Shown in pieces: positions 1 through 64,000 of a DNA stretch of 64,000 nt (its first letter is position 1; the number at the start of each line of letters is the position of its first letter). The translations under genes were made by a program, and so were the position numbers. The notes beneath the pieces are model-generated. The model saw nothing but the letters and a program-made list of their open reading frames with translations. It had not been told where the DNA came from and did not search any database. Location of the stretch: assembly GCA_964507855.1 (NCBI GenBank), contig CAZDQS010000001.1, positions 166,121 to 230,120 of the forward strand, read 5' to 3'. Source of the DNA: an uncultured Candidatus Saccharibacteria bacterium. GTDB taxonomy: Bacteria > Patescibacteriota > Saccharimonadia > Saccharimonadales > CAZDQS01.

Positions 1-1129
1 GCTGGTCGTCGTACTTGATGAGGTAGGTTGAGGCCGCAAAGGTAATAAGTGCGACCAGGGTGATTGTTGAAGCAACACGCCCGCTGATGAGGCCGTAACC
101 AAGCGCCGATGCCACAAACACGAGCGAGAATTCGCTGACTTGGCTCATGGCGATTGCTGCCTTGAAGCTTGCCCGCTTTGTGTATCCTTGGATGCCCATG
201 CCGGCAAGTGTTATTAGCGGTTTAGCGAGCAGTGCAACCACACTGAGCGCCAGTGCTGGGCCGAGGTTGCTTGCGATTGTGCCGGGCGTGAGCGTCTGGC
301 CTAAGGTAATAAAGAATATGACTAAGAAGAAGTCTCGGAGCGGCTTGAGCCGTGAGGCCATCTCTCGGCTATACGGCAGGCTGGCTAGGCTAACGCCAGC
401 GAACAGTGCCCCAATCTCAATCGAAAAGCCGACATGCTCAAACAGTGTGGCAAAACCAAGCCCCCACCCTAGTGCGAACAGCAGCAGTGATTCACGCGAG
501 CTAACCATTGCCCGGGTGAGGCGTGGCAGCAGGTAGCGGCTGAGTATGTATAGCAGTGCAATGAGCCCGACGCCGCGCCCGATAAGTACGGCGTGGGTCA
601 AGAACGAGTCGCCGCCGTGCGCGCGCGAGGAGAGGCCGATTTTGGCGGCCGTGGCAATAATATCCTGTAATAACAGCACCCCGATAGTTATTTGAGCGAA
701 CAGGCGGGTCGTTTCTCGTTTGTCATTAAACAGTTTCACGATAATAAGCGTGCTGCTCAGCGCCAGCGCTACGCCGGTGACCGCCGATTCCATGCGACCG
801 AAGCCAAGCAGCTGAGAGACGGTGTAGCCGATGGCGGTAACCCCTAAGACCTGGGCGCTACCGGTGACGAGGACGGTCTTGCCAAGGCGCGACAAGGCGG
901 TGAGATTCAAATCCAGACCGATAATAAACAGCAGCAGTGCCACGCCCATACTACTGAGGCCCTCGAACGCCGTATCGGCGCTGACGAGGTTAAGAAACGC
1001 CGGGCCGACGAGAACGCCGGTTATAATGTGGCCGATAATGAGCGGCTGCCGGAGCGCCCGCATGCAGAGTGCTACAAAAGCGCCGAGAGCGACAAGCAGG
1101 CTGATCTCGGTGAAGAAGGTATTGTGCAT
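1..1129 (-). CDS. cation:proton antiporter, CPA2/Kef-like (3' end runs off window)
   Basis: Reverse frame opens at ATG (complement of 1127-1129) and stays open to position 1. It reads MHNTFFTEISLLVALGAFVALCMRALRQPLIIGHIITGVLVGP..., a multi-TM Na+/H+ exchanger-type sequence. Absent from the ORF track because no stop lies in the window. Confidence 0.75.
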   Translation of the reverse strand, partial: MHNTFFTEISLLVALGAFVALCMRALRQPLIIGHIITGVLVGPAFLNLVSADTAFEGLSSMGVALLLFIIGLDLNLTALSRLGKTVLVTGSAQVLGVTAIGYTVSQLLGFGRMESAVTGVALALSSTLIIVKLFNDKRETTRLFAQITIGVLLLQDIIATAAKIGLSSRAHGGDSFLTHAVLIGRGVGLIALLYILSRYLLPRLTRAMVSSRESLLLFALGWGLGFATLFEHVGFSIEIGALFAGVSLASLPYSREMASRLKPLRDFFLVIFFITLGQTLTPGTIASNLGPALALSVVALLAKPLITLAGMGIQGYTKRASFKAAIAMSQVSEFSLVFVASALGYGLISGRVASTITLVALITFAASTYLIKYDDQ

Positions 1130-1189
1130 TTTTTGTTTGCAATGATTCCTGTATACTTTTCTCCATAATAGGATAAGCGTTAAGACAAA

Positions 1190-1747
1190 ATGAAACAAAT
1201 GTTTCGTAAAATGGCGAATAAAATCTCATCGGCTGCCGGCAGCCCGTGGGCGTTTTTGCTAGCAGTAACGGCAGTAATCATCTGGGCGCTTTCGGGATCA
1301 GCTTTTAATTATTCAGACACCTGGCAGCTGGTTATCAATACCGGCACCACAATCGTCACCTTCCTTATGGTGTTCTTGATTCAAAATACTCAGAACCGCG
1401 ACGGCAAGGCTATGCAACTCAAGCTTGACGAGCTTATCAACTCATCGCGCACCGCCCGCAACTCTTTTGTCGGCCTGGAGGATTTGACTGACGAAGAGCT
1501 GTTGGCCCTGGACGCCGAGTTCAAGGCGCTGCATGAAGCACAGAAAGCCAGCCCAACGCTCCATAAGCTGCATGGCAAGATTGAAGCCGAGCACAAGCGG
1601 CGCCTGAGCCTACGCGAACATGCCGGCCAGGTCCTGAGCAAGCTCGATCCCCGCAATATTGCATCATTCGCGAACGGCACCACTTCCCACGCGCAATCCG
1701 ACAATTCCACGCAGGCCTCTCAGAAAAATACCCCACCGGCCAAGTAG
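1190..1747 (+). CDS. low-affinity iron permease family protein (Fet4-like)
   Basis: Block GSPWAF..SDTWQLVINTGTTIVTFLMVFLIQNTQNRD..MQLKLDELI is characteristic of this family (recalled, not searched). Confidence 0.6.
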   Translation: MKQMFRKMANKISSAAGSPWAFLLAVTAVIIWALSGSAFNYSDTWQLVINTGTTIVTFLMVFLIQNTQNRDGKAMQLKLDELINSSRTARNSFVGLEDLTDEELLALDAEFKALHEAQKASPTLHKLHGKIEAEHKRRLSLREHAGQVLSKLDPRNIASFANGTTSHAQSDNSTQASQKNTPPAK

Positions 1748-1812
1748 TAAGTATTTATTTTGTCCACGAATAAACTGATATACCCTAACACTCATAGAGA
1801 GAGGGAAGTGCT

Positions 1813-3603
1813 ATGCACAAAGTATTAAAAAATCCGGGACATACTAGAAACAAGGTGCGCAAGCGGGCGGCAACGCTGCTGCCAAAACGCGGGTTCTGGG
1901 CAAAGCAATACACCGTGGCCGCTGTAGGAGTCGTGCTGCTTCTGGTAGCTGGCGGCGTGCTCTATGGATTGGCTTATCGGGGCGGTGAGTCACACGCCAA
2001 CACATCACTGCCGTTTCCTGGTGAGGGCACGGTCGGACACTTGGCGGATATACCCGGCGTACATACACCAGTAACACTCAAAAGTCCGGTGGCCAGCCTG
2101 ACGACTACGCACGACGGCCAGGTGATAGAACGCGAAGATATAACCGGTAAGGGCGGGCTGACTGTTCGGCATCGCAACGTGGTGGTGCGCAACAGCCGCA
2201 TGGAGAGGATACGGGTTGATAATGAATCGTACCCCAACGCCTCGGTCCGCGTAGAATGGTCAACGCTCGGCAACATGCACGGGCCATCAGGTCCGCCAGA
2301 GTATTATCTACCCGCTATTATCAGGGGCAGTAATGTGCATGTCTACCGGAGCGAGGTGTTTGGCGGTATTGACCTCGTTAACTTAATTACGCCTGACGCG
2401 CCGCATGATGTGGTGGTTGAAGAAAACTGGCTCTATGGGCCATACCAGCAACTCAACGACCGCTACCAGAATACAAGAAGCCGTTGGCTGTCGCATAGTG
2501 ACGGGGTGCAGACTCAGGAGGGCAAGCGGCTGCATTTCTTGCGGAATCGCTGGGACTTATTCTTGTTCCAGGGATACCGGTGGAATGGTGGCAGCCAGCC
2601 AAGCGGCTCAGGCAGTAGTTACTGCGGCAACATTAGTAAGAGCGGCTCATGTGAAACCATCGGCCAGACGAAGCTTAGCCCCGCGCCGACTGCCCGCGAT
2701 CAGATTGGTGTGGTGCCGAACATTAACCCCCTCACGACGGGCATGCTCTTCCAGCAGTCGCGCGGTACGATTGAGGATGTGCTGATTGACGGCAACTATT
2801 TTGACTGTGACTGCTATGGATATCTGTCATTCACGAAAGGAAAATATTCCCAAGGCCCGACAAACGTCAGGATAGTAAATAACCTGTTTGTGAAGCGCTA
2901 CTCGACGTTTGGCCGCGATAGGCTGGTCGGGTTTGATACGCCCGGCAACATTAGTTGGGGTAATAACATCGACGAGAACGGCAATCAGATTTCCAAGCCG
3001 AACAGCAGCATGAAATCAATTAGCGTAAGTGGCCCAACGCCGCTCGATTATGCGGATTACCAGCCGCAGCGCCCCGATCTCATTATCGAGAGCATATCGT
3101 GGACGCCGCAGAATCCGAAACCGGGCGATGAGGTAACCTTCAGTGCTACTGTCCGCAACCAGGGTGAAGCGGCTTCACCAGAAGGCGTGCCGCACAAAGT
3201 GCTGTTTCTCATTGGCGATGAGTCTATGTGGTCAGACGATGTCTCGACTTCTTTGGCACCGGGTGCGGTTCGTTCCCAGGCGGCAAACGGCGGTCCCGTA
3301 AAAGCAACGTGGACGGCCGGCGCCGGCAGCTTTGAAGTAACCGCCAAGCTCGATAACGCTAACTTGATTCCTGAAAGCGATGAAACCAACAACACCGCAA
3401 CCGCCGGATTGACTGTAGTTGAAGCCTCGGGGCCTTTACCCGGCGATGTGAATGGTGACGGTGCGGTTAACAGCAGTGACTTGCATGTCATATTGACCCA
3501 CTTCGGTCGCAGTGGCATGACAAAAGCTCAAGGTGATCTGGACGGCAACGGGGAAGTCGGTGCGCTAGACTTAAGCCGGGTGCTTGCAAATTTCAGCCAA
3601 TAA
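1813..3603 (+). CDS. membrane-anchored/secreted protein with beta-helix-like region, CARDB domain and C-terminal dockerin
   Basis: N-terminal TM segment. CARDB-like PDLIIESISWTPQNPKPGDEVTFSATVRNQG...ESDETNNT. Duplicated Ca-binding dockerin repeats GDVNGDGAVNSSDL and GDLDGNGEVGALDL at the C-terminus. Confidence 0.7.
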   Translation: MHKVLKNPGHTRNKVRKRAATLLPKRGFWAKQYTVAAVGVVLLLVAGGVLYGLAYRGGESHANTSLPFPGEGTVGHLADIPGVHTPVTLKSPVASLTTTHDGQVIEREDITGKGGLTVRHRNVVVRNSRMERIRVDNESYPNASVRVEWSTLGNMHGPSGPPEYYLPAIIRGSNVHVYRSEVFGGIDLVNLITPDAPHDVVVEENWLYGPYQQLNDRYQNTRSRWLSHSDGVQTQEGKRLHFLRNRWDLFLFQGYRWNGGSQPSGSGSSYCGNISKSGSCETIGQTKLSPAPTARDQIGVVPNINPLTTGMLFQQSRGTIEDVLIDGNYFDCDCYGYLSFTKGKYSQGPTNVRIVNNLFVKRYSTFGRDRLVGFDTPGNISWGNNIDENGNQISKPNSSMKSISVSGPTPLDYADYQPQRPDLIIESISWTPQNPKPGDEVTFSATVRNQGEAASPEGVPHKVLFLIGDESMWSDDVSTSLAPGAVRSQAANGGPVKATWTAGAGSFEVTAKLDNANLIPESDETNNTATAGLTVVEASGPLPGDVNGDGAVNSSDLHVILTHFGRSGMTKAQGDLDGNGEVGALDLSRVLANFSQ

Positions 3604-3837
3604 CCATACGTTGACAAGCATAAGCTAGATATGAGAAACTAATGCTACTTCAAGGCAGCAGCAAGCTGCAAGAGAAGACAAAAACAACCAAAAATTAACA
3701 AAAACCTAGTGCTGGTTGCAGCGGTGGGGTAAGAGGTGTGCGATGCCGGTAAAGGTCACAATAGCGCCCTCGCGCGCGATGCCGGTCACTGTTAAGGTGC
3801 GAAAATCACCTTGGCGGCAGTACCTGGCATACTAAGT

Positions 3838-3869
3838 AAAAAGCCCTGGGGTTACCCCCAGGGCTTTTT
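3838..3869. terminator. bidirectional rho-independent terminator
   Basis: AAAAA-GCCCTGGGG-TTAC-CCCCAGGGC-TTTTT: perfect 9-bp GC stem flanked by an A-run and a T-run, between convergent genes. Confidence 0.7.
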
Positions 3870-3886
3870 CATTCTCGTGATTGTGA

Positions 3887-4546
3887 TTATTCGTTGTCCG
3901 AGCCAGCTGATCCGCTCTCAGCGATAACGTCATCGATGAGGTTGGTAAAGTACTCGATGTCAGCGCGGGTACCATCAAGCTTTTCACCGTTGAGGATAAA
4001 TGTCGGCGTGGAGTTAACGGAAAATTGCTTACCGCTCTCGATATCGGCCTGGATGACGCTGTTTACGCGTGAGCTGGCAAAATCTTCCTTAAAGAGATCA
4101 ACATCAAGCTCCAACTCCTCGGCATAGCTTTCAAAGATTGAGGTTGGGTTGCTGACAGTATTCCAGGCGGATGCGCGCTCAAAGAGCATATCATGCATCT
4201 CCCAAAACTTATCTTGCATGCCCGCGGCTTCAGCGGCCCGGTGAGCAGCCATTGCGTTGGGGTGGATTTGAGCTAATGGGAAGTGCCGGAACTGGAAGAC
4301 AATCTGGTCTTTATACTGTTCTTTGATCTGTTTGAGGACCGGGAAGTATGCCTGGCAGCCCGGACACTGAAAGTCTCCATATTCGATAAGCGTAACTTCT
4401 GCCGCACCCTCACCGTACGTGTGGCTGCTGGCAACCGCTTGCTCGCGCCCGTCGTCTGGTGCCCCAGCTTTATCCTGGACGAGCCAGAAAATACCCATCA
4501 ATATCAAGATGCACGCTAGAAGCGTCAGGAAAAATCGCTTGCTCAT
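3887..4546 (-). CDS. DsbA-family thiol:disulfide oxidoreductase, membrane-anchored
   Basis: N-terminal TM helix; thioredoxin-fold active site YGDFQCPGCQ; DsbA-like length. Confidence 0.8.
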   Translation of the reverse strand: MSKRFFLTLLACILILMGIFWLVQDKAGAPDDGREQAVASSHTYGEGAAEVTLIEYGDFQCPGCQAYFPVLKQIKEQYKDQIVFQFRHFPLAQIHPNAMAAHRAAEAAGMQDKFWEMHDMLFERASAWNTVSNPTSIFESYAEELELDVDLFKEDFASSRVNSVIQADIESGKQFSVNSTPTFILNGEKLDGTRADIEYFTNLIDDVIAESGSAGSDNE

Positions 4547-4650
4547 GAAACCCTTACCTCCATTCTTACGTCGTATTTTATCACAATCCCGGGGCTTAGA
4601 TTAAGCGACACGTATGTCCAAACGCTAAGCCAATCGTGTAAGATACCTAT

Positions 4651-5691
4651 ATGGGCATGTTTTTGGTAAGTCTCGTTCTTGCGGCGCTGACTTTTATGAC
4701 CATTTCGCTGCAAAAAGCATATTCGCAGATTCCGGCGCGCGAGCTGAAACGGCGGGCCCGAGCTGGTGATGATATAGCCAAAATACTCTTCCGGGCAGTG
4801 AGCTATGGCGCGAGTCTACGTGTTTTGCTGTGGGCGATTGTCGGCCTGGCCGGCGGGACACTCTTTGTCATGTGGACAAGGTTCGCTCCCTGGTGGCTGG
4901 CGCTGATTGGCAGTGTTGGAGTCATTTGGGTCGGTTTTGCCTGGTTGCCGAACTCACGGGTTTCTGCACTCAGCATGAGTGTGGCCCGCGTGGTGACGCC
5001 GGCTATCACCTGGCTGCTGAATTTCCTGGCGCCAACCTTTGACCGGTTTTATCAGTTTCTGCGTCGCCACCGTCCGCTCCACATCCATACCGGCTTGTAC
5101 CAAAAAGAAGATTTATTCGAACTCATTGAACGCCAGCAGAACCAGCCGGACAGCCGTATCAGCAAAGCGGAGCTGGATATTATTCGCCATGTCCTGACAT
5201 TTGGCGACAAGCTGGTACGCGACGTTATGGTGCCGAAGCGGGTCGTCAAGATGATCCCGGCAGACGAGCATGTTGGCCCGGTGCTCTTGGACGAGCTGCA
5301 CAAGAGCGGCTATTCGCGGTTTCCGGTTTACGAGGGATCCCAGGAGCATATTGTCGGCATCCTGCACGTGCGCGATCTGGTCAATGCCCGGGCGAGCGGT
5401 AACGTCAGCAGCCTCATGAACAAAAGCGTCTATTTCGTCCATGATGAGCAGCCGCTGCCGCATGTGCTGCAGGCGTTTTTAAAGACAAAGTACCACTTGT
5501 TTGTCGTCGTTAACGCCTTTGAGGAAATCGTCGGCATCATTACCATTGAGGATGTCCTCGAGCAAGTTATCGGCAAGCCGATCATGGATGAATTCGATAA
5601 GTATGAGGACATGCGCGCCGTCGCTAGTCTGGCCGCCGCCAAAGATCATCGTGCTGTCCGGCACGCGGAGGCTGCACCAGCAGAAAAATAG
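4651..5691 (+). CDS. CNNM/DUF21 transmembrane plus CBS-pair protein (hemolysin/CorC-like)
   Basis: Four N-terminal TM segments followed by a tandem CBS region (VMVPKRVV...GYSRFPVY...GILHVRDL...IVGIITIEDVLE). Confidence 0.75.
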   Translation: MGMFLVSLVLAALTFMTISLQKAYSQIPARELKRRARAGDDIAKILFRAVSYGASLRVLLWAIVGLAGGTLFVMWTRFAPWWLALIGSVGVIWVGFAWLPNSRVSALSMSVARVVTPAITWLLNFLAPTFDRFYQFLRRHRPLHIHTGLYQKEDLFELIERQQNQPDSRISKAELDIIRHVLTFGDKLVRDVMVPKRVVKMIPADEHVGPVLLDELHKSGYSRFPVYEGSQEHIVGILHVRDLVNARASGNVSSLMNKSVYFVHDEQPLPHVLQAFLKTKYHLFVVVNAFEEIVGIITIEDVLEQVIGKPIMDEFDKYEDMRAVASLAAAKDHRAVRHAEAAPAEK

Positions 5692-5740
5692 CAACCGTAA
5701 CCGCTTATCAAAACAGAGAAGATACTCTATACTGCACCCC

Positions 5741-7048
5741 ATGCGAATACTAGCAAAAGATGTAAAAAGCCACGTTGGTAAGTCGGCTACAATTCAGGGC
5801 TGGCTGCACAAAAAGCGCCTGCTGGGCGGCATAACTTTTATCAATGTCCGCGACCGCAGCGGACTGGTACAGGTCGTGGTTGAAGATAAAGACGAGGTCG
5901 AGAAGCTGCGCGGCATGCAAATTGGCACAGTGCTGGCAATCGAAGGTACCGTCGTAGAGGAGCCCCGCGCGCCGGGTGGTGCCGAGCTGCATGATCCGAA
6001 AGTAGAGATCCAGGTGCCTGTTGACGAGCCGCCACCGATTGAGATAGACAAGGCGCTTGACCACAAGCCCGACAATCTCGACACGCTGTTTGATAATCGT
6101 GTCATCGGCCTGCGCAATCTCAGGGAAACAGCTATTTTCAAAATCCAGGCTGAGGTCAAAGAGGCGGTCCGCCGGCACTTGCGCAGCCAAGACTTTACCG
6201 AATTTAACTCGCCGAAGCTTCTGCCGGGTGCGACCGAGGGCGGCGCTGAGGTTTTCAAGCTCGATTATTTCGGTCAAGAAGCAACGCTTGCTCAAAGTGC
6301 CCAGTTCTACAAGCAAATCATGGTTGGCGTCTTTGAGCGTGCTTTCGAAATTAATCCGACGTACCGGGCTGAGCTGAGCGCCACGACCCGGCACATGACA
6401 GAATTTATCCATATTGATGCCGAAATGGGCTTTATCACATTCCAGGACCTCATGGATCTGCTGAGCGGCTTGCTCAATGCGGCCGTTAATGACGTGTGGG
6501 AAAAGTATGAGCCAGAACTAAAAAGCTGGAATGCTACCAAGCCGCTGTTGCCGGAGAAGATTCCTGCGCTTACCATGGCAGAGATCCACGAACGCTACAG
6601 CAAGGCGACCGGCCAAAACACGGTCGGCGAGAAAGACCTTCGACCGGATGAAGAGCGCTTCATTTGTGAATATGCCAAGAAGTCGCTGGGCAGCGAGGCG
6701 GTTTTTGTGACCGAATGGCCGGCCAGCGAGATGAAGTTCTACCACAAGGCAAGTGACGCTAATCCAGAGATTGCCGAGCGTTGCGACCTGCTGTTCAAGG
6801 GGGTTGAAATCGCCACTGGCAGCATGCGCGAACACCGCTATCCTGAGCTCATGAAGCAGCTCACAGCAATTGGCGCAGATCCGGAACACCCTGGCTTTAA
6901 GTACTACTTGCAGGCATTTAAGTATGGCATGCCGCCGCACGGTGGTTTCGGCATGGGGCTAGAGCGTCTTACCCAGAAAATTGTCGGGCTGAACAACGTC
7001 AAAGAGGCCACCCTCTTCCCGCGCGATATCAACCGTCTCGCGCCGTAA
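5741..7048 (+). CDS. aspS: aspartate--tRNA ligase, archaeal/type-2
   Basis: MRILAKDV..GWLHKKRLLGGITFINVRDRSG (OB fold) and class II motifs FRAE..TTRHMTEF..DAEM and GMPPHGGFGMGLERL. About 435 aa, like archaeal AspRS. The track ORF from 5501 is a spurious 5' extension overlapping the previous gene. Confidence 0.9.
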   Translation: MRILAKDVKSHVGKSATIQGWLHKKRLLGGITFINVRDRSGLVQVVVEDKDEVEKLRGMQIGTVLAIEGTVVEEPRAPGGAELHDPKVEIQVPVDEPPPIEIDKALDHKPDNLDTLFDNRVIGLRNLRETAIFKIQAEVKEAVRRHLRSQDFTEFNSPKLLPGATEGGAEVFKLDYFGQEATLAQSAQFYKQIMVGVFERAFEINPTYRAELSATTRHMTEFIHIDAEMGFITFQDLMDLLSGLLNAAVNDVWEKYEPELKSWNATKPLLPEKIPALTMAEIHERYSKATGQNTVGEKDLRPDEERFICEYAKKSLGSEAVFVTEWPASEMKFYHKASDANPEIAERCDLLFKGVEIATGSMREHRYPELMKQLTAIGADPEHPGFKYYLQAFKYGMPPHGGFGMGLERLTQKIVGLNNVKEATLFPRDINRLAP

Positions 7049-7073
7049 TAGACATTAGCTGTATACTGTCCAT

Positions 7074-7910
7074 ATGGACGAGCGCTATTCGCAACCACCA
7101 AGCAACCGACCGGAAGACGACTTCGAGGCTGCCGGGCAGTCTATGAAAGAGTACATGCAGCAAGTCGAGCCGCTGCAGCGGGCCAAGCGGAAGCGCCGCA
7201 AAGGCTGGCTGGTCTTTCTGATAATCTTGTTGATTCTAGCGGTCGCTGGTGCTGCCGCGTATTGGTACATGTATGTACGCGAGGAGGCGCCAGGCCAAGC
7301 AGTTCAAGAGACGGAACGTGAAGAAGAAGTGTCGCAGCCGGCCGACGAGCTGGAGGACGTGCCGCTGAAGGAGTATTCATCAAGCGGCTTTGGTTTGACA
7401 TTTGAATTTCCTGAAAACTGGCGTGTCCAGGAAACGGCGGATGGCAGTCGGTTGACAGCCGTGTCGCCGGCTGTGCAGTTTATGGACACGACCAACAAGA
7501 TAGTTACCGGGCAGATTACGCTCAGTATCCGGGATAAGAGCGTGGAGCTGACTGAGTTCGCCGACGGTAACGCCGTAGCAGTGCGTGAGTCAGAGCGCAT
7601 GTCTTACGCGCGTCCGTCGAGTAACCAGCGTGGCCAGACATACCTCAGTTTCCTGGGCTTTATCGGTTCGGCAGGCGGCATAGACGGCGTTTACATAACG
7701 GGCGATACCGGTTACCAGGAAGGACAGGCTGTGCCAGCGGCAGATTTTGTGCCGGTTGAGCCGATAATCAGCCTCACGTTCCAGGAGTGTGTAGATAGCG
7801 AATGTACGGCAGCTAGCGAAGAGAATGTCAGCGTTGATCCCGGTAGCTGGGAATATAACCCGGTACTCAAGCAGGCAAAATCTATCCTCGAATCACTCAC
7901 CATCCGCTAA
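7074..7910 (+). CDS. hypothetical membrane-anchored protein
   Basis: Long ORF with a charged N-terminus, one TM helix (GWLVFLIILLILAVAGAAAYWYMYV) and an extracytoplasmic domain. No family recognised. Confidence 0.5.
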   Translation: MDERYSQPPSNRPEDDFEAAGQSMKEYMQQVEPLQRAKRKRRKGWLVFLIILLILAVAGAAAYWYMYVREEAPGQAVQETEREEEVSQPADELEDVPLKEYSSSGFGLTFEFPENWRVQETADGSRLTAVSPAVQFMDTTNKIVTGQITLSIRDKSVELTEFADGNAVAVRESERMSYARPSSNQRGQTYLSFLGFIGSAGGIDGVYITGDTGYQEGQAVPAADFVPVEPIISLTFQECVDSECTAASEENVSVDPGSWEYNPVLKQAKSILESLTIR

Positions 7911-7955
7911 AGCCAGTGAGCTAACGGCATAGTAGCCTGCCCTATTCATATTAAA

Positions 7956-8027
7956 CTTAACGTGTTAAGTAAATATGATGTTGTCTGGATTGTGGGATGA
8001 AATTTTGCTTAACACGTTAAGTAAATA
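7956..8027. promoter_or_regulatory. pair of 20-bp repeats, each containing a 14-bp palindrome (putative operator pair)
   Basis: CTTAACGTGTTAAGTAAATA at 7956-7975 and CTTAACACGTTAAGTAAATA at 8008-8027, about 80 bp upstream of the ATG at 8106. Confidence 0.35.
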
Positions 8028-8105
8028 GGCATACGTATGAAAATGCGCTTAACCAGTTACGCATAAGACACACATTTGATAAAATACCGAGTAAGGATTA
8101 CCAGT

Positions 8106-10166
8106 ATGCCAAAGAAACCAAAGAACCCTACCCCTTCTGAAGATGAGGCCGTGGAAAAGAGCGTTGAAGAGCTCATGGGGCCAGTGCCGCAAAGCCCAAC
8201 CCCTCCGCCCGCCGACAGCACAGAAACAGAGGAACCCAGCTCCGCCCCTTTGGTAGACGCTAACGGTACACCGCTTGAAACAATTGAGCCTGCACCAGAA
8301 GCTGCTGCAGACGGCGACCGGATTGAGGTTAAGGTAGCAAGCGCCAAGGATAAAAAGAGTACTGATGAAGTAACGACCGCGCCCGAAGTGCCCGAGGAGA
8401 AACTTCAGCAAGCAATATCGCCAGAGCCGGAAGCACCCACGGAGAGCGGGCCGGCACCGCAGGAACCGCCCGCCGACGAGCCTGATATAGAAGCGGCTGT
8501 GAATGATATTGTTGCCAAGGAAAGCGACGCTGTACTCGAGGCAGAAGACCAGAAGGTAGCCGAAGCTTTCTCTGACAAAAAACCATCCTTAAATGACAGG
8601 CTGAAGCACTTCTTTGTTAGCTGGTGGGAGAACAAGAAAGCCCGATACGGCACGTTTGCTGCGATTACGGTGGCCATTGTTGCAATACTAGCTGTGCCGA
8701 CGACCCGCTATGTGGTGCTCAATAGTGTTGGGGTTAGAAGCGGCGTTTCGCTGACAGTCGTGGACAGCAGCACCCGCCTACCGTTGCGCAACGTTTCGGT
8801 TGCGATCGGCGGTACCTCTACCCGAACTGATCAGAATGGGTATGTTAAGCTCAGTGGCCTCAAGCTTGGAAAAACAGAATTAAAGATAGAGCGCCGCGCC
8901 TTCGCGGACGTGCGCCGGACATTGACACTCGGGTGGGGGTCGAACCCACTTGGCGAGTTCCAGCTGACGCCGATCGGAACCCAGTATACCTTTATTGTGA
9001 AGGACTTTATGTCTGATAAACCTATCGAGAAAGCCGAAGCCATCAGCGGAGCAGCCAGCGCGTTCTCCGACAAGAACGGCAAGATTGTTTTGACGGTTGA
9101 CGAGGCCGATGCGACTGAACTGGAGGTTACTATCGAGGCTAACTCATACCGGGACGAAGTATTGCAAATCAATGCCGATACCGAAGGCGACCAGCAGGTT
9201 GCCATGGTACCGGCCCGGAAGCACGTCTTTGTGTCGAAGCGGTCCGGCACCTATGATGTCTACAAAATTGATGTCGACGGTAGCAATGAAGAGCTTTTGC
9301 TGGCCGGAACCGGGCATGAGCGTGATGATCTCGTGTTGGTGCCACATCCCACGGCAGATATCGTTGCCCTTGTCTCCACGAGAGATAACAAGCGCAATAA
9401 CGACGGGTATCTCCTCAGTACGCTAACGGTTATTGATGTGGATAGCGGCGAGACGACCGATATCGCGCAATCCGAGCAAATCCAGCTCATTGGCTGGGTG
9501 GGCGACCGGCTCGTGTATGCCCAGATAGCTGCCGGAGAGAGTGCCGAAAGCCCCCATCGGCACCGTCTGAAGTCATACAACTATGTTAAGGATGATTCGC
9601 TCGAGCTGGCAGCCAGTAATTACTTTAACGACGTTCTGTTAGCTGGTGGCAGCGTGTATTTTGCCCCTTCGCTCAGTACCGGCGGCAAAGACATCGGCCT
9701 GTATAAGATTGCAGCTAACGGCACTGCCCGGCAGACTATCCTCAATAAGGAGGTTTGGAATATTTTCCGGGCTTCACACGACAAGCTGTATATTTCCGCC
9801 CAACAGGAGTGGTACGAACACACAATCGGCAATGGTGAGCCAACGAAGATGAACGGTGCGCCGGCCAATGCTCGCAGTCGGGTTTATACAGACAACCCGG
9901 ACGGGCTATCCAGTCTGTGGGTGGAGGAGCGAGATGGCAAAGGTGTGCTTTTGTCCTACGATACCGAAGAGCGCGAGGATGAGATATTGCGCACGCAGAG
10001 CGGCCTTCACTTCCCAGTGTACTGGCTGAATGAGAGGTATCTGGTCTACCGGATCAATACGGATGAAGAAAGTGCCGATTATGTCATGAATACAGATGGC
10101 GGTGAACCGCGCAAGATCCAGGACGTCTCTAACACAGGTGGCATCGACCGCTGGTACTTTTATTAA
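8106..10166 (+). CDS. large membrane-anchored surface protein (acidic/Pro-rich N-terminus, CarboxypepD_reg-like domains, TolB-like beta-propeller)
   Basis: ATG 8106 is preceded by AAGGA; the track start at 8076 is TTG. One TM helix. VSLTVVDSSTRLPLRNVSVAIGG..TDQNGYVKL resembles Ig-like regulatory domains. SGTYDVYKIDVDGSNEELL resembles TolB-type propeller repeats. Confidence 0.65.
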   Translation: MPKKPKNPTPSEDEAVEKSVEELMGPVPQSPTPPPADSTETEEPSSAPLVDANGTPLETIEPAPEAAADGDRIEVKVASAKDKKSTDEVTTAPEVPEEKLQQAISPEPEAPTESGPAPQEPPADEPDIEAAVNDIVAKESDAVLEAEDQKVAEAFSDKKPSLNDRLKHFFVSWWENKKARYGTFAAITVAIVAILAVPTTRYVVLNSVGVRSGVSLTVVDSSTRLPLRNVSVAIGGTSTRTDQNGYVKLSGLKLGKTELKIERRAFADVRRTLTLGWGSNPLGEFQLTPIGTQYTFIVKDFMSDKPIEKAEAISGAASAFSDKNGKIVLTVDEADATELEVTIEANSYRDEVLQINADTEGDQQVAMVPARKHVFVSKRSGTYDVYKIDVDGSNEELLLAGTGHERDDLVLVPHPTADIVALVSTRDNKRNNDGYLLSTLTVIDVDSGETTDIAQSEQIQLIGWVGDRLVYAQIAAGESAESPHRHRLKSYNYVKDDSLELAASNYFNDVLLAGGSVYFAPSLSTGGKDIGLYKIAANGTARQTILNKEVWNIFRASHDKLYISAQQEWYEHTIGNGEPTKMNGAPANARSRVYTDNPDGLSSLWVEERDGKGVLLSYDTEEREDEILRTQSGLHFPVYWLNERYLVYRINTDEESADYVMNTDGGEPRKIQDVSNTGGIDRWYFY

Positions 10167-10168
10167 TA

Positions 10169-10201
10169 ATGAGACGAGTTGACTCTTCTTCTCATCACGC
10201 C
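10169..10201 (+). repeat. partial copy (E) of the intergenic repeat family: hairpin-1 module only
   Basis: TAATAATGAGA...TTCTCATCACGCC starts at the stop codon of the upstream gene. The same TAATAATGAGA..TCTCATCGCGC junction occurs at 37907-37986. Confidence 0.35.
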
Positions 10202-10562
10202 ACGAGCCAAATGGATTCACTTGTGGGTTATTGCTGTCGGTTGGGGTTTTGGGCTTGATCGACGATGCGGGGCATTTCAGTCAACTGCCGGGTAAGTTCC
10301 TCGGTTGGTACGGCACCCCGCTGCATAAAGCCATCGACATCTACTCGCCGTGAAGGTGGTATAATTTGCGGTCCTTCGGCAGGTGGTTCGGCTCTTCTTT
10401 CTCAGTGCCTGTTACCGCCTTGGCGGCTCAAACTTACAGCGCCAAAAACAGCGTTTACTAAATTGACTTCAGGGATTGCTTGTAAATCCCTTTGTGGTGG
10501 GTGGTAATATTCTTGCATGCATCAGATTATACCAATGAGGCTAAGAGATTTATACTAGTACC

Positions 10563-10787
10563 ATGTGGCAAGAAGTACATAACACACTGGTTAAAGAATT
10601 TTCATTCGCAGATTTTAAAACGGCCTTGGCATTCGTGAACAAAATCGGCGAGTTGGCTGAGGAGGTGAACCACCACCCTGATGTTGAGCTTGGCTGGGGG
10701 CGGGTGAAGGTTATGCTCACTACGCATGACGCTGGCGGTGTAACCGACAAGGACCGGGATCTGGCAGCCAAAATTGACGCGCTATAG
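10563..10787 (+). CDS. pterin-4-alpha-carbinolamine dehydratase
   Basis: 74 aa with the HHPD..W..V...L.THD signature (EEVNHHPDVELGWGRVKVMLTTHDAGG). Confidence 0.8.
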   Translation: MWQEVHNTLVKEFSFADFKTALAFVNKIGELAEEVNHHPDVELGWGRVKVMLTTHDAGGVTDKDRDLAAKIDAL

Positions 10788-11612
10788 TTCGGCGATTTTC
10801 ATTTTGCCATCAGCTTGGAAGTAGCCGCGCATCACACGATTACGCAGACGGTAAGGTTTGCCGACGGTAACCGTGCGGACTTTTTTGACCTTACCGGTTT
10901 GTCTTAATTGGCGGATAATCAGCTCGCGCTCGGCGTTGGTGTCCTCATGAATAAGATGGGTCAGCTGGGCATTGTGGCGGATGGGCGCGATACCGATGTC
11001 TTTCGAGGCGGCGCCGACCCAGAAGACTCGCTGCCGTGCGTGTAATGAAGCATGGTGCCGATGCCAGAAGTGGACGTGCTCGGCGTGGTTAGGGTCACCG
11101 ACGGGCCGCACTGCCCAGAACCGGACATGGTGCCGGTGGGAGGGGTTGTCTGTCAGCGGCAATTGGAATCCAATGTCCTGCTTGCGGCCAAACAGATACA
11201 GGTTGCTGAATGGAGCGGTGGGGTACGGTTTTCTGAGCAGGGTATAAACAATGAGCTTTAAGGTTGTTTTCAAGGTACGCTTATCGGCTTTGTGCCACCC
11301 AGCAGCTTGCATGGCGTCGATCAGTTGCTGTTCTGTGCCAGTGACACCGACATTGACGGGGTCGCTCGCGAAGCCGTCGGGCGTGACGCAGTACAGGGGT
11401 ATGTGGTCAGTTTTGTGAAAAATGCGAATTAGTCGCAAGAGTGCTGGGATGAGAATGTAAGCGATGATAATGTATGTCAGCAAGATAGCCACCGCTGCCG
11501 GCAGGCGCCGATCTATGACAGGATAAAGATTCCGAACCGTAAAGTAGGTTACGAAGATGCCGGGGATAAATACCAGCACGCGCTTCACCAACCGCACAAC
11601 AGCGTCAATCAT
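10782..11612 (-). CDS. membrane protein with LssY C-terminal-like domain
   Basis: Two N-terminal TM helices, then DPVNVGVTGTEQQLIDAMQAAGWHKAD. The track start at 11630 is TTG; the first ATG is at 11612. Confidence 0.55.
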   Translation of the reverse strand: MIDAVVRLVKRVLVFIPGIFVTYFTVRNLYPVIDRRLPAAVAILLTYIIIAYILIPALLRLIRIFHKTDHIPLYCVTPDGFASDPVNVGVTGTEQQLIDAMQAAGWHKADKRTLKTTLKLIVYTLLRKPYPTAPFSNLYLFGRKQDIGFQLPLTDNPSHRHHVRFWAVRPVGDPNHAEHVHFWHRHHASLHARQRVFWVGAASKDIGIAPIRHNAQLTHLIHEDTNAERELIIRQLRQTGKVKKVRTVTVGKPYRLRNRVMRGYFQADGKMKIAEL

Positions 11613-11637
11613 ATGCTTACTAGGATACAATCATTTT

Positions 11638-12453
11638 ATGGCTGAAGTGAAACAATTCAGGCAAACCGTGTGGGAGCACTACCGAAGGCACAGCCGGGAT
11701 CTACCCTGGCGTCGTCCTGAGCCGGGAGGAGTATTCGACCCGTACAAAATCATGGTGTCTGAAATCATGCTCCAGCAAACCCAGGTTGGCCGGGTGGTGC
11801 CGAAGTACGCGGCGTTCCTTGCGGCCTTTCCGACCGTCCAGAGCCTGGCATCGGCGGAGCTTTCGGAGGTGCTGGCGGTCTGGAGTGGGCTTGGTTATAA
11901 CCGGCGGGCAAAGCATCTTCACGAAGCGGCAAAGGCTATAGCCACTGGCCACAACGGCGTTGTTCCAAAAACACTTAACGCGTTAATCACCTTGCCTGGT
12001 ATTGGCCGTAACACCGCTGGGGCGATTATGGCGTATGCTTACAACCAGCCGGTTGTCTTTGTCGAGACTAATATCCGTACGGTCATGATCCATCACTTCT
12101 TCAACGACCATCCAGAGAAAGTTTCTGATGCGGACATCCTTAAACTCGTTGAAGCAGCATTGCCGGATGAACATTATCGGGAGTGGTACTGGGCGCTGAT
12201 GGACTACGGGACGTATCTTAAGAAAACCCACGGCACGTCGCTTGAGAAGGCCAAGGCATATACCCGGCAAAGCACGTTTCAGGGTTCGCGCCGTCAATTG
12301 CGCGGCCAAATTATCAAACTGCTCATTGCTGGGCCAAGGTGCGAAGCCGAGCTAGCCGATGCGCTACCTGATGATCGTCTGCTGGCAGTGCTCGCTGAGC
12401 TCGAAGCCGAGCGCCTGGTAGTTCGCCGTAGCGACCTCTATAAAATTGCTTGA
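11638..12453 (+). CDS. HhH-GPD base-excision DNA glycosylase (MutY/Nth superfamily), atypical
   Basis: DLPWRR..PYKIMVSEIMLQQTQV and the HhH motif LPGIGRNTAGAIMAYAY. No Cys4 Fe-S cluster motif. The start is reassigned from 11557 to the ATG at 11638. Confidence 0.75.
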   Translation: MAEVKQFRQTVWEHYRRHSRDLPWRRPEPGGVFDPYKIMVSEIMLQQTQVGRVVPKYAAFLAAFPTVQSLASAELSEVLAVWSGLGYNRRAKHLHEAAKAIATGHNGVVPKTLNALITLPGIGRNTAGAIMAYAYNQPVVFVETNIRTVMIHHFFNDHPEKVSDADILKLVEAALPDEHYREWYWALMDYGTYLKKTHGTSLEKAKAYTRQSTFQGSRRQLRGQIIKLLIAGPRCEAELADALPDDRLLAVLAELEAERLVVRRSDLYKIA

Positions 12454-12499
12454 CGATTTTGTGCTTATGCTAGAATAATCACGAAAGGTACATAATGTC

Positions 12500-13285
12500 A
12501 TGACACTAAAACCAAAGTACATACTTGCGGCTGCGCTCCTGGCTCCACTCTTTGTGCTTGCGCCGGCGCATGCCCAACGCAGACCCGCTCCAGAGGCTAA
12601 TCAAAATGCTAGCTCCTCGGGACAGACAACAGAGGCAAGAACTATAAGCGCCCAAGCAGAGGATATATCTGCGGAAGATCTTGAGACAGCACTGAAGCAG
12701 CGCCGCGAAGAACTGGCAGCCACGCGCCAGGAGCGGCTTGAGCAGCGTAAAGCCGCCCGGCAATTACGCTTGACTGTCGCGCAGGAAGCGCGCCTCAAAG
12801 CACGTTGTGTGCAGGCACAAGGCGTAATCAAGAGCCTTGATGAGAAGGTGCACGTGCAGATAAATCGTCGTCACCGGGCTTATGAAAATATCAGCCAGCA
12901 AGTTGGGAACCTTTTGACCCGTCTTGAAGGTAGTGATGTTGATACAACTGAACTAGCCGATCTCGTAGTCGAGCTGGATGAAAAGATCGCTCAATACAAA
13001 GAGCACGTCGCAGAATACCAGGCAGCATTAATAGATCTTCACGCCATGGGCTGTGCAGAGGATGTGACGGCTTTCCAGGTATCGCTGGTGAGTGCTCGTG
13101 AGTTGCGTGAAAGCCTGAAAGCAGAGATACAAGACATTCGCTCACATGTTATGGATGTAATTAAGCCGGCATTGGTAGAGTTACGTCAACAGCTGGCCGG
13201 TGAAGCGGGTGACGCTACTGATGAGGAATCTATCGAAGAAACACAAAACACTACCGAAGAAACGGTAGAAGAAGGAGAAGAATAA
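12500..13285 (+). CDS. secreted coiled-coil protein, hypothetical
   Basis: Signal peptide ending APAHA-Q, heptad-like charged sequence, acidic tail. Confidence 0.5.
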   Translation: MTLKPKYILAAALLAPLFVLAPAHAQRRPAPEANQNASSSGQTTEARTISAQAEDISAEDLETALKQRREELAATRQERLEQRKAARQLRLTVAQEARLKARCVQAQGVIKSLDEKVHVQINRRHRAYENISQQVGNLLTRLEGSDVDTTELADLVVELDEKIAQYKEHVAEYQAALIDLHAMGCAEDVTAFQVSLVSARELRESLKAEIQDIRSHVMDVIKPALVELRQQLAGEAGDATDEESIEETQNTTEETVEEGEE

Positions 13286-13287
13286 TC

Positions 13288-13893
13288 ATGGATGAATTCA
13301 ACAAGCCAAACGCGCCAACTGATAGCACCGATAGCCAGCAACCTGTTTCGCCCACGCCAGGCATAGTGAGCCCGCAGCCGGGTGGCGATAGAGCGCCTGC
13401 CGATAGCCTCAATGCGCCAACCCCGGATCTGGGGTCAGAGGAACCTTCACTTTCGCCTGAGCCAGAGGTACCGGCACCTGTGGCGGCTGGTTCGACTATC
13501 AGCCCGTCACCAGCTCCAGCGCCCGCACCTTCTACCGAAGACAAGCCCGCGGCCAATGCACCTGAAGCTACACCAGGCAACCCACAGGAGCAGCCAGCCG
13601 TGACCGCACCGGCAACACCGGGTGGCAAGCGCCGGGTGCCGACAACCGTCATTCTCCTTGCAGTTCTTGTTGCAGCGGTGCTTATTGGTGTTGCGATGTT
13701 TCTCTATCTGGAATCACAGACCAAGGAAACACCAGCCCCAGCTGCGCCGGGTGCCTCGCTCAACGCCGAAGATGAAGTATCGGCGGAAGATGTTGATGAA
13801 ACCGTTAATGAAGTTGATGAGACTATCAACGGTATTGATGACAGCGATGCCTTTAACGAAGACGACCTCAGCGACGACACGCTGAGCCTTTAG
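13288..13893 (+). CDS. Pro/Ala-rich membrane-anchored acidic protein, hypothetical
   Basis: Starts 3 nt after the previous stop. Low-complexity P/A/E N-terminus, one TM helix, acidic C-terminus. Confidence 0.5.
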   Translation: MDEFNKPNAPTDSTDSQQPVSPTPGIVSPQPGGDRAPADSLNAPTPDLGSEEPSLSPEPEVPAPVAAGSTISPSPAPAPAPSTEDKPAANAPEATPGNPQEQPAVTAPATPGGKRRVPTTVILLAVLVAAVLIGVAMFLYLESQTKETPAPAAPGASLNAEDEVSAEDVDETVNEVDETINGIDDSDAFNEDDLSDDTLSL

Positions 13894-13940
13894 CGCATAA
13901 TTACCTACGCTTTCAGGCGGGCAGAGGAACAATGTCCGGG

Positions 13941-14855
13941 TTATTTACGTGCGCGGTCGCTGGCTTTTGGCGGATGTGGCGCCTCGTGTACAACAACTTG
14001 CGGTAGGGCGAACCGGATACCTTCCTTGTCGAAAGTCTTCTTGAGACGCTTGCGCAACTCGCCAGTAACCGCCCACTGCTGCATGGGCACGGTTTTGCTA
14101 ATGACCTTAATGGCGATGCCTGATTCCTCAAAAGCGTCAACCCGTAACACCGCCGGTGCTTCAAATATCTTGTCTTTCCAGGCTTCATCTTCGGCAAGCG
14201 CCGCACCAATTTCATTTATGATCTTTTCGGCTTTTTCGAGGTCGCTGTCGTAGGTAATCTTGACGTTCAGGTTCACGTTAGCATATTCCATAGTCATATT
14301 GGTCGTAAGTGTAATGTTGCCGTTCGGGAAATGGTGGAGGTTACCATTAAGATCGCGAAGCACGGTGGTGCGGATAGTCACATTCTCGACAATGCCGGCA
14401 ACGCCTTGGTTCAGCTGCACAACGTCACCAACGCGGTATTGGTTCTCGGTGATGATGAAGATACCGCTGGTGAAATCTTTTATGAGTGACTGTGCGCCGA
14501 AGCCAAGTGCGACACCCAAGACGCCGGCACTGGCCAGTAGTGGTGCTGTATTAACGCCAATTTCGCTGACAATCATGATGGCTGCAATAATCCAGGCGCT
14601 GACCCGCATGGTGGCGCTAATGAGGCCGTGAAGCGTTTCTATGCGCTTTTTGCGGTCGATTTCGGTCGGAAAGAGATCCCTGCGGAGTGTTCGCTCAAGC
14701 AGATTTGTGATGATTTTTGTGCTGAAGCGGCGCAAGAAATAGGCACCAAGTAATATGACGATGATGTTCGGCAGGTGGTCACCAAGCCAGGCGGCGATAT
14801 CGGACCAGAGTCGGTCAAAATTCTCAAAGATAGAAAGTAATAATTGCTCCTGCAT
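13941..14855 (-). CDS. mechanosensitive ion channel (MscS family)
   Basis: TM3 plus beta-domain block LASAGVLGVALGFGAQSLIKDFTSGIFIITENQYRVGDVV. Start set at ATG 14855, because the track start at 14966 would overlap divergent tsaC. Confidence 0.8.
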   Translation of the reverse strand: MQEQLLLSIFENFDRLWSDIAAWLGDHLPNIIVILLGAYFLRRFSTKIITNLLERTLRRDLFPTEIDRKKRIETLHGLISATMRVSAWIIAAIMIVSEIGVNTAPLLASAGVLGVALGFGAQSLIKDFTSGIFIITENQYRVGDVVQLNQGVAGIVENVTIRTTVLRDLNGNLHHFPNGNITLTTNMTMEYANVNLNVKITYDSDLEKAEKIINEIGAALAEDEAWKDKIFEAPAVLRVDAFEESGIAIKVISKTVPMQQWAVTGELRKRLKKTFDKEGIRFALPQVVVHEAPHPPKASDRARK

Positions 14856-14874
14856 TGATGGTAGTATATCAAGG

Positions 14875-15474
14875 ATGAGCGAACCTGTTGAGCTTAAGAG
14901 TATCGATAACCCAGAGCTTGTTGCTCTGCTAAGGGATGGTGCAGTCGGCGTGTTGCCGACGGACACGGTCTATGGCTTGGTGGCGAGCGCCGCTGATGAG
15001 TCTGCGGTGGCGAAGCTGTATGAACTAAAAAGCAGAGAGCAAAAGCCGGGCACGATCATTGCGGCATCTATTGACGACATCGCCACGCTCGGCGTAAAAC
15101 TACGCTATCTCAAGGCAGTTGAACAGTATTGGCCGGGTGCTATCAGTGTCGTTGTGCCCGTTGGGGAGGATGTGGCATATCTCCATCTCGGTAAGCGGAG
15201 CCTAGCTGTCCGTATACCGTCAGACAGCGGCTTGCAGCACCTGCTGCAGCAAACCGGACCGCTTGTTACTTCAAGCGCGAATCATTCCGGTGAGCCGCCG
15301 GCTAATACTTTGGCCGAAGCGCGCAGATACTTCGGTAAGGCGGTAGATTTTTATGTCGACGGCGGCGACTTAAGCGGCCGGCATCCTTCGACTATTATCC
15401 GGGTTGTTGATGATGCTATCGAGGTGCTTCGCGAAGGTGCAGTCAAAATAAACGAAAGCGGGAGGATAGAATAA
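14875..15474 (+). CDS. tsaC: L-threonylcarbamoyladenylate synthase (Sua5/YrdC/YwlC family)
   Basis: GAVGVLPTDTVYGLVASA, KPGTIIA, SSANHSGEPP motifs. The track start at 14755 was rejected. Confidence 0.85.
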   Translation: MSEPVELKSIDNPELVALLRDGAVGVLPTDTVYGLVASAADESAVAKLYELKSREQKPGTIIAASIDDIATLGVKLRYLKAVEQYWPGAISVVVPVGEDVAYLHLGKRSLAVRIPSDSGLQHLLQQTGPLVTSSANHSGEPPANTLAEARRYFGKAVDFYVDGGDLSGRHPSTIIRVVDDAIEVLREGAVKINESGRIE

Positions 15475-15806
15475 TGACACTCGATGAATATCAAAAGCAC
15501 GCTCTTAGCACTGCCCTAAAAAGCGGGGATGACTTCAAGGACATGACGCACTGGGTGCTCGGGATTGTTGGCGAGTCAGGCGAGGTTGCCGAAAAATTCA
15601 AGAAGATTATTCGTGACAAGCAGGGGCAGATGTCAAAGGATGATGAGCAGGAATTTATCAAAGAGATTGGTGACGTACTGTGGCACGTGGCGGTGATTGC
15701 CGATCAGCTCGGGGTGCCCCTCGAGGAGGTAGCCCGCGTTAACGTGGAAAAGCTGAAGAGCCGCAAGGCCAGGAATGTGCTTTCTGGCAGCGGGGATAAC
15801 CGGTAG
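15474..15806 (+). CDS. MazG-like nucleotide pyrophosphohydrolase
   Basis: 110 aa with EVAEKFKK...EIGDVLWHVAVIADQLG..LEEV...N.EKL. Start overlaps the tsaC stop (TAATG). Confidence 0.75.
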   Translation: MTLDEYQKHALSTALKSGDDFKDMTHWVLGIVGESGEVAEKFKKIIRDKQGQMSKDDEQEFIKEIGDVLWHVAVIADQLGVPLEEVARVNVEKLKSRKARNVLSGSGDNR

Positions 15807-15846
15807 TGTCCTTGCCTGGTTCGCGAACTCACCGTATCATTACCTT

Positions 15847-16215
15847 ATGAGCAAAACAGTTTTAGTAGTAGACGATGACAAATTAGCCCGCGAGAGCCTT
15901 ACGGCAGCCCTTGAAGAACGCGGTTTGGCAGTGATGCATGCGGAGGATGGCAAGAAGGGCCTGGACCTCGCGCTAGAAAAGCGGCCGAACTTGGTCATAG
16001 TTGATGTGCGTATGCCCGTCATGGATGGCCACGAAATGCTGCAGCGGCTTCGTGAAGATGAATGGGGTAAGAATGTTCCGGCAGTTATCTTAAGTTCTGA
16101 TGAATCAACCGACTCAATCAATCAGGCGCTGCAAGCCGGTGTAACAGTTTATCTCTCCAAGTCGACGACGACTGCCGATGACCTCGCTCAGCAGGTCATC
16201 ACTGCTTTGGGTTAG
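15847..16215 (+). CDS. single-domain response regulator (CheY-like receiver)
   Basis: VLVVDDD...DLALEKRPNLVIVDVRMPVMDG...ILSS; no output domain. Confidence 0.85.
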   Translation: MSKTVLVVDDDKLARESLTAALEERGLAVMHAEDGKKGLDLALEKRPNLVIVDVRMPVMDGHEMLQRLREDEWGKNVPAVILSSDESTDSINQALQAGVTVYLSKSTTTADDLAQQVITALG

Positions 16216-17581
16216 TTGTAGGATCATGCTTTGGCAGCGATAGCCACACGGTCGTGCCTTTGTTTTCTTCGGACTCAAGTTTGAGCAACCCGCCATGCTG
16301 CTGAACAACGAGGCGCGTAATCCACAGCCCGAGGCCGGTGCCGTGTGATTGTACTTGGGTAGCATTCTTGGCGCGGTAGTAACCTTCAAGTACTTTGGCC
16401 TGGTCGTCTTTCGGAATGCCAATACCGTGGTCGCGCACACCGATAATATGCATCTGTTCGTTGGCGCTATAGAGGAGTTCAACTTGCTGCAGCGGGTGGC
16501 TGTACTTGATGGCGTTGGAGACGACATTCATAAGTGCGCGCTTGATAGCGCCGAGGTCACCGCTGGTGAAGGCCTTTTCAGGCCACGAACCGTCGATGAT
16601 GACAGAAATTTGATTCTCCTGCGCTCCAAGCTCAAGGGTATCCCGAACGTGTTCTGCTACACTCCGTAGCTCAATCGGCTCATCTTGCGCCTTGGCTGAT
16701 TCGTTCCGCTCGAAGATTGAAAAATCCAAAATCTCATTGATGGTCGCCATGGATGAAGCAGCGCTCCGGTACATGCTTGTCAGCAGTTCTTGCTGCTCGG
16801 CTGTCAGTGATGCGTCACCAGGCTTCAGCAGTCGCTGGATAGCCCACAAGAGGCCGCTCATTGGCGAGCGTAGTTCGTGGGAGGCAATAGATACAAACTG
16901 GTTTTTGAGGTGGGTAATCTCGCGTTCTTTGGCGGCCAGTTTGCGGTCGCGAAGGAGCCCGGCCAGCGGTATTGCCGTCAGACAAATCGGTACGAGCGAG
17001 TATATCAGCGTCTGGCGATAAAAGTTGGCGGCCGCTGTATCCATGCCAACGACAGCGATAACTCGCTGGGTGCTGGGGTCGATGATAGGTGCCACGCCTG
17101 AAACCCACAGTCCCCACCGGTCCTGCAGGGGGCCTTCGGTAAAAGGTTCGCGGGCCGTAAACGCATTGAGAAGCTGTTGCGATGCTTCCGGATAAATGTT
17201 GCCAGGCCCCGCATAGTGGGAAGAATTCGGTTGCTCACCATCAACCAAATATAGCGCGCTATTTTCGCGCCGGGTCATCAGATAGACATAGTCAACATCC
17301 GGATTATTAACCTCGATCATCCGGAGCGTTTCCTTGAGCCGCTTGTAGGCTGGTTTGTCTAGGTCGGCGCCACTGCCCTCTAGTTGACGGATATCTTGCG
17401 TGGGAAGGGCGTTTGCGACAGCTTGGGCGCGGCCCTGCAGCAGTTCATGGTTGGATGCGTTGGTGCTAATGGCCACAAAGGCAGCATCGGCCAGGCCAAC
17501 GATTATCAAGATAATAATTATTGCCGAGGTGTAGCGCTTCGGTTTACGGAGAAGCCGCTTGCCTCCAGCGGTAGGTTTCAT
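16199..17581 (-). CDS. sensor histidine kinase with extracytoplasmic Cache/PDC-like domain
   Basis: TM, sensor domain, TM, then H-box SIASHELRSPMSG, N-box NVVSNAIKYS, G1 DHGIGIP, G2 GTGLGLWI. Confidence 0.85.
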   Translation of the reverse strand: MKPTAGGKRLLRKPKRYTSAIIIILIIVGLADAAFVAISTNASNHELLQGRAQAVANALPTQDIRQLEGSGADLDKPAYKRLKETLRMIEVNNPDVDYVYLMTRRENSALYLVDGEQPNSSHYAGPGNIYPEASQQLLNAFTAREPFTEGPLQDRWGLWVSGVAPIIDPSTQRVIAVVGMDTAAANFYRQTLIYSLVPICLTAIPLAGLLRDRKLAAKEREITHLKNQFVSIASHELRSPMSGLLWAIQRLLKPGDASLTAEQQELLTSMYRSAASSMATINEILDFSIFERNESAKAQDEPIELRSVAEHVRDTLELGAQENQISVIIDGSWPEKAFTSGDLGAIKRALMNVVSNAIKYSHPLQQVELLYSANEQMHIIGVRDHGIGIPKDDQAKVLEGYYRAKNATQVQSHGTGLGLWITRLVVQQHGGLLKLESEENKGTTVWLSLPKHDPTTNPKQ

Positions 17582-17606
17582 CTCTTTTACTATAGCATAA
17601 GAGGTA

Positions 17607-17723
17607 TTGAGAGGAGATGATTTCTCCTCTCAACGCGCCGGGCAGTCGAATAAATCGCCTACTCGGGCTGCTCTTCCCAAGCAGCGAAATCAATAAAGTT
17701 GAAGTGAATTCAACTTTATTGAT
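17607..17723 (+). repeat. intergenic structured repeat, copy A (three hairpin modules plus conserved core)
   Basis: Hairpin 1 is TTGAGAGGAGA/TCTCCTCTCAA. Core is CGCGCCGGGCAGTCGAATAAATCGCCTACTCGGGCTGCTCTTCCCAAGCAGC. There is a 15-bp perfect AT-rich hairpin at 17689-17723. The core recurs at 37981 and 57090 (reverse). Confidence 0.6.
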
Positions 17724-17753
17724 GGACAGTCCAATACTTCAAAAAACTAACGC

Positions 17754-19055
17754 TCAGGCTGAGTGGGCAAAGTTGTCTCTCAGCCATTCGTCTAAACTGT
17801 TTCCGCCGCCGCCGGCCATGCCGACAACCATGTCGCCGTGGTCGAGGTGCTGCTGGATGGCTTGCTTGAGTGTGTCGTCACGCCTTGCAGCTTCGGCAAT
17901 TGAAGGGTCGGTTAAGCGTTCAATAAGTTCCTGCGGCTCGATGATTCGTAGGCCAGGGTCTTCGCGGGCGAGATAGCTGGGCAGCCAGTAGACCTTCTTG
18001 GCACCGTTGAAGCAGTCTTTGTAATCATCAAGCATATAGTGTTGGCGGCGGTTCGTAAGCGGTTCGTACACAACAACAACACCTTGGTTTTTGTCGCGTG
18101 CCAATTCCGTGGCGACACTCATGGCGCCGCGGATTTTGTCCGGCGTATGGGCCTCGTCACTGTAGAGATTGGGCGTAATCTGTTCCATGCGGCGGTGGAG
18201 GCCGGGGAAACGGTTGAGGATGTCCGCTAGCTTCTCGTACGGCTCTTGGAGCACTTCAGCGACTGCCTGGAGGGCAAGTGAGGCGTTTTCGCGGTTGTAG
18301 CGGCCGGCAAGCTCTAGCTCGTTAATACGCGGGTCGGTAAGCGGTGGTGCGAAGATATTAGGCTGGGATTCAAGGTCGAGATAATCTGCCTCGCGATCCC
18401 ACAGGATGGTCCATTGGCTTTGGGAAATAAACTGCCGGAAAGCCTGCTTGTAATCATCGCGGGTCGGGTAGATTTCATGGTGGTCGTACGAGACGCCGCT
18501 CACAATGCTCAAGTACGGCGAAAAAGCCAAGAAGTTACGGTCGAATTCATCAGCTTCGTAGACGAAGTATTCACTTTCAGGATCAAACTGGCCCATATCA
18601 CCGAAGCTTACTTTGGCGCCAACAGAGTAGCTTACCGGAACGCCTAGCTCCTTGAACAGCCACGTGACCATTGCGGTCGTCGTGGTCTTGCCGTGCGTGC
18701 CGGCAATGGCGATAAGCTTGAGACGCTTTTCCTCAATAATGTGGTTGAGCAGCTCATCACGCTTAGACAGCTTGATGCCATGCTCGCGTGCGAAGGCGAG
18801 CTCGGGATGATCGGGATTTTCCTTCTCGACAGCTGATGAATAGACAAGCCAATCAATAGGCCGCTCAGCATGGAGAGCGGCAAGTTTGTCTGCCGACTGC
18901 CCGATATGGATGTGGCTGATGCCTTTCTGGTGAAGGTAGTCAATGTACTGGGACGATTGCTTGTCGGAGCCGGAAACAGTATGTCCGGCCTGAGTAGCAA
19001 TGAGCGCCAACGGACTCATGCCGACACCGCCGATACCTGACACAAAAATATGCAT
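17754..19055 (-). CDS. murC: Mur ligase, UDP-N-acetylmuramate--L-alanine ligase-like
   Basis: N-terminus HIFVSGIGGVGMSPLALIA..GHTVSGSD; P-loop AGTHGKTTTTAMV; Mur ligase middle and C-terminal regions. Confidence 0.7.
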   Translation of the reverse strand: MHIFVSGIGGVGMSPLALIATQAGHTVSGSDKQSSQYIDYLHQKGISHIHIGQSADKLAALHAERPIDWLVYSSAVEKENPDHPELAFAREHGIKLSKRDELLNHIIEEKRLKLIAIAGTHGKTTTTAMVTWLFKELGVPVSYSVGAKVSFGDMGQFDPESEYFVYEADEFDRNFLAFSPYLSIVSGVSYDHHEIYPTRDDYKQAFRQFISQSQWTILWDREADYLDLESQPNIFAPPLTDPRINELELAGRYNRENASLALQAVAEVLQEPYEKLADILNRFPGLHRRMEQITPNLYSDEAHTPDKIRGAMSVATELARDKNQGVVVVYEPLTNRRQHYMLDDYKDCFNGAKKVYWLPSYLAREDPGLRIIEPQELIERLTDPSIAEAARRDDTLKQAIQQHLDHGDMVVGMAGGGGNSLDEWLRDNFAHSA

Positions 19056-19163
19056 ATCATTAGTCTACGGGCAATTACTCAAAAGTTCAAAACCGAGGCC
19101 TGCCTGATAGCAAACAGCTTATGCTACACTGAAAGAAAGATAAGGCCGGACTATAATCAGCGT

Positions 19164-19760
19164 ATGGACAAACGATTGCTCCATCATTACTACACGAGAA
19201 TCCGCGGCTTGAGCGCTTGGCTGTTTTTGGCAGGCGCTCTAGTAAGTGCCGCGCTGTTTATCTACGCCTATCGGCAGAATAATCTCACCATGATTCAGCT
19301 GCGGGATAGGGTTGCGCAAGTGGATTTTAATGACGGCGATATCGAGGGAGCTCTCCGTGATCTCCGGGAGCATGTTCACTCGCATATGAATACTGATTTG
19401 ACGCCGACTGAAGATTCTATTCACCCGCCAATTCAGTTGAAGTACGAGTACGAACGCCTCGTTCAGGCTGAGCGTGATCGAGTGGCGCGGATTAACGCCG
19501 AAGTCAACAGCCAGGCCCAAAGTGCTTGCGCTGGCGCTGGGAATGAACGGGTCAACTGCGTGGCGGCCTATGTCAGCCAACACGGCACGAAAGAGCGGCC
19601 AATTCCTGATGACTTGTATAAGTTTGATTTCGTTTCGCCGCGGTGGTCACCGGATGTTGCAGGGTGGAGCCTGATTATGGCTATCTTGCTCTCGGGCCTG
19701 TTTGTTACCCGACTCATCCTGGATTACTGGTTCCGGTACGAGCTGGAACGGCACAGCTAA
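19164..19760 (+). CDS. hypothetical membrane protein (2 TM)
   Basis: ATG lies 6 nt after TATAAT (19152-19157). TM helices at both ends. The track start at 19050 overlaps the murC start. Confidence 0.45.
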   Translation: MDKRLLHHYYTRIRGLSAWLFLAGALVSAALFIYAYRQNNLTMIQLRDRVAQVDFNDGDIEGALRDLREHVHSHMNTDLTPTEDSIHPPIQLKYEYERLVQAERDRVARINAEVNSQAQSACAGAGNERVNCVAAYVSQHGTKERPIPDDLYKFDFVSPRWSPDVAGWSLIMAILLSGLFVTRLILDYWFRYELERHS

Positions 19761-19911
19761 AGCTGAGTGTTATCAACCGAGCAGCATACAAAGGTGTAGC
19801 TTTGCTGCATCACGGTTTGGTATAGGCGGCGCAGGATCCATGAGGGAATTCTTGAGGCAAAGAATAAAGCACCCCTACTAGGAGAGGCGCTTTATTAGGT
19901 GGACCGATAGC

Positions 19912-20559
19912 TTATTGGTTCTCGGTAGCCGTTGTTTCTTCAGTGTTGGTTGGCTGGGTGTTCGTGTTCGTACCACCGCCCGCGCCTGCCTGAGGGTTAC
20001 ACGCTGCGTAATCCGGATTGTTTTGCTTGTAGTTGGCAATCTCTTGCGGGATGCGGCCGTCGTTCTTGAGGTTTTCCCAGTAGAGAACTTCGCTGCGGTT
20101 GATGAACATCTGATCAGCCGGGCCGTGGATTTCACATCCAAGCTTGCGCACTTCGAGATTGTTGTTTTGGGTTTCGCTGCCAGGCTGCACCTGCTGTGCC
20201 GACAACAGATACCACACATCAGTCAGCACGACATATTTGTCGGTAATTTTTGTGATTTTACCGAAATATGGTGGCTGTTGGTCATTGTTCATGACCACAA
20301 CTTGCATCTGGTCTTTTTGGACAAATCCACCTTCGCCCTCAGTGGAGCGGAATGCTATAGAAGCAGCGACAGCTGCCAGGAGCAATGCCATTGAGATAAA
20401 TAGTATGCCGGAGGATATGCGCAGCCAGGCACTTGAATTGCTTGAGGCCACTGCTGGCCTGCGAGTTTCAGTAGTTTGTGGTTCATGTGCAGGCGCGCTC
20501 TGGCCACCAGAGGGTTGACCTTGCCTGTTCGGGCGTAAGCCACGAGACATAAATTCCAT
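19912..20559 (-). CDS. hypothetical membrane-anchored protein
   Basis: Disordered basic N-terminus, one TM helix, globular C-terminal domain. Antisense ORFs look like wrong-frame artefacts. Confidence 0.5.
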   Translation of the reverse strand: MEFMSRGLRPNRQGQPSGGQSAPAHEPQTTETRRPAVASSNSSAWLRISSGILFISMALLLAAVAASIAFRSTEGEGGFVQKDQMQVVVMNNDQQPPYFGKITKITDKYVVLTDVWYLLSAQQVQPGSETQNNNLEVRKLGCEIHGPADQMFINRSEVLYWENLKNDGRIPQEIANYKQNNPDYAACNPQAGAGGGTNTNTQPTNTEETTATENQ

Positions 20560-20776
20560 AGTTTTATACCACCTTTTAGTTAGCTATAGTTTACGGAAGA
20601 TAGTGTAATCCATAAGCGCGATAAGGGCAACTGCATCCCGACCAAAGGTATCGCGGGCAATAGAAAAACAGCTAGCAGTGATGTAAATTTATTAACATTA
20701 CAGTTGACAAACAAAAACGCACCAGAGTATGTTAGGGGTACATAACTAACTCATAAGAGAGGGAGAAAAGTCAGCA

Positions 20777-20971
20777 ATGGCATACAAGCACACAAACTCT
20801 AAAGGGGTTACCTACTACCTGAACTGCAAAGACGTTACACTCCGCGGCGGCAAGCAACAGCGCATTTACTACTTCAGCAAGGACGAGCGTCCAGAAGGTT
20901 GCGACCTGCCAAGTGGTTACACCGTCAACGAAAACCCACGCAACGGCTTCTTGACTGTTAAGAAGGGTTAA
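20777..20971 (+). CDS. small conserved hypothetical protein (64 aa)
   Basis: RBS GAGGGAG upstream and a terminator immediately downstream. MAYKHTNSKGVTYYLN..LRGG..IYYFSK resembles a recurrent small-protein family (recalled). Confidence 0.5.
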   Translation: MAYKHTNSKGVTYYLNCKDVTLRGGKQQRIYYFSKDERPEGCDLPSGYTVNENPRNGFLTVKKG

Positions 20972-20989
20972 GTTCTGTAATTGACGCAT

Positions 20990-21017
20990 AAAAGCCCGGG
21001 GCAACCTGGGCTTTTTT
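20990..21017 (+). terminator. rho-independent terminator
   Basis: AAAAGCCCGGGG-CAA-CCTGGGC-TTTTTT. Confidence 0.7.
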
Positions 21018-21054
21018 CTATGCAAGGAATAGCCTATCTGTTATATTTTGTAAC

Positions 21055-21813
21055 GTGAAAAACACTATTTTAGAAGTCAAAGATCTCAAGAAGCGGTACG
21101 GCCGGAAGTTGGTCGTAAAAGGTATAAGCTTTGAGGTCAAGAAAGGTGAGATATTCGGTATCCTCGGCCCCAACGGCGCCGGCAAGACAACAACGCTCGA
21201 GATGATCGAGGGGCTAAGGCCGATTGATGGCGGCACGGCGACAATCGACGGCCTGGACGTTGCCAAGGACACACAAAAGATCAAGGAAATTATCGGAGTC
21301 CAGCCGCAGACGCCGGCATTTATGGACAAGGTCAAACTAACCGAACAGCTGGAGCAGCTCGCGTCTGCGTATGGCGCCAAGGTGAACGCCCGGAAACTGC
21401 TCAAGGAAGTCGGCCTGCTCGACAAAGCCGACACATACTCTGAAAACCTCTCGGGCGGGCAGCGCCAGCGATTCAGTATCGTTGCCTCACTTGTGCATAA
21501 GCCAAAGGTCTTTTTCCTTGACGAGCCGACAACCGGTCTTGATCCGCAGGCCCGCCGTAACTTGTGGGAACTGATTACCGAGACGCGCGACAAGGGTGTC
21601 ACTGTGGTTCTTACGACCCACTACATGGAAGAGGCCGAACTCTTGTGTGACCGCGTGGCAATTATGGATGAAGGGAAGATTATCGCCCTCGATACACCAC
21701 GGGCGCTCGTTAAGCAGTTGCTGGGCAAAGGCTTCAAGAAGAAACAGCATGTCGAGCAGGCAAACCTCGAGGACGTGTTTATTGACCTGACCGGAAAGGA
21801 ACTGAGGGAATAG
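21055..21813 (+). CDS. ABC transporter ATP-binding protein (ABC-2/DrrA-like)
   Basis: Walker A GPNGAGKTT, signature LSGGQRQR, Walker B FFLDEP. GTG start. Confidence 0.9.
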   Translation: MKNTILEVKDLKKRYGRKLVVKGISFEVKKGEIFGILGPNGAGKTTTLEMIEGLRPIDGGTATIDGLDVAKDTQKIKEIIGVQPQTPAFMDKVKLTEQLEQLASAYGAKVNARKLLKEVGLLDKADTYSENLSGGQRQRFSIVASLVHKPKVFFLDEPTTGLDPQARRNLWELITETRDKGVTVVLTTHYMEEAELLCDRVAIMDEGKIIALDTPRALVKQLLGKGFKKKQHVEQANLEDVFIDLTGKELRE

Positions 21814-21814
21814 C

Positions 21815-22933
21815 ATGAAAGACACTAAAAAAGCATTTTTGCCAGTTTGGACCTTTGCCAAGATAGATATCCGGCGGGCTTTTCGCGATAAGGTCGCGCT
21901 GTTCTTTATCTTTCTGTTTCCTTTGATCTTCTTGTTCGTGTTCGGTGGTATTTTTGGCCGCAACAGCGATGTGTCATTTCGAGTCGCGTTCATTAACCAG
22001 TCGGAGAATGAGTTTGCTAAGCAGTTTACGGAGCAGGCTCGGGAAATGCCGGTGCTGAAGATTGATCCGGAGGTCAATACTCCAGATGATGCGTATGAGA
22101 AGATTAGCCGTGGCCAGATAGATGCGCTTATTCTGCTGCCTGAAGATTTTGGCGCACTGAATGATAATGGCCAGCCAAGCGGTGAAGCAGTTGTCCAGTA
22201 TACCCAGAACGACGCGCAGGCCGGCCAGACGCTGACGTCAATCTTGCAGGAAAGTGTCTTCAAGGAGATCAACGCGCAGTTTGTCCAGACGGACATGCCA
22301 TTTACAGTGGTCGGCGAGCAGCGTAACGAGCGGAGCCTGAGACAGTTTGATTATACGTTTGCGGGGCTGCTGGGATTTTCTATTATCGGTCTTGGCATCT
22401 TTGGTCCAGTGAATGTATTCCCGCAGCTCAAGAAGCAACAAGTGCTGCGCCGTCTGCATACCACGCCGCTGCGTGTCTGGCAGTATTTCCTGGCGATTGT
22501 TATTTCTAACTCTGTTGTCGGGCTGATGAGCCTGGCGACGATGTTTATTGTTGCGATGATAGTGTTTAAGTTGCAGGTGATAGCAAATCCAATAGAGCTT
22601 GTCGTATTCCTGGTGCTGAGTATTATCACTATCCTTGGTATCGGACTGGCGATTGGCGGTTGGGCAAAGAATGAGAACCAGGCGGCGCCGCTCTCAAACA
22701 TTGTCGTGTTCCCAATGATGTTCTTGTCTGGCACCTTCTTCCCTCGGTTCGCTATGCCGGAATGGCTGCAGACCGTTTCTGGTTTCTTGCCGCTGACACC
22801 TGTGATTGACGGGGTCCGGTTGATGGTTACCGAAGGCAAGCACTTGATTGATCTGGGTCCCCAGATTGGCCTGATGTTTGGCTGGCTGGTCATTATCTAT
22901 ATCATCGCCTTCCGTGTCTTCCGTTGGGAGTAA
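21815..22933 (+). CDS. ABC-2 type transporter permease
   Basis: Starts 2 nt after the ATPase gene. N-terminal TM, large extracytoplasmic loop, 5 C-terminal TM segments. Confidence 0.8.
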   Translation: MKDTKKAFLPVWTFAKIDIRRAFRDKVALFFIFLFPLIFLFVFGGIFGRNSDVSFRVAFINQSENEFAKQFTEQAREMPVLKIDPEVNTPDDAYEKISRGQIDALILLPEDFGALNDNGQPSGEAVVQYTQNDAQAGQTLTSILQESVFKEINAQFVQTDMPFTVVGEQRNERSLRQFDYTFAGLLGFSIIGLGIFGPVNVFPQLKKQQVLRRLHTTPLRVWQYFLAIVISNSVVGLMSLATMFIVAMIVFKLQVIANPIELVVFLVLSIITILGIGLAIGGWAKNENQAAPLSNIVVFPMMFLSGTFFPRFAMPEWLQTVSGFLPLTPVIDGVRLMVTEGKHLIDLGPQIGLMFGWLVIIYIIAFRVFRWE

Positions 22934-22963
22934 GTTGAAAAACTTGCTCAAGTGTGATATAAT
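22934..22963 (+). promoter_or_regulatory. sigma-70-type promoter (TTGAAA-18-TGaTATAAT)
   Basis: TTGAAA at 22934-22939 and an extended -10 TGATATAAT at 22955-22963. The ATG at 22970 lies 6 nt downstream, giving a leaderless layout. Confidence 0.5.
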
Positions 22964-22969
22964 ATAAGT

Positions 22970-23191
22970 ATGACTAATACTGACCGCCAGGATGCATGGG
23001 CTGAAACTGGCTATGTTCGAGAGATTGACCCGGAGACTGTGCAGCGTATTGCTCGATTCCTCGGAAATGAATCTGGCAATACCACGGAGTCTTCGCCTGA
23101 CATCGAGTGGGCGGGTAATGCAGAGCGCACCGCGAGTAACCTCGCCCGTGTCCGCAGCATCAGAGACCAGCTCAGCAAAGAACGGGTATAA
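22970..23191 (+). CDS. small hypothetical protein (73 aa), probably leaderless
   Basis: ORF begins at the predicted transcription start. Its composition is protein-like, unlike the overlapping alternative frames. Confidence 0.35.
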   Translation: MTNTDRQDAWAETGYVREIDPETVQRIARFLGNESGNTTESSPDIEWAGNAERTASNLARVRSIRDQLSKERV

Positions 23192-23202
23192 TACATAACC
23201 GC

Positions 23203-24162
23203 ATGAGTATATGGGAAGAGTTACCGCAGCCATTCTTTGTGTTGGCGCCGATGGACGATGTGACGGACACAGTGTTTCGTCAGATTGTCGGGTCGTGTGC
23301 GCCGCCTGATTTGTATTTCACCGAATTTGTGAACGTCGATGGGCTGCAGAGTCCGGGCCGATCGGCGCTGCTGAAGAAGCTGCAGTTTATAGATAAAGAG
23401 ACGCCGATCATTGCTCAAGTCTGGGGTAAGAATCCTGAGAATTATTACAAGACAGTCAAAGAGCTGAAGGAAATGGGGTTCGCCGGTGTTGATATCAACA
23501 TGGGCTGTCCGGTGAAGACGGTGATTAAAAATGGCTGCTGCTCGGCGCTCATTAATAACAGAGAGCTAGCAGGGGAGATTATTGATGCGTGTAGGGAAGG
23601 GGCTGGTCCGCCAGCTGGCGGATTCCCTATCAGCGTCAAAACGCGGCTGGGCTTCAAGGATGTGGACTTCAGCTGGCATGAATCATTATTATCAAAAACA
23701 CTTAACGCGTTAACTATTCATGGTCGTACAGTCGCGCAACTGAGCAATGTTCCGGCTGACTGGGACGCCATTCGTCATATCCGTGAGCTGCGTGATTCCC
23801 TGTCGCCCGATACCAAAATTATTGGCAACGGCGATGTTTTGACGCGCGAGCAAGGATTAGAGCTGGCAAACATGCATCGGCTCGACGGTATTATGGTTGG
23901 CCGGGGAATATTCCAGGATCCATTCGTGTTCGCCCGAACCAGCCCGTGGGAGGACTTTGATAAAGAGCAGCGCGTTATGCTTTATCGTCGCCACATCGAG
24001 TTGTTTATGCAAACCTGGCAACATGGCGAACGGCCGATACACACGCTCAACAAATTTTGCAAAATCTATATCAACGGCTTTGACGGCGCCAAAGAATTGC
24101 GCGAAAAGCTGATGAGCTGCCAGAGTGGCGAAGAGCTATTACGTACGCTTGATCAGGCGTAG
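23203..24162 (+). CDS. tRNA-dihydrouridine synthase
   Basis: LAPMDDVTDTVFR, VDINMGCP, ..TIHGRT.. TIM-barrel Dus motifs. Confidence 0.85.
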   Translation: MSIWEELPQPFFVLAPMDDVTDTVFRQIVGSCAPPDLYFTEFVNVDGLQSPGRSALLKKLQFIDKETPIIAQVWGKNPENYYKTVKELKEMGFAGVDINMGCPVKTVIKNGCCSALINNRELAGEIIDACREGAGPPAGGFPISVKTRLGFKDVDFSWHESLLSKTLNALTIHGRTVAQLSNVPADWDAIRHIRELRDSLSPDTKIIGNGDVLTREQGLELANMHRLDGIMVGRGIFQDPFVFARTSPWEDFDKEQRVMLYRRHIELFMQTWQHGERPIHTLNKFCKIYINGFDGAKELREKLMSCQSGEELLRTLDQA

Positions 24163-24467
24163 CGCTCGCCCCAATCGGCCATTTTTTGAAGTACTGATTC
24201 TAGGTCTCGACCTTTTTGGGTCAAGTCGTAGCGGTAGCGCGGTGGATGTTCGCAGTACAGTCGCTTGAGGACGATCTTCTCTTTCTCTAGTTTGTCGAGT
24301 CGCTGGCTGAGTGTGCGCGGGCTGATATGTTCCAGGGAGGTCTCCAGTTCGCTGAAAGTCTTCGGTTGGGCGGTGAGATCGCGCACAATAAGTGCCGTCC
24401 ACTTGTCGCCAATGATATTGAGAGCGGAGGTTATACAGCCTGGTTTATTTTCGACATTACTGCGCAT
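24153..24467 (-). CDS. HxlR-family transcriptional regulator
   Basis: C..SALNIIGDKWTALIVRDL....F.ELE....ISPRTLSQRLDKLEKEKIV.R..Y...PPRYRYDLT.KG. Confidence 0.85.
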   Translation of the reverse strand: MRSNVENKPGCITSALNIIGDKWTALIVRDLTAQPKTFSELETSLEHISPRTLSQRLDKLEKEKIVLKRLYCEHPPRYRYDLTQKGRDLESVLQKMADWGERYA

Positions 24468-24510
24468 AACGTCGTAATTATAACACTAATGTGTAATGAA
24501 GGCTTTACAA

Positions 24511-24531
24511 AGTATAGTTAGTAACTATACT
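24511..24531. promoter_or_regulatory. perfect 10-1-10 inverted repeat, candidate HxlR operator
   Basis: AGTATAGTTA-G-TAACTATACT in the divergent HxlR / FMN-reductase intergenic region. Confidence 0.4.
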
Positions 24532-24578
24532 TATTGTAGTGACCAGTAAGAAAAACATTTTGGAGGGATATTGAAGCT

Positions 24579-25139
24579 ATGAAAATCGCTGTTATCGTGG
24601 GTAGTACCCGCCCCGGCCGATCTGGCAAAAAGATTGCTGAATGGTACATGGATCAGATCAAAAATACGAAAGGCGCTGAGTTTGAACTCATTGACTTGAA
24701 CGACGTCAATCTGCCGCTCTTGGATGAGCCGGTGCCACCGTCACAAAAGCAGTACAGCCAGGAGCACACCAAGCAGTGGAGCGAGCGGATAAGCGGCTTT
24801 GACGGCTATGTATGGGTAACAGCTGAGTATAATCATAGCGTGCCCGGTGCGCTCAAGAATGCTATTGATTATCTGTACCACGAGTGGGTTCGCAAACCGG
24901 TTGCGCTGGTGAGCTACGGCAGCATGGGCGGCGTCCGTGCAGCAGAGCACTTACGACAAATTGCCGGTGAGTTGCAGATGGCGGACATTCGTCCGGCTGT
25001 CATGATTATGGAACCATGGGCAGCATTTGATGACGACGGGAAGATGCGTCCAGAAGCCGTGATTGGCGAGCCGGCTGCGCAAGTTGAAGACCTGCTGTGG
25101 TGGGCTCGGGCACTCAAAGCAGCCCGCGACAGCAAGTGA
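24579..25139 (+). CDS. NAD(P)H-dependent FMN reductase family protein
   Basis: MKIAVIVGSTRPGRSG.. N-terminus and ..EYNHSVPGALKNAIDYL. Confidence 0.8.
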   Translation: MKIAVIVGSTRPGRSGKKIAEWYMDQIKNTKGAEFELIDLNDVNLPLLDEPVPPSQKQYSQEHTKQWSERISGFDGYVWVTAEYNHSVPGALKNAIDYLYHEWVRKPVALVSYGSMGGVRAAEHLRQIAGELQMADIRPAVMIMEPWAAFDDDGKMRPEAVIGEPAAQVEDLLWWARALKAARDSK

Positions 25140-25215
25140 TAGACGAGGGCGCCTGCTAGTAGTAAGCACAAGCATGGTGGTATACTGTGCTGGCTAACTA
25201 AAAGGAGGTGTGCCC

Positions 25216-26106
25216 ATGAGTCTCACAACTTTGAAGGCCAAGATTACAGCCGCCACGACGACATTGTCACTGGCGGCTTTATTATTTCCGGCAGTTGCCA
25301 GCGCTGCTACTACGGTAGTTGTGCATCCGGGTGATACCGGCGGATGGGCGTCGGCGGATACGCGCCCGGGCGGAACGATTGATTATGTGGAAGCAAGTGA
25401 TGCGCCGCTTGGTGAAGGCGCGTTGCGCTTGCAAACCGATGAGACAAACAATGCCAAGGCGCAGTACATGACGGATAACAACCTCGGTACCCCACTGGCA
25501 GATGTCACTGACCTCAGCTACTGGACAAAGCAAGTAGCAGCCAGCTCTGCTGGTGGATCAGCATCATTCCAATTGGCCGTAGATCTTGATGGTGATATCA
25601 GCACAGAAGAGGGCTTCACCACACTCGTGTACGAGCCATATTGGCAGAATAGTGCCAGCCCTGATCCGGCACCGGTTGAAGCTGATACATGGCAGCAGTG
25701 GGATGTAGACGCTGGGGTATTTTGGTCGAGCCGAACGGTCGGAGGCTTAACTGCTGGCGCCGGTGGCCCGCCACTCTATAGCCTTGCGGATGTATTGGCG
25801 CTGAATCCGGATGCAGTTGTTCTGGCATTCGGTGTCAACGTAGGTACCTTTAATCCGAATTATGAAGTGCTTGTCGATGGCGTTGTCTTCAATGACACAA
25901 CCTACGACTTTGAGCTAGAGGTACCGGTCTACATCAACGAGCCAACCTCAAAGGACGATTGTAAGAAAGGCGGTTGGGAATCGCTAACTGGTGCGGACGG
26001 TACGCCGTTCAAGAACCAGGGCGACTGCGTTAGCTACGTTGCAACGCAAGGCAAGAACCAGCCGAGCGGCAACCCGGTTGTACGCTTCCTCCAGTCTCTG
26101 TTCTAG
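25216..26106 (+). CDS. secreted hypothetical protein
   Basis: AAAGGAGG RBS 7 nt upstream of ATG 25216; signal peptide ending ASAAT. Confidence 0.55.
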   Translation: MSLTTLKAKITAATTTLSLAALLFPAVASAATTVVVHPGDTGGWASADTRPGGTIDYVEASDAPLGEGALRLQTDETNNAKAQYMTDNNLGTPLADVTDLSYWTKQVAASSAGGSASFQLAVDLDGDISTEEGFTTLVYEPYWQNSASPDPAPVEADTWQQWDVDAGVFWSSRTVGGLTAGAGGPPLYSLADVLALNPDAVVLAFGVNVGTFNPNYEVLVDGVVFNDTTYDFELEVPVYINEPTSKDDCKKGGWESLTGADGTPFKNQGDCVSYVATQGKNQPSGNPVVRFLQSLF

Positions 26107-26126
26107 CAGGTGCTTGCTAGGAGAAG

Positions 26127-26154
26127 ACGGACGTCGCAATGCGGCGTCCGTTTT
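26127..26154 (+). terminator. rho-independent terminator
   Basis: ACGGACGTCGC-AAT-GCGGCGTCCGT followed by TTTT. Confidence 0.65.
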
Positions 26155-26190
26155 ATTTATCCCGAACGCAAAATACCGTATAGTGGTGGA

Positions 26191-27093
26191 GTGATAAAAG
26201 CAGAGCATCTTTCAAAGAAGTACCGGAAGAAAATCGCCGTAGATGACATATCTTTCGATGTCGAAACGGGGAGAGTAACGGGCTTTTTGGGCCCAAACGG
26301 TGCGGGCAAGTCCACGACGATGCGTCTCATGCTGGGTCTGGACAATGGCAAAGGCGTGACGACGTTCGATGGCAAAAAGTTGCGTGAGTATGCCAAGCCT
26401 TCCAATGTAGTGGGGATTTTGCTAGAAGCCAAAGCCTTCCATCCTACCAGAAGCGCACGGAGTCACTTGAAGGTTCTAGCCGATGCCGGCGACATTTCGC
26501 TAAGCAGGGTTGACGAAGTACTTGATATTGTCGGGCTGAAAGATGTCGCTAAGAAAAAGCCTGGCAAGTTTTCACTTGGCATGAGCCAGCGGCTCGGTAT
26601 TGCCGCGGCTATTTTGGGTAAGCCCAAATACCTGTTGCTTGACGAGCCGGCTAACGGGCTTGATCCGGAGGGTATTTACTGGCTCAGAGGGTTTCTGAAA
26701 AACTACGCCAATGATGGCAACGCCGTATTTGTATCATCACACCTTTTGAGTGAGATGGCGCTTATGGCGGACGACCTGGTTGTTATTGGCAAGGGCAAGT
26801 TGATAACAAGTGGCGCCGTCAAAGAGTTGCTGAGCAAGTCAAAAGGCAGCGGCGTGTTTGTGCGTACCAGCAAGCTGGCTCAACTGGAGAAAGTGCTCAA
26901 ACCCAAGTTTGGTATTACGAAAACCGATGGCGGATTAAACATTTCTGGAGCCAAGACTGATGAAGTGGGAAAACTAGCTTTCGAGGCGGGGATTCCAATC
27001 TTAGAGCTGACTGCCCGCTCCGCGTCGCTGGAGGAAGCATTCCTTGAGCTCACCGCCGACAGCCAGGAGTACAAAACCGGAGGTAACAAGTAA
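26191..27093 (+). CDS. ABC transporter ATP-binding protein
   Basis: GTG 26191 follows GGTGGA and lies downstream of the terminator, so the track start at 26110 was rejected. GPNGAGKST, SLGMSQRL, LLLDEP. Confidence 0.85.
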   Translation: MIKAEHLSKKYRKKIAVDDISFDVETGRVTGFLGPNGAGKSTTMRLMLGLDNGKGVTTFDGKKLREYAKPSNVVGILLEAKAFHPTRSARSHLKVLADAGDISLSRVDEVLDIVGLKDVAKKKPGKFSLGMSQRLGIAAAILGKPKYLLLDEPANGLDPEGIYWLRGFLKNYANDGNAVFVSSHLLSEMALMADDLVVIGKGKLITSGAVKELLSKSKGSGVFVRTSKLAQLEKVLKPKFGITKTDGGLNISGAKTDEVGKLAFEAGIPILELTARSASLEEAFLELTADSQEYKTGGNK

Positions 27094-27959
27094 TGCTAGG
27101 CACTTTTAAAGCCGAAATTCGCAAACTCTTAAGCGTGCGCTCCACGTATGTTATCAGTGTCCTTGCCATTGCCATTTGCGTATTGCTGTCTTGGGTACTC
27201 CTCAGGGATGTGAACCAGCAGGTAAAGACTAATGAACGAGCGGCGCAGGCTGCCATAACGGCCAGTGAAGCGCCATCTCCAGAACAGGGGGCCGAAAGTT
27301 TTGAAGGAATGCCAACTCCTGAAGAGATGGAGGCGCAGTGGCAGGAGCATCTCTCGACCCTGCAGCGCGAGATAGTCATGAACTCGTTCTCCACGATGGC
27401 TGTCATGCTTGTCATTATCGTGATATTACAGATTATCCATGAGTACCGGCACAACACCATTATGTACACGTTGACCACCAGCAACAGTCGTACGAAAGTA
27501 TTTCTGGCCAAGACGACGACGCTGTTGTTGTACGCCGGTTTGGTTGGATTGATAGGCGTGGCGGTGAGTGTTATCACATACTACTTTTTGCTGAACCAAT
27601 ACGATCTGACAATGCCGGCGCAGAATCTTGAGTGGGGCGGCGCGTTGCTGCGCGGCTTGCTATACATATGGGCCTTTATGTCCGTTGGCGCTATCATTGC
27701 CTGGTTGTCGCGTAGTGTCGCGATGGCTATCGCCGCAATCCTTATTTTCCCGTCTACCATCGAGTCGTTGCTCACGCTATTACTCAAAGAGAATTCAATC
27801 TACCTGCCATTCTCCGCCATGACCCAGATAGTGCTCTATAATCCGAACAACCCTCCCGAATCATTAGGCTTTGCACAAGCGCTGTTGGTGACGGCAATCT
27901 ACCTGGCCATTCTGTACCCAGTAACCTGGTACTTGTTTCTGCGCCGCGACGCGAACTAG
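27093..27959 (+). CDS. ABC-2 family transporter permease
   Basis: Start overlaps the ATPase stop (TAATG). Six predicted TM segments. Confidence 0.65.
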   Translation: MLGTFKAEIRKLLSVRSTYVISVLAIAICVLLSWVLLRDVNQQVKTNERAAQAAITASEAPSPEQGAESFEGMPTPEEMEAQWQEHLSTLQREIVMNSFSTMAVMLVIIVILQIIHEYRHNTIMYTLTTSNSRTKVFLAKTTTLLLYAGLVGLIGVAVSVITYYFLLNQYDLTMPAQNLEWGGALLRGLLYIWAFMSVGAIIAWLSRSVAMAIAAILIFPSTIESLLTLLLKENSIYLPFSAMTQIVLYNPNNPPESLGFAQALLVTAIYLAILYPVTWYLFLRRDAN

Positions 27960-28570
27960 GTATTAGGTGGTTTAGGTATGGGCCTCGCCTTTAGTGCTTT
28001 GGCAACAGCAATGAGGTTTGCAGCCGCAGCTTCTCCTGTGGATTTAGACCAGTCGTGCCCGTGGTCGGTTTCAAGATAGGAAGGTCCCGGTCCCGGCCCC
28101 ATGTTCCAGTACGTCCAGGCTTGTGCCGGTATGGTGAAGCCGATATCGATGAGCGCTCCATAAATCTCGCTGATGACATGGTGTGCGCCGTCTTCGTTGC
28201 CAGTGACAACAACACCGGCGACTTTGTTGTAGGCAACCGGTATGCCACTGCTGTCTTTCTCGGTAATCATGGCATCCATACGCTCCAGCACCTTTTGGGC
28301 GATGCTAGACGGGTGTCCGAGCCATGTAGGGCTGGCAATGATCAGTATGTCGGCGGCCAGGATTTTGTCGTGAATTTTTGGCCATTCATCGCCATTACCT
28401 TCGTTGGTCGTTACTCCCTCTGGGATGGCGTAGTCGACAATACGAAGTATCTCCGTCTTTGCTCCGCGGGCCTCCAGTGAATTGATTACTTCCTCCGCCA
28501 AAGCGGCGGTATTTGATGTTTCAGGTTTGCGTTTTAGTGTACAGTTGAGAACAAGAGCGCTTAAATTCAT
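27956..28570 (-). CDS. flavodoxin-like NAD(P)H-dependent oxidoreductase
   Basis: LVLNCTLK....SNT..L.......L...G...E.....D; ..ADILIIASPTWLG..S; FMN_red-type fold. Confidence 0.75.
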   Translation of the reverse strand: MNLSALVLNCTLKRKPETSNTAALAEEVINSLEARGAKTEILRIVDYAIPEGVTTNEGNGDEWPKIHDKILAADILIIASPTWLGHPSSIAQKVLERMDAMITEKDSSGIPVAYNKVAGVVVTGNEDGAHHVISEIYGALIDIGFTIPAQAWTYWNMGPGPGPSYLETDHGHDWSKSTGEAAAANLIAVAKALKARPIPKPPNT

Positions 28571-28646
28571 ACTACCTCGAACCTCCTGCCCAGAAGGTAA
28601 TGTGTTGCCGTTAGCGCGGCAGCGAGATAATTCGCAGCATGTGAGG

Positions 28647-29627
28647 CTAGCCGCGTAGAATAAGGTAGACTATATATCCGACGTACAGGGCCAAGAATGC
28701 GCCGCCTTCATAGCGGGTGAGTTTGTGCTTGTGCCCTAGAAACATGAAGACAAAGAGGAGGGCGGTCGCACCGATGCCAACCATGATATCCACGTTCGTG
28801 GCAGGGTTAAACGGCATTTGCAGCATGGTCGCGGTGAGGCCGAGGATCCAGAAGACATTGAATATGTTAGAACCGACGATATTACCGATAGCGATGTCGG
28901 CATGGCCACGAACTGCGGCAACAACTGAAGTTGCCAGTTCCGGAAGCGAAGTGCCAATAGCTACAATCGTGAGTCCGATCAGCGCTTCCGAAAGCCCGGC
29001 TGCAGCGGCAATGGCAACAGCGCTATCAACGAGTAGTCGGCCGCCAATGACCAGTCCCGCCAGCCCAATGAGTACAAGCGCGCCGGATACTGGGAGTGAA
29101 TACTCTTTTATAGACTCCTGCTCCTCGCGCTTTACTTCGCTTGCCAGGGTACGGTCGGCTTTTGCCATCCCAAAAATGTAGTACATGAATATAAAGAACA
29201 AGCTCAGCAGCGCAATGCCGTCAGTGCGGGTAAGCGCGCTGTAATGCACGCCATCAAGCAGTTGGTCGTTGCCCATCACAAACAACAGAACCATGCCGAG
29301 CAGGGCCAGCGGTATTTCTTTCCATACAGTATTGCTCTTTACCGTTAGTGGTACGATAAGCGCGGATATACCGAGGATGAGGAGGATATTAGCAATGTTG
29401 GACCCGACGACATTGCCAATTGCAATATCAGCCGAACCATTCAGCGCTGCGACCATGTTGACTGTCAGCTCAGGCGCGGATGTGCCAAACGCTACCACGG
29501 TCAAGCCAATGATAAGCGGCGAAATACGAAACTTTGCTGCCAGCGAAGCAGCACCGCGGACGAGTCCCTCAGCCCCGGCTACAAGCACCGCCAGGCCAAG
29601 GAGTATCAGTAGGATATGAAGTATCAT
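28647..29627 (-). CDS. Ca2+/Na+ antiporter (CaCA/YrbG family)
   Basis: Two alpha-repeats: GTSAPEL..GNVVGSNIANILL and GTSLPELATS..GNIVGSNIFN. Confidence 0.85.
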   Translation of the reverse strand: MILHILLILLGLAVLVAGAEGLVRGAASLAAKFRISPLIIGLTVVAFGTSAPELTVNMVAALNGSADIAIGNVVGSNIANILLILGISALIVPLTVKSNTVWKEIPLALLGMVLLFVMGNDQLLDGVHYSALTRTDGIALLSLFFIFMYYIFGMAKADRTLASEVKREEQESIKEYSLPVSGALVLIGLAGLVIGGRLLVDSAVAIAAAAGLSEALIGLTIVAIGTSLPELATSVVAAVRGHADIAIGNIVGSNIFNVFWILGLTATMLQMPFNPATNVDIMVGIGATALLFVFMFLGHKHKLTRYEGGAFLALYVGYIVYLILRG

Positions 29628-29696
29628 CAGGTATTTTTACTCAAGTTCTTTTCAATAGTATAGTACTCAGTAGCAAAAACCTAGATTGCGATGATG

Positions 29697-30320
29697 CTAT
29701 GAGCGTATAAGCACTGCACGTGTTGGTGAACCGTCCAATCCGCGGAAGGCGAGCGGAAAAGCGCAGAGTGTGTAGATGCCGGCGTCAACTTTGCTCAGAT
29801 CCAGGCCCTCTAGGATGGGTATGTCTTTTGTAAGCAGCGCAGTATGAGCGGTATTATCTTTCAGGCCTCGCTTCTTTATGGACAGTGCATCAATACCGAC
29901 AAGTTTTGTGCCCAGCTCTGCCAGGTAGTTCGCTGTTTGGCCTTCGAGGTATACGTAATCATCGTAGAACCGAGAAAACCCTCGGAGCGAATTTGTGGTT
30001 TTAAACAATACGCGTTCTCCGCGTTGGATATCATGTGAAGCAAGGTCGTTAGTGGTAATCGAGGTTGCACAATCAGTCAGATCCAAAACACGGCACGGGC
30101 CATAAAATATGCCCAAGTCTAGGTCGTCTATGTTCTTTGAGTCTGTGAGTGAATGGCTCGGTGCGTCAATGTGCGTGCCGGCATGTGAGGTGAAGCTAAT
30201 CTCAGATAGCACAGAACTGCCGCTCCCGCTTGGGACTTTGGTGATAATAGTCTCGGCAGTACCGGGATATACTGGCATGCCGGCCATGAGCGGCAGGGAA
30301 ATATCAATAAGTTGGCTCAT
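29697..30320 (-). CDS. cyclase-family protein / kynurenine formamidase-like
   Basis: HAGTHIDAPSH metal-binding motif; about 207 aa. Confidence 0.75.
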   Translation of the reverse strand: MSQLIDISLPLMAGMPVYPGTAETIITKVPSGSGSSVLSEISFTSHAGTHIDAPSHSLTDSKNIDDLDLGIFYGPCRVLDLTDCATSITTNDLASHDIQRGERVLFKTTNSLRGFSRFYDDYVYLEGQTANYLAELGTKLVGIDALSIKKRGLKDNTAHTALLTKDIPILEGLDLSKVDAGIYTLCAFPLAFRGLDGSPTRAVLIRS

Positions 30321-30428
30321 AGCAAGGAGTATACCAGGCTACGACTAGAAAGAATCAGTATGACGATATTGAAAACACAAATCTTTGGTGGGGGTGGAAG
30401 GAATTGAACCTTCGACCAATCGGTTATG

Positions 30429-31041
30429 CACGCCACTACAACTTTCGTTGCCTCTTTCGAGTTTGTGGTCCGGACTGTCTCTTCATCCGCCAGGTGGCGG
30501 ATGCCTGCCGTACAGTCTCTACACCTTCCTCGGCAGTAATGCCGGGGCTTGGCTCGGGATTGCCTTACCGCTGATGGCTATAGGGTTCCCCGAATTTGAC
30601 AGGATATACTTACTGGTTACCCGGTAAGCAGCCCTTAGTTTTTTGGCATATCTAAGATAACATGTAGTTATGAAGACTGGGTCTAACTGCCGAATTTGCC
30701 AGAAAAAACTGGCGGGTAAACAAACACTTTACTGTTCAGTACTCTGCAAGAACAAATTTCATCAATCCTACCCTTCACAGAAAAAGCGAGGGCTTGAACG
30801 AAAACTTCGTTTTGTCCGAGAACTTGGAGGAGAGTGCTCGCTTTGCGGCTACTCAGCTAATCTTGCCGCCTTAGTATTTCATCATGTAGGCGGCAAAGAA
30901 TTTCAACTGGACGTTCGTGCCTTGTCGAATCGTAAGCTGGAGCCAATTCTCAAAGAAGTAGCAAAATGCAAACTCCTTTGTCATAACTGCCATGCCGAGG
31001 TCCATAACCCCGGACTAGACTTAGCCAAATTGTTAACTACG
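30429..31041 (-). mobile_element. group I intron (IC3, Azoarcus tRNA-Ile-intron-like core)
   Basis: The 5' exon ends in U and the intron ends in G. The core GUCAAAUUCGGGGAACCCUAUAGC..GGCAAUCCCGAGCCAAGCCCCGG..GCCGAGGAAGGUGUAGAGACUGUACGGCAGG closely matches the remembered Azoarcus ribozyme sequence. Confidence 0.8.
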
Positions 31042-31056
31042 AGCCGACTGCTCTAA
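30670..31056 (+). CDS. HNH endonuclease (putative homing endonuclease), antisense to the intron
   Basis: CRIC...YCSVLC zinc ribbon and the HNH core CSLCG..LVFHHV.....N....L.KCKLLCHNCHAEVH. The last 15 nt overlap the tRNA 5' exon on the opposite strand. Confidence 0.8.
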   Translation: MKTGSNCRICQKKLAGKQTLYCSVLCKNKFHQSYPSQKKRGLERKLRFVRELGGECSLCGYSANLAALVFHHVGGKEFQLDVRALSNRKLEPILKEVAKCKLLCHNCHAEVHNPGLDLAKLLTTSRLL

Positions 31057-31222
31057 CCACTGAGCTACACCCCCCTGTCATCGACGTGTGATTTGTACGG
31101 TAGCTAGCGGCGTGTTCTGTCGCTTTTAGCTACCTTGTCATGCCGTCTTCTTCTATAAAGCTGTAAACCACTTGATTTACAGCTTTATGGTACAACCCAG
31201 TAACATCTGTGAGTATAGCAGA

Positions 31223-32614
31223 TTATTTTGATTTTATCTGCCTGCAGGCGAGTCGAACGGTTTCGCTCCATGTCGGGAAGGCGTGGATGGTTTCGGCGAC
31301 CTGGCGAGCGGTCATGCGGTACTGGATGGCGAGGGTCAGTTCGTGGATCATTTCGCCGGCGCGCGGACTGACAATGCTGGCGCCCAAGAGCACGCCGCGC
31401 TTGTCTGCCAGGACCTTGACGAAGCCGGAGTCATGGCCGCTGGTGTTGGATCGGCCGATAACGCTGATGGGTGCAGCACCAACGTGGAATTTGATACCCT
31501 TTTCCTTGAGCTGCTGTTCGGTGAGGCCGACGCAGGCAACCTCTGGTTCAACGAAGACACAGCGGGGAATTGCGCGGTAATCTGCCGTGCGCGGCTTGCT
31601 GCGATGCAAGAGATTGTGGGCGGCAATGCGGCTTTGGTACGCGGCGGTGTGCGTGAAGCGGTATGGTCCCACCACGTCCCCGGCTGCATAAATATGCTTC
31701 GCCGAGGTTTGCATGCGGCGGTTGGTAATAATACCACCGCGGTTGTAGCGGACGCCGGCATTCTCAAGGCCCATATCAGTGTTCGGTGCCATGCCGGCCG
31801 CAACGAGGATTTCCTCAACGGCCGCTTGGTGGGCGACACCATCTTTCTCAAAATGGACGACTTTCAGCTTGCCCTTTTTGGTCACCCGAGTGACTTTAAC
31901 ACCGGTTTGTACGGCAATGCCGCGTGCTTCAAACAGCGCGGCAAGCAGCTCGCCGACTTCTGAATCTTCTAGGGGGATAAGTCTCGGTGCAATATCAACA
32001 AGGTGGACTTTTGTGCCAAACGTATTGAATAGCTGGGCAAACTCACAACCGATAGCACCACCGCCGATAACGAACAGTGAGGAGGGCGGCGCCTGCAACT
32101 CGATTGCCTCGCGGAAGCTGATGTGTCCCACATCGGCAAGACCGGGGATGGGCGGGGCGACCGGGCGCGTGCCGGTGGCAAGCAAGAAGTTGCGGGCGCT
32201 GTACCGCTTGCCATTGACGCTTACTGTCCAGGGGCTCAAAAAGTGCGCGTGCCCACGAATAACTTTAATGCCCTGGGATGCAAAGAACTCCTCGCCATCG
32301 GTCGTTCCGGTGCGCTTGACAGCGGCCCGCTTCCAGCGGCGGACGGCCGGGTAATCAACGGAAACTTTGGCTTTGATGCCAAACTCGGCACCGCGCTTGA
32401 TGTTCTCGTATGTTTCGGCTGCTTCCAGTAAGGCCTTTGTCGGCACGCAGCCGTAATTTGGGCACTCACCGCCGATGGTGTCCATCTCGATGACGGCAAC
32501 CTTCTTGCCGGCGCGGGCGGCCTGCTCGGCGGTAACGTTGCCACCGGATCCAGAACCGATAACGATCAGGTCATAATCGGGTCGTGCGGGACGGGGATGT
32601 TTTACTTTATACAT
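31223..32614 (-). CDS. FAD-dependent pyridine nucleotide-disulfide oxidoreductase (dihydrolipoyl dehydrogenase / glutathione reductase family)
   Basis: DLIVIGSGSGG, redox-active GGECPNYGCVPTK, NAD site VIGGGAIGCE, C-terminal HAFPTWSE dimerisation motif. Confidence 0.85.
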   Translation of the reverse strand: MYKVKHPRPARPDYDLIVIGSGSGGNVTAEQAARAGKKVAVIEMDTIGGECPNYGCVPTKALLEAAETYENIKRGAEFGIKAKVSVDYPAVRRWKRAAVKRTGTTDGEEFFASQGIKVIRGHAHFLSPWTVSVNGKRYSARNFLLATGTRPVAPPIPGLADVGHISFREAIELQAPPSSLFVIGGGAIGCEFAQLFNTFGTKVHLVDIAPRLIPLEDSEVGELLAALFEARGIAVQTGVKVTRVTKKGKLKVVHFEKDGVAHQAAVEEILVAAGMAPNTDMGLENAGVRYNRGGIITNRRMQTSAKHIYAAGDVVGPYRFTHTAAYQSRIAAHNLLHRSKPRTADYRAIPRCVFVEPEVACVGLTEQQLKEKGIKFHVGAAPISVIGRSNTSGHDSGFVKVLADKRGVLLGASIVSPRAGEMIHELTLAIQYRMTARQVAETIHAFPTWSETVRLACRQIKSK

Positions 32615-32618
32615 GTTC

Positions 32619-32888
32619 TTACCAGACTACTCGTTGAGTTTTATAGAGGTAGGCAACTGCCGGGTTGATGGTCTTTAGGCGGTCGTGGGCAACGCGGCGG
32701 ATGTCGTTGGACGTAACTTCGTGTTTCTTGGCGAGCCATTGATCAACGGTTTCGACAACCGCTTCGGCTATTAGTTCGGCAGCACCAGCCGGTTCACGGA
32801 GGGCAACCGCCGCTGTATAGACGCTCGCATAGAGCTTGCGCATGTCATACGGTTCCATGTGCCCGCCCCGCTTCACGATATGCTTCAT
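32619..32888 (-). CDS. stand-alone ATP-cone domain protein
   Basis: HIVKRGGHMEPYDMRKLYASVY...EVTSNDIRRVAHDRL matches the ATP-cone pattern. ATG 32888 has GGAGG 9 nt upstream; the track start at 32897 is TTG. Confidence 0.7.
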   Translation of the reverse strand: MKHIVKRGGHMEPYDMRKLYASVYTAAVALREPAGAAELIAEAVVETVDQWLAKKHEVTSNDIRRVAHDRLKTINPAVAYLYKTQRVVW

Positions 32889-32912
32889 GTCAAGCAACCT
32901 CCGGTTGCAGCA

Positions 32913-32996
32913 GTATAACGGGATACGTATTTCGTATTACGGAAAAAGGTATTGCGACCATCTGCCATTCTTGCCGTAATACGTACTACGTTATAC
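32913..32996 (-). promoter_or_regulatory. long imperfect inverted repeat with repeated ATACGTA motifs between ccdA and the ATP-cone gene
   Basis: GTATAACGGGATACGTATTTCGTATTACGG at 32913-32942 pairs with CCGTAATACGTACTACGTTATAC at 32974-32996. Confidence 0.3.
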
Positions 32997-33007
32997 GCCA
33001 TACGTCT

Positions 33008-33712
33008 TTAGCCGAAGTTAATTGTTCCGTTAGCGATGAGGATAAGTATCCAGCCCAGCGCGATAAGCAGCAGACCCATGAATAGGCGCATCTTGCCCTT
33101 GCCTTCTTCCTTCCACTTGGCGACGACGTTAATCTTGGTACCGCCAGCGACCAGGAAGAGGATGACGAGCAGCGGTGAAACGAAGATCAGGTTATAGAGC
33201 ACCATGAGCGCGAAGGCCATGAGGTTGAAATCAATACGCAAGATAGTGATGATAGCGAGGTATGGTGCGCCGGTGCAGGGCAGCTCTACGGCTGCTACGA
33301 AGGCACCAAGGAACATGACGCCGAACAATGTTGTTTTCTTTGTCGAGTAATCGTGGATCATGTCGGCAAATTTCTTTGGTATCTGCAGGGAAAATCCTTT
33401 GCCGTACCAGAAGAAATCTTTTATCTCGAGCACACCGGCGAGGATAACAAGCGCGCCAACGGCGAGTGACAAGTATTCGGCAATCACCATCGGAATGGCG
33501 GTAAAGAAGTATACCAGCCCCAGGCCGGCAACGAGGTAGGTCGCAAAGATGGCAAAGATATAGGCCAGGCCGTTCGTGAGGAGCTTCTTGGTGCCGCCAC
33601 CCTGACCTAAGATGACGGATACCATAAGGATAAGCACGCCAATAGCACAGGGGTTGATAGAGTCAATAGCAGCTGAGGTTATGACGAGTGTAAGGGTAGG
33701 TAAATCAAGCAT
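33008..33712 (-). CDS. cytochrome c biogenesis/thiol-disulfide transporter CcdA (DsbD TM-domain family)
   Basis: Six TM segments with SINPCAIGVL and ELPCTGAPY half-site cysteines. Confidence 0.8.
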   Translation of the reverse strand: MLDLPTLTLVITSAAIDSINPCAIGVLILMVSVILGQGGGTKKLLTNGLAYIFAIFATYLVAGLGLVYFFTAIPMVIAEYLSLAVGALVILAGVLEIKDFFWYGKGFSLQIPKKFADMIHDYSTKKTTLFGVMFLGAFVAAVELPCTGAPYLAIITILRIDFNLMAFALMVLYNLIFVSPLLVILFLVAGGTKINVVAKWKEEGKGKMRLFMGLLLIALGWILILIANGTINFG

Positions 33713-33715
33713 ATC

Positions 33716-34720
33716 TTACTCCATTACTCCTAGGTTTTCGGTTTCGTCGGCCGGGTCGGCTTCTTCGATAGCTTCGTCAAGAGGCATAGGTTCTTGAACG
33801 GGTGCCGTGATATCCCGGATAGTACAGAGCTTCGGAGTATATGTTTTGACACCGAATTCTACACAGCGCTCTGCATCTTTGATGCCGTACTGCTGACAGA
33901 GCTTATCGGTGCGGTCGCGCGGTGTATCGTACTCGACGATAAGGCAGTCGCTTGGTGGGCCGAGGATGGACTCGTCGCGCATGACGTAGTCGGCCGGGTG
34001 TTCAAGCTTTTGCTGGGTGTAGGTGTCTTCACCCTTGTTGAATCGGATGAGGAATACTTGCAGCTCGGCTGGTTGCTCGTCATCATTGCTACAGTAGTTG
34101 CCATTCTTGAGCTCCAGCACAGGTCCTTCGGGGCTGTTTTTGACCCAGTTGCCGGCACTGATGGCGCTGCTAAAGTTCTCGGGCCTTTGGCCGTCGCCGT
34201 CGATTTGGTCGGCTTCAGCGGTCGTGAACCACTTGTCACGCTCGGGGGTTAGCGGAATACCAATCGCGTCATCGCGTACATAGCCGCCGGTGACTTCCAT
34301 GAACTTGCCGAGCGAAGCGTCGTAACTCTTTTTGACAACGACGCCTTCGAGGTGAATGAATTTGTCGTTGTGTTCGTGGAGCGTCGGGGTGCCAATTTTG
34401 TTAGAGAGAAAGCCTTGTGGGTCACGCAGGTTGATTTCTGCGCCACATGACCAGAACTCAATCCCCGTATGCCAGTGCACCGGACCCTTGGATTCGGAAG
34501 TGACGTTCAGATAAATCGTATTGCCAAACAAAATGAGCGTTGCCAGCACGGTCGTGCCTGCCATAAGTACGAACAGCGGCAATCGGCTTATCTTGAACCG
34601 GTTAACCAACAGGAGTGCTAGTACGGTTGCGACTGCCAATATAAGACTGCCGAGGAGGACAGTTTTTACGCTAGAACTTTTTATTGATTGTTCGACATCA
34701 ACTGCTGCTAAATACCACAT
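33716..34720 (-). CDS. hypothetical membrane-anchored extracytoplasmic protein (His/Cys-rich)
   Basis: TM anchor, then HWHTGIEFWSCGAEINL...PTLHEHNDKFIHLEG and several Cys pairs. First gene of the ccdA operon. Confidence 0.55.
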   Translation of the reverse strand: MWYLAAVDVEQSIKSSSVKTVLLGSLILAVATVLALLLVNRFKISRLPLFVLMAGTTVLATLILFGNTIYLNVTSESKGPVHWHTGIEFWSCGAEINLRDPQGFLSNKIGTPTLHEHNDKFIHLEGVVVKKSYDASLGKFMEVTGGYVRDDAIGIPLTPERDKWFTTAEADQIDGDGQRPENFSSAISAGNWVKNSPEGPVLELKNGNYCSNDDEQPAELQVFLIRFNKGEDTYTQQKLEHPADYVMRDESILGPPSDCLIVEYDTPRDRTDKLCQQYGIKDAERCVEFGVKTYTPKLCTIRDITAPVQEPMPLDEAIEEADPADETENLGVME

Positions 34721-34832
34721 ATTTTTCTATATATTTTTGATTTACTTTGCTTATGCTTGAATTCACTATACCATTTAAATATTCGAGTTCAAAAGTTTAT
34801 CAAATTAAAGGCATAAAAATAGATACACAAGC

Positions 34833-37523
34833 ATGAAAGCATGGTACCAATCTTCAGCCCAAGATGTCCTGACCCGCCTTGGGACGAACGACAAAGGCCT
34901 CACGCAATCAACAGCCGCTGACCGATTGCGCGAATACGGCCGTAACGAACTAAGGTCTGGCAAAAAGATAAACCCACTGGCACTGTTCATCAGCCAGTTT
35001 AAGGACGCGCTTATTATTGTCTTGCTCATCGCGGCCGGCGTGTCGTTCGGGCTGGCGTTTATCGAAGAGGGCGGCAGTGTGCGCGAGCCGATGCTGATTT
35101 TGACGATTGTGATTGCCATCGCACTGGTCGGGTTTTTTAACGAGTACAAGGCCGAAAAGACGGTCGAGGCGCTCAAGAAGCTCGTCGGCTACAAGGCGCG
35201 TGTACGTCGCGGCGGCCAGGTGGTAGAAGTGGATGCGGCCGAGCTGGTGCCCGGTGACATTATTGTTATTGAGTCCGGCCAAAAGGTGCCAGCTGATATT
35301 CGCCTGCTAGAAGCCAGCGAACTGTCGGTCAATGAAGCCTCGCTAACTGGTGAATCAGTGCCGGTCGGCAAGAAGCCGGATGCAATTACCCGCGAAGTGC
35401 CGCTTGGTGACCAGAAGTGCATGCTGTTTGCGGGTACGTTTGTGACTCAAGGGAGTGGCCTGGGTGTGGTCGTTGGCACCGGCCAGCGCACAGAAATCGG
35501 CAAAATTGCTGATCTTGTTAATAGCGTCGAAGCTGAGGCAACACCGATGCAGCAGAAGCTGGACGACCTCGGCAAGCGGCTCGGTTATTTCATCGCAGCA
35601 ATCTGTGTCGTGGTGTTTGCGATCGTGTTCTTGTTCGTGCCCGAAGCACGTGAAAGCAGCCTTGCACATCGTCTGATCTTTGCCTTTACGGCTGCCGTTG
35701 CGCTGGCGGTCGCGGCCATTCCTGAAGGGTTGGCCTTTGTTGTCCGTATTAGCCTCGCGCTGGGCGCCCGCCGCATGGCTGCTCGCAACGCGTTGGTGCG
35801 CAGGCTTTCGGCGGTTGAAGCATTGGGCTCGACCGATGTTATTTGTTCGGACAAGACCGGTACGCTCACCAAGGGTGAAATGACAGTTCGGAACGTCTAT
35901 GTCAACGAGCGGTTAGGCGCGGTAAGCGGCAGCGGCTATGAGATTAGGGGCGGCAAAATCACGTTTGAAGACGGCACGCCGCCAAGCCTTGAACTGCTCT
36001 TTCGGGTTGGCGCGCTCTGTAATAATGCCTCACTGAAGGATGGGACGGTTATTGGTGACCCGACCGAAGGTGCGCTGCTCGTCTCTGCTGGTAAATCGGA
36101 AATTGAATATAAGTCAGAGGCCGAGCACTACCAGCGTGCGCTGGAGGTACCGTTTAGTTCCGAGCGCAAAATGATGAGCACGGTGCATAAAGATCCGGCC
36201 GGCGGCTTCCTGGTGGCGACCAAGGGCGCAGTCGAGGCCGTACTGAAGTGCTCAACCCATTATCTTGATGCCAAGGGCAAACCCCAGAAACTGACACCAG
36301 CCGCCAAGGAGCAAATACTGGCCACTAACCAGGAGCTTTCCAGCAAGGCGCTGCGCGTACTGGCCTTTGCCTACAAATCAGTGTCGGCGCAGCCGAAGTC
36401 TGCTGACGCTGAAAAGAACCTGATATTTATCGGTTTGCAGGCCATGATGGATCCGCCGCGCAAAGAGGTGATGGAGGTGATTGGCCGCGTGCAGTCCGAG
36501 GCCGGGATGCGGGTCATCATGATTACCGGTGACTACAGCGAGACGGCCAAAGCCGTTGCAGAAGAGATCGGCATTACCGGTGCAGTTATCTCTGGTCCTG
36601 ATCTCGATAAGCTCAGCCAGGAAGAATTTGAGCAAAAGGTAGAAGACATCAGTGTCTACGCGCGTGTTAATCCGGAGCACAAAATCCGCATTGTCCAGGC
36701 ACTCAAGAAGCGCGGCCACCAGGTGGCCATGACCGGCGATGGCGTTAATGACGCACCGGCGATTAAGGCGGCGGATATTGGTATTGCCATGGGTATCACC
36801 GGCACGGATGTAGCGAAAGAAGCCTCGGATCTCATTCTGCTTGATGACCAGTTCTTGACGATTGTCGGCGCGATCGAAGAGGGACGGGGGATTTTCGATA
36901 ACGTCCGTAAGTTCGTCAACTTCCTCATCAGCTGTAACATCGCCGAAGTAATCACCATCGTCATGGGCATTGTTATCTTTAATGACCTACTACTAACAGC
37001 GGCGCAGCTGCTGTTTATCAACATCGTGACGGACGGTCTACCGGCGGTCGCGCTTGGTTCCGACCCGGCGCGCAAGAATGTACTCCAGGCTAAACCGAAG
37101 CTGTTCCAGGAGGCGATTATGACGCGGCGCATCTGGACGGAAATATTCATCTTTGGCACGCTTATGAGTGCGGTGTTGGTCGGCCAGTTTTGGTACAACC
37201 AGTCACATGAGAGTCGGCTGGCGGCGGTATCGGCAGCGTTCACAGCTATGGTGGTGTACGAAATGGTGCGGCTGGTTGATATCCGCACGGACTACCAGAT
37301 ACGCTGGTTCTCGAACCCGTGGTTGACGGTGGCAATTGTTTCTTCGCTGCTGCTCCAGCTGGCGGTGCTCTACGTCGCTCCGTTGGCGCGGTACTTTGAG
37401 GTCGGACCGTTGTCTGCCCATGACTGGGGCATTATGGCTGCGGGCTCTGTCGTGCTCTTTGTCGCCATGAAGCTGGTTAATCCTATACTGGACAGAGCCT
37501 TGCCGCATGATCCGCCAGCGTAA
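34833..37523 (+). CDS. P-type cation-transporting ATPase (P2/Ca2+-ATPase-like)
   Basis: LTGES, IPEGL, phosphorylation site [17 protein letters not shown], 10-TM topology. Confidence 0.9.
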
Positions 37524-37753
37524 CCAGTCCTACACACCAGCCAGTAAACTTCCTGGCAAAGCCAGAAATTTTACTGGCTTCTTGGCCGATTTCCGGCTTG
37601 ACGGCTCCGGTACACAGTCACCGTACCTTTTGTACGGCTCCCTTGCGTTCCTCGCCGCCGCACCGAAACTCGGTTCAAGTGTGTAGTCCTGGGGCATGTA
37701 GTATAATGTGGTGTACAGCTTACTAAAACAAAAATAAGCAGAAAGGGAACAAT

Positions 37754-37909
37754 ATGGGTATATTCGGACTCGGCTCAAGCGCAAAGAAGACGGCCAAGAA
37801 AACCGCAGCCAAGGGCAAGAAGCCGGCAAAGGGCAGATCAAAAGACGCTCAGGAAGTCTTGGCTAAGATGAAGGCCAAGAAAGATTCCGGCGACTGCGCA
37901 TTCTGTTAA
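37754..37909 (+). CDS. small Lys-rich protein (51 aa) ending GDCAFC, hypothetical
   Basis: ATG preceded by GAAAGGGA; TATAAT at 37702-37707. Sequence MGIFGLGSSAKKTAKKTAAKGKKPAKGRSKDAQEVLAKMKAKKDSGDCAFC. Below the ORF-track length cutoff. Confidence 0.4.
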   Translation: MGIFGLGSSAKKTAKKTAAKGKKPAKGRSKDAQEVLAKMKAKKDSGDCAFC

Positions 37910-37911
37910 TA

Positions 37912-38071
37912 ATGAGAAAACCATTCGCAGCCCATTCGGCCTAATATAGGCGAACGGGGCCTCTGGATAGGTTTTCTCATCGCGCGGGACGGCCGAATAA
38001 ATCGTCCGTTCCGGCTGCTCTTTCCAAAGAAGCTGACAAGGAAATTCTGAAATAAATTCAGAATTTCCTTG
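37912..38071 (+). repeat. intergenic structured repeat, copy B
   Basis: Hairpin 1 is ATGAGAAAACC...GGTTTTCTCAT with a 47-nt insert. Core is CGCGCGGGACGGCCGAATAAATCGTCCGTTCCGGCTGCTCTTTCC. There is a 15-bp AT-rich hairpin at 38037-38071. Confidence 0.6.
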
Positions 38072-38160
38072 AATATAAGTTGTACGGCTCGTTCCGGTCT
38101 GCAGCAAGAACGACGATGCTGCATCCAAACACAGCGCTCTAGGCATCAGTTAAAGGCGTT

Positions 38161-38227
38161 ATCGCGCCGGCTGCTTTCCTACCAGCCTGATAATAAAAGT
38201 TTGGAGTGACTCCAGACTTTTATTAAG
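38161..38227 (+). repeat. intergenic structured repeat, short copy D (lacks the CGAATAAATCG hairpin)
   Basis: ATCGCGCC-GGCTGCTTTCCTACCAGCC followed by the hairpin ATAAAAGTTTGGA-GTGAC-TCCAGACTTTTAT. Confidence 0.45.
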
Positions 38228-38241
38228 GTTAATTAACTCAA

Positions 38242-38832
38242 ATGCAAAATTTACTTTATGCTCTCATAGTTTTGTTTGGCACCGCTTCTTACGGGGTGGG
38301 TGTATATCAAATGTTGCGCGGGGAATATGCGCCGAGCTTGTTTAGCCGCTCCGTGTGGCTGCTCCTTGCCATGAACAGTTTTGCGGGCGTGTTGTTCAGC
38401 AATCACAGCACCTCGTCTTTGCTGTTGGCTGGGATTTTCTTGGCGGGCAACATCGCAATGACGATCACAAGCTACTATAAAGGCACAAAAAGTTTTGGCC
38501 AGCTGGAGCAGGTTTGTATCATCCTGCTGGTGGTGAGCGGCATGGTGTGGTTGTTGTTTGATGCGCCGGTTATAAACTTGTCCATCAGCTTATTTGCGCA
38601 TTTTATCGGCGGTGTGCCAACGCTCCGTCGGGTATGGCGGAAGCCGGGTAGTGAAAATACGGCTTTTTGGGCATTGTTTTTTATGGCCAGTGTGTTGAGT
38701 GTGCACGCAAGTGACACGATGTCATTAGAGGCAATAATCTTTCCTCTCTACTACGTGATTTTTGATGGGGGCATGACGATACTCTCGCTGCGTAACAGAG
38801 TTGCAGGCACGAGGAAACTGGGTACAATATGA
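38242..38832 (+). CDS. hypothetical polytopic membrane protein
   Basis: About 6-7 hydrophobic segments; no family recognised. Confidence 0.5.
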   Translation: MQNLLYALIVLFGTASYGVGVYQMLRGEYAPSLFSRSVWLLLAMNSFAGVLFSNHSTSSLLLAGIFLAGNIAMTITSYYKGTKSFGQLEQVCIILLVVSGMVWLLFDAPVINLSISLFAHFIGGVPTLRRVWRKPGSENTAFWALFFMASVLSVHASDTMSLEAIIFPLYYVIFDGGMTILSLRNRVAGTRKLGTI

Positions 38833-39149
38833 TTATGGTTACCATTTTTGCACATGCCGGCGAAGACCATGGCGACGTCGCCGAGACTGGTGGTTTGCTC
38901 GATACAATCAGCCATCTGCCGACAGTAGTGTCGCTGATATTGGTTGTCACGGTCTTGACGTGGCTGTTTTTGGGCCTGCGCGCTGTGCGCGTTTCGCCGC
39001 CGAACAGGCTGCTTATGTTGTTCCCCGTATCACTGGCAATGGCTGTGTTTTACATGCAGCATAATCCACTTGTGAGTACGGCAATTCTCGCCGCCGGATT
39101 CATCGTCATCTTCTTGCTGGTCTTTACCATGCTTGCCAGTCGCCGGTAG
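38829..39149 (+). CDS. hypothetical membrane protein
   Basis: ATGA overlap with the upstream gene. N-terminal FAHAGEDHG followed by 3 TM segments. Confidence 0.45.
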   Translation: MIMVTIFAHAGEDHGDVAETGGLLDTISHLPTVVSLILVVTVLTWLFLGLRAVRVSPPNRLLMLFPVSLAMAVFYMQHNPLVSTAILAAGFIVIFLLVFTMLASRR

Positions 39150-39174
39150 CTTGGCCAGCGTATAATATTCCTAT

Positions 39175-39630
39175 ATGTTTGAAAAAATAAAAAACATTAG
39201 TAAGAATCCGCACGCCCAGCAGCTGCGCGATCCGCGTGCCTTGGGGTTGCTGCTTTTTGGTGTGTTGGTTCTGTTGGTAACGTGGAGCGGTATCGGCGCG
39301 ATCCAGACCAACTTTGAGCTGCAGCAACACATGGCCGATCTGGAGCGCGAAAATGAAATCCGCACACTCGAAAATGACAACCTGCGGCTGCGGAACGAAT
39401 ACTACAACACCGACCGCTTCCTGGAGCTGGCGGCGCGCCGGCAGTTCGGCTTGGCCGCGCCGGGCGAGACGCTGTTGCTGGTACCAAAAGAGGTTGCCTT
39501 CGTGCATGCGCCTGATTTATCAACGCATGATACAGAGAAAGAAGCTTTGCCACCGTCGAACAAACCGTTCTACCAAAAGAACTTTGAAGCTTGGTTGGAT
39601 TTCTTCCTCAACCGGCCGACCTTAGAGTAG
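39175..39630 (+). CDS. septum formation initiator (FtsB/DivIC-like)
   Basis: One TM helix, then the coiled coil LQQHMADLERENEIRTLENDNLRLRNEYYNTDRFLELAARRQFGL. Confidence 0.65.
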   Translation: MFEKIKNISKNPHAQQLRDPRALGLLLFGVLVLLVTWSGIGAIQTNFELQQHMADLERENEIRTLENDNLRLRNEYYNTDRFLELAARRQFGLAAPGETLLLVPKEVAFVHAPDLSTHDTEKEALPPSNKPFYQKNFEAWLDFFLNRPTLE

Positions 39631-40233
39631 GGTTTGCCAGTAGTACCAGAAGCGCTGCAAAAGAATCCCGAAGATAATTAGGTACCAGACAATCAGGATG
39701 TCTCCATGATGGCGCTGCGCGAACGCGGCAATCTGACTGGCTGTGCCGGTAAGTTTGAAATGGTTTTGCCGTACGTTATAGAGCGTGACGTACCAGAAGA
39801 TGGGTATGGTTACCATCCAGACAACAAAGCAGTACGGACAGATGGCGTTGATGCGAAAGACACCCTGAAAGAACAGGTAGTGCATGAAGACGACGCCAAT
39901 GGCGGCGCCGGCTTGGATAATGAGCCATAGCCAGCGTTTGAACCGTGCGCCGGCTATCATCGCAACCGCCAGTGTCATGAGCGCGACGTACCCCATGACG
40001 CCGAAGATAGTATTGGGCATGCCGAGCAAGCTGGCTTGTTCGGTAGCCATAACCGAGCCACAGCTTAAGACCGGATTGATGCTGCAGGCAGATTCGTACG
40101 TAGGATCCTTCAGAGTTTGGATCTTGTCGTAGGTAAGTGCTAATGAAGCGACAAGACCGATACCGCTCAAAATGAGAAGCAAATAAGGTAGTGTTACTTC
40201 GAGCGTGCGCTCCCGAATACTTTTCTTAGCCAT
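39622..40233 (-). CDS. vitamin K epoxide reductase (VKOR) family protein
   Basis: Loop cysteines C..NPVLSCGSV and the membrane CPYC redox motif. Confidence 0.8.
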   Translation of the reverse strand: MAKKSIRERTLEVTLPYLLLILSGIGLVASLALTYDKIQTLKDPTYESACSINPVLSCGSVMATEQASLLGMPNTIFGVMGYVALMTLAVAMIAGARFKRWLWLIIQAGAAIGVVFMHYLFFQGVFRINAICPYCFVVWMVTIPIFWYVTLYNVRQNHFKLTGTASQIAAFAQRHHGDILIVWYLIIFGILLQRFWYYWQTLL

Positions 40234-40259
40234 GAGATACCTCGTATATTAGCTGCATA

Positions 40260-41921
40260 TTAAAAACTCGCCCGCATATTACGTTCTGAGAATTCCCGGG
40301 TGGCGTCGGTCTTTTTGTGAGGGTTGAAGATATTGTCAGGATCGAAGATGTGTTTGACCTCACGCATAAGGCTTGCGATTTCTGGTCCATACATGCGTTC
40401 AATCATCGGGCCGCGGATGAGGCCGTCGTTGTGCTCGCCGGAGAGTGAGCCGCCGTATTTCAGCACCAGGCTGGTGACCTCGTCAAGCACAGGGTAGATC
40501 TTTTCACGCTCTGCTTTTTTGGCAAGCTCCATGAGTGGGATGACATGAAAGTTGCCGTCGCCCATATGTCCGGCGACTGTGTACAACAGCTTGTGGCGGT
40601 CAAGGATTTCTGCAAGCTGCGGCAGGAATTCCGGCAACGTCTCCGGCGGAACGATAAGGTCGTCGATGAACGGTGCGGTGTGCTTTCGCCGGACGTTTTT
40701 GCGGAGCAGGTTGAAGCTCTCGCGGCGCATCACCCAGAATTTTTCTTCCTGATGCTTGTCTTTGGCGACGTGGGTCTCCAGGCCTCGTTTGTTGAATGCA
40801 GCCTGCAGGTTATTAATTTTTTCCTCGATTTCTGACTGGTTGTCGCCCTCGAATTGGCAGAGCAGAATGATTTTCGGCAGCCGCGGCAGGAAACGTACCA
40901 GCTTGCCAAGCAGTGGGATGAAGCTGAGTCCGAGAATAATGAACCGCTTCCAGCCAAGCGTTTTACGGAAGCTGAAGAAGAATCGGAAGGCAAACAGGAG
41001 CGTGTGGTCGTCGAATGACTCAAGGCTGGTTGGATCCTGGGTGAGTGCCTCGTTGATGATGTCGCCGAGATGGTCCATGCCCGGCAAGAAGACGACGAGC
41101 ATACCGGACAGCGGCTTGGCAGGAACGAGATCGAACGTAACTTCGGTTACCGAGCCGAGCGTCCCTTGGGAGCCGACGATCAGTTTGGTGATATCGAACG
41201 TTTCGCCGTCCCATACGTCCCAGAGATTGTAGCCGGTGGAGTTTTTGCTAACTTTTGGCTTTGACGCGGCTAGTTTATCCTGATGCGTCGTGACTAGTTC
41301 ATAGATCTGCCGGTACACCTCACCTTCGAGACTCTGTTCTGTAAGCTTGTCGTCCAGCTCTGCGCGGCTGAGCGGCCGGAAGGTGTGCTCTTTGCCGTCT
41401 CTCAGCACGACTTTGACTTGCCGGACGTAGCGGTCAGTCTTGCCGTACTTGAGCGATTTTTCACCGCCGGAATTGTTGGCGACCATACCGCCGATCTGGC
41501 AGATTTCCCGGGAAGCGGGGTAGGTTGGCAACAGCAGGCCATGCTTCAGCGTCTCCGGCTCAAGGTCACGGTAGTAAACGCCAGGCTGCACGGTCACGGT
41601 ATTGTTCTCGACCGCACCGATGTTTGTGAAGTAACGTTCAAAGGCCATGATAATCGACTCATTGATAGCGCCGCCGGACATATCGGTGCCGCCGCTACGT
41701 GGTGTCAGCGACAAATGCGGCTGGTCGGCCTTGTGGGTGTTGACATACTCGACAAGCTTGCAGATGTCCTCGGTATTTTTCGGGAAGACGACTACTTCCG
41801 GACGCAGTTCAAAGAGGCTGGCGTCGTGGCTGTAGTGTTCACGGGTTTGCTCATCGATGGCGACATCACCGCTTATGAGCTGCTTGAGGCTGGCAGCTAG
41901 ATTCTGGTTTTTTTCATCCAC
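40260..41921 (-). CDS. FAD-binding oxidoreductase (FAD-linked oxidase, GlcD/D-LDH-like)
   Basis: PRSGGTDMSGGAI FAD_binding_4 motif and C-terminal HMGDGNFH / GEHNDG motifs. Contains a hydrophobic insertion. Confidence 0.8.
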   Translation of the reverse strand: MDEKNQNLAASLKQLISGDVAIDEQTREHYSHDASLFELRPEVVVFPKNTEDICKLVEYVNTHKADQPHLSLTPRSGGTDMSGGAINESIIMAFERYFTNIGAVENNTVTVQPGVYYRDLEPETLKHGLLLPTYPASREICQIGGMVANNSGGEKSLKYGKTDRYVRQVKVVLRDGKEHTFRPLSRAELDDKLTEQSLEGEVYRQIYELVTTHQDKLAASKPKVSKNSTGYNLWDVWDGETFDITKLIVGSQGTLGSVTEVTFDLVPAKPLSGMLVVFLPGMDHLGDIINEALTQDPTSLESFDDHTLLFAFRFFFSFRKTLGWKRFIILGLSFIPLLGKLVRFLPRLPKIILLCQFEGDNQSEIEEKINNLQAAFNKRGLETHVAKDKHQEEKFWVMRRESFNLLRKNVRRKHTAPFIDDLIVPPETLPEFLPQLAEILDRHKLLYTVAGHMGDGNFHVIPLMELAKKAEREKIYPVLDEVTSLVLKYGGSLSGEHNDGLIRGPMIERMYGPEIASLMREVKHIFDPDNIFNPHKKTDATREFSERNMRASF

Positions 41922-41927
41922 GGTGGT

Positions 41928-42464
41928 CTACCCCAGGACAGGGAAGCGTTTTACAATCGATTGCTTGACCCACCAGGAGCGAAGCCCCCACTTTTGTCGG
42001 GGGTTGGCGGCAAGGATGCCGAGCAGCGCGATGATGTTGACGATGTGGTCGTCAAGAATAGGATTGTTTTCTTTTGGCAGTACCGCTGTCCACATCATGA
42101 ACATGAGCAGTGCACCTGAGAGTGTAGCGATCCGCATACCGATGCCCAAAATGAGTGCGGCGCCAATGAGGCCCAAGCCTGCCATAAACAATATGTCGAT
42201 AATCATATTGCCTGCCATGGTTTGGTACACCGATTCAAATGGCCCTTTGGTTGCAAATGATAAAAAGCCTTCTGTTGGCGAGCCGCCGCTGAGCCATGCC
42301 TTCTCACACATGACTGTCACCGTGTCGGTACTGGCATCACGACAGGTTGAGAAACCCAAGCCCAATAATTTGTCGAGAAAAGCCCATAAGAAAATTAGCC
42401 CCAATGTTATTCTGAGCGCTGCCCAGGCATAGGCGCTCTTATCATTGTTTTCCGCAAAAGCCAT
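41928..42464 (-). CDS. DoxX-family membrane protein
   Basis: AALRITLGLIFLWAFLDKL N-terminus; 4 TM segments. Confidence 0.6.
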   Translation of the reverse strand: MAFAENNDKSAYAWAALRITLGLIFLWAFLDKLLGLGFSTCRDASTDTVTVMCEKAWLSGGSPTEGFLSFATKGPFESVYQTMAGNMIIDILFMAGLGLIGAALILGIGMRIATLSGALLMFMMWTAVLPKENNPILDDHIVNIIALLGILAANPRQKWGLRSWWVKQSIVKRFPVLG

Positions 42465-42587
42465 ACGTACTCCTTTTTATATGATGCTTATGGTCTAATC
42501 TTAGTCTGTTGGAAGTGAGATGGCAAACCGCCCCGGCCGACTTCTCGTATCTCGGATTTTCTTCCTGGGCGGCGTAAAATAGTACCC

Positions 42588-43175
42588 ATGCCAGATATGC
42601 GTATCGCACCAATGGTAATCACCAGGCAAAACGAGCTGCCGCGCGGGGAAGATTGGATATATGAGCCAAAGCTCGACGGTTATAGAGCGGTCGGGTATGT
42701 AGCACTGGGTCGGGCGCGTTTAATCTCCCGTAGTGGCAACGACTTTACCAATCGATATACGACTGTTCGAGACCAGCTGCCTATTGCATTTGATGGCCAT
42801 GAAGTGGTCGTGGATGGCGAGTTGGTAGGATTTAACGAGGCCGGCCGTGAAGATATTAATGAGCTCAAACGTAAACACCCTCAGGTAATGTTGTTCCTCT
42901 TTGACTTACTTCATCTGGACCAAGATTCGACACTGCACTTGCCGCAGCAAGATAGGAGGCGAATACTGGAGGAGGTTTGTGCCCCACAAGAGAATGTTCG
43001 TCTTGTGCCACAGTTTACTGACCCTGACGACTTACTAGTCGCGGCCCAGCAGTTGGGGCTGGAGGGTATCGTCGCCAAGCGACTTTCGTCGGTATATCGT
43101 CCCGGAAAGAAAACACGCGATTGGGTAAAGCTGATTCTGAGAGACCATCCCGAACGTCGCGCCTGGAATCGATAA
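42588..43175 (+). CDS. ATP-dependent DNA ligase, nucleotidyltransferase domain only (no OB domain)
   Basis: Motif I EPKLDGYR, III VVVDGELV, IIIa FLFDLL, IV EGIVAK, V RDWVKLI. The ORF stops about 10 aa after motif V. Confidence 0.7.
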   Translation: MPDMRIAPMVITRQNELPRGEDWIYEPKLDGYRAVGYVALGRARLISRSGNDFTNRYTTVRDQLPIAFDGHEVVVDGELVGFNEAGREDINELKRKHPQVMLFLFDLLHLDQDSTLHLPQQDRRRILEEVCAPQENVRLVPQFTDPDDLLVAAQQLGLEGIVAKRLSSVYRPGKKTRDWVKLILRDHPERRAWNR

Positions 43176-43287
43176 GCGAAGGTACGCGCCATCTTTCTGG
43201 GTAGTCGTGCAGAGGGTTGCAAACAGTAGGGGTCTCATCTATTATCATAAGCATTGAGCTAAAGCGCTAGATAGGAAACAAAAACAT

Positions 43288-43761
43288 ATGCCACGACTCC
43301 CCAAACCCGGGTCAGACGAAAATACATGGGGTGACATCCTCAACGAATTTCTCACTGTAGCCCACAATGATAACGGTTCACTAAAGGACGTTGGAGTGGT
43401 AGCCCAAAAGTACGTCAAACCGGCGGGTGGTATTCCCGAGGCTGACTTGGCTACCGCAGTGCAAACAAAGCTTAATAGCGGCGCATCAGTGTCAGATGCC
43501 GATGCTACCACGAAGGGTATTGTTCGCCTCACTGGCGACCTTGGCGGTACGGCCGATAACCCCATGGTTCCCGGCTTGGCTGACAAGGCTGACGCGGCTA
43601 CACTTTCGTCGCACACAAACAGCACGACCAATGTACACGGCATTGCAGATACCAGCGCGTTGGTATCTGGCAGTGGTGTCACAAATATTGTCGTACTGAC
43701 ACAAGCAGCCTACGATGAACTGACACCGGATGATAATACACTGTACGTGGTGGTTGGGTAA
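43288..43761 (+). CDS. phage tail-fibre-like N-terminal domain protein
   Basis: MPRLPKPGSDENTWGDILNEFL..H..DGSLK opening recurs in actinobacterial prophage fibre/minor-tail proteins (recalled). Confidence 0.45.
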   Translation: MPRLPKPGSDENTWGDILNEFLTVAHNDNGSLKDVGVVAQKYVKPAGGIPEADLATAVQTKLNSGASVSDADATTKGIVRLTGDLGGTADNPMVPGLADKADAATLSSHTNSTTNVHGIADTSALVSGSGVTNIVVLTQAAYDELTPDDNTLYVVVG

Positions 43762-45407
43762 TGCCTCTTGTTGGGAATGTTGACGACTTAAACCTAGGTG
43801 CTCAGGCGGTACAGCGGCTGTATGTCGGCAATAACGAAGTCTGGCCGGCGGTCCCAGCATTGGCGGCCGCCGGGTGGTCGCGGCCTGACATGACAGGCGC
43901 TCAGACGGTAGTTGTCTCTGGCACCGATACGTTTGTAGCTGGCAATGGCGGGCCGGTGATTGTCCAGGTTGATGGGGTGCTCGAAAAAGGCCTGTTCATC
44001 GAGGAGGCTACTGATGTTCTGGTTGTCGGCGGACACATTAAGATCGATTTGCCCTGGTGGGAACAGCCCGGATGGTTCAAAAGCAATGCTAAGGCAGTTA
44101 ATATCAAGAACTGCACAGGTACGGTGCACCTTGAGGGTTTGTACGCGGAGGGGGCTGAACTCGAAGATTTTATCTATATAAATTCACCAACCGCAGTCGT
44201 GAAGGTTGTAAACTGCCGCGCAAAGCGCACGCGCGGACAGAATGAGGATAGCGGCAACTACGGGCATGCCGATGTGCTTCAAGTTTACGGCTGTAAAGAG
44301 CTGTGGGTAGACGGTTTGTCAGGAACCACCGGTTACCAGGGGATGTTTATTCATGACGAGCTAGGCCAGGGCGGAGATTACGTCACCTTGCGCCGTGTGT
44401 TCCTGGAAGGTATTGCGACTGACCTTGATGAAGCTCGCTGGATGTTGGCCCTGAATGATACCTTTGACCTCGTAGAGCTTGAAGATGTGTATGTTAAGCC
44501 ATCAAACCACCCCTCGCACAATACGCTTGCAAAAGCAGTCCGCCCACAAGCTGAAGGTGGAGGGTTTGTCTATCCATCAAAAGGCATAGCGACAGTCGTT
44601 GATGGCCGCAATACCGTACACTGGCCAGGGACCATGACACCGGTCGTCTTGGGTCGGGTTAATGAAGGCGATCCACCGTTTGGCGATCCGGTACCGTACG
44701 CGCGCGTTGGCCGCCGGTACGAAGCAGCGCCTCTGCCAGAGCCCAGAACTTTCCCTGATTTGGAAGTGCTGACCGATCTTGCGGTGGCAACAGGTATTGA
44801 TCCAGGCACCGACCCGGCAGTCATCACTATGCCAACGGAAGGTCTGCAAGACGGGGATCTCGTGGTCGTTGCGGTTGCCGCCGGGGGTACGGCGACAATT
44901 GTTACGCCCGAAGGCTTTTCGCTCGTCGATGACGCTACTGTGGCCGCCTCTTCTAACAACCCCAACTTCAAGGTGTACACCTATATAGTTACGGATGCAG
45001 ATAGCATGGAGGCTACAGCAACATTTGACCTGGGCTCGGCGGTACGTAGCGGTGCAATCGCAGTGCCAGTTCGCGGCGCAGAGCCAACTGGCCCGATAGA
45101 TGTAGCATCCAGCGGTGTCTGGGAAACCGGTACAACCGGCACGATTTCTTCAGCAACCACAACAGTAGATAACTGTCTTTTGCTTGCATTCGCCGCTTGG
45201 TCAAGCGCTCCTGGATTGACCATTACACCGCCCGAGTCCATGACGGCCATCGGTTCTACGCTCCTGACCGGCTTTGCCATGCACGCAGCCTATGAACAGC
45301 TTGGTGCAGCGGGTGAAACCGGAACCCGAGACTTTACGTCGTCCCTCGGCGGCAAAGGAACTGCCGGCATGGTAGCTATCCGCAAGCGCGTGAGCGCTGT
45401 TGAGTAG
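43761..45407 (+). CDS. large hypothetical protein, beta-helix-like, probable fibre or surface protein
   Basis: Start overlaps the previous stop (TAATG). N-terminus ..VQRLYVGNNEVWP. Repetitive beta-strand-rich middle region. Confidence 0.45.
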   Translation: MPLVGNVDDLNLGAQAVQRLYVGNNEVWPAVPALAAAGWSRPDMTGAQTVVVSGTDTFVAGNGGPVIVQVDGVLEKGLFIEEATDVLVVGGHIKIDLPWWEQPGWFKSNAKAVNIKNCTGTVHLEGLYAEGAELEDFIYINSPTAVVKVVNCRAKRTRGQNEDSGNYGHADVLQVYGCKELWVDGLSGTTGYQGMFIHDELGQGGDYVTLRRVFLEGIATDLDEARWMLALNDTFDLVELEDVYVKPSNHPSHNTLAKAVRPQAEGGGFVYPSKGIATVVDGRNTVHWPGTMTPVVLGRVNEGDPPFGDPVPYARVGRRYEAAPLPEPRTFPDLEVLTDLAVATGIDPGTDPAVITMPTEGLQDGDLVVVAVAAGGTATIVTPEGFSLVDDATVAASSNNPNFKVYTYIVTDADSMEATATFDLGSAVRSGAIAVPVRGAEPTGPIDVASSGVWETGTTGTISSATTTVDNCLLLAFAAWSSAPGLTITPPESMTAIGSTLLTGFAMHAAYEQLGAAGETGTRDFTSSLGGKGTAGMVAIRKRVSAVE

Positions 45408-45608
45408 CAGCTCGCCGACGTTTAGTTGTGTCGAGGGCAGGAAATCACATTGGGCAGGACTCACCCGCACTCTGCGCCTACATTCTGCAGGCCCGACATT
45501 GACTTACTTGAAGCAAGTTTTCATCGGAAGGTTTCCTTGCGAACTGCCACTGGCAGTTCTCACCTTCGACCTCGCGAGTCGCAGAACCGAATCATCTCCA
45601 TGGCCAAG

Positions 45609-45639
45609 AAAAAAGCCCCATACAAGATGGGACTCTTTT
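45609..45639. terminator. weak bidirectional terminator-like hairpin
   Basis: AAAAAA-GCCCCAT-ACAAG-ATGGGAC-TCTTTT. Confidence 0.4.
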
Positions 45640-45751
45640 CTTGGTAGCGGGAGCAGGGCAAATCGCACATCTGCAGCCATGCTCGAAGCAAGCTTCTGTG
45701 CGTGGCTTTGATGACCGTACCTGCAACCTTCAAATTTGCAAAGCAAATTTG

Positions 45752-45786
45752 GGTCAGAGGTTCGAGACTCTTCCAGCGAAGTGAAA
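45752..45786 (+). pseudogene. degenerate inverted copy of the tRNA-fMet 3' half
   Basis: GGTCAGAGGTTCGAGACTCTTCCAGCGAAGTGAAA compares with the genuine (minus-strand) GGTCAGAGGTTCGAGTCCTCTCCCCGCTACCAAGTGAAA. Confidence 0.5.
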
Positions 45787-45788
45787 TC

Positions 45789-45812
45789 AAAAACCCTCTC
45801 TTTTGAGAGGGT
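45789..45812 (-). terminator. rho-independent terminator of tRNA-fMet
   Basis: Minus strand: ACCCTCTC-AAAA-GAGAGGGT followed by TTTTT. Confidence 0.6.
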
Positions 45813-45825
45813 CTTAGGTTTCACT

Positions 45826-45900
45826 TGGTAGCGGGGAGAGGACTCGAACCTCTGACCTCGTGGTTATGAGCCACGCGAGCTGCCGCTGCTCCACCCCGCG
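45826..45900 (-). tRNA. initiator tRNA-fMet (CAU)
   Basis: CGCGGGGTGGAGCAGCGGCAGCTCGCGTGGCTCATAACCACGAGGTCAGAGGTTCGAGTCCTCTCCCCGCTACCA. It has a 1:72 mismatch (C1/U72) and A11:U24, and the 5' end is identical to E. coli tRNA-fMet. Confidence 0.85.
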
Positions 45901-46082
45901 ATATTGTGGAGGCTAGTTGCTCCATTCCTGAAACGGAATATCAAAAGACTCACGACATAGTACCAAACAGAGGTATTTTTGTCAATGAGGCAGAAAGAGG
46001 ACAGTAACGAGTGCCCCGGAAATTTATTAGCATAAATGGTATGCTAGCGATATAGCCTGATGTAACCAAAAAGGAGTATTGC

Positions 46083-46868
46083 ATGAAACCACTGCAGGAG
46101 TTGCTAAGCCTCAAGGATAAAGTAGCTATTGTTACTGGTGGCGCAAAAGGTATCGGTTATGGCATAACATACCGCTTGGCGGAAGCGGGCGCAAAAGTGC
46201 TGATAGCCGATCTTGACGAGGCAGCTGCCCAAAAAACTGCCAAGGAGCTTTCTGAGAATGGTTGGACAGTGACGGCGATAAAGACTGATGTCTCCAGCGA
46301 GGATAACGTCAAGCGTATGATAGCAACTGCCCAAGAGCAGCTCGGTGGGCTGGATATTTTGGTTAATAACGCCGGAATTTTTCCGCAGACGCCGATAGCT
46401 CAGATGCAGCTTGATGAATTTGAGCGCGTCATACATATCAATCTCCGTAGCGTTTTTCTGACTACCAAGTATGCAGCGGAAGTGATGAAGCAGCACGGGG
46501 GCGGCAAGATTATTAATATTACTTCCATTGATGCGCTTCATCCCTCAATGGTTGGCCTGGCGCACTACGACGCCTCCAAGCACGGTGTCTGGGGCTTTAC
46601 TAAGAACGCCGCTTTGGAATTAGCCGAACATAAGATATGGGTCAATGCCGTCGCTCCGGGTGGTATCGCAACGCCAGGTGTAGCAGCACTGAACCAAGGG
46701 TCAGAGCAATCATCTGACGCGACAGCGGCGTTCCTGGCCCAAATTCCTATGCATCGCATGGGCGAGCCCGATGATATCGGCAAAGCAACACTGTTCTTGG
46801 CATCTGATATGGCCAGCTACATGACCGGCGAGCAGATTGTTGTGGATGGCGGTGCGCTGCTCAGCTAG
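46083..46868 (+). CDS. SDR-family oxidoreductase (FabG/glucose dehydrogenase-like)
   Basis: TGGAKGIG, NNAG, catalytic S...YDASK. Confidence 0.85.
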   Translation: MKPLQELLSLKDKVAIVTGGAKGIGYGITYRLAEAGAKVLIADLDEAAAQKTAKELSENGWTVTAIKTDVSSEDNVKRMIATAQEQLGGLDILVNNAGIFPQTPIAQMQLDEFERVIHINLRSVFLTTKYAAEVMKQHGGGKIINITSIDALHPSMVGLAHYDASKHGVWGFTKNAALELAEHKIWVNAVAPGGIATPGVAALNQGSEQSSDATAAFLAQIPMHRMGEPDDIGKATLFLASDMASYMTGEQIVVDGGALLS

Positions 46869-46939
46869 CCTGCCTGCATAGTGCGACAAAATTGCAATAA
46901 TGCGCTATACTTTTATGGCTAAGTTCGTACGAGTATTTT

Positions 46940-47770
46940 GTGTCAACTGCTGAACCAGAGCCAAATCCGTCTGATTATGATGTAGAGAACACTAAGCTAC
47001 GTCTTATGGTGCCCAATGATGGTATTGAAGGTCGTGTTGAAGAAGATGGGCACGACCAGCCTTATCTTGAGATTGTTGCGTCGGAATTAGGCGGTGTTGC
47101 AATTGAAGGTGCATCGATCGACGAGGATGAAACACCAGACCAAGATTCTTATGATGAGACGGTAGGAATCAAGAGGTGGGAAGGGGATCATATCCTTGAA
47201 CCACGAACTAACAGAGAACTGGTTACGCTGGCACGACACGGTGACAAAGAGGCGTTCTCTGAGCTTATCTCTCGAACGAACGGCAGGGCACATGCACTAG
47301 CGCGGCGAATGGTGTCTAATGAAGAAGATGTCAAAGAGGTAGTGCAGATTGCTTATCTGCGAGCATATAGGGGCATTAAGAAATTCCGAGAAGAATCAGA
47401 ATTCACAACATGGCTCCATCGTATCGTGGTAAACAGCGCTTCGTCATTTCTTGCTAAAAGTAAACGCCAGAAAGCCGAACCCCTAACGTATGAAGATGGA
47501 GAAGAGATAGAGGTTGCTGATACCGATCCAAGTCCGGAAGATAAAAGCCTTGCTGCCGAGCTGGGCGGTAAGCTAAAGGCGGCTTTTGATCAGCTGCCTC
47601 CTAGCCTGCGGGTTGTTGCCGTTCTGTTTTTGGTTTACGGGCTTGCACATAATGATATAGCTAAGAGGCTTGGTATTAGCGAAACTGCATCAAAAGTGCG
47701 GCTCCATCGAGCCCGCAAACAGTTAATGAGCAATTTATCTCAGGAAAAATCAGGAAGTCAAGATTATTAG
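46940..47770 (+). CDS. ECF-type sigma-70 family factor with an acidic N-terminal extension of about 90 aa
   Basis: Region 2 (AYLRAYRGIKKFREESEFTTWLHRIVVN) and region 4 HTH (GLAHNDIAKRLGISETASKVRLHRARKQL). GTG start is uncertain. Confidence 0.8.
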   Translation: MSTAEPEPNPSDYDVENTKLRLMVPNDGIEGRVEEDGHDQPYLEIVASELGGVAIEGASIDEDETPDQDSYDETVGIKRWEGDHILEPRTNRELVTLARHGDKEAFSELISRTNGRAHALARRMVSNEEDVKEVVQIAYLRAYRGIKKFREESEFTTWLHRIVVNSASSFLAKSKRQKAEPLTYEDGEEIEVADTDPSPEDKSLAAELGGKLKAAFDQLPPSLRVVAVLFLVYGLAHNDIAKRLGISETASKVRLHRARKQLMSNLSQEKSGSQDY

Positions 47771-47780
47771 CATAAACGTA

Positions 47781-47808
47781 TTGACAAAAAAGCAAAGTTG
47801 TGTATAAT
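47781..47808 (+). promoter_or_regulatory. near-consensus sigma-70 promoter (TTGACA-16-TATAAT)
   Basis: TTGACA at 47781-47786 and TATAAT at 47803-47808. The 12-bp palindrome TTGATGCATCAA at 47817-47828 lies just downstream. Confidence 0.55.
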
Positions 47809-47875
47809 GAGTATTGTTGATGCATCAAAACAAACATAAGTCAACTAACAAGCACACAAAATAAGGAACAAAGCA

Positions 47876-47968
47876 ATGTCACTCACGGCAAACGAAATCG
47901 CATACGAATTTCTGCCAACAGCCAACCAGGAAATTATGGCAATCGATACCATCCTCGGTGAACTGTAG
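47876..47968 (+). CDS. candidate 30-aa acidic peptide
   Basis: AAGGAA RBS; MSLTANEIAYEFLPTANQEIMAIDTILGEL. Confidence 0.3.
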   Translation: MSLTANEIAYEFLPTANQEIMAIDTILGEL

Positions 47969-48034
47969 CAAACAAGAACGACACGCCATCTTACGCATAC
48001 GTAAGTCAAAAAACAAAAAGGAGAAGTAAAAATA

Positions 48035-48127
48035 ATGTTGATCCAAGATATCGTCCCCCGCAAAGTCCAATCAAACCGCAAGCAAAAGCTGCGATACCGG
48101 GGTAGAACAATCCTCATCGTCGGCTGA
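48035..48127 (+). CDS. candidate 30-aa basic peptide
   Basis: AAGGAG RBS 11 nt upstream; MLIQDIVPRKVQSNRKQKLRYRGRTILIVG. Confidence 0.3.
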   Translation: MLIQDIVPRKVQSNRKQKLRYRGRTILIVG

Positions 48128-48158
48128 TAAGTAACCCTTATCGATACAGCGAAGCAGT

Positions 48159-48193
48159 AAAATAGAGCTCCAGGCAAATGGAGCTCTATTTAT
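48159..48193. terminator. strong bidirectional terminator
   Basis: AATAGAGCTCCA-GGCAAA-TGGAGCTCTATT, a 12-bp perfect stem flanked by A/T runs, between convergent units. Confidence 0.75.
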
Positions 48194-48207
48194 CATTATG
48201 GAGTAGC

Positions 48208-48648
48208 TTATTCTACGATGATAACACCTTCGTACACTGCGTTGTAGTGGTCGTGGAAGCCCCATTCACCTGGCTCTGAAATGGTGAAGTCACGGCTTTC
48301 GCCACTGGGGATTTCGCCGACGTTCAGCTCTGAGTTGTCGCGGTGTGTTGGGTGCGAGTCAGACGCGAAGTCCAAGATTGCCGAGGAGTCGTTAACAATG
48401 GTTATGGGGGTGCCGACTGCAACAGTTATGCGATCCGGGATAAAGCCGTCATCGGTGTAGGTTATAACTGCGTCAGCTTCTGCTTCTTCACCTCCGGGCG
48501 TTTCGGTAGTTTCGGTGCTTTCGTCTCCTGCATTTTGAGCAGGTGAGTTTGCGGTCTGGTTGGTAGAATCATCGCCGCCGCGTGTCAGCACAAATGCTGC
48601 ACCGCCCAGTGCGATGAGTACAACCAAGATTACTAAAACTTTCTTCAT
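48208..48648 (-). CDS. cupredoxin-like domain protein, membrane-anchored or secreted
   Basis: N-terminal hydrophobic anchor, low-complexity linker and a C-terminal beta-sandwich-like region of about 90 aa with His-rich SDSHPTH / FHDH. Confidence 0.55.
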   Translation of the reverse strand: MKKVLVILVVLIALGGAAFVLTRGGDDSTNQTANSPAQNAGDESTETTETPGGEEAEADAVITYTDDGFIPDRITVAVGTPITIVNDSSAILDFASDSHPTHRDNSELNVGEIPSGESRDFTISEPGEWGFHDHYNAVYEGVIIVE

Positions 48649-48674
48649 ACCAGACCCCCTATCGTTACAAAATA

Positions 48675-48751
48675 TGGTAGCAGGGGCGAGATTTGAACTC
48701 GCGACCCCAGGCTTATGAGTCCTGTGCTCTAACCAACTGAGCTACCCTGCC
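48675..48751 (-). tRNA. elongator tRNA-Met (CAU)
   Basis: GGCAGGGTAGCTCAGTTGGTTAGAGCACAGGACTCATAAGCCTGGGGTCGCGAGTTCAAATCTCGCCCCTGCTACCA. The D-arm and variable loop resemble E. coli metT. G1/U72 and A31/G39 are non-canonical. Confidence 0.8.
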
Positions 48752-48933
48752 ATATGGAACCTGGTTATAGAAACATCACGGGCATTGTAGCAGCGCCGCA
48801 AAGTCACAGGCCAATATATCATGTTTTTTATCTATTTGCCAGTGGTGAGAGGGCTTTTTGGCGAGGGGAATGTAGTATGTCCTTGCGGCGGGGCTTTTGT
48901 GTTTTGGGACAAATTCGGTAATCTAATAATGCA

Positions 48934-49662
48934 ATGCCAGACATAAAAAAACTATTCAAGAGAAAAGATACCTCTTCATTCAAGTGGATTGTCAAACAGG
49001 AACGGAAGCGCGCGCTCGGGATAACTCGAGGTGATGTAAACCGCCGGATGAAGAAAATTAACAAGGATTTCCGCGGGGCTTTCAAACTGCTGATGGAGCA
49101 TCCTGACACCATAACATTCTTTGGCTCGGCGCGGTTTGGCGAGCAGCACCCATATTATCAGAAAGCGCGCGAGCTTTCGGCTAAGATTGTCCGCGAAGTT
49201 GGGTCGACGATTGTTACCGGTGGCGGACAGGGTATTATGGAGGCGGCTAACCGCGGCGCGCACGATGCAAATGGCAAGTCGGTCGGGATGACCATCCAGC
49301 TACCACACGAACAGGTCACTAATGAATACGTCAACTATTCGACGGACTTTTATTACTTTTTTAGCCGCAAGGTTGCGTTGTCGTTTACTGCTCGGGCGTA
49401 CATATTTTTCCCCGGTGGCTTTGGAACGATGGACGAATTCTTCGAGATTCTGACGCTAAAGCAGACAGGCAAGATCGATCCCATTCCTATCATCTTGGTC
49501 GGTAACGATTACTGGGGTCCGCTGATGCAGTATATTGATTCCGTGTTGCTCGAGAAGTTTCAGGCTATCAATCCGGCAGACACTCGCCTCTACCACCTGA
49601 CTGATGACCTGGATGAGGTTATCCAGATAATTACCCGGCCGGTCGCAACGCCGACGAAATAG
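48934..49662 (+). CDS. LOG-family protein (TIGR00730 type)
   Basis: FGSARF, GGGQGIMEAANRGA, PGGFGTMDEFFE motifs. Confidence 0.85.
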   Translation: MPDIKKLFKRKDTSSFKWIVKQERKRALGITRGDVNRRMKKINKDFRGAFKLLMEHPDTITFFGSARFGEQHPYYQKARELSAKIVREVGSTIVTGGGQGIMEAANRGAHDANGKSVGMTIQLPHEQVTNEYVNYSTDFYYFFSRKVALSFTARAYIFFPGGFGTMDEFFEILTLKQTGKIDPIPIILVGNDYWGPLMQYIDSVLLEKFQAINPADTRLYHLTDDLDEVIQIITRPVATPTK

Positions 49663-49677
49663 AAACTATACCGCTCG

Positions 49678-50256
49678 TTACAAGTCCTGGGCGCTTCGGG
49701 TCTCGGCATACCATCGGCCGAAGTCATGCCAAACGGCGACTGTCCGTCGATCAGTTTGACGGGTTATTGTGCTATTCATCTCGGCAATCGTTTTGCCATC
49801 GTCCCCCTCCATGGTTGTGATGAGTTGGCTCGGAAGGCCATTCTTGCCTCGAGGCTCTGGAAGTAGCGTGCCACGGGCCTCTGTCGCAAAGATTTTCGTG
49901 ATGGTACCATCGGTAAAGACCAGGAGCTGTTTGAGGATGATAGTTTTGTCCTGGAGCGGGCGGGTGAGGTTGAGGAAATCGTCAACAGTAAACCAATGGT
50001 TGATTGATTTCATGTATGGGCCAGGGAAGCCGTTGAGACCGGGGATGTTCCACGAGTCATCGCTTACGAGGACCGGCCGCTTGACGATTTCGAAGGCTTT
50101 GAGGACTTTGTCGCGGGCGATGAGCTCAGGATCTTCGCCCTGGATTTCATCAATCTCAAAGGTCGCCTGCTCGAGCGCGATACCATGTGTTTTTAGCACG
50201 TTTTGGCCGGTTTCAAACTTGTGTGCGTTGCCGGTAGAGAAAACTAACCGTTTCAT
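49678..50256 (-). CDS. rdgB: non-canonical purine NTP pyrophosphatase (HAM1/RdgB family)
   Basis: FSTGNAHKF, EIDEIQ, SDDSW..PGLNGFPGPY. Confidence 0.8.
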   Translation of the reverse strand: MKRLVFSTGNAHKFETGQNVLKTHGIALEQATFEIDEIQGEDPELIARDKVLKAFEIVKRPVLVSDDSWNIPGLNGFPGPYMKSINHWFTVDDFLNLTRPLQDKTIILKQLLVFTDGTITKIFATEARGTLLPEPRGKNGLPSQLITTMEGDDGKTIAEMNSTITRQTDRRTVAVWHDFGRWYAETRSAQDL

Positions 50257-50274
50257 AGCGTAAGATTATAAAGT

Positions 50275-51150
50275 ATGAATCTTCATATTGGACCAGGAAA
50301 TTACGTGGTGGCGGTATCCGGCGGAGTCGACTCGGTGGTGCTGTTGGACGTGCTTGCGAAGAATCCGTCGCTGAACCTGACTGTTGCGCACTTTGATCAC
50401 GGCATCCGGCCGGATTCGGCCGAAGATCGGAAATTCGTGCAGCACCTGGCGGAGGATAAATATGGTCTCCCGTTTGTATTTGATGAAGGGCACCTCGGGG
50501 CGGGAGCGAGCGAAGCCGTCGCACGGGAAGCGCGGTACGCCTTTCTGCGGCGGGTCAAAGAAGCAAGCGGAGCCCGAGCCATCATAACCGCACATCACAA
50601 AGACGACGTGCTGGAGACCGCACTGATTAACATCGCGCGCGGTACGGGCAGGAAGGGATTATCTTCCCTAAAGAGCACGGATGAAGTCGTGCGGCCGCTG
50701 CTCGCGTATACAAAATCAGAGCTTGTGGCGTATGCCCAGGAGCAGGGCCTCGCCTGGCGAGAGGATCCCACCAATAAGCAGGATGCATATCTCAGGAATC
50801 GCATTCGGCACAAACTGCACGACGTTCCGCCGGAGCGGAAAGACTACCTGCATGCCATTATCAAGCGAAGCCGTGCCATCAACGAAGAGATCGATCAGAT
50901 TTTACAGCAGCATCTGACAGATGCCGGCCAGCTGGAGCGGCACTGGTTCATCATGCTGCCACATGCGGTGGCGCGTGAAGTGATGGCGCAGTGGATGCGG
51001 CAGGCGGGCGCTACATTTAACGCGGGTATGGTCGAGCGGTTGGTGGTCGCTGGTAAAACTATGCTTCCCAACCGGCGAGTAGACGTGGATAATACATACC
51101 AACTTGTGGTCGGAAGGGACGAGTTGGCACTCAAGCCACGTGACCGCTAG
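50275..51150 (+). CDS. tilS: tRNA(Ile)-lysidine synthetase
   Basis: PP-loop [13 protein letters not shown]; HFDHGIR; AHHKDD. Confidence 0.85.
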
Positions 51151-51186
51151 CAATCAAGAAAATGAATCTGTATAATAGGAATTTGT

Positions 51187-53055
51187 ATGGATAAAAAACC
51201 GTTTCGTATGAACAATAAAGGTAAACGAGGGGGGCAGCGCAACTTCAAGAACGCTGGCTTCATCGCCCTGCTGCTATTGTTTGGAATGGTTATTTTTGCT
51301 GCCTTCAACCAGCCAAGCAACCTTGAAGAGATACCGTTCTCGCGAGTAGTCCAGGAGGCGAATGAGGGCGAGTACCAAAAGATTGTTGTCAGCGGAAGTC
51401 GGCTTGAAATCACTGAGAAGGGCGAGGACCAGCCGACTCTTGAATCTATCCGTGACCCGGAAGAGAGCCTGACCGAAGCCGGTATTGACCCGACACAAGT
51501 TGAAGTGCAGCACACGCCAGCATCAAGTGCCGGATCAACGTGGGCACAGGTCGGCTTGTCTCTGTTGCCGGTACTGATTATTAGTCTCGTGCTGTTCTTT
51601 ATGCTTCGCAGTGCCCAAGGGCAGGGCAACCAGGCGCTATCATTCGGCAAGAGTCGTGCGCGACTGTACGGTAATGAGAAAGAAAAAGTTACCTTCAAGA
51701 CAATCGCCGGTAGCGATGAGGCCAAGCAGGACTTGCAGGAAATTGTCGAGTTCTTAAAGTATCCGAAGAAGTTCGAGAGTATTGGCGCGCGTATACCGAA
51801 GGGTGTCTTGTTGGTGGGCCCGCCAGGAACCGGTAAGACCATGCTGGCCCGCGCGGTGGCTGGCGAGGCGAACGCGCCGTTCTTCAGTATTTCCGGTTCG
51901 GAGTTTGTTGAGATGTTCGTCGGTGTCGGCGCCAGTCGGGTGCGTGATCTGTTTGCCCGCGCTAAGAAGAATTCACCGTGTATTATCTTTATCGACGAGA
52001 TTGACGCCGTTGGGCGTCGACGCGGCTCTGGCATGGGTGGCGGCCATGATGAGCGCGAGCAGACACTGAACCAGATTTTGGTGGAGATGGATGGGTTTGA
52101 GCAAGGAACAAACGTCATCGTACTGGCGGCGACCAACCGCGCCGATGTGCTTGATCCAGCATTGCTTCGCCCCGGCCGGTTTGACCGCCGCGTCAACATC
52201 GGCTTGCCGGATCGCCAGGACCGCTTGGCAATCCTGAAGATCCACTTCGAGAAAAAGCCGCTTGCTAAGAATGTTGACCTTGACGCCCTGGCTGCCAAGA
52301 CAGCTGGTTCTTCCGGTGCGGACCTTGGCAATATTGCTAACGAGGCGGCAATTATTGCAGCCCGGCACAACCGCAAAGAGATTACCCAGGACGACATTAC
52401 GTCGGCATTCGAAAAGGTCGCAATTGGTCCGGAGCGTAAGTCCAAGGTCATGAGCGAGAAGGAGAAGGAGCTGACCGCTTACCATGAGGCAGGGCACGCG
52501 ATTGTCGGCCATGTTTTGCCGGACAGCGATATGGTTCATAAGGTGACCATTATTCCGCGCGGTGGTACCGGCGGTGTGACTTGGTTTATCCCACCTGAAG
52601 ACAAGAGCTACCATTCAGTTATCGAATACAAGGACGTGTTGGCGCGTATGCTGGGCGGCCGGATTGCCGAAGAAGTCATTTATGGCCCTGACCGAGTTAC
52701 GACTGGTGCTGGCAACGACCTGCAAAAGGCTGCCGAACTGGCACGTGAAATGGTGGTTAATCAGGGCATGGGCAAGAAGCTACGCGATCAAGTATTCCAT
52801 GTCGAAGAAGGCATTATGTTGGAGCGCGTCATGCATGAGCGCCAGTATTCTGATGAAACCGCAAAGATTATTGATGACGAAGTAGAAAGCCTCATTACCG
52901 AAGCTGCTGCGCGGGCTCGTGCGGTCATAAAGGCCAACCGTGCCAAGCTCGAAGAGCTCAAAAACGAGCTGCTGGAGAAAGAAACCGTTGAAGCAGACTA
53001 CGTGCTCAAGATACTGAAGGGCGCCTCTATGCCCAAAGAAGCCGCGCTGTACTAG
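51187..53055 (+). CDS. ftsH: ATP-dependent zinc metalloprotease FtsH
   Basis: Two TM segments, Walker A GPPGTGKT, Walker [12 protein letters not shown], and zinc site HEAGHA. Confidence 0.95.
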
Positions 53056-53080
53056 GTTTAAGTCCTAGATGAATCAAAAA

Positions 53081-53115
53081 CTAAATGAATCCGGAACATC
53101 ACCGGATTCATTTAG
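53081..53115. terminator. bidirectional terminator
   Basis: CTAAATGAATCCGG-AACATCA-CCGGATTCATTTAG, a 14-bp perfect stem between convergent genes. Confidence 0.7.
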
Positions 53116-53486
53116 TTAGTGGCACTTTTTGAAGTGACGGTGCAGGTAAAGTCATGTATCCGTACCGGTGGTGTCTGTAGCTCTTCTCCCGGCAGTGCTT
53201 CGTCTGTGGTGTCGAGACTGCCCAGGAGATTTCCGGTAGCATCGTAGTAGTGACTTTCGGCTATATAACCGCCGCTGCCGGTCACTATGTAAACGCGCTC
53301 GTCCCCCTTGGTGCACGATTCAACACTGGCGCCGGCGCTGTCTTTGTACTTGTCGCTTAGCTCGTGGAACTTTGTCTGGGCCGCTCCTGGAACGCCGCCG
53401 CTCGGCCGGAAAAGATACCAAAAGATTGCAGCCAGTACAATAAGTCCAAGTGCGAGACTAGCGCGAATGCGAGGATTTTGTAGCAT
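53112..53486 (-). CDS. hypothetical membrane-anchored protein
   Basis: N-terminal TM helix and a small extracytoplasmic domain with 2 Cys. Confidence 0.45.
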   Translation of the reverse strand: MLQNPRIRASLALGLIVLAAIFWYLFRPSGGVPGAAQTKFHELSDKYKDSAGASVESCTKGDERVYIVTGSGGYIAESHYYDATGNLLGSLDTTDEALPGEELQTPPVRIHDFTCTVTSKSATN

Positions 53487-53692
53487 ATTATGCGTATTGT
53501 ACCGCTTATGGTGACGGCAGTGTCAAGTTGCATAATTTCTTGACGACATGCTGGCTATGAAAGGCGGGCTCAATTATACTAAAACAAGCATGCACGTCGT
53601 TTGCCGCTCCCTAAGTAGTCTCTGGCTGGGGCTCTATGATTGGGTTATTACAATGGCGTCTTGGCAATACATTGATAGAGGATAGTGCTTAG

Positions 53693-55276
53693 ATGAAACG
53701 TGTTCTGAATCGGGCAAATCAGCGGGCATCACTTGGTGGTGCTGCTACGCTGCTTATTGCTGTCACGTTGCTGGGGCAGGGGCTTGGCTTCTTGCGCAAC
53801 CGTCTCATCAGCACTAACTTCACTCAATATGATCCGGGCAGTTCGGATGCATTCTTTGTTGCCTTTCAGATCCCTGACTTTTTCTACTACACGATTGCCG
53901 CCGGCGCATTGGGCGTGGCGTTTATTCCTTTTCTGTCCGACAAGCTTGAGCGCGGCGATCGCAAAGGCTTGTGGTCGCTGGCGAACAGTTTGCTCAATAC
54001 TTTGGCATTGGCCATGGGGCTGGTGGCGGTGGTTATATTTGTCTTTGCTGAGCCGCTTATCCATACTCTCGCGCCTAATTTGCCGCCGGACCATTTGCAT
54101 GAGGCGGTTGTGATGATGCGTCTGCTGGCCCTCAACCCGCTATTTTTCACCCTATCAGGCATCCTAAACAGCATCCAGCAGACGTACGGCAGATTCTTTT
54201 TTTACGCGATTGCGCCGCTGTTTTATAACGTATCGATAATTGTGAGCGTGTATCTGTTCAAGGATAACATTGGGGTTATTGGCCTTGGTATCGGTGCGTT
54301 GGCTGGCGGGTTTCTGCAGTTGGTGGTTGCTTGTTTTGGCCTTGCTGGCTTGGGCTTTCGATACCGGCCACGCATTAGCTGGAAGAGCGATGACTTCAAG
54401 GCGGTGCTCCGACAGTTGCCTCCTCGTTCACTTGACCAAGGCATTGACCAGATAAACAGCATTGTTGAGACTAACCGCGCCCAGGCGCTCGGTGTCGGTC
54501 CGGTCAGTTGGTATAACTACGCTATGACGCTGCACTTTGTGCCGATTATGTTGCTCGGCAACTCGATTGCAATTGCAGCGTTTCCGCGCCTCACCGAGCG
54601 GCTGAGCCAGAATCGTCCGGATTTGTTTCGGCGTGATTTTTTGGCAATTCTGCGCACAATGTTGTGGCTTGCGATGCCGGTTATTGTGATTGCCTATTTT
54701 GCTCGTGGATACCTCGCTCGCATTATCTTTGGTAGCGTGGCGCCGGAAGTGGCGCTTATCTTCGGCTTCCTCACAGCCGCAATCTTATTCCGTATCATCT
54801 ACGCGATGTTGTCCCGGTATTTTTACGCCCAGAAAGACACCATGACACCGCTTATTGTTTCTATATTCGCAATAGCACTTAACATCTTGCTTGCGTTTCG
54901 GTTGGCCCGGCCTGAGGCCTATGGGATCTCGGGGCTTGCCTTGGCACAATCGATTGTTGCTATGAGCGAAGTCGCGGTACTGTTCTCGATCATGTTGTAT
55001 CGTGACCGCAAACTGTTTGACAAGCAGTTCTGGGGCGGGGTGGTGCGGATATTATCGGTGACCGGCTTTAGTTTGGTCGCGGCCTATCTCATGGTGTCTG
55101 TGTTCCCGCTTACGATCAGTGATCGCGGGTTTATTACCCTAGGCACCAAGCTTGGCTTAATTACAGCTGCTACGCTTTCTGTGCATGTGCTGCTCTCGTG
55201 GATATTTGGCCTGGAAGAAGTGCGCCCAGTATTCCAAAAGACCAAGCAATTGATACTCAAACCCATCCGAATCTGA
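53693..55276 (+). CDS. murJ: lipid II flippase MurJ (MviN family)
   Basis: About 14 TM segments; N-terminus LLGQGLGFLRNRLIS..F......DAFFVAFQIPDF. Confidence 0.85.
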   Translation: MKRVLNRANQRASLGGAATLLIAVTLLGQGLGFLRNRLISTNFTQYDPGSSDAFFVAFQIPDFFYYTIAAGALGVAFIPFLSDKLERGDRKGLWSLANSLLNTLALAMGLVAVVIFVFAEPLIHTLAPNLPPDHLHEAVVMMRLLALNPLFFTLSGILNSIQQTYGRFFFYAIAPLFYNVSIIVSVYLFKDNIGVIGLGIGALAGGFLQLVVACFGLAGLGFRYRPRISWKSDDFKAVLRQLPPRSLDQGIDQINSIVETNRAQALGVGPVSWYNYAMTLHFVPIMLLGNSIAIAAFPRLTERLSQNRPDLFRRDFLAILRTMLWLAMPVIVIAYFARGYLARIIFGSVAPEVALIFGFLTAAILFRIIYAMLSRYFYAQKDTMTPLIVSIFAIALNILLAFRLARPEAYGISGLALAQSIVAMSEVAVLFSIMLYRDRKLFDKQFWGGVVRILSVTGFSLVAAYLMVSVFPLTISDRGFITLGTKLGLITAATLSVHVLLSWIFGLEEVRPVFQKTKQLILKPIRI

Positions 55277-55302
55277 GCGACCTCTGTTATAATGCCACGG
55301 AC

Positions 55303-57084
55303 ATGGACCAGTCACGTATCAGAAATTTTTGTATTATTGCGCATATTGACCACGGCAAGTCGACGTTGGCCGACAGGCTGTTGGAGCTAACTGGCACGGT
55401 CGCGCAGCGGGAGATGAAGGCACAGCTCCTGGACAAGATGGACTTGGAGCGCGAAAAGGGCATCACGATTAAGCTGACGCCCGTACAGATGCGCTATCAA
55501 GACTATGAGCTGAACTTGATAGATACGCCCGGTCATGTGGACTTCAGCTATGAAGTGTCGCGCAGCCTTGAGGCGTGCGAGGGGGCGATTTTGGTGGTTG
55601 ACGCTACCCAGGGTATTCAAGCTCAGACACTTGCCAATGTGTATCTGGCTATGGGTGCTGACCTGACCATTATCCCGGTCTTGAACAAAATTGATCTGCC
55701 GGCTGCTGACGTGGAGCGGGTAAGCGGCGAGGTTATGAGCTTGCTCGGCTGCAAGAAAGAGGACATTTTGCTTATTTCCGCCAAGACAGGTCTGGGTGTC
55801 GAGACTGTACTGGAACGGGTTGTTGCTGACGTGCCGCCGCCTTCTGGCAAGACGGATGAGTCGGCGCGGGCGCTTATTTTTGACAGTTATTATGATGATT
55901 ACCGCGGTGTCATTCTCTATGTTCGCATGGTTGATGGCGCGATTGGAAAAAATGACAATATCCACATGATGTCTGCCGGCTCAAGCGGGATCGCCCTGGA
56001 AGTTGGTGCGCTTAGGCCTGAAATGGCACCGCTCCCCGCACTCCAGACGGGCGAGATTGGCTATATTGTCACCAACCTCAAGTCTACCCGCGAGGCGAGA
56101 GTCGGCGATACGGTCACGCTGGTCAAACAACCAGCCGCTCATCCCTTGCCGGGCTATCAGGACGTGAAGCCGTTTGTCTATGCCGGCTTCTTCCCGGACA
56201 GTAATGAGAATTACCAGTTGCTGAAAGAGGCGATTGAGAAGCTGTCACTCAGTGACTCAGCCTTGCAGTTTGCGCCTGAGAATTCGCCGGTACTTGGCTT
56301 TGGCGTGCGCATTGGATTCCTCGGCCTGCTGCACATGGACATCGTGCGCGAGCGGCTGGAGCGTGAATACGGGCTGGATCTGGTCGTCACCAACCCCTCG
56401 ACAGACTACCAGGTGGTGCTGGTGAATGGTGATGAGCTGAATATTAAATCTGCGGCGGAGTTGCCCGATGTTGCTAAAGTGGCTGAAATCCACGAGCCGT
56501 GGATCAACGGCGAGGTGGTCGTGCCGAAGGATTATGTCGGTGGGGTCATTCAGCTCATTGTTAGCAAGCGCGGGCGGCAGAAGAACTTAAGTTTTGTTGA
56601 TGCACAATTGGCGCTCGTTACATTCGAGGCGCCTCTCGCTAATTTGCTGACTGATTTTTATGACCAGCTCAAGAGCATCACGTCCGGGTACGGATCGTTT
56701 AATTATGAGCTGGCTGATTACCGGGCAGAAGATTTGGTGCGGCTTGACTTCTATGTTGCCGGAGAAATGGTTAGCGCGTTAAGTATTATGGTGCACCGTA
56801 GCGAGGCCCAGAGTGTTGGGCGTGAGACAGTTGCGAAGCTCAAGGAGGTTATTCCCCGTCAGAACTTCCAGGTGGCGCTGCAAGCGGCTGTGGGCGGCAA
56901 GTTCATTGCACGTGAAGACATCAGCGCTTTCCGCAAAGACGTGACAACCGGCCTTTACGGCGGCGACGTATCCCGCAAAAAGAAGGTCCTTGCCAAGCAG
57001 GCAAAAGGCAAGAAGCGCATGAAGCGGTTCGGCAAAGTAGACATCCCCGCCGAAGCTTTTACAGTGCTACTGAAAAGGGATTAA
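55303..57084 (+). CDS. lepA: elongation factor 4 (LepA)
   Basis: IRNFCIIAHIDHGKSTLADRLLE, DTPGHVDF, NKID, C-terminal LepA_C. The track start at 55198 lies inside murJ and was rejected. Confidence 0.95.
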   Translation: MDQSRIRNFCIIAHIDHGKSTLADRLLELTGTVAQREMKAQLLDKMDLEREKGITIKLTPVQMRYQDYELNLIDTPGHVDFSYEVSRSLEACEGAILVVDATQGIQAQTLANVYLAMGADLTIIPVLNKIDLPAADVERVSGEVMSLLGCKKEDILLISAKTGLGVETVLERVVADVPPPSGKTDESARALIFDSYYDDYRGVILYVRMVDGAIGKNDNIHMMSAGSSGIALEVGALRPEMAPLPALQTGEIGYIVTNLKSTREARVGDTVTLVKQPAAHPLPGYQDVKPFVYAGFFPDSNENYQLLKEAIEKLSLSDSALQFAPENSPVLGFGVRIGFLGLLHMDIVRERLEREYGLDLVVTNPSTDYQVVLVNGDELNIKSAAELPDVAKVAEIHEPWINGEVVVPKDYVGGVIQLIVSKRGRQKNLSFVDAQLALVTFEAPLANLLTDFYDQLKSITSGYGSFNYELADYRAEDLVRLDFYVAGEMVSALSIMVHRSEAQSVGRETVAKLKEVIPRQNFQVALQAAVGGKFIAREDISAFRKDVTTGLYGGDVSRKKKVLAKQAKGKKRMKRFGKVDIPAEAFTVLLKRD

Positions 57085-57089
57085 ATCCC

Positions 57090-57166
57090 ACAAGCTGGGG
57101 AGAGCAGCCGGAACGGGCGATTTATTCGACCGTCCCGCGCGATGAGAGGGGGCGTCCCCCTCTCAT
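57090..57166 (-). repeat. intergenic structured repeat, copy C (inverted orientation)
   Basis: The reverse complement reads ATGAGAGGGGG-ACG-CCCCCTCTCAT-CGCGCGGGACGGTCGAATAAATCGCCCGTTCCGGCTGCTCTCCCC, about 90% identical to the copy B core. Confidence 0.6.
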
Positions 57167-57179
57167 AAGGCGCAGCCGC

Positions 57180-57224
57180 GACATCCCCGCCGAAGCTTTT
57201 ACGGTACTCTTGAAGCGCGATTAG
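57180..57224 (+). other. displaced second copy of the lepA 3' terminus (DIPAEAFTVLLKRD-stop)
   Basis: 45 nt parallel to 57040-57084: the first 23 nt are identical, followed by 8 substitutions that are all synonymous, ending in TAG. Confidence 0.7.
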
Positions 57225-57317
57225 CAAAAGCAGTAAGTAACATTCTTAACAGACCACATACCAGCTGGCTTGTATGCTGTTGCTGCGGTTATGTAAAATA
57301 GAGAAGGAGATTACCGA

Positions 57318-57725
57318 ATGGATAAGAAGCAGTTTTTTCTCCACAAAGGCAACGCGCGCATCGCTGAAGCAGCATTTATTCTTATTGGTTTATTTTTATT
57401 CGCTGTGATAGGACATGTTGCGATGGGGCGGGCGCAGGACAAGGAGTCTGTGGTGGGTGTGCAGGAGTCGGTTGCTCAGGGACTTGAGGCAAACTTTCCT
57501 ATGACGGCTCGAAACGTACTTGCGCACACAGAAATGAGCGAGCTATCGCCCGTCGAAGTGTCGCCGACATCATCACGCCCAGGAAACAACGAAGATACAG
57601 ATGGGACAAAAGCACGCTCACGGTATCATAACCGTCACACCTCCCGGCGGCCGGTGCAAGTCGAAGATCGATTGCATATTGATGCCCGCTTGCGAGGACG
57701 TCTGGGCTCGAGTGTGCAAAATTGA
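57318..57725 (+). CDS. hypothetical membrane-anchored protein
   Basis: GGAG RBS, one TM helix, basic C-terminus. Confidence 0.4.
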   Translation: MDKKQFFLHKGNARIAEAAFILIGLFLFAVIGHVAMGRAQDKESVVGVQESVAQGLEANFPMTARNVLAHTEMSELSPVEVSPTSSRPGNNEDTDGTKARSRYHNRHTSRRPVQVEDRLHIDARLRGRLGSSVQN

Positions 57726-57747
57726 CGATTTATGTTATAAATATTAC

Positions 57748-58488
57748 ATGAAGGATACCAACACCAACACACTTGTCGCTGATGTGGCGGCGCTACTCGA
57801 TACATACAAACCATCGCAGGAAACGGTAAAGCTTGTCAGGGAGACTCCCGTTACGCTGCTAGTGGGAATTAGCGGGGCGGGAAAAGATACCATCAAACAT
57901 CGCTTACTCGAAATGGGTGAGTATCATCACATAGTGTCACACACTACACGTCAGCCGCGGATGAACGGTGGAGTGCTGGAGCGCGATGGCGAAGACTATC
58001 ACTTCATAGAACTCTCGGCTGCAAAGGCTATGCTCGAGAACGGCGCCTTTGTAGAGGCCAAGATGTATAGCGGTAACGTATATGGTACGAGTGTTAGCGA
58101 AATCCAGGCAGCTCACGATGATGGCAAGATTGCTCTCACGGACATAGAGGTCCAGGGCGTCGCCGAGTATAAGGCGATTTCAAAGGGCGTAATTGCGGTG
58201 TTTATTTTGCCCCCCGATTATGAGTCATGGCAAGAGCGGCTTAAGCGACGTTATGAGGGCGATGCAATTGACCCTGTTGATATGGCAAAGCGCATGCAGA
58301 CAGCTATATTGGAGTTGCAGCTTGCTCTCGAGTCGCCTTACTACCACTTCGTAGTCAATGATGACCTGGAGCAGGCGATTGAGATTGTGCACAAAATTGC
58401 GCATAACAGAGATATCTTTAATGAGAAGGACGCTGAAGTCAGGCAAAAGGCCGAAGAGCTTCTCTCTGCTATAAGGAAATTTGTCTAA
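57748..58488 (+). CDS. gmk: guanylate kinase-family protein with N-terminal extension
   Basis: P-loop GISGAGKDT, SHTTRQPR, YGTS, ILPP motifs. The track start at 57601 was rejected. Confidence 0.65.
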   Translation: MKDTNTNTLVADVAALLDTYKPSQETVKLVRETPVTLLVGISGAGKDTIKHRLLEMGEYHHIVSHTTRQPRMNGGVLERDGEDYHFIELSAAKAMLENGAFVEAKMYSGNVYGTSVSEIQAAHDDGKIALTDIEVQGVAEYKAISKGVIAVFILPPDYESWQERLKRRYEGDAIDPVDMAKRMQTAILELQLALESPYYHFVVNDDLEQAIEIVHKIAHNRDIFNEKDAEVRQKAEELLSAIRKFV

Positions 58489-58502
58489 AACCGTACTGGA
58501 CG

Positions 58503-58529
58503 CTGGCACTCTTGATTCATGAGTGCTAA
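58503..58529. promoter_or_regulatory. CIRCE operator (HrcA site), variant left arm
   Basis: CTGGCACTC-N9-GAGTGCTAA compared with the consensus TTAGCACTC-N9-GAGTGCTAA; lies 28 nt upstream of hrcA. Confidence 0.7.
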
Positions 58530-58556
58530 TACTCTAAACTATCATTAGAGGTTTCT

Positions 58557-59261
58557 ATGACTGAGAGACAGAAAAAAATCCTAGCAGCCATCATCGAGCA
58601 GTATGCCGAGGTTGCCAGTCCGGTCGGTTCCAGCTTGTTAGCCAAGGTATTTGGTGTATCTTCGGCGACTATCCGTGCCGAGATGGCCCACCTTGAAGAA
58701 CTAGGCTACATCATGCAACCGCATACAAGCGCTGGTCGTGTGCCGACAGACAAAGGCTATAGGTTTTATGTTAATAATTTGAATGAAGTTGACGAGACAG
58801 CCATGGAGCGTCGCGCAGAACGGGCCCTGGCTGCCCGCGTCGGTCATGGCGGCGTGCCAGAGCGGATGATTCGTAATGCGGTGGATACACTTGTTGAGCT
58901 TACGCATAATCTGGGCCTGGCGACCATCGGCAACCAGCTCTATATGAGCGGGCTGTCGAATCTTTTCGGCCAGCCGGAATTCATGAACGGCGGTCAGGTA
59001 CGGCAGGTCGCGCAACTGCTCGACAATCTTGAGCCGTGGCTGCATGAGGCGGCGCCGAACGAGCCGCTGAGTGTCTACATCGGCCGCGAGAACCCGATTG
59101 GCCGCTCTGCCGGGGCTACGCTTATTATCAGCCGGTTTCGCAGCCCCTACAGTGACAAGAGTTACATTGGCGTGCTCGGCCCAACCCGCCAGCAGTATCG
59201 TGATGTCATGGGCTTGGTCCAGCATGCCGGCAAAGCACTAGAGGAGGGACTTTATGGCTGA
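58557..59261 (+). CDS. hrcA: heat-inducible transcription repressor HrcA (short form, 234 aa)
   Basis: RQKKILAAIIEQY....PVGS..L.......SSATIR.EMA.LEELGY..QPHTSAGRVPTDKGYRFYV. Confidence 0.85.
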   Translation: MTERQKKILAAIIEQYAEVASPVGSSLLAKVFGVSSATIRAEMAHLEELGYIMQPHTSAGRVPTDKGYRFYVNNLNEVDETAMERRAERALAARVGHGGVPERMIRNAVDTLVELTHNLGLATIGNQLYMSGLSNLFGQPEFMNGGQVRQVAQLLDNLEPWLHEAAPNEPLSVYIGRENPIGRSAGATLIISRFRSPYSDKSYIGVLGPTRQQYRDVMGLVQHAGKALEEGLYG

Positions 59262-59745
59262 AGATAAGAAGCAGCAAAAGGCAAAAAGCAATAAAGAGAT
59301 TGAGGCGTTGCAGCAGCAAATCGCCGATCTAACCGAAGCACTGCAGCGCGAGCGAGCCGATGCGACCAACCTCCGCCGCCGTCACGAAGAGCAGGTTGCT
59401 GGCCTGAAGATTATTGTCAAAGCAAACGTTGTCCGTGAACTGCTACCTGTTATTGACAACCTTGAACGGGCGCTTAAGCATGTGCCAAAGGGCATGGAGG
59501 GCAATGACTACGTCAAAGGCGTGCAGGCAATTGCCAAGCAGTTCGAGAAGACGCTTACCGACATGGGCGTGGAGCGTATCAAGACCGTCGGCGAGCTCTT
59601 CGACCCGCGCTTCCACGAAGCAGTTAGCATGGAAGACAGTGAGGGAGCTGTCGAGGTGGTGAGTGAAGAACTCCAGTCCGGCTATAAGCTTGGTGATGAG
59701 ATTATACGGCACGCTATGGTGCGGGTTCGGATGGAGAATCTGTAG
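59254..59745 (+). CDS. grpE: nucleotide exchange factor GrpE
   Basis: Coiled-coil N-terminus, then DNLERAL...G......F.....G...I...G..FDP..HEA. Confidence 0.9.
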   Translation: MAEDKKQQKAKSNKEIEALQQQIADLTEALQRERADATNLRRRHEEQVAGLKIIVKANVVRELLPVIDNLERALKHVPKGMEGNDYVKGVQAIAKQFEKTLTDMGVERIKTVGELFDPRFHEAVSMEDSEGAVEVVSEELQSGYKLGDEIIRHAMVRVRMENL

Positions 59746-59963
59746 TGGAAGTTCCTCATGGACCTATTCCACCCGACATGGAACGGGTCTGGACCGTAGA
59801 TCCCGATGATGCTGTGCGAAGACTTGAGATTAGGGCGGGCCAAATGTATGACCCTGTCTCTTACTTGGATGCTCTGGAAGACAGAGGCGGTGTAAGCCGA
59901 GAAGAAGTGGAGGCCCTGAAGCGGAAGTTCCGCGGTGAGACAGAGCCTGACATGTATGCATGA
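59745..59963 (+). CDS. small acidic hypothetical protein (72 aa) inside the heat-shock operon
   Basis: GTG start overlaps the grpE stop (TAGTG). Composition is protein-like; no family recognised. Confidence 0.4.
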   Translation: MEVPHGPIPPDMERVWTVDPDDAVRRLEIRAGQMYDPVSYLDALEDRGGVSREEVEALKRKFRGETEPDMYA

Positions 59964-60153
59964 CATGGATTATTGGCACTCTTGACCAAGGTCAAGACTA
60001 CCAGCCCAAACCGCTCCTTGCCTGTCTGGCACGGCCTATCTCACTGCTTTTTCCTCCAGTCCAGCTTCAGCGTAGCTACAGCTACGCTTTGCTCAGGGCT
60101 TCAGAAAAATCAGCAAGCTAGACCATCCCAGGCAACCAATGAACTAGTTTGAA

Positions 60154-60227
60154 CTGGCACTCTTGACCTTTGACTGCTAATTTTTTATGCTAGAATTGTA
60201 TTAGCACTCAAACAACCTATCTGCTAA
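60154..60227. promoter_or_regulatory. two CIRCE-like operators flanking the dnaK promoter region
   Basis: CTGGCACTC-N9-GACTGCTAA at 60154-60180 and TTAGCACTC-N9-ATCTGCTAA at 60201-60227. TTGACC and TATGCT/TAGAAT hexamers lie between them. Confidence 0.55.
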
Positions 60228-60240
60228 ATGAAAGGGTAAT

Positions 60241-62148
60241 ATGGGAAAAATCATTGGAATCGATTTAGGTACAACCAACTCGGCAATGGCTGTTATGCAA
60301 GCCGGCAAGCCAGAAATTATCGCCAACTCCGAAGGCAACCGCACCACACCGTCTGTTGTGGCTATCAACAAGAACGGCGAACGCTTGGTCGGCCAGGTGG
60401 CCCGCCGCCAGCAGGTGACCAACAGCAAAAACACGATTTATGAAGTTAAGCGCCTCATTGGCCGCCGGTGGGAGGACAAAGAAGTCCAGCGCGACCTCAA
60501 GCTCATGGGCTACGAGATGGTGAAGTCCGGCAACGGCGTAAAGGTCAAGATGGGCGACAAAGAGTACAGCCCGGAAGAAATTAGCGCCATGATCCTTGGC
60601 AAGCTGAAGGCTGACGCCGAAAGCTTCTTGGGCGAGCCGGTAACAGAGGCGGTTATTACCGTTCCTGCATATTTTGATGATTCACAGCGCCAGGCTACCA
60701 AGGACGCCGGCAAGATTGCCGGGCTCGAGGTCAAGCGTATTATCAACGAGCCGACTGCTGCTGCCTTGGCCTACGGTTTGGACAAGGCCGACAAGAAGGA
60801 TGAGAAAATCGCGGTTTACGACCTTGGTGGCGGTACGTTTGACGTATCTATCCTGGAGCTCGGTGATGGCGTATTTGAAGTCAAGAGCACCAACGGTGAT
60901 ACGCACCTTGGCGGTGCCGACTTTGACCGCGCAATCGTCAACTACTTCGTGGACGAGTTCAAGAAGGAGCATGGCCTTGATATCTCTGATGACAAGGCCG
61001 CTATGCAGCGCCTGCGCGACGAAGCGGAGAAGGCCAAGATTGAGCTGTCATCCACCAACGAAGTTGATGTTAATCTGCCGTTCTTAACGGCTGACGCTGA
61101 CGGGCCGAAGCACTTCGAGCACAAATTAACCCGTGCCAAGCTTGAGAGCCTGGTCGGTGATCTTATCGACAAGACTGCCGGCCCTTGCGAGAAGGCTCTC
61201 AAGGACGCCGGTCTCAAAGCAAGCGACATCGATGCGGTTGTACTGGTGGGTGGTATGACCCGCATGCCGGCCGTTCAGGAAAAGGTCCAGAAGATCTTTG
61301 GCAAGGAGCCGATGAAGGGTGTGAATCCTGATGAGGTCGTCGCCGTCGGTGCTGCCATCCAGGGAGGTGTGCTGCAGGGCGATGTCAAGGACGTACTACT
61401 CCTGGACGTGACGCCGCTGTCACTTGGTATCGAGACACTGGGAGGTGTCGCCACCAAGCTGATTGAGCGCAATACCACTATCCCGACCAGCAAGAGCGAA
61501 GTGTTCTCGACGGCAGCCGACAATCAGCCACAGGTAGAAATCCACGTTGTTCAGGGTGAGCGCGAGATGGTAGCTGACAACAAATCTTTGGGCCGCTTTG
61601 TGCTCGATGGCATTCCGCCGGCACCGCGCGGCGTACCGCAGATTGAGGTGACCTTCAACCTCGACGCCAACGGTATCCTGCACGTGACTGCCAAGGACAA
61701 GGGCTCCGGTAAGGAACAGAGTATTACTATCCAAAACAGCGGCAACCTCGATAAAGCAGAGGTCGAAAAGATGGCTAAGGAAGCCGAAGCTCATGCCGAG
61801 GAAGATAAGAAGAAGCGTGAGGCTATTGAAGCTCGCAACCAGCTCGACAGCGCCATCTATCAGGCCGAGAAACTGAAGAGCGACAACAAGGACAAGATTT
61901 CTGAAGAAGATCAAAAAACGCTTGATGAGGCTGTCGAGGCGGCCAAGAAAGTCGTTAAGGACGACAAGGCTGACAAAGACGCTCTCGAAGCGGCTGCTAA
62001 GGAGCTAACTGACAAGCTGATGCCAATAGGCGCCAAGATGTATGAGCAGGCCGAGAAGGAAGAAGCATCAGCCGACGACAGCAAAAAGGACGACAAAGAA
62101 GACCCCGTCGAAGGCGAAGTGGTAGACGAAGACACATCCGGCAAGTAA
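60241..62148 (+). CDS. dnaK: chaperone DnaK (Hsp70)
   Basis: [18 protein letters not shown], full-length Hsp70. Confidence 0.97.
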
Positions 62149-62169
62149 GCTAGTACAAAAGGAGTACGT

Positions 62170-62481
62170 ATGTCCAAGCTGTTTACTGCCGATCATATTG
62201 AGGCACTGATGTATGGAGAGGCACGGCTGCCTTCAGCGCCGCACGGGCTGCAAGAGGTTGCAGTAGCTACCCAATTAGCAGCGAGGTACGAGACGCCAAT
62301 TCTAAGATCTGTCAGCTTGGGGCAAAGGGCTGTAGGGTTAACGCTTTTTGTCAGTGATGCGCTTAAAACAGCCTTAAGCCCAGAAGAAAAAGCAAAGAAA
62401 ACGGGCGCAACAAACTTTGCGCCGTCCGAAGATGAAAAGTACCTCTATTCACCAGAAGTGCTTGAGGGGCTGATTGATTAA
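62170..62481 (+). CDS. hypothetical protein (103 aa) between dnaK and dnaJ
   Basis: AAAGGAG RBS; stop overlaps the dnaJ start (TAATG). Confidence 0.5.
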
Positions 62482-63587
62482 TGGCGAAGCGTGACTATTA
62501 CGAAGTATTAGGTGTCGGTAAGGCTGCGAGCGCGGACGAGATTAAAAAAGCGTTCCGCAAGAAGGCTATTGAGTACCACCCGGACCGCGGCGGCGATGAG
62601 GCCAAGTTCAAGGAAGTCAACGAGGCTTACGAAGTCCTGAAGGATCCGTCCAAGCGCCAGCGCTATGACCAGTTCGGGCATGCCGGTGTCGGCAGCAGCG
62701 CGGCCAGCGACGGAAATCCGTTTGGGGGCTTTGGTGGTTTTGGCCAGGGTCAGAACGTACACTTTGACTTTGGTGACCTAGGCCTTGGTGATATTTTTGA
62801 AAGCTTTTTTGGCGGCGGAGGCACTGGTCAGCGCACGCGTCAGCGCCAGAAGCGTGGCCGTGACGTTGAGACACGGGTAGAAATCACGTTCGAGCAAGCC
62901 GTCTTTGGCACGGAAGCTGAGCTGGACCTCAATCTAGAAGATACCTGCGAACACTGTAAGGGCACTACAGTTGAGCCGGGGCATGAAATGAAGACTTGTC
63001 CGCAGTGTAAAGGTTCGGGCCAGGTAGTGAATGTCACGCGCACCATCTTCGGTAATATCCAGCAGGCCAGCATTTGTCCGACGTGCGAGGGCCGCGGCAA
63101 GGTGCCAGAAAAAGCCTGCTCAGTCTGTAAGGGTAAGGGCACGCAGCAAAAGAAGCAGACCATCAAGCTCAAGATCCCGGCTGGCATTGATGACGGCGCT
63201 ACGATCCGATTGCGTGAGCGTGGCGAAGCTGTCGCAAACGGGCCAAAAGGTGATCTCTACGTCAATATTCGGGTCAAGCCACACAAGAAATTTACGCGGG
63301 AAGGCGACCTCATTCTTAGTGAAGAGAGCATCAATATGATAGACGCCGCGCTTGGTACAACAATTGAGGTCGAGACAGTGGATGGTCCCGTCAAGATGAA
63401 AGTTCCGGCCGGCACGCAGAGCGGCACGGACTTCAAACTATCAGGCCATGGTGTTCCGCACCTACGAGGCAGCACCCGCGGCGCGCACATTGTCACCGTG
63501 CACGTCGAAACGCCCACCAAACTGACCAAAAAGCAGCAAGAACTCTTGAAGGAATTCAAAAAGTCAGGCAAGCGCGGTTTCTTTTAA
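62481..63587 (+). CDS. dnaJ: co-chaperone DnaJ
   Basis: J-domain HPD, G/F region, four CxxCxGxG zinc-finger repeats. Confidence 0.95.
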
Positions 63588-64000
63588 TTTTCTGGCTGAC
63601 GACGGTATTGGCCGTTTTTGGCGTGCTGCATGGCTTTATGCTCCATCATGGCTGCATCGGCCTCTGACTTTATTTGCCCAAAATCCGTACCCTCTTCCCA
63701 GGATGCCACACCGACAGCAATATCAAATCCGGTTTGTGCAATATGCGGATTACGATGTAAAAATGCTTCTTTTTCTTCGGTAATGCGCGTTAGTATAGCC
63801 TGAGTACGGACGTCTAAGGGCTGATGCTCGTCTTCGCGTGCACACATAATAACGACAAACTCATCACCACCTACGCGGGCAATCACATCTCCCTCACGAG
63901 TACTCTGTCTTAGTACAGATGCTATGCCAATGAGCGCCTCGTCGCCGGTCGCATGACCCAGTGTGTCGTTGACGGCTTTGAAGTTGGTGCCGTCAAGGAA
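63584..64000 (-). CDS. GGDEF-domain diguanylate cyclase (5' part outside window)
   Basis: The reverse frame stays open to the window edge and reads ..[18 protein letters not shown]...[12 protein letters not shown]. The track ORF starts at an internal Met. Confidence 0.8.

Follow-up and report, generated by a model that had tools for sequence, protein, structure and literature searches.

Saccharibacteria genomes measure about 1 Mb and carry almost no spare DNA. In a stretch of 64,000 nucleotides from one of them (hereafter the window, meaning the whole stretch that was analysed), an earlier note had described a family of intergenic repeats built from several hairpins, with full copies near 17.6, 38.0 and 57.1 kb and partial copies at 10.2 and 38.2 kb. 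The locus raises the question of what such a repeat is, where it sits and how it can be accommodated in a genome of this kind.

Copies of the repeat in the window

The 3 full copies were recovered as A (17606-17682, + strand), B (37912-38029, + strand) and C (57093-57167, - strand), and a covariance model scored them at 83, 79 and 75 bits, respectively (E ~1e-20 to 1e-22). Copy A has the architecture that had been proposed, namely a first hairpin (H1) with arms TTGAGAGGAGA and TCTCCTCTCAA, a CGCGC linker, a second hairpin (H2) with the tip CGA-ATAAA-TCG, and then GGCTGCTCTTCCC; its H2 holds one additional C.A mismatch and its tail is degenerate relative to the mirror rule described below. Exact matches to the block GGCTGCTCTYYCC occur in the window at copies A, B and C only, and the same holds for CGAATAAATCG, for which 4 matches with up to one mismatch were seen against 1.07 expected. 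The cores of B and C, said to be about 90% identical, differ at 4 of 50 positions, and the exchange of C/T in B for T/C in C at the variable positions of H2 is as had been described. Orientation to the flanking genes is indeed inconsistent, copies A and C being antisense and B sense; B begins 3 nt past the stop codon of the ORF at 37754-37909. The presumed partial copy at 10.2 kb proved to be decayed but full-length (15.8 bits, E = 0.01, with the filters of the model off), and it occupies the site orthologous to that of the intact copy at locus L013, after a gene ending in ...WY[FY]Y*. The features are collected in Table 1.

Table 1. Coordinates of the element copies and of adjoining features in the window.
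Feature	Position	Strand	Basis
Copy A, H1 TTGAGAGGAGA-TGATT-TCTCCTCTCAA, purine-rich 5' arm	17607..17633	+	sequence, covariance model
Copy A, conserved linker CGCGC	17634..17638	+	sequence, covariance model
Copy A, H2, in which the A[AUAAA]U tip and two non-Watson-Crick positions are conserved	17638..17666	+	
Copy A, conserved GGCTGCTCT and pyrimidine tail	17666..17679	+	
Perfect 15-bp AT-rich palindrome beside copy A, outside the element	17689..17723		
Copy B, H1 ATGAGAAAACC ... GGTTTTCTCAT, with an extra arm of ~45 nt in the loop	37912..37980	+	
Copy B, CGCGC linker, H2 (37985-38013), GGCTGCTCT, tail CTCTTTCC	37981..38027	+	
Perfect 15-bp AT-rich palindrome past copy B, separate terminator-like feature	38037..38071		
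Copy C, H1 ATGAGAGGGGG-ACG-CCCCCTCTCAT	57142..57166	-	
Copy C, CGCGC linker, H2 (57137-57109), GGCTGCTCT, tail CTCTCCCC	57097..57141	-	
Functional lepA 3' end DIPAEAFTVLLKRD*, upstream member of the 44-nt direct repeat flanking copy C	57040..57083	+	
Displaced second lepA 3' end	57180..57223	+	
Decayed copy, H1 retained, H2 and tail eroded	10168..10242	+	

Thus, the family as first described stands in its full copies and in the covariation of its stems (see below), and 3 of its parts fall away. The partial copy at 38.2 kb is a mere 18-nt likeness (38162-38179) which the model does not detect. The GCTGCT...AGCAGC module, taken for a conserved hairpin, is perfect in copy A and locus L007 only, and its register moves between copies. 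The terminal AT-rich perfect hairpin is separate from the element, since palindromes of this type (13-17 bp) also stand at gene ends without it (at 3838, 31148, 37539, 48160 and 53079); the one next to copy A is probably the bidirectional terminator of the Mur-ligase gene at 17754-19055 (- strand). Scans for sigma-70 promoters and terminators around the 3 window copies gave nothing above shuffles, and the make-up of an intrinsic terminator, a GC-rich hairpin with a U-tract in sense orientation at a gene 3' end, was not found, most copies being antisense or upstream of start codons.

An uncatalogued family among Saccharibacteria

Searches of genomes and metagenomes, of the kind that the earlier note had proposed, returned many further copies in relatives. 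The exact core pattern matched 13 loci among 185,579 species genomes, all 13 of them in Candidatus Saccharibacteria, and 22 loci in metagenomes, and the covariance model then gave 43 strong copies (E <= 1e-10) in 31 sources, its matches including 10 copies outside the seed pattern. Because that pattern imposed the invariance of two blocks in 35 of 45 copies, the conservation of these two blocks is overstated. No copy was present in IMG/VR viral contigs, where three matches to a loose pattern were due to chance. That the repeat belongs to no known family was borne out by a scan of copies A and L006 against Rfam 15, which yielded no relevant family either at the gathering threshold or at E <= 10, the latter giving just chance-level miRNA/sRNA matches on the neighbouring palindrome; in the literature on Saccharibacteria repeats or RNA motifs we found no description of it. 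The family is uncatalogued and, among the genome matches, confined to Saccharibacteria.

The element is small, non-coding, multi-copy and insertion-polymorphic, with no conserved reading frame through it. A hidden small ORF was considered and discarded, given that frames differ among subfamilies and stops appear wherever H1 closes with T-A. Likewise, likenesses to the hammerhead, the hairpin ribozyme, group II domain V and attC did not survive alignment, and the integron attC cores GTTRRRY and RYYYAAC are absent from the element alignment.

Fold and covariation

The core spans ~77 nt and the element about 80-120 nt, or 100-125 nt where its closing helix, P0, is counted. On the strand used by the earlier note, the order is P0, H1, CGCGC, H2, GGCUG, a pyrimidine tail, AGCUACAG and the 3' strand of P0. 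This outer helix and the mirror symmetry of the tail are new, having gone unseen in the earlier note. P0 has a variable sequence, often GCUUCGC/GCGAAGC, closes many copies and covaries among them (GCUUCGC/GCGAAGC, AGCCU/AGGCU, CGCUG/CAGCG, GUAUACC/GGUAUAC and GCUCC/GGAGC). H1 consists of ~10 bp, of which the lower 5-6 carry the purine on the 5' arm throughout, and H2 of 8 bp, a pyrimidine-pyrimidine mismatch, 3 bp and an A[AUAAA]U cap, with a conserved G.(U/G/A) position. At L014:2602, H2 has been replaced and H1 and the tail have been kept.

In the true register 94.8% of the cells are paired, compared with 39-52% in slid controls, and double-sided changes are found in 16 of 20 pairs, a result reached by 0 of 500 shuffles, although these statistics overstate independence because the sequences are related. 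The compensatory changes that had been noticed in the stems are thus strongly upheld. A UNCG tetraloop in H1 was rejected, as the register fixed by the stem gives a 3-nt loop, C[UNC]G, which on the other strand reads C[GNA]G.

A mirror tail and a candidate triplex

The pyrimidine tail mirrors the sequence of the H1 3' arm. Across 42 distinct sequences, the 5' base of H1 columns 4-9 is a purine with 0 exceptions among paired cells, whereas the outer and upper pairs of H1 flip. The mean mirrored run between tail and 3' arm is 6.3 nt, compared with 5.0 in shuffled sequences (p < 5e-5), and the lengths of their U-runs correlate (Spearman 0.93). In copy C the tail CTCTCCCC is a perfect 8-nt mirror of the arm, and L029:3028 shows a compensated pair, GAGGA/CUCCU. 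That the tail pairs with H1 in antiparallel Watson-Crick fashion was discarded, the block order being mirrored and the antiparallel control ~0. Together, the mirror tail and the strictly homopurine/homopyrimidine lower H1 suggest a candidate intramolecular triplex, for which the major-groove signature (a homopurine strand with a covarying mirror third strand) is present at the level of sequence.

ENE/MALAT1 triplexes and H-DNA have in common with the element this homopurine/homopyrimidine helix with a mirror third strand, a Hoogsteen signature that we compare by sequence only. However, the ENE clamps an A-rich tail between two U-rich strands, whereas the purine strand of the element is internal, and the mirror halves of H-DNA are contiguous, whereas those of the element are ~45 nt apart, H2 included. 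The mid-helix C.U mismatch of the element could presumably play the 'reset' role known from MALAT1.

Placement in transcripts

In ~3/4 of the copies, the strand treated as forward by the earlier note runs antisense to the only obvious transcription; in the transcribed slots described below, the purine-rich reverse complement is nearly always the sense strand. Exceptions of the G.U and A.C types are equally rare on either strand, and folding energies show no strand preference with RNA parameters and slightly favour the reverse complement with DNA parameters. Three P0 helices (L004, L008 and L016) have G.U on the reverse-complement strand and A.C on the other.

The interval between a Shine-Dalgarno sequence (SD), GAAAGGAG, and the AUG contains a copy in at least 13 cases, in front of rplK (5 loci), rplA, nusG, tsf, ssb (2 loci), groEL, rpoD, a DEAD-box helicase gene and others. 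In the clearest cases, 0-2 nt separate the SD from the start of P0 and 8-11 nt separate its end from the AUG, near which there is no second SD. Orthologous sites that are empty have canonical SD-AUG spacing, as seen for nusG in L015, L020 and L002, rplA in L002 and groEL in L005. Altogether, the occupied slots comprise SD-AUG spacers of 6-11 nt, the tips of 23S helices, the leaders and spacers of rRNA and tRNA genes, and the 3' ends of genes; besides the leaders from rplK to rpoD, the element is thus present within rRNA, past the ends of genes and in the opposite orientation. Some sites are occupied across species (rplK at 5 loci, ssb at 2, mraZ-rsmH at 2 and lepA at 4), which also fits a conserved functional cis-element.

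In the 23S rRNA gene of L014, one copy lies in the loop of helix 25 and another in helix 63, and two more occupy the tRNA-23S spacer; the helix-25 insertion falls at position 583/584 of the Rfam LSU model. The tips of helices 25 and 45 are where 23S rRNA intervening sequences (IVS) typically insert. Copies adjacent to rRNA genes were also found in L030 and L022. Of the insertions reported in Saccharibacteria rRNA, 64 of 66 are short (<= 250 bp) and uncharacterised (PMC11270868).

Two promoter candidates were set aside. The one that precedes the forward copy of L001 (11 of 12 matches), considered as an sRNA promoter, more simply drives the downstream tRNA, and one within the element (TTGAGG-17-TCAAAT, reverse strand) was dropped because the same bases covary as a stem. 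Separately, we observed an enrichment at highly expressed core genes which would be unexpected for a purely selfish passenger.

Flanking duplications and the lepA site

Direct repeats flank 8 copies, with lengths of 10, 11, 15, 26, 31, 39, 44 and at least 62 nt, and none were seen at SD-AUG sites. Duplications of such variable length fit no known transposition chemistry and could have originated by recombination, and no transposase, reverse transcriptase or integrase is linked to the element to date. In L006, L010, L024 and copy C, whose ends lie between flanking repeats, no terminal inverted repeats were found beyond the 4-nt CUGU/ACAG; the two hallmarks of MITEs, matching terminal inverted repeats and a target duplication of fixed length, are both missing from the element. 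A single inverted doublet was seen, in L001.

Copy C separates two lepA 3' ends (Table 1) that are 84% identical, with differences that are all synonymous. The displaced one resembles the native ends of relatives (...AAGCGCGATTAG). L009, L010, L033 and the window have a copy at this site, and four relatives with a LepA identity of 83-85% have it empty; no copy was found in the 82 kb of these four. A DGR-type template/variable repeat was rejected for this duplication because the differences are not adenine-specific. The comparison of insertion sites that the earlier note had proposed thus supports mobility, through presence and absence as well as flanking duplications. In these genomes the element has spread by copying to new positions, and it persists in transcribed non-coding slots; its insertions in essential transcripts apparently leave them unbroken.

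Discussion

The reading that we consider best, with a probability of about 0.5, is that of a Saccharibacteria-specific family of non-coding, non-autonomous, self-folding insertion elements, which would resemble rRNA IVS, REP elements and MITEs. The earlier suggestion, of either an RNA with a defined structure or a MITE/REP-like mobile DNA module that a protein recognises, is supported in that no confident Rfam or known-REP assignment emerged, further copies and covariation did, and relatives hold more than degenerate terminators devoid of a conserved core. The element would be tolerated in essential slots because it folds by itself into a closed excursion (P0, H1 and H2), perhaps locked by a triple helix of H1 and tail, and this excursion would keep the flanking host sequences adjacent, holding an SD close to its AUG or one half of an rRNA helix next to the other. 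Covariation by Watson-Crick pairs and the invariance of the junction blocks may result from purifying selection on a harmless fold and/or from structure-specific recognition of a single-stranded intermediate by a putative mobilising enzyme.

Known systems resemble the element in part. With the 23S rRNA IVS it has in common the helix 25 site, the lack of an ORF and a closing stem, and it is also found in helix 63, in rRNA sense orientation; however, the classical IVS is confined to rRNA and defined by RNase III excision, whereas the element also occurs in mRNA leaders and at gene ends, and its multi-hairpin core is conserved. REP/BIME (REPIN) elements, which are mobilised by RAYT (Y1 HUH) transposases, are also short, non-coding, structure-conserved, intergenic and co-transcribed with genes; the CTGTAGC common at one reverse-complement end of the element recalls their GTAG foot, and the doublet of L001 their inverted doublets. 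The restriction of covariation to Watson-Crick pairs would suit a single-stranded DNA form, and so would the GCGAAGC and the C[GNA]G loops of one strand. A REP is nevertheless a single palindrome of 20-40 nt, usually in inverted pairs, whereas the element has 80-120 nt, three or four helices and, at some copies, long flanking duplications. The repeats Correia/NEMIS of Neisseria, ERIC/IRU of enterobacteria and BOX/RUP of pneumococci, which can alter the expression of neighbouring genes, are likewise multi-copy, lineage-specific, RNA-folding sequences of ~100 nt in or near transcription units, but they have terminal inverted repeats and short target duplications of fixed length (TA for Correia), the former lacking and the latter variable or absent in the element; we know of no description of their exact insertion into SD-AUG spacers or rRNA helices. 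Finally, the split ribosome-binding site of phage T4 gene 38 also has a distant SD and AUG, ~100-125 nt apart around the element, where P0 would reunite them; the T4 hairpin, which is no mobile repeat, measures ~20 nt.

A bolder version, which we put forward tentatively as 'structural splicing', sees a mobile element of a new kind, specialised in colonising those non-coding slots that are best protected in a minimal genome. Here, the P0-closed, triplex-locked fold would rejoin the interrupted host signal without cleavage or ligation, and harmlessness at SD-AUG spacers and rRNA helix tips would depend on such rejoining. The strict co-orientation with transcription and the preference for the most highly transcribed genes would reflect a transcription-coupled mechanism, with insertion into single-stranded non-template DNA or through an RNA intermediate as candidates.

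The same placement between SD and AUG can be read as regulation in cis, an explanation that we regard as rather unlikely. The reverse-complement strand would then form an mRNA- or rRNA-embedded domain, a four-way junction in which either the folding state or a protein bound at the A[UUUAU]U loop and at the invariant blocks of the junction determines the effective SD-AUG distance and so co-regulates translation of rplK, rplA, nusG, tsf, ssb, groEL and rpoD, dispersal being secondary. The constant layout (SD, 0-2 nt, P0...P0, 8-11 nt, AUG) with no second SD, the functional coherence of the host genes, the occupancy of rplK, ssb and mraZ-rsmH kept across species, and the G.U pairs that P0 of L004, L008 and L016 has on this strand would all agree with it. 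However, copies also reside in 23S helices, past lepA and, in the sense orientation, directly downstream of stop codons, where translational control makes no sense, close relatives lack the element at nusG, rplA and groEL, and insertion-like duplications flank several copies.

Improbable, in our judgement, is a functional forward strand, acting as an sRNA or 3'-end module in which the pyrimidine tail occupies the H1 major groove and U.A-U and C+.G-C triples protect the 3' end in the manner of ENE/MALAT1, antisense copies being cis-antisense RNAs against the ribosome-binding sites they overlap. The succession of purine arm, loop, pyrimidine arm, spacer and mirror tail is that of a classical pyrimidine-motif intramolecular triplex, and forward-sense copies do lie directly past stops or 16S rRNA and before terminator hairpins (B, L013 and L022), but some three quarters of the copies are antisense to the evident transcription, the one strong upstream promoter is better assigned to a tRNA, the window copies lack promoters, and in tails of class I (CUCUCCCC) four neighbouring cytosines would all have to be protonated.

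We give slightly less credence still to a cassette for RNA processing that would fragment rRNA, as the classical IVS does, or trim leaders, acting as a self-cleaving ribozyme of a new type or as a substrate of RNase III. Several helices meeting at a junction, unpaired blocks that do not vary and a possible triplex contact would suit such a role, as would the dispersal in multiple copies and the presence at helix 25, the classical IVS site; against this, no Rfam ribozyme or other family matched the element even at E <= 10 in the scan of copies A and L006, cleavage between SD and AUG would strip essential mRNAs of their only SD, and P0 has only 4-9 bp, whereas RNase III usually needs a helix of ~20 bp. 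Degenerate intrinsic terminators or chance hairpins are practically dismissed, for the terminator-like long palindromes after copies A and B occur independently of the element, H1 and H2 are followed by no U-tract (as the earlier note had argued in denying that these are simple terminators), copies sit within rRNA and between SD and AUG, and model E-values are ~1e-20.

In organisms with minimal genomes, then, an element occupies the ribosome-binding sites of rplK, rplA, nusG, tsf, ssb, groEL and rpoD as well as 23S rRNA. If its fold keeps these genes working, they would be natural cases of a ribosome-binding site split by ~100 nt and rejoined through RNA structure, and the element, if this is true, would be a selfish one that uses essential sites as safe harbours, being neither intron nor intein. 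For at least a part of the 'short insertions' reported earlier from rRNA genes of Saccharibacteria, the family provides an identity, and the mirror-repeat covariation offers a clean, testable candidate for a bacterial triple helix. The covariance model would also help the annotation of these genomes, in the calling of start codons, the definition of rRNA boundaries and the design of 23S primers and probes.

The repeat family and its copies in the window

Exact searches of the window confined both GGCTGCTCTYYCC and CGAATAAATCG to copies A, B and C (the latter, allowing up to one mismatch, gave 4 matches against 1.07 expected), and the covariance model with filters off scored these copies at 83, 79 and 75 bits (E about 1e-20 to 1e-22), bearing out the three full copies described in the earlier note; their conserved blocks are not chance. 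The partial copy noted at 10.2 kb was recovered as a decayed one, 3' of a gene ending in ...WY[FY]Y* that bears an intact copy in the related locus L013, while that proposed at 38.2 kb proved a mere 18-nt resemblance (38162-38179), undetected by the model. Copy A is flanked by a Mur-ligase and a histidine-kinase gene, each on the - strand, copy B begins 3 nt past the stop of a 51-codon ORF, and copy C lies immediately 3' of lepA. An additional arm of about 45 nt sits within the hairpin 1 (H1) loop of copy B (37923-37969; CATTCGCAGCCCATTCGGCC…GGCGAACGGGGCCTCTGG), an insertion seen in no other copy.

The pattern CGAATAAATCG-N8-GGCTGCTCT occurred at 13 loci in GTDB (one genome per species), 13/13 in Candidatus Saccharibacteria MAGs, and at 22 loci in metagenomes; a search of viral contigs gave no match. 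Both collection scans used this strict seed, which inflates the conservation of its two blocks. The covariance model, trained on 30 copies, detected 43 at E <= 1e-10 in 251 kb, and the ten that deviate from the seed, with loop stems GGA/UCC, CAA/UUG, GAA/UUC or AGA/UCU around a conserved A[RUAAA]U and with GGCUGCUCU replaced by GGGCCGCUCU or GACUGCUCU, show that the "invariant" blocks vary slightly. The family is as unfamiliar as had been supposed: Rfam 15 gave no match at the gathering threshold nor at E <= 10, and no published description was found in the literature searched. One survey (PMC11270868) reports 66 rRNA insertions from Saccharibacteria, of which 64 are short (<= 250 bp) and belong neither to the introns nor to the carriers of homing endonucleases.

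Features in the window (coordinates) and in related loci of genomes and metagenomes (L handles)
Feature	Position or locus	Strand	Detail
Copy A, H1	17607-17633	+	TTGAGAGGAGA-TGATT-TCTCCTCTCAA
Copy A, linker		+	CGCGC, directly after H1
Copy A, hairpin 2 (H2)		+	CGGGCAG-T-CGA-ATAAA-TCG-C-CTACTCGG
Copy A, 3' of H2		+	GGCTGCTCTTCCC
Copy B	37912-38029	+	Plan as copy A, stem sequences different
Copy C	57093-57167	-	Plan as copy A, stem sequences different
Decayed copy	10168-10242		15.8 bits, E = 0.01; model, filters off
AT-rich palindromes at gene ends, no element	3838-3869, 31148-31195, 37539-37579, 48160-48191, 53079-53117		
Further AT-rich palindromes	17689-17723, 38037-38071, 38191-38225		First after copy A, second after copy B
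SD-spacer copies, rplK	L002, L007/L015, L020, L026		
SD-spacer copies, ssb	L018, L019		
SD-spacer copies, groEL	L016/17/27		
SD-spacer copies, other			rplA, nusG, tsf, rpoD, DEAD-box helicase, two unknowns
Copies 3' of lepA	Window, L009, L010, L033		
Copies between mraZ and rsmH	L011, L012		
Copy between overlapping genes	L003		
H1 3' arm from base / tail			CUCUCCCC / CUCUCCCC
H1 3' arm from base / tail			CUCUUUGGGG / CUCUUCCC
H1 3' arm from base / tail			CUCUUUUGG / CUCUUUCC
H1 3' arm from base / tail			CUCUUUUUGG / CUCUUUUCCC
H1 3' arm from base / tail			CUCUUUUUUG / CUCUUUUUCC
H1 3' arm from base / tail			CUCCU... / CUCCU...

Covariation of the fold

The compensatory stem changes first read from the window copies extend through the family. 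Among 42 distinct sequences, standard pairs filled 94.8% of cells, compared with 74% after shuffling and 39-52% with slid partners, both-sided changes occurred in 16/20 pairs, and none of five covariation measures was reached by any of 500 shuffles, statistics that count related sequences as independent. Three non-Watson-Crick positions are conserved: C.U in mid-H1, G.(U/G/A) in H2 and a pyrimidine-pyrimidine position below the H2 tip. In many copies the fold is shut by a further helix, P0, built from sequence beyond the 77-nt core and covarying freely (GCUUCGC/GCGAAGC, AGCCU/AGGCU, CGCUG/CAGCG, GUAUACC/GGUAUAC, GCUCC/GGAGC), so that a four-way junction is predicted. Copy A and L007 form a perfect GCTGCT/AGCAGC hairpin, listed earlier as a module; in other copies its register is shifted or the pairing absent, and we do not count it as part of the element.

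Insertion between Shine-Dalgarno sequence and start codon

At least 13 distinct copies share, on the sense strand of the gene, the order GAAAGGAG, 0-2 nt, P0[element]P0, an A/U-rich spacer of 8-11 nt and AUG, with no second Shine-Dalgarno sequence (SD) near the AUG. Orthologues that lack the element have ordinary sites: nusG reads GAAGGAG-11 nt-ATG (L015/L020) or AAGGAGAGAAGAGAGAATT-ATG (L002) where empty and is occupied in L025, the proteins being 95% identical; rplA is empty in L002 (GGAAGGA-7 nt-ATG) and occupied in L020, and groEL is empty in L005 (AGGGAG-6 nt-ATG) and occupied in L016. Thus, spacers of essential genes have gained an insert of about 100-125 nt. The constant geometry and conserved occupancy support a genuine translational regulator of core genes; the copies in rRNA and at 3' ends, together with the relatives that lack the element, weaken this reading, which we hold to be unlikely. 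At L003:7700-7850 and L035:640-800 a duplicated start codon opens an ORF of 36-38 codons that reads across the element on its reverse-complement strand as far as a TGA sharing bases with the real start codon (ATGA), an arrangement that might couple translation from one side of the insert to the other. The two frames differ, and therefore no conserved peptide is encoded.

The 16S-tRNA-tRNA-23S operon of L014 holds one copy in the 23S helix 25 loop (model position 583/584), another inside a helix 63 expansion of about 230 nt with base GCCCCGUCAC/GUGACGGGGC (helix 63 numbered by comparing the sequence with the Rfam model) and two in the tRNA-23S spacer. Its Saccharibacteria 23S rRNA gene (L014:69-3409, -) exceeds the Rfam model in length by about 416 nt, and each of its inserts, of about 130 nt (helix 25 loop) and 230 nt (helix 63), comprises one element copy plus further hairpins. 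Copies also adjoin 23S and 16S in L030 and L022, and L001 has an inverted pair in a tRNA leader, 3' of an 11-of-12 promoter match.

Mobility and the lepA site

Around eight copies, host sequence is duplicated as flanking direct repeats of 10-62 nt, often leaving both neighbours preserved; the 26-nt repeat of L003 keeps the rmlB stop on one side and, on the other, the SD and ATG of the gene that follows. Downstream of lepA the duplication covers the last 44 nt of the gene in the window and at least 62 nt in L010. The two lepA ends of the window (57040-57223, +) differ at 8 positions, all synonymous, and it is the displaced downstream end that resembles the native ends of relatives (...AAGCGCGATTAG), unlike the functional upstream one (...AAAAGGGATTAA). 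Acquisition of the element with a foreign lepA end by recombination accounts for this pattern at least as well as duplication by a staggered cut does. The site is empty in four relatives with 83-85% LepA identity, and the covariance model found no copy in 82 kb of these relatives.

The frame of the displaced end is open backwards through the entire inserted element (…GEQPERAIYSTVPRDERGRPPLIRRSR-DIPAEAFTVLLKRD*), and no start codon was found for it. In relatives (L036:7041-7052, L038:11782-11792) a first guanylate-kinase-like gene begins 9-10 nt past lepA; it is missing from the window (57224-57600), where a 135-codon ORF (57318-57725) with no match in Pfam precedes the second kinase gene.

Neither terminal inverted repeats nor a fixed duplication length was found at the ends and flanks of the loci compared, nor any associated enzyme gene in the loci examined. 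We consider the repeat a non-autonomous self-folding insertion element, with a probability of about one half. Although reminiscent of rRNA intervening sequences, REP elements and MITEs, it conforms to the definition of none of them.

Strand and the mirrored tail

Genomic context points to a strand much more clearly than thermodynamics does. At otherwise paired positions G.U (about 8) and A.C (about 5) are equally rare, minimum free energies with RNA parameters show no strand preference, and DNA parameters slightly favour the reverse complement (29 versus 14 copies, p = 0.003, mean difference 0.6 kcal/mol). Of 41 H1 loops, 16 are C[UNC]G, which is C[GNA]G on the reverse complement, and the heptamer GCGAAGC recurs beside them; both motifs are unusually stable in single-stranded DNA. 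In about three quarters of copies it is the reverse complement that is read as sense by the transcription unit around the element; those oriented the other way (copy B, the 10.2-kb remnant and the copies of L013 and L022) stand directly 3' of a stop codon or 16S rRNA.

Paired cells in lower H1 (alignment columns 4-9) always have their purine on the 5' arm (G-C, A-U, G.U) and never read Y-R in the 42 distinct sequences, while either orientation occurs freely at the two closing pairs and at those on top. The pyrimidine tail that follows GGCUG repeats the H1 3' arm in mirror order and is not its complement: the mirrored run averages 6.3 nt, longer than the 5.0 nt obtained when distinct types were shuffled 20,000 times (p < 5e-5, optimistic because the sequences are related), the reversed-tail control gives runs of about 0, and U-run lengths of tail and arm correlate (Spearman 0.93). 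The L014:2602 variant has H2 replaced and keeps H1 with its matching tail. Block order excludes antiparallel Watson-Crick pairing of the tail with H1 and is as required for third-strand Hoogsteen pairing. We infer that a triplex best explains this covariation; its triples would be U.A-U and C+.G-C on the forward strand, on which the repeat was first read, or G.G-C and A.A-T(U) on the other. That the element acts as a forward-strand RNA with a protective 3' triplex is improbable, and a processing cassette or ribozyme quite improbable.

AT-rich palindromes and other neighbouring features

The AT-rich perfect hairpin previously taken for the last module has equivalents at gene ends where no copy of the element is near, and we treat these palindromes as an ordinary, separate feature. 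They span 13-23 bp, perfect or near-perfect, with arms A-rich at the start and T-rich at the end, as in bidirectional terminators, which they probably are in this organism. That the element copies themselves are terminators or chance has a negligible probability.

A group I intron (RF00028, 54 bits, 30448-30657) lies within 30385-30657 (-), followed by an apparent 3' half of a tRNA (…GGTTCAATTCCTTCCACCCCCACCA); ARAGORN called no tRNA gene there, and the arrangement matches the intron-split tRNA genes recently described in Patescibacteria (PMC13011429). A direct repeat (58503-58546 and 60154-60197) containing TGGCACTC-N9-GAGTGCTAA, GACTGCTAA in the second copy, constitutes an HrcA operator of the CIRCE type and precedes the hrcA-grpE and dnaK genes. 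In a Saccharibacteria MAG, a cobalamin riboswitch (L006:2369-2516, +; 42 bits) lies about 1.6 kb from an element copy.

Implications for the family

The insertion-element reading and its rivals are not mutually exclusive; Correia and ERIC elements are mobile and regulatory at once. As an insertion element, the repeat would survive in transcribed non-coding positions by virtue of its closed fold, which leaves the host signal that it interrupts contiguous.

Follow-up and report, generated by a model that had tools for sequence, protein, structure and literature searches.

A reverse-oriented HNH endonuclease gene in the P1 extension of an IC3-type group I intron that splits a probable tRNA-Ile2(CAU) gene of a Saccharibacteria bacterium

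Described introns of tRNA genes and the locus compared with them

Group I introns of bacterial tRNA genes, together with the endonucleases that they encode, are well known, and ORF-less introns inserted between nucleotides 33 and 34 were catalogued in 2026. This insertion site has been published for introns of tRNA-fMet and for ORF-less introns of tRNA-Ile2 (PMC13011429), the latter being IC3 introns of tRNA-Ile2(CAU) from Acidobacteriota and from GCF_000018425.1 (Nakagawa et al. 2026, Table S5; PMC13011429). They share the probable tRNA type, the insertion site and a GGGCUG sequence beside P2 with the locus described here, which lies in a 64-kb stretch of DNA from an uncultured Candidatus Saccharibacteria bacterium (the window, meaning the whole stretch that was analysed). 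The core of the intron of GCF_000018425.1 is 75.6% identical over 209 aligned positions to that of the window, and it has the same P1-extension hairpin with a UAAG/UAU loop, a motif that is thus also present in an ORF-less intron. The ORF-less tRNA-Ile2 introns are 243-252 nt long, whereas the hairpin loop of the window intron contains a 128-codon reversed gene with a putative promoter.

The cyanobacterial tRNA-fMet intron, which encodes I-Ssp6803I, resembles the window locus in being a 33/34 intron of a CAU tRNA with an endonuclease directed at anticodon-loop DNA, although this enzyme is of the PD-(D/E)XK type and its host tRNA is the initiator, whereas the window combines an HNH-type enzyme with a probable Ile2. 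The I-Ssp6803I gene is sense-oriented. The Azoarcus pre-tRNA-Ile intron shares with the window IC3-type core motifs and a CAU tRNA assigned to Ile, but it is 205 nt long and has neither an ORF nor a long P1-extension hairpin, both present in the window. It sits after CAU, at 36/37, whereas the window intron is at 33/34 and CAU belongs to the 3' exon. This Azoarcus intron is able to splice in vitro without protein (PMC13168695). Introns at 35/36 of tRNA-Asn in Patescibacteria encode an HNH protein of the same subfamily, in the same host phylum as the window, although their ORF is on the strand of the tRNA and both the tRNA and the site are different (Nakagawa et al. 2026, PMC13011429). In that study nearly all the tRNA introns of Patescibacteria were classed in subgroup IA, and 12 endonuclease-bearing tRNA introns were reported in 4,934 complete genomes, none of them in tRNA-Ile2 and with their orientation undiscussed (PMC13011429).

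Antisense endonuclease genes have been described in group I introns of nuclear rDNA, such as that of I-DirII in Didymium (PMC3073962) and those of the L2066 introns (PMC9548176). These genes also run opposite to the RNA gene of the host and have their own promoter, as predicted for the window (PMC3073962, PMC9548176), although they are eukaryotic, with His-Cys box proteins, Pol II promoters, spliceosomal introns and polyadenylation, whereas the window gene is bacterial, codes for an HNH protein and has a predicted leaderless sigma-70 transcript. An earlier note on this DNA stated that homing-endonuclease genes of bacterial group I introns are normally sense-oriented. No antisense endonuclease gene in a bacterial group I intron was found in the searchable literature, but among group I introns the antisense arrangement is not unique, given I-DirII and nuclear rDNA. 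What appears to be new is a reverse HNH gene, with a predicted leaderless promoter, inside the P1 extension, an arrangement found in 73 of 80 fetched loci and in several phyla. If confirmed, it would be the equivalent in bacteria of the antisense endonuclease genes known from nuclear rDNA introns, and would explain why annotation pipelines miss both the tRNA (default ARAGORN, Rfam tRNA model) and the nuclease (Pfam, NCBIfam).

The reading that we favour, with good confidence, is that of a mobile IC3 group I intron inserted at U33|C34 of a tRNA that is most probably Ile2(CAU), with a backward HNH gene, provided with its own promoter, in the loop of the P1 extension. Sequence and comparison establish its anatomy, conservation, covariation, purifying selection and empty sites; we infer that it is spliced, that the promoter is used, that translation is leaderless and that the enzyme cleaves DNA and brings about homing.

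The split tRNA gene and its ribozyme

The tRNA is encoded on the minus strand in two exons. The 5' exon (31042..31074; nucleotides 1-33, 33 nt) ends in GGCU, with U33 as the -1 base, and was delimited from the sequence, ARAGORN in intron mode and 75 related loci; the 3' exon (30386..30428; nucleotides 34-76, 43 nt) starts directly with the anticodon, CAUAACC, and ends with an encoded CCA, its limit being set by the sequence and by the conserved G|CAUAA junction. The spliced exons can be read as a 76-nt cloverleaf with all 7 pairs of the acceptor stem, a 5-bp anticodon stem and the anticodon CAU, which bears out the canonical CAU tRNA that had been claimed at this place. The 613-nt insert between U33 and C34 (30429..31041, minus strand) has G30429 as its terminal base and was identified as a group I intron from its sequence, Rfam, the related loci and an allele with an empty site (L132); that the exon should end in U and the insert in G, as the earlier note had it, agrees with the conservation of the junction in relatives.

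In the 75 related loci the 5' exon end GGCU is constant, and so are the 3' exon start CAUAA and the G before it, which directly precedes CAUAA in 76/76 split genes and in 44/44 aligned cores. In contrast to these constant exon ends and the preceding G, the first intron bases differ from locus to locus (CAAUU, UAAAG, UCAUU, CGUAG), which pins the junction to U33|C34. The split gene escaped both default ARAGORN and the tRNA model of Rfam. In its intron mode, which had been proposed as a check, ARAGORN finds the tRNA, although with a boundary that is off by 3 nt and with the label tRNA-Thr(CGU). This boundary (36/37) was rejected, since the intron would then end in U, and since CAUAA on the 3' side never changes, unlike the bases at the 5' side of the intron.

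The ribozyme core, from P2 to P9 (30448..30657, minus strand), takes up the 3' 210 nt of the insert and was recognised by the Rfam Intron_gpI model (RF00028) over its full length (1-253) with an E value of 6e-11 and 54.1 bits, a marginal score about 4 bits over the gathering score of 50. This was one of the checks suggested in the earlier note; with the same model several relatives remain under the cut-off, and two of them (L028 and L051) gave no match. The RNAalifold consensus of the aligned cores recovers P2, P3, P4, P5, P6, P8 and P9 (the pseudoknot P7 being outside the model), with double or compensatory changes in 40/57 pairs, and the P9 domain contains two GAAA loops. Homology of the core to introns classified as IC3 points to an IC3-type group I intron. 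The Azoarcus-like core that had been proposed is therefore upheld at the level of the IC3 subgroup, although not in its insertion site, which is 33/34 and not 36/37; likewise, the three strings that had been ascribed to Azoarcus are present, but they are common to published IC3 introns of several tRNAs and so are not Azoarcus-specific.

The internal guide sequence, GGGCUG (30629..30634, minus strand), adjoins P2 and its GGGC is invariant in 44/44 aligned cores. P1 comprises the pairs G30633-U31042 (the -1 base), G30632-C31043, C30631-G31044 and U30630-G31045, and G30634 has the first intron base or C34 (in P10) as a possible partner. The U-G, C-G and G-C pairs of P1 occur in 47/47 sequences; as they never vary, they are a sign of consistency and provide no covariation evidence. 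The adjacent P2 hairpin, CUUACCGG-GUAA-CCAGUAAG (30609..30628, minus strand), shows compensatory changes in 8/8 pairs, with 95% of the cells paired. Another candidate for the guide, a GGCU near the intron 5' end, was rejected because that stretch is the 5' strand of a covarying hairpin and the ORF-less relatives have GGGCUG beside P2. A GGGC/GUCC pairing proposed by RNAalifold was also dismissed, as an artefact of an alignment from which the exon and P7 were missing.

Splicing would begin with a pre-tRNA transcribed from the minus strand, in which the exon end GGCU would pair with the guide GGCU(G) just upstream of P2. Guanosine would then attack after U33, the terminal G30429 would set the 3' splice site, and the exons would be joined as GGCU-CAUAACC, after which TilS would convert C34 to lysidine.

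Three distinct CAU tRNAs are present within the 64-kb window. Apart from the split gene, there is an initiator-type tRNA(CAU) with a C1xA72 mismatch (45826..45900, minus strand) and an elongator-Met-type tRNA(CAU) (48675..48751, minus strand) that is 76.6% identical to E. coli metT vs 71.8% to ileX. In the split tRNA position 1 pairs with position 72 (G1-C72) and the anticodon is CAU, so it is not an initiator. A BLAST search of E. coli genomes with the spliced tRNA, aimed at the isotype, gave plasmid tRNA-Asn genes as top matches and was uninformative; it was replaced by direct alignment to ileX and metT of strain K-12, in which the identity was 75.0% to ileX vs 71.2% to metT, a small gap. 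The length of the D-loop and the variable loop UUGGUC are ileX-like. The window also encodes the lysidine synthetase gene tilS (50275..51150, plus strand; TIGR02432, 175 bits vs a cut-off of 93.6), as had been claimed, whose product would modify C34 once the tRNA is spliced, and AUA accounts for 19/134 Ile codons in five neighbouring genes. By elimination among the three CAU tRNAs, together with the small identity differences, the presence of tilS and the use of AUA, the split gene is likely tRNA-Ile2, the identity given in the earlier note. An elongator tRNA-Met in its place, to which tilS would be irrelevant, is quite improbable: ARAGORN does call every CAU tRNA Met, the gap between ileX and metT is narrow and BLAST gave no guidance, but the window already contains initiator-type and metT-like CAU tRNAs, another locus (L086) carries the same three CAU types side by side, the D-loop and variable loop agree with ileX, and the published homologue in GCF_000018425.1 was called Ile2 and is 98.6% identical to an Ile2 gene. 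The C29-G41 pair, which we take to be an identity element for IleRS, also counts against a tRNA-Met.

In genomes with a single copy of this tRNA, AUA decoding would hang on the ribozyme of the intron. As the window brings into view 64 kb of the genome, a second tRNA-Ile2 could lie beyond it and read AUA, and the split locus would then be a dead, intron-disrupted pseudogene; this is very improbable in view of exons that are perfectly canonical and of core and P1-extension helices that have been kept by compensatory changes in dozens of lineages. The authors of tRNAscan-SE 2.0 moreover traced the absence of a call for an fMet or Ile2 gene in 36 genomes to group I intron insertion (PMC8450103), which also argues against a pseudogene.

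The HNH gene and the hairpin that surrounds it

The sole conserved ORF of the intron (30670..31056, plus strand) codes for an HNH-type endonuclease of 128 aa, is antisense to the tRNA and the intron and fills the apical loop of the P1 extension. The earlier note had called it an HNH endonuclease on the opposite strand and had suggested an HMM search. The call is supported, and the search gave a divided answer: HNH families of PHROGs match the ORF with an E value of 2e-18, whereas Pfam, NCBIfam and PDB sequence and profile searches produced no significant HNH match, only weak zinc-finger noise, and the ORF has no match to PF01844. The published tRNA-Asn intron contains a sense-oriented HNH ORF that scores 19.5 bits on PF01844, under the cut-off of 21.4, and to this homologue the window ORF is 38% identical over 82 aa (E 1e-15). 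The family has a CxxC...HH...N...CxxCH...H motif, also present in the window, and in an alignment of 25 sequences C56, C59, H71, H72, N87, N106, C107, H108 and H112 show no variation and C104 is conserved in at least 90%. An AlphaFold2 model based on this alignment was poor (mean pLDDT of 60), and a Foldseek search of the PDB with it, which gave no match with E below 1, was for that reason discarded.

The median dN/dS of the ORF is 0.12, with saturated dS, and in 61 ORFs the frame is unbroken as far as and through the catalytic motif. These values point to a selected protein under strong purifying selection, and both the dN/dS and the number of intact copies led us to reject a decaying remnant.

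In the anatomy proposed here, the stretch from the 5' splice site to the guide sequence forms a long P1-extension hairpin, and the gene was inserted backwards into its apical loop, with a reading frame that ends at this splice site or a little beyond it. The 5' strand of the hairpin (31015..31039, minus strand; UAGUU..UUUGGC-UAAG-UCUAG) is antisense to the last codons of the ORF (..LDLAKLL), and the 3' strand (30635..30656, minus strand) reads CUUAGA-UAU-GCCAAA..AACUA; helices 3 and 4 of the alignment covary, the proximal stem being 93% paired and the distal one 86%. Taken as a whole, the hairpin that brackets the ORF is 87.9% paired, vs 30-45% when the partners are slid, and shows double changes in 26/31 pairs. 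Between its strands there is an internal loop, C-UAAG/UAU-G, with C-G in 45/47 and G-U in 39/47 sequences, flanked by stems that covary, and which resembles the 11-nt GAAA-tetraloop receptor (CCUAAG/UAUGG), although the outer pair differs from that of the canonical motif.

The overlap of the ORF with the tRNA exon is real, although it is made up of four codons (S-R-L-L) and the TAA stop, 15 nt in all (31042-31056), and not of five codons and a stop, as had been counted. Across relatives the stop is found 8-13 nt inside the intron, at the splice site itself (TA|A) or 15-101 nt into or beyond the exon, in different frames, and the exon-encoded tail, SRLL in the window, is IEPTALTTELHP in most Saccharibacteria. 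Since the position and frame of the end vary, this tail is read-through and not a selected feature, and the overlap between ORF and exon is incidental. The third codon positions of the ORF tail, on the other hand, are frozen at synonymous sites (identity of 0.77 vs 0.43). The dual constraint suggested in the earlier note for P1 and the exon is accordingly displaced: it does not extend to the exon, and the overlap that is constrained is that of the ORF tail and the putative promoter, antisense to the two strands of the P1-extension hairpin. If confirmed, this would be a clear example of the same DNA acting as a ribozyme helix, as a promoter and as a coding tail.

Distribution, mobility and predicted expression

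Relatives of the ORF are encoded in at least 236 species genomes. Eighty loci were fetched, from Saccharibacteria, Chloroflexota, other Patescibacteria and more, and in 73 of them a tRNA(CAU) gene is split by an intron of 575-1307 nt with the ORF inside it, in every case antisense. Complete Saccharibacteria genomes, such as OZ246404.1, are among the carriers of the intron, and free-standing homologues of the ORF occur in L049, L070 and L072. Roughly in step with host phylum, identity to the ORF of the window declines; about 7 of the 75 ORFs have degenerated, and there are also introns that lack an ORF. Uninterrupted tRNAs whose anticodon arm is identical over 30 nt were found in at least 120 metagenome contigs; five of them match, at 100% identity, the spliced exons of loci that have the intron, and one empty site, in locus L132, is syntenic with the window and reads GGCUCAUAACC without interruption. 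The survey of relatives proposed in the earlier note has thus yielded both intron-less alleles and ORF-less introns. The abundance of empty sites, some of them identical to spliced exons, makes ongoing homing feasible: the HNH enzyme would presumably nick or cut intron-less alleles of the tRNA near GGCU|CAUAACC, and repair would copy the intron in.

It is unlikely that the protein has instead been kept for a role other than homing, be it help in intron folding, repression of its own promoter or tuning of tRNA-Ile2 by antisense transcription. Around 90% of the intron copies have an intact ORF, which together with a dN/dS of about 0.1 and saturated synonymous sites indicates long-term maintenance, and such a role would also fit the drop in identity along host phyla and the target-like copy, UCAUAACYG, at the start of the ORF and predicted transcription start. 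Against it stand the abundant empty targets, the sporadic distribution in Saccharibacteria and the existence of degenerate and ORF-less copies, as a homing cycle predicts; in addition, we know of no HNH maturase.

A candidate promoter of the HNH gene (30635..30669, plus strand) was proposed from conservation across loci and not from a generic scan, since a promoter and terminator scan of 30300-31300 found nothing. It consists of a -35 box, TTAGTT (30635-30640), a 17-nt spacer and a -10 box, TAACAT (30658-30663), followed by GTAGTT and the ATG. When 68 loci were aligned on the ATG, 49 of them had a hexamer at -12..-7 that agreed with TATAAT at 5 or more of the 6 positions, and 60 had one that agreed at 4 or more, A2 and T6 included, so that this offset beats every other one for -10-like hexamers; TTGACA-like -35 boxes are present in 40/68 loci. 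The hexamers of the window itself are weak (2/6 for the -35 and 4/6 for the -10). With 6 nt between the -10 box and the ATG, a leaderless mRNA is predicted, namely a sigma-70 transcript of the HNH gene without a Shine-Dalgarno sequence. The gene would thus bring its own sigma-70-type promoter, with a -35 box that abuts the antisense of the guide sequence, and would be transcribed independently of the tRNA and convergently with it. Separate transcription, as claimed in the earlier note, is supported by the conservation of this -10 box and of its spacing to the ATG.

The conserved TAnAAT might also reflect a constraint on the intron RNA, the HNH ORF being expressed, if at all, from another start. 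It lies in the region of the P1-extension 3' strand, where constraints on the RNA exist, and both the weak hexamers of the window and the silent generic scan would be in keeping with this idea, which is nonetheless improbable. The hexamer is absent from ORF-less introns and so came in together with the ORF, it keeps a constant distance to the ATG from phylum to phylum while nearby stem sequences covary freely, and there is no upstream plus-strand gene that could supply read-through transcription.

Around the predicted leaderless start, the sense RNA reads UUCAUAACYG, which is the U33|CAUAACC of the tRNA. I-TevI is known to repress its own promoter at its operator. Because the start would lie inside a copy of the homing site of the enzyme itself, the HNH protein could bind there and repress its own promoter, and the predicted antisense transcript is complementary to the 5' half of the intron and to the tRNA 5' exon. 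It is therefore conceivable, although we hold it to be rather doubtful, that the cassette is self-contained and self-regulating, with self-repression by the enzyme and with a convergent antisense transcript that modulates the maturation of the sole AUA-decoding tRNA. If true, a selfish element would have become part of the way in which a tRNA for a rare codon is controlled in several bacterial phyla.

A different arrangement is seen in locus L072, where the intron is inserted at 36/37 and the HNH homologue is located outside it.

The split tRNA gene and its intron

The minus-strand tRNA(CAU) gene of the window is divided into a 5' exon (31074-31042), which by direct reading of the sequence is GGGGGUGUAGCUCAGUGGUUAGAGCAGUCGGCU, and a 3' exon (30428-30386), which reads CAUAACCGAUUGGUCGAAGGUUCAAUUCCUUCCACCCCCACCA. 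Joined, they give a canonical 76-nt tRNA with anticodon CAU, and the insert between them is 613 nt long and ends in G. In all 73 loci with an antisense ORF (73/73), the 5' exon ends in GGCU and the 3' exon starts with CAUAA preceded by a G, while the first intron bases are variable (CAAUU, UAAAG, UCAUU, CGUAG), which places the junction at U33|C34, gives the intron a G as its last base and makes the anticodon CAU. Sequence and relatives thus bear out the earlier note, which had placed the insert between U33 and C34 of a CAU tRNA, with a U closing the exon and a G closing the insert. The split tRNA was missed by default ARAGORN and by the Rfam tRNA model. The intron mode of ARAGORN detected the gene, although it set the boundary 3 nt downstream and labelled it tRNA-Thr(CGU); an intron placed in this way would end in U, which is incompatible with group I splicing, and therefore no group I boundary is possible there.

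Three CAU tRNAs, all different, lie in the window: one of initiator type (45826-45900, minus strand, with C1xA72), a metT-like one (48675-48751, minus strand) and the split one. The latter is 75.0% identical to E. coli ileX and 71.2% to metT, and the metT-like tRNA shows the opposite pattern, being nearer to metT than to ileX. The same trio is found at a second locus (L086), tilS is present in the window, and in five genes of the neighbourhood, ftsH and tilS among them, 19 of the 134 Ile codons are AUA. A lack of fMet or Ile2 gene calls owing to a group I intron has been described for 36 genomes by Chan et al. (PMC8450103). The split gene probably codes for tRNA-Ile2, of which the genome may have a second copy beyond the 64 kb. 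Bacterial initiator tRNAs typically carry three consecutive G-C pairs; the initiator-type tRNA (45826-45900) has two of the three, and the elongator-type tRNA(CAU) at 48675-48751 has an A31xG39 mismatch at the base of the anticodon stem.

The Rfam Intron_gpI model matches 30657-30448 (minus strand) over its full length (54.1 bits, cut-off 50; E 6e-11), as anticipated for a group I ribozyme, which would excise itself from the transcript. The core is strongly conserved in an alignment of 44 sequences, among them one published sequence and the ORF-less introns of two fetched loci. RNAalifold yields P2, P3, P4, P5, P6, P8 and, in a P9 domain, two hairpins capped by GAAA, with compensatory changes in 40 of 57 pairs. 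Three strings that had been taken as Azoarcus-like are present in the window, but also in published IC3 introns of tRNA-Leu, tRNA-Lys and tRNA-Arg, and are therefore markers of the subgroup and not of Azoarcus. The window intron lies at 33/34. The Azoarcus intron is located in the anticodon loop (PMC13168695); its site is 36/37, after the anticodon. Of the Azoarcus likeness, then, the strings and the IC3 core stand, but not a specific kinship. The window core and the 252-nt intron of GCF_000018425.1 (tRNA-Ile2, 33/34) share 75.6% identity; the latter was classed as IC3 by Nakagawa et al. (2026), who reported the 33/34 site for tRNA-fMet and ORF-less tRNA-Ile2 introns (PMC13011429).

The P1-extension hairpin and the end of the antisense ORF

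The sole sizeable conserved ORF of the insert lies on the opposite strand, as had been noted, at 30670-31056 (plus strand, 128 aa). The guide sequence GGGCUG (30634-30629, minus strand), which would pair with the 5' exon end in P1, is immediately 5' of P2, and the interval between the 5' splice site and this guide is spanned by a long RNA hairpin, with UAGUU..UUUGGC-UAAG-UCUAG as its 5' strand (31039-31015, minus) and CUUAGA-UAU-GCCAAA..AACUA as its 3' strand (30656-30635, minus). In an alignment of both flanks from 47 sequences, the proposed structure is 87.9% paired, against 30-45% in controls in which the partners were slid by 1-3 columns, and in 26 of its 31 pairs both partners have changed (pairing by stem: proximal 93%, distal 86%, P2 95%). 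The hairpin's internal loop, C-UAAG/UAU-G, is near-invariant and similar to the 11-nt GAAA tetraloop receptor. In P1, the core pairs U-G, C-G and G-C occur without variation in every one of the 47 sequences, which is consistent with the model, short of proof. Because the hairpin strands bracket the ORF in the flank alignment, the ORF is the occupant of the apical loop; the ORF-less GCF_000018425.1 intron has the same hairpin, but with a 4-nt closing loop.

The last 15 nt of the ORF (AGC CGA CUG CUC UAA) are complementary to the 3' end of the 5' exon, so that the overlap described earlier does exist, although it comprises four codons and the stop, not five. The dual constraint that this overlap was thought to impose is not upheld, since the position of the ORF end varies: in several loci it lies 8-13 nt within the intron, in most non-saccharibacterial ones it coincides exactly with the junction (stop TA|A), in the window it is 15 nt inside the exon, and in most Saccharibacteria it is 41-101 nt beyond the junction. 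In these last the frame, from which that of the window differs by a 2-nt difference at the intron start, runs through the entire exon, giving a tail, IEPTALTTELHP, that is merely the antisense translation of the tRNA 5' half. The conserved portion of the protein terminates in ...HNPxLDLAKLL, and the codons for this end lie antisense to the hairpin's 5' strand (GAC UUA GCC against GGC UAA GUC). When 24 Saccharibacteria ORFs are compared, identity at third codon positions rises from 0.43-0.44 in the body to 0.77 over the seven codons that follow HNP, where synonymous sites are frozen, as expected from selection on the RNA helix. The overlap with the exon is incidental, and the true overlap is with the P1-extension hairpin.

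Gene calls in this region include spurious antisense-tRNA peptides (window 30385-30627, plus strand, and database proteins P0002-P0118): the 80-aa ORF at 30385-30627, beginning MVGVEGIEPSTN, is read in antisense from the 3' exon and the intron, and the majority of database HNH entries have the tail IEPTALTTELHP, read in antisense from the 5' exon.

The HNH-type protein and its predicted promoter

In 61 ORFs the frame is intact up to and including the catalytic motif CxxC...HH...N...CxxCH...H, all residues of which are invariant except C104, which is near-invariant; the pairwise dN/dS has a median of 0.12, with dS saturated. The ORF matches PHROGs HNH families (E 2e-18), while no significant HNH match was found in Pfam, NCBIfam or PDB, and its AlphaFold2 model was too poor to compare folds. 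Motif, PHROGs match and dN/dS identify an HNH-type protein under selection, in agreement with the endonuclease gene proposed before, whose product would presumably cleave DNA. It shares 38% identity (E 1e-15) with the ORF of a published tRNA-Asn 35/36 intron (GCA_023898525.1), which is sense-oriented and has a Pfam HNH score of 19.5 bits, below the cut-off of 21.4; the nuclease subfamily thus has both sense and antisense members, in different tRNA introns.

When 68 loci were aligned at the start codon, the plus-strand consensus upstream of it was TAnAAT-RCRGTT-ATG. The hexamer at -12..-7 agrees with TATAAT in at least five of six positions in 49/68 loci, and in at least four, including A2 and T6, in 60/68; its mean score is 4.76, against 3.2 or less at every other offset. 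A TTGACA-like hexamer 16-18 nt further upstream (40/68 loci) adjoins CAGCCC, the antisense of the guide sequence, and UGUCAA-GGGCUG is present already in the ORF-less GCF_000018425.1 intron. No Shine-Dalgarno sequence precedes the ORF start in the 68 loci, and the promoter geometry predicts a leaderless mRNA that would begin, and be translated, at the A of ATG. The promoter element is missing from ORF-less introns and therefore came with the inserted cassette. The window's own boxes are weak (TTAGTT, 17 nt, TAACAT) and were not reported by a generic promoter scan of the locus. The conserved hexamer at a fixed place before ATG suggests that the HNH gene is transcribed from its own promoter, in line with the separate transcription proposed in the earlier note.

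At the antisense start codon, the sense RNA reads UUCAUAAC(C/U)G (window 30660-30673; same place in the 68 loci), a copy of U33|CAUAACCG, the tRNA sequence spanning the insertion site, and the GTT preceding ATG is near-invariant. This copied target could be a footprint of cassette invasion or an operator for the nuclease. At the other end, the HNH transcript would extend into 31075-31222 and might affect the tRNA. In this spacer (minus strand), a hairpin AAAGCUGUAAA...UUUACAGCUUU is part of the roughly 125 nt between a TATACT box and the tRNA 5' end; in L132, an intron-less relative, the tRNA begins 24 nt past the same box.

Precedents, distribution and mobility

The survey of Nakagawa et al. 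found 333 tRNA group I introns in 4,934 complete genomes, with endonuclease genes in only 12 of them, none in tRNA-Ile2, and does not mention their orientation (PMC13011429). The antisense orientation had been considered unusual for bacterial group I introns, and the literature searched, including CPR rRNA insertions, gave no bacterial example; it does have precedents in nuclear rDNA introns, where I-DirII (PMC3073962) and the L2066 introns (PMC9548176) likewise combine an antisense endonuclease gene with its own promoter, which here is a predicted one. The intron family, the insertion site and the nuclease superfamily are already known. What appears undescribed is the combination of reverse orientation, conserved predicted leaderless promoter, placement in a structured P1 extension and breadth of distribution, together with the use of one DNA stretch as ribozyme helix, promoter and coding tail.

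A 90%-clustered protein collection contains 244 close ORF homologues (65-81% identity among the best 120), the few named ones being from Candidatus Saccharibacteria, and among genomes scanned at one per species, 236 encode a relative. The best 80 loci from these genomes belong to Saccharibacteria, Chloroflexota/Anaerolineae, Peregrinibacteria/Gracilibacteria, other Patescibacteria, Armatimonadota, Latescibacteria and Krumholzibacteriia, Bdellovibrionales-labelled MAGs and one gammaproteobacterium, and in 73 of the 80 the ORF is within a 575-1307-nt insert of an opposite-strand tRNA. The 1307-nt tRNA(CAU) intron (L052, 2027-3408) has about 700 extra bases that break the 5' part of the core alignment and may be a second insertion. 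In a Moranbacteria MAG (L065, 3442-3761), ARAGORN intron mode predicts that the gene immediately beside the split tRNA(CAU) is a tRNA-Phe(GAA) interrupted at position 34 by 247 nt; this may be a second intron-bearing tRNA within one cluster.

An exact-match scan found the uninterrupted 30-nt anticodon arm in at least 120 metagenome contigs. Full tRNAs were present in 77 of 80 empty-site loci examined from these, none of the 77 with an HNH homologue nearby, and five match the spliced exons of intron-bearing loci at 100% identity. The empty site of L132 is syntenic with the window (same lpd-like upstream gene, 70% nucleotide identity, and same TATACT box), and its tRNA is identical to the spliced one at 74 of 76 positions, the difference being one compensatory pair. 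Disrupted ORFs (about 7/75) and ORF-less introns (264 nt in L049, 250 nt in L051) also occur. From the sequences compared, this is the pattern that would be expected of a homing element, not proof of present activity.

Free-standing, intergenic HNH homologues occur in two Peribacteria/Gracilibacteria genomes (L049, 3001-3369; L051, 3001-3360), about 1.8 kb from a tRNA(CAU) with an ORF-less intron at the same 33/34 site (5163-5503 and 4854-5180, respectively), an arrangement that would suit trans-acting ('collaborative') homing. In an Aggregatilineales MAG (L070, 2883-3463), a free-standing homologue (3001-3357) is flanked by two tRNA genes of the minus strand, to which it is likewise antisense, and adjoins an uninterrupted tRNA(CAU) (2883-2954). 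In a gammaproteobacterial MAG (L072, 2605-4152), tRNA(CAU) has a 251-nt group I intron at 36/37 (Rfam 61.1 bits), and the HNH homologue, outside the intron and divergent, makes up the N-terminal part of a 399-aa ORF that is otherwise unrelated.

Follow-up and report, generated by a model that had tools for sequence, protein, structure and literature searches.

Insertion that restores the end of its target gene is well known for the phages and islands of cultivated bacteria, and the elements described as CIMEs are kilobases long. The textbook counterpart of the locus analyzed here is the icd/e14/icdC arrangement of Escherichia coli, for which the same anatomy and the same signature of synonymous changes are documented (PMC13626634). 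There, element-borne sequence completes the gene, the original C-terminal fragment persists, silent, beyond the distal end of the element, the gene ends differ mostly by synonymous changes, and excision exchanges one for the other (PMC13626634). CIMEs are decayed ICEs or IMEs that have attL and attR and lack the genes for integration and transfer (PMC5704250). Islands at tRNA and tmRNA genes carry a replacement 3' end and leave a partial copy of the gene as a scar, and REP/BIME- and MITE-like repeats are multi-copy, species-specific families of consecutive hairpins that lie beside gene ends and show compensatory changes in their stems. In Latilactobacillus curvatus, temperate phages have been reported to integrate into lepA (PMC10688831).

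Here we analyzed a 64-kb stretch of DNA (the window) from a metagenome-assembled genome of an uncultured Saccharibacteria bacterium, in which the 3' end of lepA is present twice around a short non-coding insert. The features of the locus, with the labels used below, are as follows:

55303..57084, plus strand: lepA (EF4), 593 aa; its end is the translated, upstream copy of the terminus (from the translation and the LepA_C Pfam domain in homologues)
57040..57062, plus strand: R23 copy 1, proposed crossover core (attL side), encoding DIPAEAF and the first two bases of a Thr codon
57063..57084, plus strand: D22, replacement lepA end, translated, A GTG CTA CTG AAA AGG GAT TAA
57077..57089, plus strand: small hairpin GGGAT-TAA-ATCCC, whose loop is the lepA stop codon (from the fold, a terminator scan and comparison of the 5' flanks)
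57085..57179, plus strand: non-coding insert of 95 nt, consisting of 9 nt, a repeat unit and the 13-nt tail AAGGCGCAGCCGC
57094-57108, 57110-57136 and 57142-57166, plus strand: P0, P1 and P2 of the repeat unit within the insert (copy C)
57180..57202, plus strand: R23 copy 2 (attR side), an exact match, at which Logan contig L012 begins (57180)
57203..57224, plus strand: E22, displaced and probably original lepA end, untranslated, G GTA CTC TTG AAG CGC GAT TAG
57318..57725, plus strand: next downstream gene, 135 aa, no Pfam match, followed by guanylate kinase, hrcA, grpE and dnaK as in related genomes

As at icd, direct repeats flank the inserted segment, the upstream copy completes the reading frame, and the distal, probably native end is silent. 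The two cases differ in that e14 spans ~15 kb and has its own integrase whereas the lepA insert is 95 nt of non-coding DNA, and in that the icd patch contains two amino-acid changes whereas the lepA patch contains none. The lepA unit also has the direct repeats resembling attL and attR of a CIME and no integration or transfer genes, but CIMEs are recognizably derived from ICEs, whereas this unit measures 140 bp and contains a resident hairpin repeat. It shares its cargo type with the REP/BIME- and MITE-like repeats, which normally lack a duplicated, recoded end of the neighbouring gene; terminal inverted repeats and target duplications were not found at copies A and B of the repeat (see below), nor a RAYT or transposase in the window. 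Compared with the tRNA and tmRNA islands, the target is protein-coding, so that the patch can drift at synonymous sites, and no island is present.

The two copies of the lepA terminus

The sequences at 57040-57084 and 57180-57224 are exactly as quoted in a preliminary description of this DNA, and both encode the peptide DIPAEAFTVLLKRD followed by a stop codon. Their first 23 nt are identical (0/23) and their last 22 nt differ at eight positions (8/22), with A, G, A, C, A, A, G and A in one copy and G, A, C, T, G, C, C and G in the other. All eight differences are synonymous, as had been claimed; six lie at third codon positions, one at the first position of a Leu codon and one at the first position of the Arg codon. 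In a simulation, eight random substitutions in 22 nt spared both the peptide and the stop codon about once in 100,000 trials (p ~1e-5), and the confinement of all eight changes to the last 22 nt has p ~0.007 given the sites at which a synonymous change is possible. The identical 23-mer, GACATCCCCGCCGAAGCTTTTAC (R23), has exactly two copies in the window, 140 nt apart, where none is expected by chance, and no further site appears in the window even when three mismatches are allowed. The two direct repeats enclose a unique segment of 117 nt. By eye, the 23-mer contains no obvious inverted-repeat core of the kind typical of tyrosine-recombinase sites.

D22 contains the rare codons CTA (7%) and AGG (4%), the codons of E22 are typical of the genome, and the codon usage of the window favours E22 over D22 with a likelihood ratio of ~22. 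Relative to lepA, E22 lies in the +2 frame, in which no start codon gives a product of at least 30 aa; this rules out that the downstream copy is part of a real overlapping gene. A third lepA end is absent from the window, and the search for other genes with duplicated termini that the preliminary description had suggested returned lepA alone among the 73 window ORFs tested.

A protein search with LepA gave a match at 100% identity (P0001), together with hundreds of Saccharimonadia LepA proteins of 593 aa that are 82–86% identical and have the LepA_C domain; an exact look-up of the protein gave no record. When the C-terminal 185 aa served as the query, no fragments at 100% identity were returned, and the products of cut genes are evidently absent from the database. 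The searched collections contained no close relative, above 86% LepA identity, that could show the ancestral state. In five related lineages (LepA 82–90% identical), the next gene lies directly 3' of lepA, with neither repeat nor insert between them. R23 differs at 2–5 positions in each of the five related lepA genes (5/5), and its perfect identity here is therefore not simple conservation. The C-terminal tail of LepA is invariant across the whole clade. This bears on the earlier proposal that both copies evolved as working lepA termini in different lineages: selection for the peptide stands, whereas two working chromosomal lineages are not required, since with an invariant tail the synonymous-only divergence shows peptide selection and not necessarily more.

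Same-species contigs were retrieved with the downstream 135-aa gene as the query. Two Logan contigs, L013 (SRR7082984) and L014 (SRR7082976), are 100% identical to the window over 56547-58474 and 56525-58362, respectively, so that the arrangement is present in the DNA of at least two other sequencing runs. A third, L012, has 57180 as its very first position and represents a strain of 99.9% identity (three SNPs in 3.3 kb). Position 57180 marks the first k-mer that filled and empty alleles would have in common at k = 31, which we take to be the k-mer length of the Logan assemblies. The break hints at an empty allele that coexists with the filled one; no empty-site junction was seen among the contigs compared, and we found no literature on the SRA runs.

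The insert and its repeat family

The 95-nt insert contains no ORF. It is copy C of a family of hairpin repeats, as the preliminary description had recognized from matches at 38.0 kb and 17.6 kb of the window, where the other two copies lie:

37912..38071, minus strand: repeat copy B, with the AT-rich hairpin spanning 38037-38071, P0-P1 spanning 37975-38031 and the two arms of a long P2 at 37912-37922 and 37970-37980; its neighbour is a conserved plus-strand gene of 51 aa, whose stop codon it adjoins
17607..17723, minus strand: repeat copy A, with the AT-rich hairpin spanning 17689-17723, P0-P1 spanning 17628-17685 and the two arms of P2 at 17607-17617 and 17623-17633; the genes on either side encode a Mur ligase and a histidine kinase

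Positions 57101-57147 match 38021-37975 of copy B (minus strand) at 96% identity, with two changes in 47 nt, and positions 57116-57149 match 17659-17626 of copy A (minus strand) at 88% identity. The three copies were recovered by nhmmer with E-values of 1e-17 to 5e-19, and no fourth significant copy was found by this search. Their fold z-scores range from -3.2 to -6.5 on the strand of copy C and from -4.4 to -7.5 on the opposite strand, and the P1 stem has three compensatory pairs and two conserved mismatches. With several similar intergenic copies that form hairpins, the family is REP/MITE-like in this respect. Four Logan contigs carry an identical copy B. At 96% identity to a resident copy, the cargo of the insert is local, whereas the 22-nt gene end beside it looks foreign.

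The small hairpin that the preliminary description had placed at the end of the upstream copy is real; in the ViennaRNA fold, GGGAT (57077-57081) pairs with ATCCC (57085-57089) around the loop TAA (57082-57084). It takes the position of the 15-bp AT-rich hairpin of copies A and B and, with TTTTC after it on the minus strand, is terminator-like in the terminator scan. Between the 13-nt tail of the insert and the flank of copy B, 11/13 positions agree (p = 0.05), which would extend the repeat into the 23-mer; this flank is the conserved C-terminus of the real 51-aa gene, and the resemblance is hence a coincidence. A CIRCE operator in D22 was also rejected, the real CIRCE sites being upstream of hrcA and dnaK instead.

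The repeat family appears to be species-specific, as no copy was found outside the species in the searched collections. With Rfam 15, no repeat copy was covered at gathering thresholds across the whole window, and the matches at both repeat sites at E up to 10 were at chance level only. An nhmmer search with a repeat profile gave no match in six related loci, one of them a 13-kb contig from a relative. The pattern GCAGCC-N9-CGATTTATTCG-N9-GCG had three matches in GTDB species genomes, none in IMG/VR and four in JGI metagenomes, all of them unrelated sequence that lacks the hairpin complement and is attributable to chance. Direct repeats in the flanks, terminal inverted repeats and duplicated gene ends were all absent at copies A and B, and the family is therefore not in general an element that brings its own gene end.

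A single-crossover insertion as the favoured origin

In our preferred reading, a single crossover of the Campbell type within a 23-bp core inserted DNA at the 3' end of lepA, and what is seen today is either a decayed integrative element that still has both attachment sites (CIME-like) or a very small non-autonomous one; we put the probability of this reading at about 0.5. The incoming DNA would have been a small molecule made up of R23, its own last seven codons with the stop codon (D22) and ~95 nt of non-coding DNA. Recombination with the chromosome inside R23 would yield the order lepA-R23-D22-(95 nt)-R23-E22, in which D22 completes LepA with no amino-acid change and the original end, E22, is displaced 140 nt downstream, out of frame and silent. 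D22 would have been kept for the LepA peptide while drifting from the codon usage of the chromosome, like the gene-end patches of integrative elements. Recombination between the two 23-nt repeats would lead to clean loss of the unit and restore a normal lepA.

An empty site would read ...GGCAAAGTA-GACATCCCCGCCGAAGCTTTTAC-GGTACTCTTGAAGCGCGATTAG (at short range, lepA...AAAGTA-R23-GGTACTC), and a circle or tandem junction would read ...AAGGCGCAGCCGC-GACATCCCCGCCGAAGCTTTTAC-AGTGCTACTGAAAAGG (in short, ...GGCGCAGCCGC-R23-AGTGCTACTG). A parent element would have the left end R23-D22-ATCCCACAAGCT... and the right end ...GGCGCAGCCGC-R23.

The anatomy fits an element that brings its own replacement gene end, and the sharp switch from 0/23 to 8/22, at a site where relatives differ at 2–5 positions, argues for the 23-mer being a crossover or identity core; both points had been proposed in the preliminary description. 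We infer that the crossover occurred in R23, that D22 is the incoming end and E22 the native one, and that the site is polymorphic at present. A site-specific recombinase is the favoured enzyme, since 23 bp is short for RecA. Points against the reading are the lack of a recombinase in the insert and the window, the lack of att-like direct repeats and gene-end duplications at copies A and B, the indirect nature of the L012 evidence, the lack of an obvious inverted-repeat core in the 23-mer, and the cargo: almost exactly one resident repeat unit, 96% identical to copy B, is not expected of a randomly decayed island.

The earlier idea of an inserting or recombining repeat element holds as far as the anatomy goes; it is weakened by the unduplicated gene ends at copies A and B and by the lack of a recombinase in the window, and mobility at 140 bp would be an extrapolation. 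Neither the insert nor the ~70 ORFs of the 64-kb window, compared with Pfam, encode an integrase, resolvase, transposase or other recombinase, and so none is encoded by or adjacent to the unit as in the e14 type. TnpA, TnpB, RAYT and RT domains were also absent from the window. The 185-nt region as a whole, like the insert itself, had no match in phage and plasmid collections, no related full-length element was found, and no cognate ICE or IME is known in this organism. Among 26 loci of IMG/VR proviruses with lepA, the gene was mostly full-length and at the extreme end of the predicted provirus; no lepA fragments occurred at these loci, which makes them uninformative on integration at the 3' end. 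A diversity-generating retroelement was rejected, as the mismatches are not adenine-specific and the window has no RT domain. So was a miniature derived from IS200/IS605: although TTAC forms the end of the 23-mer, copies A, B and C do not share a left flank, and TnpA and TnpB are missing from the window.

Implications

If the single-crossover reading is right, site-specific insertion that restores the gene end operates in Saccharibacteria (CPR) too, with lepA as a target there also, and what it leaves can be reduced to, or consist from the start of, a unit of 140 bp with no genes, which ordinary annotation would miss. Filled versus empty lepA would provide a clean population marker in the SRR70829xx samples, and the 23-bp candidate attachment site could guide the search for a recombinase in a group for which, to our knowledge, there are at present no genetic tools. 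The finding leaves the knowledge of LepA unchanged and opens no long-standing question.

Alternative explanations

An unlikely alternative is that the hairpin repeat is a non-autonomous mobile element and the lepA copy a complete 140-bp miniature integrative element, never larger, moved in trans by a recombinase encoded elsewhere and still polymorphic in the sampled population. Such an element would be made up of three structural hairpins, the 23-bp attachment core and the 22-nt recoded patch, whose stop codon forms the loop of the first hairpin. The insert is indeed essentially one repeat unit and nothing more, its 96% identity to copy B implies recent copying, the stop-codon hairpin stands in place of the 5' hairpin of the family as though the patch had been fitted to the element, and the break of L012 suggests that filled and empty alleles occur together. 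However, copies A and B have neither flanking direct repeats nor gene-end patches, the window has no recombinase, 140 bp of double-stranded DNA do not readily close into a circle, and the repeat family was found in no other genome searched, which leaves no independent insertion to compare. Described integrative and cis-mobilizable elements are kilobases long, and such an element would be far shorter. The mobile elements of this phylum are, as far as we know, barely known.

It is also unlikely that the 3' region of lepA was replaced by an allele imported from a related lineage with the repeat after its lepA, through a homologous left junction and an illegitimate right junction just upstream of the resident 23-mer, with the 23-nt identity being coincidental or due to later conversion. 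D22 does resemble the lepA ends of other lineages (4 nt from that of the L005 lineage versus 8 nt from E22), and with a tail that is invariant across the clade any foreign end would look synonymous-only. But the 23-mer differs at 2–5 positions in all five relatives, the probability of coincidental identity is ~1–3%, and the junction shows no microhomology (GCAGCCGC|GACATC versus AAAGTA|GACATC). Moreover, the repeat is species-specific and 96% identical to a resident copy, and a donor that differs at 8/22 should lack it.

We regard as improbable a local 45-bp duplication at the insertion of the repeat (a long target duplication or template switching) followed by divergence of the upstream copy in place, and equally the use of the second copy by the cell, for example by -1 frameshifting. 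Time-dependent divergence cannot explain eight synonymous changes in 22 nt alongside none in the adjacent 23 nt and two in 47 nt of the repeat, and a silent downstream copy should gather non-synonymous changes, of which it has none. An open stretch of 103 codons (56916-57224) exists in the frame of the second copy, and the Lys codons AAA AAG are seen by eye at 56966-56971; against this, neither a slippery heptamer nor a suitably spaced stimulatory structure is present, and the product would lose the conserved basic tail of LepA. An assembly artefact that joined two strains through the common 23-mer, which the preliminary description had listed as an alternative, might be suspected in a metagenome-assembled genome with a second strain (L012, three SNPs) but is very improbable, and strain chimerism is excluded by L013 and L014, two independent public assemblies from other runs that have the entire structure at 100% identity. 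In addition, the k-mers used are longer than a 23-nt repeat, and no assembler could output the junction GCAGCCGC-GACATCC unless real reads contained it.

Duplication of the lepA terminus

The ORF that ends at 57084 is lepA (EF4), and its 593-aa product matches hundreds of LepA proteins of Saccharimonadia (TM7, Patescibacteria) at 82-86% identity, with only one match at 100%, on an NCBI contig of 309,811 nt. The C-terminal residues ...RFGKVDIPAEAFTV(M/L)LKRD are invariant clade-wide. The gene lies in the order murJ, lepA, one or two variable genes, guanylate kinase, hrcA, grpE and dnaK, and the murJ-to-dnaK order around lepA was also found in related genomes. The elements of the locus and the two other clear copies of the repeat found in its insert are as follows.

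Features of the lepA locus and of the repeat family
57040-57062: R23, the 23-nt identity block, first copy, inside lepA
57063-57084: D22, the translated upstream end of lepA
57085-57179: 95-nt insert, holding repeat copy C
57180-57202: R23, second copy
57203-57224: E22, the downstream silent version of the lepA end
~17607-17723, minus: repeat copy A (nhmmer)
~37912-38071, minus: repeat copy B (nhmmer)

The segments 57040-57084 and 57180-57224 each encode DIPAEAFTVLLKRD-stop, with sequences exactly as quoted in the preliminary description. R23 is identical in both copies and absent elsewhere in the window, and all eight differences between D22 and E22 are synonymous, as had been reported. In a simulation, eight random substitutions preserved the peptide and the stop codon in about 1 of 100,000 trials, and the confinement of the eight changes to the last 22 nt has a p value of ~0.007. 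Among 73 ORFs tested, lepA is the only one with a duplicated terminus, and no third copy of its end was found. Since the second copy is offset by 140 nt, it lies in the +2 frame relative to lepA, and no start codon gives a reading frame of at least 30 aa through it. This frame is open for 103 codons (56916-57224, plus strand), reaching back through the insert into lepA and crossing the Lys codons AAA AAG at 56966-56971; it lacks a start codon and shows no sign of use. A ribosome shift into this frame was rejected: no shift-promoting feature was found, and a shifted product would be missing the conserved basic tail.

The duplication in other contigs of the species

Two Logan contigs of the same species, L013 (SRR7082984) and L014 (SRR7082976), match the window at 100% identity over the entire duplication, excluding a bin-specific or strain-chimeric misassembly, the latter raised as an alternative in the preliminary description. 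A 23-nt repeat is shorter than the k-mer sizes used by assemblers. The 135-aa product of the next gene downstream is likewise encoded on four Logan contigs (SRR7082968, SRR7082976, SRR7082982 and SRR7082984). One of these, L012 (SRR7082982), represents a second strain of the species, with three SNPs in 3,331 nt relative to the window.

SNPs of the L012 strain
57294: T>C
57446: G>A
58158: C>T

The first base of L012 is 57180, precisely where the second R23 begins. Logan contigs derive from a k=31 graph, in which SNP bubbles are popped and a 140-nt indel is not. If lepA-R23-D22-insert-R23-E22 and lepA-R23-E22 occurred in one sample, their k=31 paths would converge at the 31-mer starting at 57180; the break in L012 is thus indirect evidence pointing to a putative empty lepA allele. 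Another contig, L015 (SRR7082968), starts at 57254, within an imperfect palindrome (57248-57281).

A hairpin repeat in the insert

The insert holds one repeat unit of the family to which the preliminary description had assigned it, and nhmmer recovered the three copies with E-values of 1e-17 to 5e-19 and no further significant copy. The unit consists of successive hairpins, namely a 5' hairpin, P0, P1 and P2. The 5' hairpin is 15 bp long and AT-rich in copies A and B, where it is homologous and carries compensating changes. P1 has a conserved loop, CGATTTATTCG, and P2 a conserved TGAGA/TCTCA base with a variable top. Across the three copies, three pairs of P1 differ in both partners and two positions are unpaired throughout; this comparison of three sequences supports a selected hairpin, without distinguishing DNA from RNA action or the strand. 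In copy C, the small hairpin previously noted at the upstream lepA end, GGGAT-TAA-ATCCC, stands in place of the 5' hairpin, with the lepA stop codon as its loop.

The family has no Rfam match and is absent from six related loci, and searches for its pattern in 185,579 species genomes, IMG/VR and JGI metagenomes returned chance hits only. Copy B is identical in four contigs of the same species. Beside it lies a degenerate fourth copy (~38150-38225, minus; not significant by nhmmer), in which a 17-bp AT-rich hairpin (38191-38225) is followed by TCAGGCTGGTAGGAAAGCAGCCGG|CGCGAT, corresponding to a unit without the P1 hairpin. A 51-aa lysine-rich protein, MGIFGLG...KMKAKKDSGDCAFC, with no Pfam family, is encoded at 37754-37909 (plus), its stop codon 2 nt from the P2 hairpin base of copy B; its N- and C-termini are conserved in three other assemblies at 55-67% identity.

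Origin of the locus

In five related lineages the next gene directly follows lepA and the repeat is absent. The lepA ends of relatives show synonymous differences among themselves and from both window copies, and each of the five has 2-5 mismatches to the window in the R23 stretch. Because relatives vary inside R23, its perfect identity beside 8/22 divergence marks a real mosaic boundary, a roughly 1-3% event by chance. The codons of E22 are common ones, and D22 includes CTA and AGG, which make up 7% of Leu and 4% of Arg codons, respectively. Taking all seven codons together, E22 matches the usage of the window's genes ~22 times better than D22. This codon usage is modest evidence that the distal silent copy, E22, may be the original, as the Campbell model predicts.

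The simplest history for the locus is a single crossover inside R23, in which the chromosome would have recombined with a small molecule bearing R23 and D22 together with the 95 nt. The e14/icd locus of E. coli has the same anatomy: phage DNA completes icd, an icdC fragment remains on the far side, and e14 excision appears as a set of synonymous changes in icd (PMC13626634). In Latilactobacillus curvatus, lepA is a reported phage integration site (PMC10688831). By analogy with these cases, we read the lepA locus as a putative att-flanked scar or miniature unit of this kind, which would be a small, gene-free form of a known event type in a phylum for which such events have scarcely been described.

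The anatomy agrees with the insertion bringing its own replacement gene end that was initially proposed, but three points fit it poorly. First, no recombinase is encoded in the 64-kb window. Second, what the insert carries is a single unit of the resident repeat, 96% identical to copy B and unlike random island debris. Third, no att-like repeats were found at the other repeat copies. These misfits leave room for a more novel reading, in which the mobile entity may be the repeat unit itself, together with its gene-end patch. They also count against simple replacement of the lepA allele from a distant donor, which is disfavoured since such a donor should not carry the species-specific repeat. 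In-place divergence after local duplication cannot yield eight synonymous changes within 22 nt while leaving both the neighbouring 23 nt and the silent copy unchanged, and the mismatch pattern excludes a diversity-generating retroelement.

Other features

In IMG/VR, all 26 predicted proviruses of other bacteria (L026-L051) contain a full-length lepA (LepA 49-53% identical over the whole length), which is the outermost gene in 19, the contig ending within 30 nt of the stop codon.

Upstream of hrcA and dnaK, at 58503-58529, 60154-60180 and 60201-60227, are CIRCE-like inverted repeats that match TTAGCACTC-N9-GAGTGCTAA at all but 2-3 positions, where none is expected by chance; we take this to be the classical HrcA heat-shock operator layout.

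The genes at 42588-45407, shortly before tRNA-Met (45826-45900, minus), encode a 195-aa protein with an ATP-dependent DNA ligase domain, one of 157 aa with a phage tail tip domain and a 548-aa protein that has no Pfam match; the cluster may be what is left of a phage or a tail-like element.

A tRNA(CAU) gene (30386-31074, minus), with no ARAGORN call, has its anticodon loop split by a ~613-nt group I intron (Rfam Intron_gpI, 30448-30657, 54 bits); its exon halves, GGGGGTGTAGCTCAGTGGTTAGAGCAGTCGGCT and CATAACCGATTGGTCGAAGGTTCAATTCCTTCCACCCCCACCA, were recognised by visual inspection. Within the intron, on the opposite strand, lies a 128-aa ORF (30670-31056, plus) with no Pfam match.
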